35,729 nucleotides of DNA from Dirinaria sp. TL-2023a (GCA_051941275.1 JAVEBF010000067.1:1-35729), one strand, 5' to 3'; shown: positions 1 to 35,729, numbered from the stretch's first letter. Made by a program: numbers and translations. The notes: generated by a model from the letters alone, not told the origin.

Positions 1-2292
1 GCCCCACCACCTCCTCCACCGAAGCAGCAAGATGCTCTAGCTGCATTGCAAAGGGGGGGAGATCTGGAAAGACGAGCCTCAAGAAGGTATTCTGCGTATC
101 AAATCTCTAAGCATCTTGGTGCTTCGCCCAATGGTGTTCCAATGCTTCCTCCTGCGCAAAACTCACCAGTACCAAACCGCGGTAGGGACGTTCGCGAGTC
201 TATGAACGCGGTACGGGTCAGAGGATCCGGTATTCAGACCCGACAAAAGTCCATCAATCAGCTTAGGGAACCGTCACCGGCCAAAGCTTACACATCTAGC
301 AACAGGATTTCGGAAGAGAGCAGTCAGAGCACGGATAGCTCTAGCGCTCAAGCTCCAGCTGAGGTTGGTGCAGATGATAGTCCAATGGCCAAAACCCCGG
401 ATGACATGTTAAGGAAGACCGATGTGCGTCTTGATAGCGACTATCCGAAGCTCGTCGCAACCTTAACAGGTCCCCCAGTAGACGAAGTTGACGGTATACC
501 GAGATATGTGTCACCTACAGCCGAAGGCGCTGTACCTGGCAAAGGCTTAGGAAGAGAGGCTCTCCATCACGAAACCGGATTAGGTAGCATGTATGAGGGT
601 CGTCAAGCTGCATCATCAAGTCCGGCTCAATCGCAGCAATTTGTGCCTGAACAAAGCCCACAACCCGGCAAGGAGCTTACTCTGTTCTTGCAGTATAAAT
701 CGAAGATTAAAAAATTTCTTTTGCTTGAAGGCTCGACAGATTTGTCCATCGCTCGACTGCAGCTTGCTTTTATCGAAAAATTTGCCTGGAATACACATAG
801 CAACGGAAACGACTTGCCCGAAATCTACATACAAGACCCGGTGTCTGGAGTCCGCCATGAGCTAGAAGACCTTAGCGATGTCAAAGATCGCTCCGTCCTT
901 GTGCTGAACGTTGAAGTTCTAGACGAAGTAAAACGTCACTTCGATGAAGGCCTAGGAGGTATTAGAAGAGTCGTAGAAGGTCTACGAACCGCCGTAGAGG
1001 GACAGCAGAGTGTAATGCAGCAGCTTTCAGAGCAGCAACAGAGTAGCACAAAGGAGGTGGCCCGTCTTGCTGCTGCACCAAGCAAGATTTCTGGTCGCAT
1101 CACCTCTTTCGAGAAACCTAAGGTTAATGGCGTGTCACGCCCATCGAGTTCTTTAAGAGGATCATCCACTCAGTTATCCAGGATCCGCTCTTTACGACAA
1201 GACCTTGCCGTAACTAGGCAAACTTTCTCTTCGATGGTTTCAGATGTCAATGCTTCCATAGCCACCGTACATACTAAAGCAGCTGCGATTAAAACAATGG
1301 CCATTGATGGAGTAGTCCCCTCATTAGATAGCTCTACTGGACGCTCCTACGTCAATGCTGGCAAGAAGTCCTTAGGTGAAGATTCGGAAAAGATCGTAAA
1401 CCGGGTCGATGATCTCCAAGATATCGTCGAGGATCTCCGTAAGGACGTCGTGACGCGAGGTGTGCGACCTTTACCTCGCCAGCTTGAAACAGTCAGCAAG
1501 AATATCAGTGTGGCTACGTCCGAACTCAAGAAAATGCAGGAATTCCTGAAGCGCGAGAAGCCCATCTGGACGAAGATCTGGGAGCAAGAGTTACAATTGG
1601 TATGCACGGATCGAGATCTTTTGACGATGCAAGAAGAATTGGCGGCAGACCTCGAGGATGACCTGGAAAAAGCTACCCAGACTTTTGCACTTGTCGAGCA
1701 AGCAACGAAGCAGCAGAACATCCACTCCAATCAAGGTGGTGGGGTTAATTTGCGTGCCGCTTCAAGAGGTCTTAACGCCATCGCGACTGATCAGGAAATT
1801 GACCCTCAAAAGGCCAAGGATGGTGTTCTGGGCGAAGTCAGGGCTTTGCGGCCGAATCACGAGACACGATTAGAAGCCATCGAACGAGCTGAGAAGGCAA
1901 GGCAAAGAGAGCTCGAGTCGCGGCGGGAGGGCGAATTTACGAAAGAGCTTGGCACATTTGTCGAGGAAGGAAGGCTGAAGAAGAGTGGTGGCGTTGAGGA
2001 AGCTGAGCGGCTTCGCAAGGCGAAGGATGAGAAGAACCGTCGAGAGGCGTGGGAGAAGCAGCAAGAAAAATTGACTCAAGATGCTGAGCCGGAAAATGCA
2101 ATTGCGGCAGAAAGGAATGAAAATGCGAGCTTAACCAGTGGAGCAGACTCCGACTACAATAGCAAGGCAGATGGAAATACAGCGTCAGAAGCGGATGCTG
2201 TCACAGCAGATTCCAGCGAGGTCGAATCCACTGAAGCGAGCAAGGCTGTCGACGAGCCTGACGAGGAAGAAGGTAAGGCCACCTACTTGTGA
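1..2292 (+). CDS. BUD6: Actin-interacting protein Bud6/Aip3 (polarisome component), 5'-truncated at window edge
   Basis: Frame is open from base 1 (APPPPPPKQQDALAALQRGGDLERRASRRYS). AIP3-family motifs LFLQYKSKIKKF, LQLAFIEKFAWN, PEIYIQDPVSGVRHELEDL, VDDLQDIVEDLRKDVVTRGVRP, EKPIWTKIWEQEL, KLKKSGG-like RLKKSGGVEEAER. Stop TGA at 2290-2292. Confidence 0.93.
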   Translation, partial: APPPPPPKQQDALAALQRGGDLERRASRRYSAYQISKHLGASPNGVPMLPPAQNSPVPNRGRDVRESMNAVRVRGSGIQTRQKSINQLREPSPAKAYTSSNRISEESSQSTDSSSAQAPAEVGADDSPMAKTPDDMLRKTDVRLDSDYPKLVATLTGPPVDEVDGIPRYVSPTAEGAVPGKGLGREALHHETGLGSMYEGRQAASSSPAQSQQFVPEQSPQPGKELTLFLQYKSKIKKFLLLEGSTDLSIARLQLAFIEKFAWNTHSNGNDLPEIYIQDPVSGVRHELEDLSDVKDRSVLVLNVEVLDEVKRHFDEGLGGIRRVVEGLRTAVEGQQSVMQQLSEQQQSSTKEVARLAAAPSKISGRITSFEKPKVNGVSRPSSSLRGSSTQLSRIRSLRQDLAVTRQTFSSMVSDVNASIATVHTKAAAIKTMAIDGVVPSLDSSTGRSYVNAGKKSLGEDSEKIVNRVDDLQDIVEDLRKDVVTRGVRPLPRQLETVSKNISVATSELKKMQEFLKREKPIWTKIWEQELQLVCTDRDLLTMQEELAADLEDDLEKATQTFALVEQATKQQNIHSNQGGGVNLRAASRGLNAIATDQEIDPQKAKDGVLGEVRALRPNHETRLEAIERAEKARQRELESRREGEFTKELGTFVEEGRLKKSGGVEEAERLRKAKDEKNRREAWEKQQEKLTQDAEPENAIAAERNENASLTSGADSDYNSKADGNTASEADAVTADSSEVESTEASKAVDEPDEEEGKATYL

Positions 2293-3213
2293 TCGCTACC
2301 CTAAGCTGCTTGCTAATATACTCTAGTCTCGCCTCGGAGTCGCAAGTCCTGGCTGCCATCTATCTTCTCGGCCTAGTCCCCCATGTTTGGAGTTGCTACC
2401 GATCTAATCCTTCCTTTCTCGCTGACCTGCCCCTTTTAGCTTGGGTTCCTTTAGCGATGGCGTAAGGTGTAAATAAGAAAAAGCAAAACAGCGTCCTAGT
2501 AGTCTCTATCTAGGATTTGAGTACTATCTTGGTCATGTATGGAGCTCGAGCAACACGAGGTTTCCTCTACTCCTCATATATCACGACTTAATTTATTTTT
2601 ACGAGGCCACTTAGATATTCATCTTCTAGCGAATTAAGCGATAATTTTCAGATAAAGCCTTCTACTGCATCACCTGATTTGTATTTTGCTTGTGTCGTAA
2701 CATTGAAAGCTTATTGCGTACATATATTTCCACAGCCGTCGTAGCAGAGTACTCTGGCTTGTCTTGCAGGACGGAGTATGCTCTTGGAGATAGGCGTAGA
2801 AGCGTAGTCTAAGGTACCTTAGGGGCGACGCCGTTACCTAAGTTATTATTCAGCGATAGCTTAGCACACCCACTCAGTCTTGCCGATGATGCCCGAGGCC
2901 AAGCGAAGTCTCCCAGCCTGCGCTTTTCGTTTGCTAGACCAGCCATCCATTAGACGGAAAACCTGTATTAACCACGATTTATGATCTGATGTTAACGGCT
3001 CTTCCATGGCGAAGCTACTGTTTCCTTGGTACCAATTCCTCCCTTCCCTTCTCAATCCCCTCCTCCATCAATCCTTTAGTTGGGCACAAATAGACTTCAC
3101 TGCCTTGCTCACTTCGTCAATCATGGTTCACTAAACTTTGAACTCCTATTCTCTTTGCCCACGTCCTGTTGAGGTCTTTGCAGACGTGCAACAGAGAACA
3201 AGAACAGCCACCG

Positions 3214-4741
3214 ATGCTTACGCGGAGCTTGTTGATTGTCGTGCCTGTCTCGTTGCTTTGCAATGCAGCCGGTTGGCAGGCACATGCTAACTCTGTCGAC
3301 CCTCGCTCATGGGCGAACTTCTTGTCTCCTGTCACGGGCCGTAGTCCACGCTCCGAACAGCTTATCAAGAACGGTGTGGATATATCGAAAAGAACGAACC
3401 AGGGGAAAGCTACAAGGATTCGGAAGATGAGCAGCAACGAGAGTGAAATGTTTTTACCCCATTTTTGGACCTTCGAACGAGTGTATGACGATGTGGGAGA
3501 AAGAAAGGATATGGTTAAACGAGATCCAACAGCATTCCTGGACGCCCTGAAATCTCCTGTCCATTCGCCAGAAGACTGGTCTAATGCATCAGTGCTTTAT
3601 CCCCTGCAAGCACCATTCGCTCTCCATGGGGAACAGCAGACCCGTAAAGACCTAACATTCGGTAGATTTTCTCGCAGTCTTTTCCGTCGCGATAGTGGCT
3701 TCAGGTGTCCCCAAAACTCTTCAGACTGTAGTTCCATTGGCCGCCCAAACAGCTGTTGCTCGAATGGACTCGTCTGCCAGATCATTCAAGATAATGGCCA
3801 GGGAGATGTTGGCTGCTGTGCTAAAGGTGAAACATGCAATGGAGCGGTGCAATGTGCGCCAGGGTACTCGGGCTGTCCAGGTGCCTCTGGAGGCGGCTGT
3901 TGTCTGCCTGGTTTCCAATGCTATGGTATTGGCTGTGAGTCAAGGCTGCTCTGAGCTTTAGGCGCTTGATGAACTTCTTGCTGATAATTCCACAGGTGCC
4001 AAAGGCTCTACAACTACCGTTGTCATTGATCCTACTGTCACCGCTTTGCCCACCACCACCAGCACCAGCAAGTTCAGTACCACGTCAATTATACCAACTC
4101 GCTCAACCACCCCCACAGTCGTGCCTGCACCTGTACCTACAACGACCAGCACAACTTCCTCTCCTACCATTACCTTCACGTCTCCATCAACTGTACTTTC
4201 CCCTTCCTTGCGGACGAGTCCAGCTAGCTCCAGTGATACCCTTAATGCCCCAGTACGTCCGACGTCTCTGGCTACTACAACAGTTACAAATTCCAATCTG
4301 GACACATGCCCTACAGGTTTCTATCCATGCTCTGCCTATTACCATGCAGGTTGCTGCCGCTATGGGCGTGATTGTTCGTTATCAGACTGCCCAGCTACAG
4401 CTTCGACAACAGTGGTGAATACGAACAGTGTCACTGTTATCGCCCCAACGGGGAACGGTATTGGCGCTGCAACTGTAGGCTCGGGCTCTGGAAGCTGTGC
4501 CACGGGATGGAGTAGCTGCGCAGCAAATCTTGGCGGAGGCTGCTGTCCGAGTGGATATGCATGTGGCGCTGGACAGTCCTGTATGGCAACCCAGACCGCA
4601 GAGACGCCAAGCAATGTCCCAAAGGAAACTCCAAGCAGTAGTGGTGGTATGAGGCTCGCAAACCTACATTACTCGCTAGTTCTGTCAGTCATTTGTACCA
4701 TTCTCACTTTTTTTCTATTGACAACATTGGGCCGGGCATAG
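3214..4741 (+). CDS. Secreted Cys-rich, Ser/Thr-rich protein, probably GPI-anchored or with a C-terminal membrane anchor
   Basis: ATG 3214 gives signal peptide MLTRSLLIVVPVSLLCNA. Intron 3935-3995 (GTGAGT...CACAG) joins the two ORFs in frame (IGC|AKGSTT). Repeated CC-containing modules (GGGCCLPGFQC, GCCRYGRDC, GGGCCPSGYAC), S/T-rich linker, hydrophobic C-terminus after SSSGG. Confidence 0.8.
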
Positions 4742-5190
4742 CGGGATGGCGTTCTGAAAACACCCAGATAGATACCCCGTTTAGATTTGTGGATTTATGC
4801 GCATTTGGGTAGCGTGGGATGTATTTCGACTGAAATTACAGAATGTAGAAGTAGCGAAAACATGATCAATGTGCTTCTGTCACTTACAATCGCCATTACC
4901 GTTCTTGTTTTTCGGTCCTTAGAAGTTGTTTTTGGAGAATATATATACTCCAAAAGTAATGTAGCGATCTTAGTAAGTAGGCAACCTCACCTACGCATGG
5001 CCCTGTCTTGCAAGCAGAACAACGGGCAAACTCATAATTCTACTTATAGGCCCCTTTTTTCTCGTTTCGTTTTTTGGGGAGTTATCGGAGATTCCCGCAA
5101 AAAGATGTGTTGCTATCTGCATAGAAGAATCCCGCGCTTTGCTTGGGATACAATTAATTTGGCCTCGTGTATCAGAGACACTTGTGCACA

Positions 5191-5208
5191 AGAGAGAGAG
5201 AGAGAGAG
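5191..5208. repeat. (AG)9 microsatellite
   Basis: agagagagagagagagag in the intergenic region between two convergent genes. Confidence 0.9.
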
Positions 5209-5395
5209 GCAGAAAAATTGATCATATTTCCTTTCGTGTTGCTGGCCCCGATGTGTGTGGAGAGAGGGAGGCTTACGCTTATCATACAAAGAAAAAAAAA
5301 AGTAATTATGTTTGGTTCGTCGCTGAAACTTTCGGGATTTTCGCAGAAGAAGAGCGTCACTATCTGTGTGCTTCGCATCGCATAGCGTTTGGTTG

Positions 5396-5431
5396 AAAAA
5401 AAAAAAAAAAGAAAAAAAAGAAAAAGAAAAA
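5396..5431. repeat. A-rich low-complexity tract (U-rich in the 3' UTR of the minus-strand gene)
   Basis: A15 followed by GA-interrupted A runs. Confidence 0.85.
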
Positions 5432-5484
5432 ACGCTCAAGGTCTTGCGCCCGGCCCCCCTTTTCCTCCTCCACACTCCCCCTTC

Positions 5485-8329
5485 TCACTTCTTCACTCGA
5501 CGCAACAACTTCTTTACCCCTTCCTTCCCGTCTTTTAACACCTGTGTTGAGCGTCAGCAATACCACATCTCTCTACCAGCGACATAGCGAGCGCACTTAC
5601 CTTGGTCATACTGAATTTGCGGTTCAAAAACCGCTCCTTCTTGTCCCTATCCTGCGAAGCGAAGCGAACGTTGCCCGGGCGGGGAACGTTCGAGCCGGGA
5701 GCTCCCGTGGGCGCATAGACCCCCGAGGGCGGAGCGGCGGAGCGGCGCGGAGACGCTGTGCGGATATTGGGAAGAAGGGCATAGGTATGCCTCCCCGGCA
5801 CGGTCACCGGATCGAGGAAAGGGTCGGTGGGGTTGAACGGGTTCCACCAGCCGTCTGCCTCCCAGTCGACATTGTAGCTATCTCCGCCATGGGGAACGGG
5901 TCGGTCGCGCGGGATAGGAGGAGGCGGAGGTGCCAAGGGAGGACGAGGAGTCGTGATGCTGCTCTTTCGTTCCGGCCAGCCCTGGCCGAAATCGATGCGG
6001 GAGATGGCTTCCTCGGCACTGCTGCCAGCGGCGGGTGTCGCTACCGGACGGATATCGGAGGCGCGTTTGCGCGACTCGGAGGCCTGCGAGCTGTTGTCTG
6101 ATTTGGAGGAGTTGGACGGCGGGACGATAATGCGAGTGTACGAGTACATCGGGCTCTGGCTCGATCCGGAGGAAGGATTGCGCTCGCTGGGATTGACATG
6201 CGTGGAGGTGTGGTCGGATTTGAAGGAAGGAGAGCGCTCGTTGAAAGGGCGTGGGGACATGTACGCGGCTGCGAGCTGAAATGGGTTTGCTACGAAAGGG
6301 TCGTAGATGACCGGGGAGGAAGCACCCAAGGTAGGGGATGAGGCTCTCGGTCGGAGCGGCGTAAGCTCAGTCTCGGAAGGCTGGGCGTGGAAGTCGGGGG
6401 AGCTGACGAAGCTGGATAGACGCTCGTTCATCTCGTAAGTGGGCGCGAGCTCTGGGCCATGGTAGCCGCTGTATGAGCCACCGGACCTGGTGGCATGATG
6501 GTTTTTGCGAGGGCGGCTCGGAGCGGTCGACGTGGTGTGCATTCTGCCAGCAGTATCCTCGTACTCAAGCAAGCCTTCGGCGGTCTGCTGGCGTAGATGG
6601 GCATTGCTCTTGTCGGCAATCGCCTCCCTCTTACCTTGCAGATACGCCGCTCTGGGAAGCCGTGGATGCCTTGGTTTGGTGTCGTCCATTTGTCTCTTGG
6701 TAACATCGTCGGCAGCGCATTTCTCATCCGAATGTGCAGCTTGATGTGACAACCCCGGCGCATCTTCGTCGCTGAGGATTACCGAGTCAGACGGATGGAA
6801 GTACGGCGTAGACCTCAAGGCTGGGTGGATATCGTCCTCATTGGCATGGGCATGTTTCGAAAGCGGTGCAGGACGAAGATGATCCAAAGAGCAGGATTTG
6901 AGAAGGGCATGTGCTGGACGAGTGGCATCTGGACTTGTGGCATCCGGCTTTTTGGCCCTTGAGGCTTTATCCAAGCGAGCAATTTTCTCATGCACCCATA
7001 CACTCGAGCTGTAGCGTGAGTTAGGGTGGATTGCGGAGACCGAATTGCTCTTCTGATTATGCGCTGAACTCGTCCTAGCTGTTGGAGGTACTGGTACTTG
7101 AGCTACAGCTGGGATATCGGCAGGATGCTGCTCAGTCGTAACGTCTTTGGAATCGTTTTCAGCAGATAGAGTACGAGTACCGATCAATTGACCCAGAGGT
7201 GGGGTCGTTCGCGTCGTAGGGTGCAAAAGGCGTTCACCCTCTGGTACTGGCTTTCGCCTTACGGGCAGGCTGATCACTAACGGTGATGGCTTACTCTCAG
7301 AAGCTGAGATACTTGACGTGTCCTCAGATGGATCCCTGGGGGTTATAGGGGTTTGGTGGTGGTGAACCGTTTCTGCCGCAGGAAGAGTAATCCCAAGTCC
7401 ATGTGTAGGACTGACGTGAGGAGCAACAGGAAAATCGTAGTCGAAAGCCAAGTCACGCCCAGGTGTCTGCTCGTTGAAAATGGCGCTTGCACCATCTTTC
7501 CCGATGTCCGAACCAGTATTGGTAATGAATGGATTACTTTGAGAAGCAGGTTCTGTACGAGATGTAGCGGAGAGAGAAGCATCGCGGGTTTCGTGCTCAT
7601 TACCGTTAGCCCGGTAGCTCGGTTGCTCTGCCGGCTTGTTCGGGGCAAGGTGTCGACGACGTCCGAGGATTTTCACAGGTCCGATACTTCCTTGAGACGC
7701 AACTGAGAGATTTGTGCTAAGACCGCCGTCTTGAGAAGTAGCAAAAGCGCTCCTGCTATGCGCGCTTCCTGGTGAAAAGGGACCGGATCTCCCACCAAGC
7801 AATTCATCGGCCTTCTCAAATAGGCTGGTGGTAGATTTTGCAGGTGTAGACGCTTCAGGGTCTGCTGGAGAGAAAGGACTCGTGCCATACTGCTGAACAA
7901 ACATAAGCTAAAGTAGAGAAATATTTTGTACTATACTTTCTTACCTCAAGATCAAAAGAAATCTGGCGTAGATGCTCTGACCCATGCTGCACAACAAAAG
8001 GAGTAGTAGGCGCAGTCGGGGTCATGGAGGAGTCGCCAGATGCTCGGTGTTGCTGTCATCAATAAGCTAAGACCCACAAGTAGCCTATAACTCAGTTTAC
8101 TTACCTTGTCAGGAGTGACGTTGAGGCTCATATGCTGCATCTCATCCTGATCATTAGGTGTTTGACCCTGCTCCTTGTCGAGGATAAGCCTTGATTCTAG
8201 TATCGTGCTTTTCATCTATTTCCTTACCTGGGAGGAGGTAGTGGGGAGAAATGAGCTTTCTTCACCCGAGGCTGTGGGCTCACCAGCCTCTGCACTTGCA
8301 GGACTGGATTGTGGATGCATGGCTTCCAT
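5485..8329 (-). CDS. Hypothetical intrinsically disordered Ser/Pro-rich protein (about 870 aa)
   Basis: 789-aa ORF extended by hand. Exons 8228-8329, 8105-8167, 7945-8052, 5601-7892 and 5485-5541; introns start GTAAGG/GTAAGT/GTAAGA/GTAAGT and end CAG, all phase 0. Ends ...RKFSMTK|VLKDGKEGVKKLLRRVKK*. No recognisable folded domain. Confidence 0.7.
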
Positions 8330-8891
8330 GATGCTGCCAAATAAGCTGACTTGCCCAGAGTTGTGTGTTTCTCAGTCTATAGTTTAGAGCCTTGTAGCTG
8401 ATGCAAAGACTGAGATAAAATCATGCAGAGCAGTGACAGCATGTGAGGAAGAAGTAAGTGGCAAGGAAGGAAAGATAACAAAGGATCACAAAATGAAATG
8501 AAGAAGGTGGTAAACGGAGCTAGCGAGGATATACCTCGTAAAGTCTACAAGATGAATGGCTTCATTACTGGCCAGACCCTCCTTGAGTGAATTATGAGGA
8601 TAGATGCAGGCTTTCAACACATGCATGTGACATTCCATTGAAAGGTGTGAGATCCATCATATGACCATTGATACTAAGGGATGCAAGTTATGTGTAGTCT
8701 GCAGGTTGAATGGTCCGGACAGAAAGATTGTGCAATCGGTGGCCTAACGACACAATACGAAATACGGAACCAAAGAGGCTAATGCAAAGATGAATTGACT
8801 TACTCATCTTTGCTGGCTGAGCAACTGATATGGACCTGGGAGAACCGATGTTTGCCAGAGCTTCTTAGAGAAATTGCAGCAATTCTGAAGC

Positions 8892-11159
8892 TCAGACAAA
8901 ATCAAAGGTATCACCAAGCTTCTCCTTCATTAGAGAGGGTACTCTCTTGGTCCCAACTATTCTCTCAAGCTTAAGCATGTCCAATCTAGAGAACAAGCTG
9001 CGGACGCCTGCTTCACTAGCAGTTACTTTACCCTCAGCAAGGCTTGCGCCTAGATACCCAGCCACAATCTCTCGATAGAAGATTGGATTTTCCGGAAGCC
9101 CGTACATAATGACCTTATTAACTCCTCGGAGGCGGTAGCGTCTGAAATGGTGGGCTCGTTCTGTATAAAGAAGTACAGAGTGTCGACCAGAGAAGAAATG
9201 ACTCCGAGCTCGTGCAACTTCCTGAACCGATGTATACTCAGATATCGCTCCAAAGGAAATGTTCTGAGTTGTAGGAGATGTGGAAAGGTGGTTTCGCACC
9301 CTCACAAAGTCAGCATACGAGGGAAGATATACCAGTACGCCTTGTTTGCCGCCAGTATGGCGGTTCGATTGCTTGAGCAACAAAGGTACCAATCCAGTGG
9401 TGAAATAGTTGAACCTTTCATCAGGCTCAGTCACCGGAGTGACAAATCCAAAGCGTGAGAACGTCTGCTTAAGTGGGCAGCCTAGATCAAGCATGGCGCC
9501 CTCGCAAGGCTTCTTGTATTTGACCTTTCCTGCGATGTTGAGCATTTGGCGAAGGTATAGCCAATTGAGAGCAGGGAAGTTGAAAGCAGAGAAGAGCACA
9601 GTCTGCCTCACAAATTTGGCATGACCGTTAAGATACCAGCTTTTCACACGGCTGAAGTCGCAGCCATGAGCTTCTTTTGGCTGTAAATTAAGATGCTCGA
9701 ACACATACTCGACGTGCTCCCAATTCTGCATTGAGAGAGAATCCGCTTGGTCGATGATCAAGATTTCTATAGAGCTCAAGAAGTCATGATCTTTCTTCTT
9801 GCTACCGGCCTCTCCAATAGCCATACGGAGCCCTAACGGGCTGGCGAAAATTATGTCGGAACTGTAGAATTGAGAGAAGTACTTAATTGTTTTCCGGGTG
9901 AATTTCATCCCAAGTCTGAACAGATCATCATCATTACCACTGAAGAGCTCTCTGAAGTCTTCTGGTTTATCTTCCGAGAGTTCTTCGGCGGCGTGTGCAT
10001 ACAAATCTAAGAAACGTTTTTTGTTCTCTTGCTGTTCAGGCTCGCACAGAGCGACTAGCAGCTCGACATACCTGACACATGCCTGCTTGGTAGGAAGTAC
10101 TATCAGGACCTTGGGACGAGTAAAGCCTTGGTCCCGAAGCTCGATGTCTTCTTCACTGTTCTCTTTCATGATTCGCGCATTATTCTTGATCACTTTATGA
10201 CGAGTTTTAAATATATGGTTGATTGAATGCAGGCAGATCAGCTTACGGAGATCTTCAGCGTTCGATAAAGTTCTTTCTGAAAATAAAACATCCTGATAAT
10301 CGAAGATAGACCGTGCCAGATGAGAGCATGCATCAGTTAGAAAGGGCAGCAATTTCGCAGCGGGCGCCCTAAGTCTTTGCTTCAGCTGCACCCCATCAGC
10401 ACTTCCTTCTAATCACCAGAGGACAAGACTGACAGGGAAATCCTCAGTTCGCCCTAAAAATGCTGCACTAGCATCACTTGGATGATTATGGCTCTCAGGA
10501 ATCATCAACGAGCAAAGAAACCCAGACTGCAAATTCGACTTTAAGGTATGATACTTCCCTTGTTCGACTTCTTGAACAGCCCGCTCCAGCTGAGCTTCAT
10601 TTGGATCCGCTACATGCTCATTGAAGGGATCATATCCTGTGCTAGTTAAACGATTGCAGCGTACTGGTAAATTGCAAGTACCTTGTTGGTTACCGTCCTG
10701 GCTCTCGGTTTCTTCATCAGGTGATGACTCTCCGCTTGAGCTGCTGCCTGCATCTTCAAGGACATTTTCCGCCAACTGCTCCTCTAGGGTTTCTTTCACA
10801 GCCAAGCGGTTAAGACCCTCGCCATCTAATTTCCGCTTCTTTCGCTTCGGTGACCCGCGTTGAGTATTGTTGTTTGTATTCAACGATTGTAGAAGAACGC
10901 TATATGGATGTGCGGTGGTTCCACTTTTCTCCCCATCTTCGTTTCCACTGGATGGATCTTGCTCGTCCTTTTCTTCTACGGCTTGAATCTCAGACGCTTC
11001 AGCGTCGCTCTGGACCTGCTCCTCCACGCGGGTACTGTAGAATATTGGTTTGTTGCTATGGGTTGCAGCATATGTGCCTTTTCCTCTTCCTTCTCCTCGT
11101 ACTCTCCTCCGTCCCCGACTTGTTCCTCTAGATGGTCTTCCTCTCGAGGATGGCGCCAT
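8892..11159 (-). CDS. UTP25: U3 snoRNA-associated protein 25 (DUF1253/DEF family, SSU processome)
   Basis: Motifs [66 protein letters not shown]. Introns 10637-10681 and 10386-10433 join the 248-aa and 499-aa ORFs. Confidence 0.95.
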
Positions 11160-11237
11160 TACGCTAGTAATTAAGCTCTGTTGAGCTCTGTGATAGTTGC
11201 TTCAATTGACTAGTCGAAAGTGCGGCCGAATTCCGCA

Positions 11238-11248
11238 CTTATCTTATC
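11238..11248. promoter_or_regulatory. CTTATCTTATC (tandem GATAAG) motif in the UTP25/eIF3f bidirectional promoter
   Basis: The exact 11-mer recurs at 19789-19799 upstream of EFM6. Regulatory function is inferred, not shown. Confidence 0.4.
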
Positions 11249-11405
11249 TCGGGTTAAATTCCCTCAACCGAGGGAACGCACTTCTCTGAGAACATTATTG
11301 AAAAGAGACTACCTATCTAAAATAAGTATACCTTAGCCCACTTTACCAGAAGTGAAAAGTATCAGAATCATAATTAATTATTGCATCAGCGACCCATTTC
11401 CATCA

Positions 11406-12544
11406 ATGTCGGACGTTGACTCTTTTCTCCACTTGGCGAGGCCCCTTGGGCCAGCAGTGGGAGGCCAAGCAACTACAAACCCGCTCAATGTGATAATACA
11501 GCCTCAGGTATCACCATTTGCCCTCTCTGAGGCTACCGCATGCTCATACTCGTGCCTAGGCCATATTCTCTATCCTCGACCATTCTCTACGCCGTAACGT
11601 CGACCAAGAGCGCGTAATCGGCACCCTTCTAGGCGTTCGCAGCGAAGATGGCCAAGAAGTCGAGATCCGAAACTGCTTCGCTGTGGGGCACACCGAAACC
11701 CAGGAACAGGTTGAAGTCGACATGGACTATCAAAAGCAAATGCTTGCGCTACACTTAAAAGCCAACCCCAGAGAAGTGCTGGTGGGGTGGTATGCAACGA
11801 GCTCGGAACTGAACACTTTCTCGGCGCTTATTCAAAATTTTTATGGAGGTCAGGGAGATGGGACATGGCCCTTCCCTGCCGTTCATTTGACCGTCAGCAC
11901 GGAAGCCGGCAAGGAGATCGAGGCAAGGACATATATCAGCGCCCCCGTTGGTGTCACAATGGACAGGGCGGCGGATAGCGCGGCGTTCATTCCGGTGCCT
12001 CATGAGATACGGTATGGCGACGCAGAGAAATCCGGCTTGGAGTTGATATCTGGTGCAAAGCATCTGCCGGACCGGACCGCGAACGTCCTTACAGATATTG
12101 AGACGCTGGAAAGGGCTATTGAAGTGGTGCTGGGGATGTTGGACAGGGTATCGAAGTACGTTGAGGCGGTGATAGAGGAGGAGGCGCCACCATCGAGCGC
12201 ACTAGGACAATTCCTAATGAATGCACTCGCACTGGCGCCGAAAGTAGATCCGGCAGACATCGAACGAGACTTGTATGTTGAAATAGAGATGCTCAATTTG
12301 TTTCGGATTATGCTAATCACTACACAGCAACAACCATATTCAAGATGTACTTGTCGTTTCTTATCTTACGAACATGGTCCGAACTCAGATAGATCTTTCA
12401 AACAGATTAGCAACGGCAGCTTTGACGATGGGCGGTGGCGACGCTTTTAGTGGCGGACAATCTAATGGTACTGCTCCGGATGGGAATCTAAGGGGGGGAG
12501 GAGGTCAACGAGGCGGGAAAGGTCGAGGCCAATCAACTATGTGA
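11406..12544 (+). CDS. eIF3f: Eukaryotic translation initiation factor 3 subunit F (MPN domain)
   Basis: [16 protein letters not shown]...[16 protein letters not shown]...[41 protein letters not shown]. Introns 11508-11559 and 12273-12327; Gly/Arg-rich tail; stop TGA 12542-12544. Confidence 0.95.
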
Positions 12545-13116
12545 GCTTAGTTTTGATGCTACTTAGGATATCGTCCTTCGCAGCTGGCATGTTTGAGGAG
12601 GAAAGCGCGGCGTTCCGGCCTGATCTATGACGAAACAGCGAGAGCATTTGCGTGGGTGAGGTTAAAACATCACCTCCTAGTCCGTACTGGGAGCGGCTGC
12701 AGCACCATATGCAAGTACGGCTAATGGCTAGCATCGACGGCTCTTATTGAATCGCTAGCACCCTACATTGGGATTGCCAGGTGGAAAACACGTCAACTCT
12801 ACGCAAGAATTCTGCCAATCCTCAAGTTGGAAAGAGGAACGCTATCGCAATTGCTTGCGTTGAGGTCGATTGACTGAGCACATGTACGTAAATTGTCAGT
12901 TATAGACCCAAAGGCCACCATGCCATATATCGTCGACGAAATAGGCAAGAAACAAGGTTGAAAAAGGTTTGATAGAGGGAAGGTGACGAAGTAAGCTTTA
13001 AAAGACAACAGCGAGACCGGTCCCCCAATATATCCGCTTCGGAGAAGCAGCGCCTTCTTAATGGCCAAGGCTTTCAATCGATTCCCACGACCACTGAAAT
13101 GGATTCCACCAGCCAT

Positions 13117-16100
13117 TCAGCTAGCACCGCCCAGACCAGCAGAATAAGCCAGGTACCAGGTTTGCGTAGCTCCGTCATCAAGATATTGAGGATCGAAGTC
13201 TGGCCCATTGAACCAGTCATAAGCCGTTTTGGGATCAATGATTGCCAAATCACTGTACAGTATACCCCTCCAGCCGCCAGCCACTTGATCAACACTCCCG
13301 TTGCTGAAATAAGTGTCCCATTCCTCAGTGACGAAAGTTGGGTTACGGGTGTACGCAGACGAAGGGTTGATGGGTATCATATGGATACCCTCGATATACT
13401 CTGGATTCGACCCAAAGTACGTGGTGTGATCTACTTTGTTCTCAAACAGTATGCCCGTAACTTTGTTGGCAATGAAGTTTGCAGGCTGGTTCGTGTTGGT
13501 CGATTCGAGAAGAAAGTAGTTTTGAAACGAGCGTTTCTGGACCGCCAGCATGAGATTTCCTCGAGCCTCCATCGCAGCATCACCTATGGTTTTACCCCAC
13601 ATTTTCATGGCGTAGGAAAAGAGAGCGTCCTCGGATGTCGACTCTTGATCCTTACCATCCCCACTGTCGAAGAGACCCTTCGCCCACGAATGGCCATGGT
13701 ACCAATCGAAAGAACGCGACAATGGAAAGTACTTATCATCTGTTGATGGGTTTGCCGCATCCCTAACAAGCGTGTTCACCCAATCTTGGTTGGCTGGCAG
13801 CCATGTAGGATCCAAGTAGCCAATGATACTCGCTGCGTACACAAAGTAGCTCCAATGGAAATCTAGGATCGTGCGTAAGTCCTTCATTTGGCAAGCGCCC
13901 GATCTAACTTACGATGATCATTATAGTAAGTATTGCCAAAATCATCGCCGGAATTGCCCGTCACATATGAAGCGCTAGAGACGACACCGCCCCATTGTGA
14001 TTCATACACCAGTGGATACTGTTGAGTGTTGTTCACAAAGCGGGCATATGCATCCTTCAGCTTCGCAAGCCCAGCGTCCGATAGGCCCGAATTGCCAGCC
14101 AGGTCGTGTACAGCGTAGATTGCAGTAGCAAATTTGCTCAGTGCTTTGCCGCTGTAATCTATATTACTACTGAGTTAGTAGTCTCTTTGGATATGAACGT
14201 ACAATGATGAAACATATTTCTGAGCGACTACTATCGAGTCATGCATAATTCAACTTTATGATTGCGGCTCAGGAAGGATTGGAAAAATGAGAGAGGACTC
14301 ACACATAGAATTGAGATTGCTCTGAGAATCCATATCCTGACTGAGCTCACTGGTGCCGGCATTTTCGACTGCTTCCTGAGCATCAGCCGGAATTGCTACA
14401 TTAGATCCGCTGCTGGGACTCCACGGCGCGAAGCCCACCGTGACTGGCATATCTGGTTCATTCATAGTCCACGAATCAGCAATTATGGCTGTTGCAATCC
14501 CCTTGGTAGTGCTACGAAGTTGAATAGTTGTCTTGGCCGCGCTGGTGGCTCCGTCCATTGACTGGATGTGATGAGGCAGAGCAAACATTATCAGTGAGGC
14601 ATCAGTAATGCCACCTTTGTCCCAGGTAAAGGTGTACGATCCAGAGACGCCGTTAGCGGAGCCCGACAAGGTAGTCGTCTCTGCGTATGCCCCAGCACAA
14701 GAATCGTAGATAGCCTCTTGAGCTGCGATATCGCCAGGATTCTTTGCAACTTGAATTGTGCCGTTGAACGGCCCTGCTGCCGACAAACGAGTTGTGCTCG
14801 TCAGCGAAAGCATGAGATCTGAGCCATCTGAGGCAGTCGCGTACAAGAGCCAGGTAGTATCGTCGTTTAAGAGAATCTTGTACTTGCTGATGCCGGCTTT
14901 TGGCGAGTTGAGCGGGGTTACTGTTTGAAAATATACGCCACTATCTATATAGGGTATTACACCATTGTAGATCGCAGTAACAAAGCCCATGCCCTGAGTG
15001 AGTGGGAACTCTATAGCAACGTTGGCGGTACTTCCCACAACAAAGTTGATATTCACCGAGAATGCGCTGAGCTTATCAGTGGCCATAGACATCGAGCTGC
15101 GGGATCATAAGCACTGGTCAGAAGTAGGTCAACAAGCTATATAGGCTTACGAGTCAAGCTCGGCGGCAGAGAAAATGATTGATTCGATACCCAAAGGGTT
15201 GGCCTTATAGACGTTGTCAGTGACTTGCGCGGAGCCACGCTTACGTCATGCTTGGATAGATAGTAACGGACATAGAACTCGACCGGGTTCGAAGTCGCGT
15301 TTGGTCCATAAGCCTGCACATCGTCAGATGGGTTTCGAGAGCTTCAAACACCTCCGTACCAATTGGTTTGCTTCAATATGGGACACGCCCAGGCCCCAAG
15401 AAGCTGCATTCCCAGTGCCTTTATTCCAGACTAGCGAATACGGTTGCGTCCTGACAACGTTGAAGTCATTAAGTCATTTGATGCTGTATGCCATGCGCAG
15501 CAGTAGATATGCTTATAAAACGTACCAAACAGGGTTCGTTTGGCTGCCAAGAAACAGGTTCGCATAGAACTTGTTTGTTTCTATCGGGTCACTCTGGCTA
15601 GCCTGGCACATTTTTACCTCAGCCAGAATATGAAATAGCTTTTGAATAGGTAGCACCTACTATGCCTAGCTTCGGCACAGGATGATCAGGTCGTGAAGGG
15701 ATGACCGCCGCCGGCCCACCTGTAGAGATTGGGGTTCCAAAAAGAGCAGAAACTGAGGGCGCAGTGGTTGCTGCTACTACCTGCTCAATGGTGTCCTGAG
15801 GCTCGAAATTGATTGTGGACGTTACTGATGGGATAGAGCTAGTTGCAAAAGGCTGGGATGTCGGATGCCCACTCTCTAGAGTAGTTATAACCGTCTATAT
15901 GATGTTGGTCAGGACGTTGTAAATTTGAAGGTTCCAACAACTGAACGAAGACGCTCCAGTAACGCCTTTGCTACCAGAACGATGAATGCCAAAGATACCA
16001 CGAAGCGCAACCAAGAGCAACAAAAAAAGGATAAAGTTACCCCAGTCTCCGTGGAGGCATCGTCCAAATCGGTAGCAGCCCCTGTTTGCCGTGGAAGAAT

Positions 16101-16336
16101 ATCTTGATCATAGAAATGTCAGCCTGCCCTCTCCTGGCAATATCAATGTATTTTAAGACGTGGGCTGAGATATACCACGCGGGAGATGCCGCCGCTCTTC
16201 TTGGACTCATGAGAAGAAAAACGTCAGAAACAAAGCACGACTTACTGTTGGGTGTTGCGGCTGCATTAGAGCTTAAAAACGGCCATGCCCCTACGGACGA
16301 AGCTGTCAAGCAGGTGAACACTAAGCAACAGAGCAT
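13117..16336 (-). CDS. Secreted endo-1,3(4)-beta-glucanase, glycoside hydrolase family 81 (Eng1/Acf2-like)
   Basis: GH81 motifs DHPVPKLGI, PIETNKFYAN, GMGFVTAIY, SMYYSGKAL, YNDHHFHWSY, FDWYHGHSWAKG, GKDQESTSED, GILFENKVDHTTYFG. Signal peptide MLCCLVFTCLTASSVGA at 16336. Introns 16103-16245, 15895-16040, 15603-15660, 15451-15525, 15314-15359, 15204-15271, 15097-15150, 14159-14302, 13863-13912. The two most 5' introns are less certain. Confidence 0.92.
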
Positions 16337-17381
16337 GATCTAAGCTAATGGAGACGCTTGGGGCAGAAACAATGCAGCTTTATGCCGAGATCCAAGACTT
16401 ATATAGTGAAGATTGTACGTACGGTAGAGCAGAAGGTAGGATCATCCAGGTCACCGGCTTCAAGAGCCACATGCTGATACCCTCTGGAGTTTTAAGCAGA
16501 CCGCTACTCATCTAGGCTTCCAGTCAGATTGTCGCTGGGTGCACAGATTGAACAGTTCGATGGACGGCATGGCCTCGTGGAAGCACTATATCCTAGAGTG
16601 TCTGATCTACACTAACAGTAATAGGAAAGGATAGAGGCACGAAAAAAAGGGTATGAGAACAGAGCGCAGAAGATGATGCTGTGAAACACAGGACCAATGC
16701 CGGGAGCAGATGATCAAGACTAACAACGGAGATAATGGGAAAACGCAATGCAGAGCTGGGAACATTGCGGGGAAACTGGGGATGGGATACCAGCAAGTAA
16801 TATCACTAGCGGAGCTCAGGATGCTGTCAATAGCGGTGAGCACGCGCCATGGTCAAATCCCACTGCGGGGATGATGCTCTTTCATAGACCAACCTCCAAA
16901 GTGCCAGGGTTTTCGGAAGTATCTCAGCATTGGCCTGATGGCACTGTGTTGAGCCAACCTAGCGCTCTGGGAGTAGTCGGGCCAGCACCGGCACTGAACT
17001 GCGAATTTCGGGTTGTCATCACTATGGCTCATCGCGTCACCCCTGTCAGCATCTCTGTTCCCCTCACCGGACTATTCCGTTCAGTGCACGTCTTGCAGGC
17101 GTTTCAAGTAAGTACGACTTCGTAAGGTACGTAGATACTTCGAAGAATCCGCATGTGATCGAGTGCCGATAGCTCCAATTGATGCCGGTTGCGGATCTTC
17201 AATTTTAGGCGCTAGAGCTAACTTCAACCACGGCTAAAAATTAGCAGCATAGGACTGCTGCGAGTGACGGCATCGCATGCGCAGTAGCCGAAAGAGTCAA
17301 TGTATTTGTTGCAGGAACCGTGCAATCCACTGTGTTATATGCAGATTTCTCGGCTGAATCCGTGTTTCCCCCTTGACATCA

Positions 17382-19054
17382 ATGTCTGAAGATGGAAACC
17401 CTAGGAGGGACTCTTCCACAAGTCAAGATTCGAAATCTCCATCAGACGGTCAGAGAAAGCAGACCGTAAAGGTGTCGAACAGCCGAGGCTGTCTGGAAGT
17501 GCCTCCGCAATCTTCATTTAGGCCTTCTTTCGGGTCTCTTTCGGACTTGTCATCGAGCACCGTGGACAGTCATGGAGAGATTGAAGAGTATGCTGGTCGC
17601 CCATTGGTGCATGGAGGTGCTCGGCCTCCATCTAGGGCTCCTAGACCGGAGAGCACCTTGGGCCAACGAGCGAATGGCGCATGGGCCCGCAACAAAGGCC
17701 TGATATTGGTCATATTAGCGCAATTTTTTGGAGCTCTTATGGGTGTCACAACGAGGCTGCTGGAGACAAATGGGGCTCATGGTCGTGGCATGCATCCTTT
17801 TCAAGTAATGAACTCCAATGCAGTGCTGCGTGACCATAACTTCGCTGAGATGTCGTGCATAGATACTTTTCGCCCGGACGAGCATTACACTGCTCTTCAG
17901 TTTCATGTATCTGTACTGGGCTAGCGTGCCTCATGCGCCTTTCGGAAAACGAGAGGTCCGGGCTCTGCTGGTAGCACGTGGCTTGGGTGGGTTCGTTGGA
18001 GGTATGTAATAATGTGTTGCTCTAGAGTCTAGAATCGAGAGGGAACCATTGCTGATCCACTTTTTCAGTTTTTGGATTTTACTGTGCGTCCCCTCGGGCC
18101 TGAGCAACCGAAAACCGGCGCTCATAGAGCTTAGACTCACTGCGCTATCTACCACTCGCTGATGCGACAGTTATTACCTTCCTTGCACCTAGTGTGGCCT
18201 GTGCTGCATGCTGGATTCTGATAAAAGAGCCTTTCACTCGCTCTCAGCAGGTCGCTGGCTTGGTGTCTCTCTTCGGCATAGTTTTGATAGCACGCCCAAC
18301 CTCTCTCCTACCGGGCATTTCTTCGGAACAGCCATCTGTTGCTTCTGGCAGTGCTGATGCCGTTCCACCACCAATTAACTTGACCTCCGGAGCTCATCCT
18401 GTTCCGCAAGACAATGCCACGCCTACCCAACGTTTAGCTGCCATTGGTTTAGGCTTGATTGGTGTTTTTGGTGCGGCCTGGTAATTACTACTCCCCGTCG
18501 AAGATAATTAAAATATGACTGCTAAGACGTGTAGCGCTTATACTGCGATAAGATGGATTGGTCAGCGCGCTCACCCTCTGATTTCCGTAACCTACTTCTC
18601 TGCATGGTGCACGGTCGTCAGTGTCGTCGCCGTCCTTGCAGTACCCGGCATAGATTTTAGGTTGCCAGAGAATCTGGTGGAATGGTCCTACTTAATTTTC
18701 CTAGGTGTATCTGGGTTTCTCATGCAATTTTTACTCACTGCAGGGCTTGCGCACGAGAAGACTTCTCGGGCGACCAATATGATCTATACGCAGATCCTCT
18801 TTGCCCTCGCTTTTGACAAATTAGTGTTCGATGTCACACCCGGCAGTTGGAGCATTGTTGGAAGCAGTCTTGTTCTAGGAAGTGCTATGTATATCGCGGT
18901 ATATAAAGAGACTCCGACAGTGAATAATCAGGCTGGCGAGTCGGCGGACGAGGAACTGAATCTAATGCAACGCGAGAACACGGAGCCTGAAGAGAGGCAG
19001 TCACCTTACATGCATGGGCTGGAAGAAGTTCAGTTGAGAACCATGCGGATATGA
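17382..19054 (+). CDS. EamA/drug-metabolite transporter (DMT) family membrane protein
   Basis: Multi-TM protein with MHPFQ|ILFAR, LLVARGLGGFVG|VFGFY|YSLRYLPLADATVITFLAP, AA|CAYTAIRWIGQRAHPLISVTYF, QFLLTAGL, RATNMIYTQILFAL. Introns 17805-17862, 18002-18068, 18084-18134, 18481-18534. Confidence 0.9.
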
Positions 19055-19430
19055 TAGATGAGTATGACTGTGCATGGAAGATTTAAGATGTGGCCACTAA
19101 AATCTGGGCAAGACTCAAGAACAGACATGAATCTATAATTAGTAAAGAATCCATCAAGTGAGGACTTTCGTATGAAGTACATGTACTATAAGCACGGACT
19201 GTTTCCCGCTTCACAAAGATCGGGCGTGATATTTCCCTTGACTGACTTGTGCACTTACGGTAAGGATTTGATTTGCATTCTCCTGGTCCTGTGATTTGAT
19301 AACGTAGCTAAGCATTGAAATGGAGCTCCTGTAGATCATCAATTACTTATGGAAGGAAATTAATCAATGTGTTGCGTTGAGTAATCGCTTCAATATTACA
19401 ATATATATATCATAATTGTTAGACTCTTTC

Positions 19431-19530
19431 AAGGAATTCCGATGATGGTGCAGAGGGCTGCTCGAAATATCGCGGATAAAACCGCGCTAGTCCAGAGTGC
19501 TGGCGCTGATGTGCAGTCGGATTCCTTTTT
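19431..19530 (+). ncRNA. Candidate structured RNA polymerase III ncRNA of unassigned family
   Basis: TATA-like ATATATATAT 19401-19410; A-box-like TGGTGCAGAGG 19446-19456; terminal stem AAGGAAT(T)CCGA/TCGGATTCCTT; internal hairpins; T5 at 19526-19530; B box GTTCGAACC 19555-19563. Confidence 0.55.
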
Positions 19531-19554
19531 GTCCTTTTTGTACCAAGGCCGTCA

Positions 19555-19563
19555 GTTCGAACC
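19555..19563 (+). promoter_or_regulatory. Pol III B box (TFIIIC site)
   Basis: GTTCGAACC is a perfect match to GWTCRANNC. It is intergenic and not inside a foldable tRNA cloverleaf. Confidence 0.55.
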
Positions 19564-19590
19564 ACGCAGCAATCGCTTTCTGATTTTCTA

Positions 19591-19610
19591 TTTTTTTTTT
19601 TTTTTTTTTT
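19591..19610. repeat. Poly-T20 tract (possible strong Pol III terminator or nucleosome-excluding tract)
   Basis: 20 consecutive T, starting 28 bp after the B box. Confidence 0.85.
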
Positions 19611-19939
19611 ATCTACATTACTGAAAACCCTACGGCAGCTCTGAAACCTATTTTCTCCGGCTTAGTGGTGAGTACGGATAAAGAAAAGTTACCAAGACCT
19701 GGATCAGGTCCGCTCAAACCTGCGTACTTGCACTTTTTAGAAGGCCTCAATAGGACCGAGGGACCGAGTCGGGCATAGAATTAGGTACCTTATCTTATCC
19801 ACTCGTTCAACTCGCTTAGATTAGGGCATGGAACGCGGATCTAATTCCGCCTACTTTTATCTAAAGTGGCTACTTTTACTCTCATACATGTAACCTGACC
19901 TATTTATTTCGAAGTCCTTCATTCCATTGGCATCTCGAA

Positions 19940-20954
19940 ATGGCCTCCCTAGGCCTGGACGAGTCAGAATCGCAAGGCAATCTTCTGACAATCGCGGAGG
20001 ACCTAGTACCTTTGCGCACGGAACGGCCGGAACCAACCATATCCCTCGACTTCTCGGGCCTCCTCAACCCACCCTTAATCCTCAAGCAGGACTTGACAGA
20101 AGGATGCGGTGGAAAAACCTGGCCTGCGGGCATGGTTCTCGCCCAGTATCTTCTGCGATGCAAGACGGAGGAATTGCAGGACAAGACCATGTTTGTACGC
20201 TCCGAGGTTCATTTGATGGGCAGAAACCCTGGTCCTGCGGCGAGAGAAAGTTTTTGGCATCCCTTGTCCTGACAAAAAGAGTCGTGAATTTATAGACTTG
20301 AGTTAGGAGCTGGTAGCGGACTTGTGGGGTTTGTGAACTCTCCATTTCCTCTCCATTTCCCGTGGGTCGGTTTTTAATTGGGTCCTGATGCTTGTCTATC
20401 ATACCTAGCCTGGCTCAAGCTCTCAAGTTCAGCGCCGTCGTGCCCAAACACCCCGATTTGCACATCTCCTTGACCGACATCCCACCCATGCTACCATTGC
20501 TAAAGCAGAATCTCTCTCTCAACACCACCTCAACCCCTGTTGAGGTGTTTCCGCTATCTTGGGGCGACCTTTTACCTGCAACGCTCCGGCCACCCGACAT
20601 TATATTGGCTGCGGATTGCTGTTACTTCGAGCCCGCGTTTCCGCTGTTACTGGATACATTGGAGCAGCTTTTACGTCGTCGAGAAGGTGCAGTGTGTTTC
20701 TTTTGCTTCAAGAAGAGGAGAAAAGCCGATTTAGGGTTTGTGAAGATGGCGCGGAAGAGGTTTGATGTAAGAGAAGGAGGGAAGGATGGCCCTGAGAAAA
20801 TACACTGGGAAAGGGAGGGGATTTTCCTGTGAGTTTTGCCTTCCACTCCCTTTCTAGGGATGGGAACAAAGCTGGGTGTATAGATGGTTTATGTTTCGCT
20901 GACGGATTCTGTCTGTTCAGTTTTGAGTTCAGGACGAAGCTCGGCAGGGCGTGA
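19940..20954 (+). CDS. EFM6: Protein-lysine N-methyltransferase Efm6 (family 16 methyltransferase, eEF1A)
   Basis: GCGGKTWPAG, ILELGAGSGLVG, DIILAADCCYFEPAFPLL, FCFKKRRKAD. Introns 20191-20295, 20329-20408, 20829-20920; stop TGA 20952-20954. Confidence 0.9.
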
Positions 20955-21260
20955 CCTAGGCACACAGCTCTTCATGCTATTAATGTTATTTAGTGCTTAC
21001 TATTAAGTGTCTCTGATGGAGGCTATGTGTTGGTAGAGAAGCCACTTTGTAACGATGGAGGTTACTGTCTCTTCGGGCACCACATGATGTAACTCTGGCG
21101 GGTCTCCAGTTATCGTAGAAAGACTCAACAGTAGTCAGAATAGACCAGGATGATCAGAAGCAGGCATCTTGAAGCAACGATTAGTTCATATCAAGGATTC
21201 TAATGCCATCTTTTACAATGTAGCGTCCTTTCCCCTTTCCGTGATGTCATACGACCATAT

Positions 21261-24200
21261 CTAAGAGTAATGGAACGCATTTCGACATAGCGGGCAACTA
21301 CTCGAGTTACTGCTCTTGAACCAGCGATACAAACAGCCTCCATGGAACATATTCCTACATGTTCCACACCGTTTACTTGGCAACTGCTTCTCCGCGCTAA
21401 CCACACTGTAGCAGATACTACATTCTGTCTGCCCCTTCAGCGTGGCCGTAACATTCTTTCGCCACGCCATCAGCCCCTCGATAAGGCTTCCTCCATTACC
21501 TTCGTTGGAGAAGTTGATGACGCCCTGAGTAGTGATCAGCCAGGAGCGCCATTTCTTTTCGTCGACGCCAACGCGGTGGACGGACTCGACCGTTGCGCGT
21601 TGGAGAGGGTAAGATTGGGGAAGATGGATGGCGATGGACATTGTTTGCTCGTCGATGGGGATTGAAGCGGTGATTTGACGGGTCGAAGCGGAAACTTTGA
21701 TAGTGAGGGGTTGGTCTGCGCTGGCTTGGGATGGGCTCCACTCGCTGACGGCCGTAAGCTCGCGGCCGATTATTAAAGGTGATATCTACTCAAAAATTAG
21801 CTTGTTTGAAAGTGGCTTTGGGGGAATTAAACAATCACATACATATTTCTCGGTCCATGATTCGACGTCGATTGTAGTCTGGCGCGATGTTGAATCTCGC
21901 CACCAGGTCTTCGAGAGGTTTGGCAGGCAGATCAGAGAGAGCACATACAGATGGATAAGCAGAGCATGCGTAGTTCTTTCTGGAGATTCTCCTTCCTCGG
22001 GAGAGAAATCCATCAGATCGTATTTGGAAGCGTCTACCGGTCTAATCCTGCCTGTGATGAGAACGTCGAAAATGAAATCCAAAAGGCTCTTCAAGTAAGA
22101 TCCGTCTTTCAGCGAGACTGCATAATCTGCCTGGACGCTGTAGGATGCATTCGTCCAATGATCAAAGACTAGCTTCCAGCTTAGAAAATAGCTGCGGAGT
22201 GACACTGGCATCGTTCGTTCAAAGCTAGACTCATTTAAAGTTTCTTCATCTGGTGGCGCTAGTATCAGAGACAGTAGCTCTTCTGGTAGTCGTGCCACGT
22301 AGTCTTTCGTCAAGGCTTTGTCTAATGATTTTTGCTCCTGTTCTTTTGGAATGTGATCGTGTAGAATGCTGTATGCGGCTTGCTGTAACGCGCGAGACTC
22401 GGAAGCAATGATTGGATATAGATCTGACGCGTCTGAGACTGACTTTGAGGGTGAGCTAGCTATGTGTCTCGACAGTAGCTCGTTCGTCATTGCCCGGGGT
22501 TGATGGTTTTCATCGGAAGTGCCTGTTCCGAATCAGTAAGTGAGTGCCATGTAGCAGGTCGGAATTTCTTACCTTGAAGCTCCCTCATCAAGCGGACGAG
22601 ATTTTCGCTTATTGGCCCTTCGTTGTCTCTCCAAGACTCCTCCAGATCGTCATTCGAGCCTTGATTTACTAATTTTCGGAGCTTTGCTAGAAGCCTTAGA
22701 CTCATGTAGATGAGAGGAATATTTTCATCCGACCCCGACTCTGTGGATGACCAGATAGTGGGTAGTATTTGCAAAATATCCCCCCAGAAGGTTTCGTAGG
22801 TATCTTTGATACAGGGCAAAACAATGATCAAAGCATGAAGAGCTTCTTCACGAACAGGCACTGATGGCACATCGCTCAGTGTTTTCACCAAAGCTTTAAC
22901 AAAAAACACCAGTCGCGGTTTCGGAATATTTATCACAATTGTTTCCTCCTTGTCGGTGATCGCATTAAAATATAATAAATATTTCCATCCTAATAAAATT
23001 TAGCATATGTCCGCACTTAACCAAGTCAGCACTGTATTTACCTCTTTTGATATCCTTGAAAAAGTCGAGACCAGTTAGATCGGCTACTAGCTCATTTGCA
23101 TACTTCGTCAACTCTTTCGACGGCCCTGCCGATGTGAGTATTGCCATTGTGTGGATAGCGGAGTCTATCCTCCTTGATTCCCGAGTTCTTGACACTAGCT
23201 CCGCATTGTTGAAAAGGGCGTCGCCGTGGAGCTCCCTCAGCTGTGAACTTATAGCAGAGTACATACGCGCATTATAATAAGAGGATGTTGAGGAACCAAA
23301 GCAGCCATCCAATATTTGTTGTTTCGCAGCAATGACAATTTGGGCCTTCTCCTGGTCCCATGCTGCGCACAGGCTTTGGACTTCTGAAACGAGACCAAGA
23401 ATCTGGGTTTCTATGTCTGTTCGCTGAGTATCCCAAAGTGCATTGGGTTTTGTAATGCTCAAATGGTCATTAATAAGTGTCTGAGTAAGCTCCAGTTTAG
23501 AATATAGGAAAATTATCTCGTCTAGAGTCCAATTTTTGGTAATGTCAGTCGCCCTAATCAATCGTGTGCAGTATAATGCTAGTCGTATAGCAGAGGAGAT
23601 TCCATTAGTGTCCCAGGTTATAATTGAGCCCACATCGTCCGCAGACGCAGAAGGCGAGCTGTCAACCAATCCTACAACGCTACACAAGGGGTTCGTGACA
23701 GCAAGCGCTGGATTGGGCGCCTGGCTGAGGATTGGCAATAGTGCTGCATCCCACTGTCCTACTCTGGGTAAAAGGGAGGCCGCCACAGCTTCTTTGTGTG
23801 TCTCGTCGGTTTCTTCATAGAGCTTCTGTGCTTGGGCTACGAGAGTATCGACAGGTAAAGATGAAGCTGTAGGTCTGTCCAGACCATCAGAGACAACTTC
23901 GAGCAAGGAGCGTTTAACCTGTGCGAGTCCCTTTTCACCCGACAGAACGTCCTGTATAGTATTGCTGAGAGAATCTGCTTGACTGGCAATGTGAGCGTCT
24001 GGCGATTTAGCTAGAAGGAGAAGCCTTGAAAAGAGGTTCGAGCCTTTAGGAGTATTGGCGAAAGTGAGCAAAGCCCCCTTGTTAGTTTTGACAGAAATAT
24101 CCAATCCATGAAGACATTTCCAAGCTTGCTCATCAACGGCTAGCCCATCAAGCATTGTAGAGAGGAGGCTGTCAACAACATCGGCTGGAGTTGCAGGGTT

Positions 24201-26330
24201 GCGCATTGTTGTTTGAACAAGACTCCAATTGCTCTCATAGCCTTTGATCGCATCCTGTAGAAGCTGCGCAGTGAGTTCCTGCAAACCTTCATTGTTGCCT
24301 GTTTTATCAAGCACCGGTGAGGAAAGTATGCTTGTCAAAGCTCTCAACTTGGATGGGGAATTCTGCTCCGCTTTCAATGACTCTATACCCGCCTTATAGA
24401 TTGGAAGCACATCCATGCGACCGTGCAAATGATCCAGGATTGTAAAAATATAAGGGACGGATGGAGATGCAAGTACAGTGGGGATGTTGGCTTGCAAAAA
24501 GCCGTACAACATCGATATTAGATCAGCGCTTCCATAGACAAGTTCCGGCGTAAGTTCCAAAGCCGCTGTCAATGTTGCAGCTGCTCCGTAAGGCTTCCCA
24601 TTCCGAGTTGCAAGTAAGTCTATGGCTGCTTTGAGCTCAGAAGCAGAGGTTGCTTGGAATAGAGACTTAATAGACTGGGAATCAGTTTCCTTCATGATAG
24701 CTCCTTCAAAGCCATACCATCTTCGCGACGCATCTGCCACGGAATCCTGGGATTTCGAGTATTCTTTTGACTGCTCCGGAAGCGATGTTTTGATGTGCTC
24801 CACAATCTTAGCGGAAAGGCTTAGCCAATGCTTACACAATGCATCTTGTGCGCCATTCCAAACCAGAAGGAATGCTCTGACACAGATGCTCTGCTGAAAT
24901 TGTTGCGGTGCCGCTATCGACCACTCTGATGCGTCTTGGTTAAAGACAGCGAAGGCTAGCACTATTGGCAATGCATAACGTATAAGATACTGCTGACGGA
25001 CGTCGCCGTCCGTTTGTAGCGTTTGCACGCGCTCGAAGACTTGTAGGTATGTGCTCCAAGCCTGAGCGAGATTGGCTCGCGGCTCACTTTTGCTACGAAG
25101 ACCCACAAGAATTGCGTCAAGCAATAGTGACTCTTTTCGTGCGCCCTCTTCAACCATTATCTCCGGTTTTTGCTCACCTAGCTCACTCAGATCGGTTTGT
25201 AACATTTCCTCTGGAATGCACTGCATGAGTAGGCCGACCTGAACCCAGAAATCGGGCGGAGCGCTTTGCGAGCCCTTTCTGAGGAATTGCTGCAGTCTGT
25301 TTTCTGCAGACTTCTTGCCTGATCCTGAATAATATTTCGTCCAGACTTCTGGATAATGCCTTGTCAACAATGCAAGAGCTTTTGAGTAGTCTAAGTTTGA
25401 ACCTGTCTGGTCGATATGGAGGCTTGAAGTCAGTACTTTAGCGCTGAGCAGCTTCATGTCAATTGGGTGCTCCTTTCCAGTCAGGAGAGCAATGAGTAGT
25501 TTATACACAGCGCGGCGGACGAAAGCATCAGAATGCGAGGCTAAGTTCCAGACATCGATTTGTGACAGAAACGAGTTGAGCGACTTCTTATGGCCTGCGT
25601 CATCCTGTTGGCGATTGATCTCTAGAATTCTAGCTACGACAAGTATCGAGGCTCCAACGACTCGTGCATACTTTGCCAAAGCATCGTCAGGACTGGTTGT
25701 CCGCTCGTCACTTAGTGTATAGACCGACTCTTTTGAAATGGCTGTGTGGCAATGCTCGATGATGGCAGATTGATACAATTTCCATAGGCTGCCAATCTTC
25801 TCTTCAGAGGAAAATGCTTCCTCCAAAGCATCTTGCGCGGCACGGCTGACACTCCTATCATTATCGTACAAGCCTGCAAGCCATGGTCCAACTAGAGCTG
25901 GTAAGGACTTGGCGATACGTTTACCGAAAGAGACACATAGATGGCCTTGACAGCGGTGAGCAAGCAGGCGAACCCGACGTGCGTTGTCTATGGAGGTACG
26001 AGGGTAGAGACCCACCCAAGCCTCCAGTATTCCCTCCTCGATATGTTCCGATTTGTGGGATTGGATGTATGTTGTCAATTCTTCTAGCGCTTTAGCCTTG
26101 GTAGTGCTATCTTTCTTTTGTAAATTTTTGTATGAGACAATGACAGTGGGATCAGAGATGCCACTGAGACTCGGGGGCTCGTAGATGTAGGACAAAGCGG
26201 AAGCAGAGACAGCACCAAGCGAAGCCGGGACACCAAAACTTCCTGTGGGTTGAGATCCATCTGTCACCATAAATGCCCCAGAGACCGCTCGACTGCTCGA
26301 AGCCTGAGATTTGAATTGCTTTTTACTCAT
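21261..26330 (-). CDS. LTN1: E3 ubiquitin ligase listerin (ribosome quality control)
   Basis: N-terminal MSKKQFKSQASSSRA, KNLQKKDSTTKAKAL, LYPRTSIDNARRVR; C-terminal RING ECSICYS...CGTCRNMFHGGCLYRWFKSSNSSSCPLCR. Introns 22990-23041, 22523-22572, 21786-21842 join the four ORFs in frame. Confidence 0.96.
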
Positions 26331-27225
26331 GATCACGCTCGGGCTGGCTAGAAAAGATAATGTGAACTTGCGAAATATCTATGCAGGAAAGTGATGAGTT
26401 TGGAATGGCATATAAGGAAACCAGCATTTCTTAAACTTCAAAGGATGGGTTGTCTAAGTACTTATATATGCGCTCAAGCAATTAAGGAGGTGTTAAATCC
26501 CGCAGTGAGCCAACATAATTCGGTGACTATCATAGTCCAAAAAAAAGGTAACCGAGGAACACATCAAGCCATCAGCCACAGAGATGGGCTTCAGAATGCG
26601 CTGTTTTAAGTGCTTTCTCACGTACGCAATCGATTGTGGAATGTACCATTTTACTGGTCATGACATAGACTCGATTGTGAAGAGGCAATGAAGGTGATTC
26701 AGTGCATATGAACTGCATTTCAAAAGCAGAAGTGTAGGTATGTGGCAAACTAGTATAATTTGGTAAGGTGGCGAGGGTGGCTCAACGATTTGATGACTCC
26801 GCCGCGCTTTCGCGGGTCGCGTCCCCAAGGCTTGTTTCGCGTCGGCAAGATATTTATCTAAGGAACTGGAGTCATCGAGTCATCCTCTTTCAAGTGAGAC
26901 CACATCACTTCATTATCTTATGGACCCATAAGGTATGCATCATTCCTGTATCCAATGCTCAATACTACTTCTACGCACACACGCATATGCAGAAATGCGA
27001 CCAACTATCACGTCAGTCATGTGATATTCAAGTCAGCATTCGAGATTCGAAGAGTATTGAAGACATGCTCTTAGGACCTTCAAATCACTTCGAGCTTTAG
27101 GCAAAGTTTTCAACACGGCACGGATAGGATAGCTGCCACAGTAGTCTGCCATTTCGTCCACTTGGGAAACCTAGAATCCATCCATTCGGTGTCAGAAGGG
27201 GCTTCTAGGTCTCTAAAGAGGAAAT

Positions 27226-30211
27226 ATGAAGTTCAATATCGAGTATGGGGATCGTGTGACATTGCATCACTTCTAGCTAAACTTTTGTATTAATGGCGAT
27301 AGGGATCTGCCGGTCTTATTCCCTTATCCACGAATCTACCCAGGTCAGGATATTGAGTTCTGCACTCTGAAGTCGGCGAGACTAATTTATCATAGAGCAA
27401 TATGCGTATGTCTAGAATCTCCGAACTATGACGGCAAGACTCTACTAATGGTTTCCTGGCTTCAGATACATGTGCGACCTCAAACGTATGATAGCTGTTA
27501 CAAATTTCGTGCTACGCTGAAAACGCTGACATAAATTAGGCACTCTGGATGCTGGCGGTCATTGCGTTCTGGAGATGCCTTCGGGCACTGGAAAAACAGT
27601 CTCTTTGCTATCCCTGATCGTCGCGTATCAGCAGTACTACCCGGAGCATAGAAAACTCATTTACTGCTCTCGTGCGTTTGATGCATCTTTGCTTTAGTAG
27701 CCGGAGATCCAATCTAAGACCAGCATAGGAACAATGTCCGAGATCGAAAAAGCCCTAGCCGAGTTGAAAGCCTTGATGAAATATCGAGCGGATCAGCTAG
27801 GTTATGTAGAAGACTTCCGAGCTCTTGGTTTGACAAGTCGAAAGAATCTGTGTCTGCATCCATCTGTAAAGCGAGAAAAGAGCGGCTCCGTAGTCGACGC
27901 TCGATGCCGAAGTCTGACAGCAGGCTTTGTCAAAGAAAAGAAAGAAAGAGGCGAAGATGTCGACGTTTGCATTTATCACGATGTTCGTCATTGCATCACT
28001 TAGTGAGGGAATAGTAACTGAATGCTATAGAATTTGGATCTCCTGGAGCCCCATAACCTTGTACCGCCGGGAGTCTTCACACTTGATGGGCTGCTCAAAT
28101 ACGGCGAGCAGCATAAACAGTGTCCTTATTTTTCTGCTCGAAGAATGGTACGTCGTAGTGTAGCGTGCCCAACCTTCAGCCCCTGAATCGCATTACTGAC
28201 GAATGTAGATGCCTTTTTGCAATGTAATCATCTATTCTTACCACTATCTACTGGATCCCAAGATCGCTGAAAGAGTGTCCAAAGAGCTGTCAAAAGACTG
28301 CATTGTGGTCTTTGACGAAGCTCACAATATCGACAACGTCTGTATTGAGTCGCTGAGCATAGATCTGACCGAAGACTCGTTGCGAAAGGCGACGAGAGGT
28401 GCCACCAACCTCGAGCGAAAAATCACCGAGATGAGATCATCAGACGCTCAAAAGCTTCAAGACGAATACGCCAAATTGGTGGAGGGCCTACGAGATGCAG
28501 ATGAAGCTAGGGATGAAAACGCTTTTATGGCTAATCCTGGTATGTGCCTTTCTCATGGCTATTGCCACTTGAAAAGGGGTCGCTGAAAGAGGCAGCATTA
28601 CCGGACGATCTTCTACAAGAAGCTGTACCCGGCAACATCAGGAGGGCCGAACACTTCTGCGCGTTTTTAAAGCGGTTTGTAGAGTATCTCAAGGTGAGTT
28701 GATGAAATCATAGTCCTCTGTTTCATCGATGTTAATCGAAAATTTAGACACGAATGAAAGTCTTGCATGTCATATCCGAAACGCCACCCTCTTTTCTCCA
28801 GCACCTAAAGGAGCTTACGTTTATAGAGAAGAAGCCCTTGAGGTAAAATTAGTTAATCTTGCGGAAAGAGACTTCGTTGATATCAAGCAGATTCTGCGCC
28901 GAGCGCTTAACATCCCTAGTACGAACACTGGAACTCACGAATATAGAAGACTACCAGCCTCTGCAAGAAGTGGCGACTTTTGCTACCCTTGCCGCTACTT
29001 ACGACAAAGGCTTTCTGCTTATCCTCGAGCCTTACGAATCAGACACTGCCACTGTTCCAAACCCAATACTCCATTTTACCTGCCTGGACGCCGCCATAGC
29101 CATCAAACCTGTTTTTGACCGTTTCAGCTCAGTGATTATAACATCCGGAACAATATCGCCTTTGGAGATGTATCCCAAAATGCTCGGCTTCAATACAGTA
29201 GTGCAAGAATCTTACAGCATGACTCTGGCCCGCCGTTCTTTCCTTCCTATGATCGTTACCCGTGGTAGCGATCAATCTGCCATATCCTCTGGCTTCAAAA
29301 TCCGCAATGAGCCTGGTGTTGTCAGAAATTACGGCGCCTTACTCATGGAATTTTCGAAGATCACCCCAGACGGCATAGTCGTTTTCTTTCCATCGTATCT
29401 GTACATGGAATCGATCATCAGCATGTGGCAGGGAATGGGCATTCTTGACGAGATCTGGAAGTTCAAGTTGATACTCGTTGAGACCCCCGACTCCCAGGAA
29501 ACCTCCTTGGCCCTGGAAACCTATCGCACAGCATGCTGTAACGGCCGAGGCGCTATCCTTCTCTGTGTCGCGCGAGGCAAAGTCTCCGAAGGTATCGATT
29601 TCGACCACCACTACGGCCGCACCGTGCTCTGTGTCGGTGTGCCGTTCCAATACACCGAGTCCCGCATTCTGAAAGCGCGCCTCGAATTCCTCCGTGAGAA
29701 CTATCGAATCCGCGAGAACGATTTTCTGTCCTTCGACGCCATGCGCCATGCGGCGCAATGCTTGGGACGTGTGCTCCGAGGAAAGGATGACTACGGGATC
29801 ATGGTGCTCGGCGACCGCCGGTTCCAGAAGAAACGAAGCCAGCTCCCGAAGTGGATCAATCAGGCCATGCTGGACGCCGAAACGAACCTCAGCACCGACA
29901 TGGCCGTTACGAAAGCAAAGGACTTTTTGAGGAAGATGGCTCAGCCGTTTGGGCAGAGGGAGCAGGATGGCATCTCCACGTGGAGTATCAAGGACCTGGA
30001 GAAGCACGTCGAGAAAATGCAGGTGGAGAAAATCCGGGAGTTGCAGAATGCGCAGATGGATGCGGACCAGAAGCGCGAGAGTATCGGGCAGTTGCGAGCT
30101 GCGCAGACAGATGGAGATACGAACGGCGCCGTCAACGGGCATCAGAATGGGATCTATGAATTTGAAGACGACGACGAAATGGACGCCGTAATGCGGGACA
30201 TGGACGCCTAA
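27226..30211 (+). CDS. RAD3: TFIIH/NER 5'-3' Fe-S DNA helicase XPD (Rad3/Rad15)
   Basis: [33 protein letters not shown]...[65 protein letters not shown]. Ten introns: 27243-27302, 27344-27395, 27406-27465, 27486-27539, 27672-27728, 27983-28030, 28148-28208, 28540-28595, 28694-28747, 28843-28890. Confidence 0.97.
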
Positions 30212-30510
30212 ATCCTCGAAGCGACTGGTTTTTGCAATCAGTTCACGGCTTTGAAATTCTATTTAGTGTGTCCAGCTATCAAAGCTCAGGAAGGAATGAT
30301 GACTTGACGTTGAACAGCGCTAAAAAGTTTTTCAAGTCATGGAGCTTAGAATAGCCCCCTTCCGTTCTGATCTAGATTATATGATTGATAGACTCTGACA
30401 TCTTTCCTTCGCGCACAAGACGCTTTCTTTCCCGGCCCGATCCCATCGACATACCGTTCTGTCATTTTTTATCGTGGAGCTAACTAAACCAAAACCATGC
30501 TTTATGCTTT

Positions 30511-32151
30511 TCAGGAGCCCTTTACCCCCTTTTCTTCCTTATTTTTCCTCTGCTCGGCTTTTCGCCGTCCCTGCCTATTCTTTTCCCATTTTCCCCGCAG
30601 ATACCTCCATGACCTAGCGATGCCTGACGTCACAAAGCCCTTCAAAGCTTGGGTAGCACTGGGCCATTTGATGGTTTTTGTCAATGCGGCGCTAACCTCC
30701 TTCATCAAAGCTTGCTGATCATCACCTGCAATTCTTTGCTCGAATTTCCCCCCTTGCTGGCGCTTGACTCTGGTAGGATCGGTATCATCTTGTTCCTCCA
30801 TCATCTTGTCGAACTCCACTTGTGGTATCTGGAACTTGGATTGATACTGGAAGTAGAGCTTGGCTCGAAACGATTTGGGAAGACGGCGAACCATGTTGCC
30901 TCTCATTCTCGGGTCCATATCCTGTTCAAGCTTTGTGTCTGTGCTTGGATCGTCGATCCAGTCAGCCAATTGGTGGCGCGGATCTTCGAATGAAACATTA
31001 GGCAGGTTCTGGATGAGAGGGGCGTAGAGTCGGCGAAAATTGGGAAGTTGGTGCTTGACAATGTTGGCTACTTTGTCTTGATTCTCCGCGCCCACTGACA
31101 TGCGAGGATCGCCTAGGTACGACATGCCTGCGATTGTACTATAGAGTTGCTGTTCTGAAAACTTGGGCGGAAGAAGCAGGAGTGCTGTCCGCAGGGCGGA
31201 AATGAGGTTGATCTGATTTGCTAGACGAACACGAGGGTCATCTCTGAGGATTTTGACAGGCTTTTGTAGTCTTCCGGCTAAATAAAGGGTGTCCCATTCA
31301 GACAAGTCGCGACATAAGGTGTCGAGGTTCACTACACCGTATTTGATGAGGGTACCGTTGACGGTCACGTAGGGGTTAAAGTACACGCCAGCTCCCCATT
31401 GATCTTGTATGCGAGACACTAGGTACGAACGGAGATAGCCGGCGGCAGAGTAATGATCGCGGTGCTGATGCAAATTCAAAGAATGCCAATGCTGGGTGTA
31501 TGAAACTCCGAAAATGAAATCAATCATTTTACCCTGGCCTTTCTGTACAGTAGAAATGGCGGGGCTCGGATGTGGATGCAGCGCAGATGCGCTCGCCGGG
31601 CCCGTATCCGACTGTGGAAAGACTCCGGAGCCATAGGCGAATGCGTAACGAATAGGGGCACGGAATTGCCAAAGAATCTGCCGCAGAGCCTCCTTAAATT
31701 CTTGATTGATCAGCATATGCTGATTGACACCAAAATTCGAGGATGGCAATTGCGAGAAGGCCGAGATGCTCAGATCGGGATTCTCATCCCAGTCGGGAGG
31801 CAGTGTCGATGGCCGCTCTGTAGGCTTTTGGGATGGATTGGTGTTCGTTCGAGACTTTTGTGGAGAGGCAAAGGATCCATTGCGAGATGATGTGGAAGAT
31901 ATGATGTCGTCGTTAGAAGTATCATCGTTTCGCTCTGAAGTGCTGCCTGAGCTTGTGGAAGCCAGTCGCTGTTGAAGGCCACTGGCTCGGGGTAATCTGC
32001 AATGCCATCCTATCCTGAGCAGCAGGAGGTTTCGATCGCACGACTTCGACAGTAAACCAAATGACTATTAATGGAGTCAGCGACAATGCACCGAGGAATA
32101 CCGGCGCGAGAGAAGATTGGAGGACCTCACAGGCGTCAGCGGTCTTTGCAT
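30511..32151 (-). CDS. TAM41: Mitochondrial phosphatidate cytidylyltransferase (Tam41/Mmp37)
   Basis: APIRYAFAYGSGVF, MIDFIFGV, GVYFNPYV, LIKYGVV, TLYLAGRLQKPV, SYLGDPRM. The start is inferred at ATG 32151 via intron 32065-32130 and is less certain than the gene identity. Confidence 0.93.
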
Positions 32152-32480
32152 TATAAGTAATTGTATAGCCACGGTGCTGCTACCGTTGTTGAGTTCGTCC
32201 ACCAGCGTTGATAATATGACACAGACAAGCCATAGAGAAGTGATGTCGGTCAGATCGACATCACCTATGGAGGCTCTGACAATCGTCAGGCTGGTGCATC
32301 AACTCCTCGAGTCAGGTACTACATGTGTGCTGACGTTGGGTGGGCTGTGTAATTTATCATACACTAGTGTAACGTAATTAATTCATGCTTGGCTAACGAT
32401 ACTTTGCCAAAGTAAACAATGCAAGTCAACAGTAGGTACGAACGGCGTTGTCGAGTTCCCACAGCTTTCAATTATACCAC

Positions 32481-32501
32481 TACGCGTTGCATTACGCGTT
32501 G
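32481..32501. promoter_or_regulatory. Two MCB elements (ACGCGT) upstream of BIR1
   Basis: Direct repeat TACGCGTTG at 32481-32489 and 32493-32501, about 50-65 bp before the BIR1 ATG. Confidence 0.6.
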
Positions 32502-32548
32502 AAGACTTCATCGACCTTCTGCAGCTCAATCTTATCATTGAAGGCAGC

Positions 32549-35459
32549 ATGGAGACTTTCGCCGAACGACTTGCATCGTTCGACGCTGCTTATCCAGCAA
32601 CCAAGAAGAGGACCTCATCGGCCAAGGGAGTGAAAACCTTGAAGTGGCCCCATCAAAATCCGTCCCCGGCCGAGGTACGCATCGAGAGGTCACGTATAAT
32701 GTAGGGGATAAAGCTGATACCCCATAGCTTGCTGAAGCTGGTTTCTTCTACAGCCCTACTTCGAGCTGTCCGGACAATGCGACTTGCTTCCTTTGCAAAA
32801 GCGACCTGGACGCTTGGGAGTCTGATGACAACCCTGCAGCTGAGCATTTAAAGCTTGCGCCTACATGCGGCTGGGCCATCAATGTCTGCATTGAGCAGTC
32901 TATTGTGGTCAGCTTCCAGCAAGATGAGGCACCTAACTCTGCTAGGATGTCAGATGCTCGCAAAATGACTTTCGGGTCGAGATGGCCGCATGAGGCAAAA
33001 AGGGGCTGGGTATGCAAGACGCAAAAGGTGATTGCATGGCCAATCCATCACTAAAAATCGGTTATACTGACTGACTGTTGTAGATGGTTGATGCAGGATG
33101 GTTCTATTGCCCCACGAACGAAAGCGAGGATTTTGTTCGATGCGCATACTGCAACTTGTGTCTCGATGGCTGGGAGCCAAAAGATAACCCATAGTAGGAG
33201 CCAGCTTCGCTCCTTCCGAATTGAAGTGGACTAACGTGGCCCAGTGACGAGCATCAGCGAAGATCCCCCGACTGCCTTTTCTTTAGCCAGCTGGTTCCCC
33301 AAAAAAAGACTGGGAAAGGCAAGAAAGGCCGCACAATAAAAGCATCTCGAATATCAACTCAGTCCAATGTCACAGACTATTTCGAGGATGCCTCCATAGC
33401 TGGCTCTACCATGAACCTCAACGACAGCGTTATGATCATCGGCGAGAGCTCTGCAAAGGGCGCCAAAACAGTAAAAGGATCCAAGACAGCCGCGGAAGGC
33501 AGAAAAGGGAATAATAGAACTAAGGGGAAGGCTGCAAAGGCCGGCATCGATGCATCCCTACAGGCCAGTAGTTTCGTGGAACCCGAAGATGATGATTTCG
33601 ACGTAAAGCTTTCTGAGCCTAAAAAAACTTCCAGAGGCAGAAAAAGGAAGAGTGAGCAGATGGAAGACGACCTGGAGAAGTCTGAGGCAAGCAATGTCAA
33701 GGTACCGACTGGGCCACCAGCTGCTAAAAAACGTGCCACAAGGACAAGGGCCAGTAGCGTTCAACCTCCGAATGAAGCAAATCTAGTCGTGCTCGAAGAT
33801 GAAGTCAAAGATGTCCACATGACCGATTCTGAGGCTATGCCTCCACCTCCACCAGTATCGAAGAAAGGCGGAAGAAAGAAAAGATCTTCCGGATTACGCA
33901 AAGTCTCCACAACATCCACGGCGTCTATGGCGTCGCTCAGAGCCCCTGTTCTCAACGACGAGGATATCGATGCGGTACTAGAAGCGGACCTTGATCGGCC
34001 ATTGACTGACGATGAAGCTGATGCTGAGAACCTGCCAAGAACTCTTCCCAAGACAAGGAGACTAACACGGACGAGACCTGGGTCTAGAAATGGCATAGCT
34101 TCAATCGCGCCAGCTCGGAGGACGACACGTGCCAGTACGATACCTACGGATGACATAGCAGAGTCTGAATTGGCGCCAGAACCCAAGCGTGAGCCCAACC
34201 CGAAAGCCAAAGCGTCCAACAGTGGAAAGGCGCGCAAGGTGTCCAAAAGACAGCCAGAGGCGTCAGGGACGGATGTTGAGAATGGCACTCTGGAACTCCC
34301 AGATGAACCTGAAAAGCCTCTAGAACCCGTTGCCCCAACCCATCCTGAGCGGAAAGAGCAAAGAAAGCGGCAAGTATCGCATCAAGCGCCAGCTCGCAGG
34401 ACACAAGCAACAGGACCAAAGTCAGCTCCTGATAGCGGCAATACTGAGCTTGGCATCAATAGCTCCGCGCTCAACAGTTCCGTCCTTGGATCTCGCACTG
34501 CTGAAGATGACTCTGGTCATGAGACTGATGCGAGTCTTGCGAACCGAGCCTCAAAGAAAAGGGCTCCCAAAAAGGGTACTGCCAAAGGCAAAAAATCCAA
34601 AGCTGGTCAAAAAGCTGGTATGATGAGCCGGAACATTGAGGATATTGTTCAATCAGTTGCAGAGCCTGAGGATCCAGTTGAAAGCGCTGTGCCAGAGCCG
34701 CTCGATTTAGCTGAAGAGCGTATCATGCCCGCAGTTGAGGAACCAGAAAACGCTGCGTCGAAGAAGAACTCGAAGAAAAAGACAAGTAAACAAACCCGGG
34801 CGAATGCTGCCAAAGAAAAGTTTGTTACTGTACCGTCTTCGCCGCCACCGAGTCAGATGAGCGAGCTTTGGACGGATCAGCCACTGGGAGAGTCCACGCC
34901 GTTGCAATCGAAGAGACCCGATATCTCAGAATCTACACCGGCCGAGGCTTCTCAGGAAGCGTCAGATCTAGGCACGGCTCAGCTTCACAAAACATCACCA
35001 AAACTCATGACCGCGCAAAGAACACCCACAGCAGCAGTATCACCTCAGTCCTCTGACGCCGAGAATCAACCACCTTCATCACGACCATCAGCGCTACGTC
35101 CACCTCTAGAAGTGCACTCGCCTTCCAAAGCACAAACCATACGTATTCCGTTGGCGGCAAGTACTCCAACTGCATCACCTTCGAAGCGCAACATCGCAAC
35201 TAGCATGCCATGGGCGGCAGTTGATTTTGAGAAATTCCTTTCCGCTTCACCGAATCCTGATAAGGAAAATGCCGCCGAAGTATTCAAGGCGCAATTGACA
35301 AGCCCAGAGAAGAAGCTCACGGTAGAGGAATGGATCTTTCACAATGCTCAAAAAGCGGAGGAGCGGCTGCGCAATGAGTGCGAGCGATTGGTTGGCAGGT
35401 TTGAGGGAGAGGGCGTCAGAGCGCTCAAGACCCTGGAAGGGATTGTATGTACGGAATAA
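32549..35459 (+). CDS. BIR1: Chromosomal passenger BIR-domain protein (survivin/Bir1)
   Basis: Two BIR repeats: RLASF...WPH...|LAEAGFFY...CFLC...WESDDNPAAEHLKLAPTC and RKMTF...WPH...|MVDAGW...CAYC...WEPKDNPY|DEHQRRSPDC. Long disordered linker; C-terminal LTVEEWI...ECERLV helix. Introns 32675-32727, 33028-33083, 33194-33244. Confidence 0.94.
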
Positions 35460-35729
35460 AACTGTTTGGATGTCCGTGACTCGAGTGCGGCTAGTCGACC
35501 TATTTGCCGTTATTGGATCCTAGCGACACCGTAAATAATTGATAGCAACAAATGGCGTTTTGTTTCCCTTTCGTTCAATTCCATCCACTCTCAATGTTTG
35601 AATAATATGGTAGCACCTCTATCCCAAACATCGACCATTACCCGTGCCCTCGAATACAACGCACCAAAATGACTCCAACCCCGACCAGCGCCATCGCAAC
35701 AACCCAATATACATCCACAACTCCCCCTC

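Follow-up and report, generated by a model that had tools for sequence, protein, structure and literature searches.

A GC-rich island of 97 nt, lying between two protein-coding genes, has the look of a small gene transcribed by Pol III. Our tentative reading, to which we give a little less than an even chance, is that it is no RNA gene: it would be a non-genic, lineage-specific part of an 885-nt spacer that imitates a Pol III unit. As a Pol III gene the island is an unproven candidate, and coincidence is somewhat more likely than a gene. The window, by which we mean the whole stretch of DNA analysed, is 35.7 kb long.

In the reading we prefer, AT-rich signals of the flanking Pol II genes would enclose a GC-rich imperfect palindrome without demonstrated function. 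The (TA)5 run and the U-rich runs may be of the kind that serves fungal mRNA 3′-end formation, in this case that of the upstream transporter gene, and the T20 tract may be of the promoter-opening kind and belong to the promoter of the downstream methyltransferase gene. The A-box-like and B-box-like words would then be coincidences that complete the Pol III look. That the (TA)5 run and the T tracts belong to the flanking genes is inferred by analogy with known yeast polyadenylation and promoter elements.

Genomic Setting and Layout of the Locus

The window is of eukaryotic type, with a fungal look. The spacer separates two genes on the same strand, one for an EamA-family transporter and one for a protein of the Methyltransf_16 (lysine methyltransferase) family; the Pfam match of the latter lies in plus-strand frames from 19865. 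Beyond the methyltransferase gene, a listerin (LTN1) gene is found on the minus strand (Pfam). The island is placed 377 nt past the transporter stop codon and about 410 nt before the methyltransferase ATG. The features of the locus, in order of position, are as follows.

18512..19054, plus strand: last exon of the EamA-family transporter gene (Pfam); the stop codon ends at 19054
19401..19410, plus strand: (TA)5 run, 21–30 nt 5′ of the island start at 19431
19431..19527, plus strand: GC-rich island, the candidate RNA body, 97 nt, GC 0.536, an imperfect rod-like hairpin
19431..19443, plus strand: 5′ arm of the closing stem, AAGGAATTCCGAT, made up of AAGGAAT, the bulged T 19438 and CCGAT (MFE)
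19442..19624, plus strand: ATG-started ORF of 60 codons, open from inside the island to beyond T20, with both T5 runs and the B box in between
19443..19453, plus strand: direct repeat, copy 1, TGATGGTGCAG, which supplies the C-box-like ATGATGG (19442–19448)
19446..19456, plus strand: A-box-like word TGGTGCAGAGG, 2 mismatches to TRGCNNAGTGG, 15 nt inside the island (+16)
19471..19486, no strand assigned: apical perfect palindrome CGCGG-ATAAAA-CCGCG
19506..19509, plus strand: D-box-like CTGA, beginning with the C that precedes repeat copy 2
19507..19516, plus strand: direct repeat, copy 2, TGATGTGCAG (TGATG-TGCAG)
19516..19527, plus strand: 3′ arm of the closing stem, GTCGGATTCCTT, continuing into T5 (MFE)
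19523..19531 and 19532..19540, plus strand: the two copies of a tandem duplication of TCCTTTTTG
19526..19530, plus strand: first T5, candidate Pol III terminator, overlapping the last two stem bases
19535..19539, plus strand: second T5
19555..19563, plus strand: B-box core GTTCGAACC
19591..19610, plus strand: T20 tract, about 330 nt 5′ of the methyltransferase ATG
19811..19850, plus strand: the sole spacer block conserved in a relative, CTCGCTTAGATTAGGGC..GCGGATCT.ATTCCGC
19940..20832, plus strand: start of the Methyltransf_16 gene (Pfam), with its ATG at 19940 and the frame of the second exon running to 20832

A preliminary description of the locus had listed the (TA)5 run, the island, the A-box-like word, both T5 runs, the B core and T20, and each of these was found where that description had put it. 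The direct repeat, the apical palindrome and the 60-codon ORF are three additions to that list. The island had also been described as richer in GC than its surroundings, and the composition agrees: 0.536 against 0.28 and 0.32 in the 100-nt flanks. It is in fact the top GC-contrast peak of the 35.7-kb window (0.226, with the next at 0.189, taken over 97 nt with 100-nt flanks). The peak begins at 19430, which coincides with the start of the 5′ arm of the stem, and this sharp edge speaks against the non-genic reading.

The ends of the island pair, as had been noted, with one bulged pyrimidine, and the 3′ arm passes directly into T5. In the MFE structure the closing stem consists of 7 bp, the single bulged T (19438) and 5 bp. 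Above it come a 4-by-1 internal loop and then an upper stem rich in G-U pairs.

Some of the elements can be read in two ways. For the (TA)5 run, a TATA box and a UAUAUA-type 3′-end efficiency signal belonging to the upstream gene are equally good readings. T20 could act as a strong Pol III terminator that ends a read-through form of the RNA, or it could be a poly(dA:dT) promoter tract. The apical palindrome is either the tip of an RNA hairpin or a DNA-level CGG-N6-CCG site, a form of site of the Zn2Cys6 kind. Since GTTCGAAC in the B-box core is a palindrome, the strand of the B box is ambiguous.

Motif Matches against Chance

The preliminary description took the island to be an independent Pol III gene giving an RNA of about 100 nt or a longer read-through form. 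We consider such a gene, here taken as lineage-specific, unlikely, though it is the strongest of the alternatives. On that account, TFIIIB would bind the (TA)5 run and initiation would occur at A19431-A19432. The internal A box would lie at +16, and the extragenic B-box core would recruit TFIIIC. Termination at T5 would then give an RNA of about 97–100 nt with paired ends and a 3′ oligo-U for La binding, together with a minor read-through form ending in T20. The geometry of the locus suits a TFIIIB/TFIIIC-type unit well, a point against the non-genic reading: TATA lies near −30, the putative start is C/A, the A box follows at +16, the stem ends in T5, and the B core comes 25 nt later. All the elements are present at SNR6-like spacing, and the island is the sharpest of the window and set in AT-rich flanks, as is usual for tRNA-type genes. 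How much weight these words can bear depends on how often they turn up by chance.

The A-box consensus used here was TRGCNNAGTGG. With up to 2 mismatches allowed, it was matched 174 times in the window against 153.9 expected. The A-box-like word does lie 15 nt into the island, as described earlier, but at 2 mismatches it is of a quality seen 174 times in the window, which is chance level and counts against the Pol III gene. The B box had been called perfect. This is right for the 9-mer GTTCGAACC, which is exact, and does not extend to the 11-mer consensus (GGTTCGAANCC, also written GGTTCGANNCC), from which the site by reading differs at 2 positions, a further point against the gene. Three matches to the 11-mer at no more than 1 mismatch occur in the window, and the site at 19555–19563 is outside these. 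The core pattern GTTCGAANC is found once in the window, at this locus, against 0.90 expected, and at least one match was present in 53 of 100 shuffles. In favor of the gene, this only B-box core of the window falls 25 nt past the T runs, and TATATATA is rare, with 2 occurrences in the window against 0.18 expected; the same rarity tells against the non-genic reading.

Stems that run into T tracts proved ordinary. When the 84 runs of T5 or longer were ranked by duplex energy with a partner 55–170 nt upstream, the locus came sixth. Stems into such runs at −12 kcal/mol or lower numbered 16 in the real window and 9.3 per block-shuffled window. A 3′ arm that ends in T5 or longer and has a partner 55–170 nt upstream is thus a common arrangement here. 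Together with the chance-level A and B words, it supports the non-genic reading.

The elements were also taken together, by a rule that combined a stem into T5, TATAWA 15–40 nt upstream, an A box between +5 and +30 that differs from the consensus at 2 positions at most, and a downstream GWTCRANNC. This locus is the one place in the window that fits the rule, and none of 150 block shuffles holds such a place, whereas the stem, T5 and TATA subset alone occurs in 16 of the 150. The figure of 0/150 overstates significance and is an upper bound on surprise, because the rule was composed after the locus had been seen. Read with that limit, it argues for a Pol III gene and against the non-genic reading, and its being tuned to the locus is in turn a point against the gene. 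In sum, the Pol III words taken singly are mostly at chance level, TATATATA being the one rare word; even so, the whole constellation with its compositional edge is unlike what a random spacer would be predicted to give.

Folding of the Island

The fold signal of the 100-nt form is modest: −36.3 kcal/mol, with z = −2.16 and 6 of 200 shuffles equally good. The opposite strand reached z = −2.78 (1/200 equally good). The 160-nt read-through form stood at z = 0.06, with 95 of 200 shuffles equally good. Since the plus and minus strands fold alike, the signal comes from an inverted repeat at the DNA level and favors neither strand. That both strands fold supports the non-genic reading, and the Pol III gene is the weaker for a z no better than that of the opposite strand and for an unstructured read-through form. 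What does set the strands apart is in its favor. Three G-U pairs in the plus-strand stems become A-C mismatches on the minus strand, and no T run follows the island on the minus strand.

Searches for Known RNA Families

The preliminary description had assigned the RNA to no recognized family, and the Rfam check is in keeping with this. Rfam 15 gave no match at the gathering thresholds in the whole window. At E ≤ 10 only three junk matches, none of them credible, were returned for 19300–19750; the models of U6, Y RNA, vault, 5S, SRP, tRNA and ribozymes had no match in this interval. The lack of an Rfam or tRNA match is consistent with the non-genic reading, and the lack of a family weighs against the Pol III gene.

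Three classes that the first description had set aside found no support here either. For U6 snRNA, ACAGAGA is by reading absent from 19431–19610, and no U6 model matched at E ≤ 10. ARAGORN found 0 tRNAs in the window and no tRNA model matched at E ≤ 10, in line with the earlier statement that a cloverleaf is lacking. A tRNA with a long intron fares no better, as the B core is not enclosed by T-arm pairing and an acceptor complement is missing. The 5S model, likewise, was silent at E ≤ 10 over 19300–19750.

Two further identities were tried and rejected. Words of a hammerhead are present (CCGAUGA...GAAA...GUC and CUGAUGU), but stems I and II fail in either permutation and no Rfam ribozyme matched at E ≤ 10. 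Reading CCUUUUUG as the Sm site of an snRNA fails for want of the leading purine-A, and no snRNA matched in Rfam.

A box C/D-like small RNA, made by Pol II or by processing, is very unlikely in our estimate. Its box C would be ATGATGG and its box D CTGA, the long outer stem bringing the two close to each other, and it would be transcribed on its own from the (TA)5 run as TATA or cut from an unannotated intron. The C-box word agrees at 6 of 7 positions, and an exact CUGA lies with it near the ends of a stem-closed unit of about 97 nt. The only Rfam near-match inside the island, far below gathering, is to that end of an archaeal C/D family model which carries the C box (E = 4.4; 14 bits against a threshold of 40 bits). 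The placement of box D, however, does not suit such an RNA: the CUGA at 19506–19509 sits 7 nt (UGUGCAG) from the 3′ arm, so that a C/D kink-turn beside the terminal stem is impossible as drawn, and a canonical box C/D snoRNA was rejected on this ground. In the MFE structure, the GUGCA that follows box C is base-paired to the UGUGC behind box D. Nor is a D′/C′ pair evident.

A guide to rRNA is also lacking upstream of the CUGA: the 14 nt preceding it have no Watson-Crick run of 9 nt or longer with 18S, 5.8S or LSU rRNA of other organisms. The rRNA targets were plant-type and fungal-type rDNA loci that contaminate bacterial assemblies, mapped with Rfam; a target specific to the lineage of the window may exist beside them. 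The sole notable complementarity is one of 12 nt (Watson-Crick) between island positions 84–95 and the LSU word GGAAUCCGACUG, which grows to 17 nt (island 83–99) when G-U pairs are included. Of the 5 loci with this LSU word, 3 have it exactly (L022, L029 and L036), two of them, L029 and L036, with a 5.8S of plant type; the other 2, L005 and L008, read GGAATCTGACTG, with T instead of C. As a guide this match was rejected: it lies in the 3′ arm and U tail with no D box following, a 12-nt complement was reached in 4 of 100 shuffles, and only the plant-type variant matches exactly. We treat it as chance.

The island can be read as the start of a small protein-coding gene as well, since a single ATG-started frame, the 60-codon ORF at 19442–19624, crosses it with an exon-like GC content. 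We think this highly improbable. The first 47 residues matched 0 proteins at E ≤ 0.001 among 1,835,955,588 representatives, tblastn against the two related loci described below gave a best E of 2.6, and the C-terminal third is poly-Phe from T20. A frame of such length is, moreover, not rare by chance.

In the literature, four words of the island retrieved only an unrelated human primer, and at the level of search listings nothing describing such an RNA was found for filamentous-fungal Pol III RNAs or for fungal Y RNA and Ro60. One paper deals with 15 fungal RNA motifs, none of which, as described there, resembles the island (PMC5640933).

Comparison with Relatives

The pattern GATGATGGTGCAG-N45-70-CTGATGTGCAG had 0 matches in metagenome contigs and 0 in viral contigs. 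Relatives were sought in metagenome contigs by means of the last transporter exon; among 103 pattern matches, two loci were confirmed (L001 and L002), on contigs of 518 and 913 kb. Their transporter exon has 69% amino-acid identity to that of the window. The two represent one lineage and have spacers identical to each other.

The order from EamA to methyltransferase is kept in both loci, and so is the 40-nt block at 19811–19850 within the spacer. We take this block to be part of the methyltransferase promoter or 5′ UTR and separate from the candidate. A scan for bacterial-type promoters and terminators, which does not apply to a eukaryote, picked out nothing but the conserved palindrome at 19835–19850 within the block. 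The distance from the stop codon to the block is 757 nt in the window and 422 nt in the relatives, making the former about 335 nt longer. In the spacer alignment nothing matches the island, and blastn-short against both 8.5-kb loci gave no match longer than 14 nt. The B-box core is unconserved there, the aligned CAGTTCG...AACCA being broken by 7 nt. No second copy of the island was found in the 35.7-kb window or in the two 8.5-kb loci.

The conservation of the 40-nt block implies that functional elements of the spacer can survive at this distance. The failure of the island to align therefore means that it is no conserved syntenic element at this depth. The syntenic relative without the island and the absence of a second copy from the window are both points for the non-genic reading, and that the syntenic site of the only relative lacks the island counts against the Pol III gene. 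The lineage is distant, however, so that absence from it is compatible with a young or relocated gene, and this tempers what the comparison can say for the non-genic reading. A young Pol III gene with a U6-like split promoter, giving an RNA of about 97 nt with paired ends and oligo-U, would fit the comparison; we regard it as doubtful, at a probability well under one half.

The comparison bears, too, on a reading without RNA function, in which a small foldback or MITE-like element, or some other inserted GC-rich fragment, left the island behind as a relic. It would be a unit of 97 bp with imperfect terminal inverted repeats of 12 bp at its ends, and we judge it to be quite unlikely. The island is a discrete unit whose compositional edges match the inverted repeat, its strands fold equally well, and the extra length of about 335 nt relative to the other spacer is what an insertion might leave. 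An insertion of this kind has no target-site duplication adjoining the arms to show for it, though, and neither the window nor the two related loci hold another copy. The 11-nt direct repeat AGTAATCGCTT/AGCAATCGCTT, which sits outside the arms at a distance of 40 nt, was rejected as a target-site duplication, being at chance level, with about 0.65 such repeats expected in 400 nt.

Likeness to Known Systems

The nearest model for the layout is SNR6 of S. cerevisiae, which has an upstream TATA, an internal A box and a downstream extragenic B box. To our knowledge, this split promoter layout is otherwise known in fungi only for U6. The locus is like SNR6 in having TATA near −30, an A-box-like word 16–20 nt in, a T run, and a B core past the terminator. 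It differs in that the RNA is not U6 and in that the B core is about 25 nt past the T runs, against about 120 nt in SNR6.

With tRNA genes and tRNA-derived SINEs the locus shares AT-rich flanks around a GC-rich island, words like the A and B boxes, and a T run, whereas a cloverleaf, a T arm and acceptor pairing are lacking and 109 nt separate the A word from the B word. With box C/D snoRNAs it shares AUGAUGG and an exact CUGA near the ends, closure by a stem, and a typical size, but the D box stands apart from the terminal stem, no rRNA guide is present upstream, and no family comes near gathering. Fungal foldback elements and MITEs are likewise short units with inverted-repeat ends, and the island is missing from the relative's syntenic site as they might be. 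Unlike them, it has no target-site duplication, its body is GC-rich rather than AT-rich, and no second copy was found.

Paired 5′ and 3′ ends followed by oligo-U are the usual shape of La-bound Pol III transcripts. In this respect the candidate is like the Y RNAs and the nematode stem-bulge RNAs, which are about 100 nt long with paired ends and then oligo-U. As in Y RNAs, the lower stem of the island has 7 bp and then one bulged pyrimidine, which lies on the 5′ strand; an internal loop separates it from the upper stem. In its boldest version, the Pol III gene would on the strength of this lower stem, 7 bp with a bulged pyrimidine, encode a Y-RNA-like RNA of the La/Ro type. The Ro60 site combines a helix of 7 bp with a bulged C and, across from these, a bulge of 3 nt in the other strand (PMC4726728). 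The bulge in the island, in contrast, is U and not C, the 3-nt bulge is absent, and Y_RNA of Rfam did not match at E ≤ 10. On the predicted fold, the Y-RNA likeness is one of resemblance and not of membership. According to a review of 2015, fungi had yielded no candidate of this kind (PMC4726728), and if the island were Y-RNA-like it would bear on the existence of stem-bulge RNAs in that kingdom.

The preferred, non-genic reading and its main rival thus lead to different lessons. If the imitation is a coincidence, AT tracts of two Pol II genes around a GC-rich palindrome can mimic a full Pol III unit. If the island were a true gene, it would add an orphan RNA to a fungal Pol III repertoire that is regarded as small and well charted, and it would show a split promoter of the SNR6 type at work, in a filamentous fungus, for an RNA that is not U6.

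Conserved Block Upstream of the Methyltransferase Gene

The spacer between the EamA-type transporter gene and the Methyltransf_16 gene was compared with the syntenic loci of a relative (L001 and L002), in which a single part of it, lying about 90–130 nt 5′ of the methyltransferase ATG, has been kept:

19811–19850: conserved 40-nt block; about 4943–4983 in L001 and L002

The block contains a TTAGGG-like word, TAGATTAGGGC, and a palindrome, GCGGATCT(A/G)ATTCCGC, with the layout CGG-N8-CCG. It is probably a control element of the Methyltransf_16 gene, acting in the promoter or the 5′ UTR. The putative factors, we presume, would be of the Tbf1-like and Zn2Cys6 types.

Complementarity of the Island to LSU rRNA

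The 3′ arm of the stem formed by the island (the GC-rich, hairpin-forming candidate RNA body), together with its U tail (window 19514–19529, island positions 84–99), is complementary to a universally conserved stretch of LSU rRNA, AAGGGGAAUCCGACUGU. The pairing extends over 12 nt by Watson-Crick pairs and 17 nt when G-U pairs are included; a 12-nt complementarity was attained in 4 of 100 shuffles, and the exact pairing is confined to the plant-type variant.

Eukaryotic rDNA in Prokaryote Assemblies

The ITS4 primer site was present in at least 58 contigs (L003–L060, genome_contigs) from assemblies labeled as bacteria or MAGs. Eukaryotic SSU, 5.8S and LSU rRNA (Rfam) were found on all five of the long ITS4-site loci mapped. 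The 5.8S start word was matched in seven loci, being of the plant type in three (L023, L029, and L036) and of the fungal type in four (L017, L039, L043, and L060). The ITS4-site loci are eukaryotic rDNA contamination of prokaryote assemblies.

Other Features of the Window

Three further features were mapped:

19442–19624, + strand: 60-codon ATG ORF that takes in the island together with both T5 runs, the B-box core and the 20-nt T run (T20)
19658–19668, + strand: A-box-like CGGCTTAGTGG, one mismatch to the A box
21261–26378, − strand: gene for the E3 ligase listerin (LTN1), whose N-terminal domain, HEAT repeats and RING domain are all represented

The LTN1 gene, spread over at least three frames or exons, is ordinary. 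The T20 part of the ORF translates as poly-Phe, and a homology search with the first 47 residues of the ORF returned no relatives. The rare word TATATATA, found at the (TA)5 run upstream of the island, has a second copy at 4940–4947 and no others in the whole window. The segment at 19658–19668, which matched no tRNA or other family, lies 50 nt 3′ of T20 and adjoins a GTGAGT word; with its one mismatch, CGGCTTAGTGG is closer to the A box than is the word inside the island.
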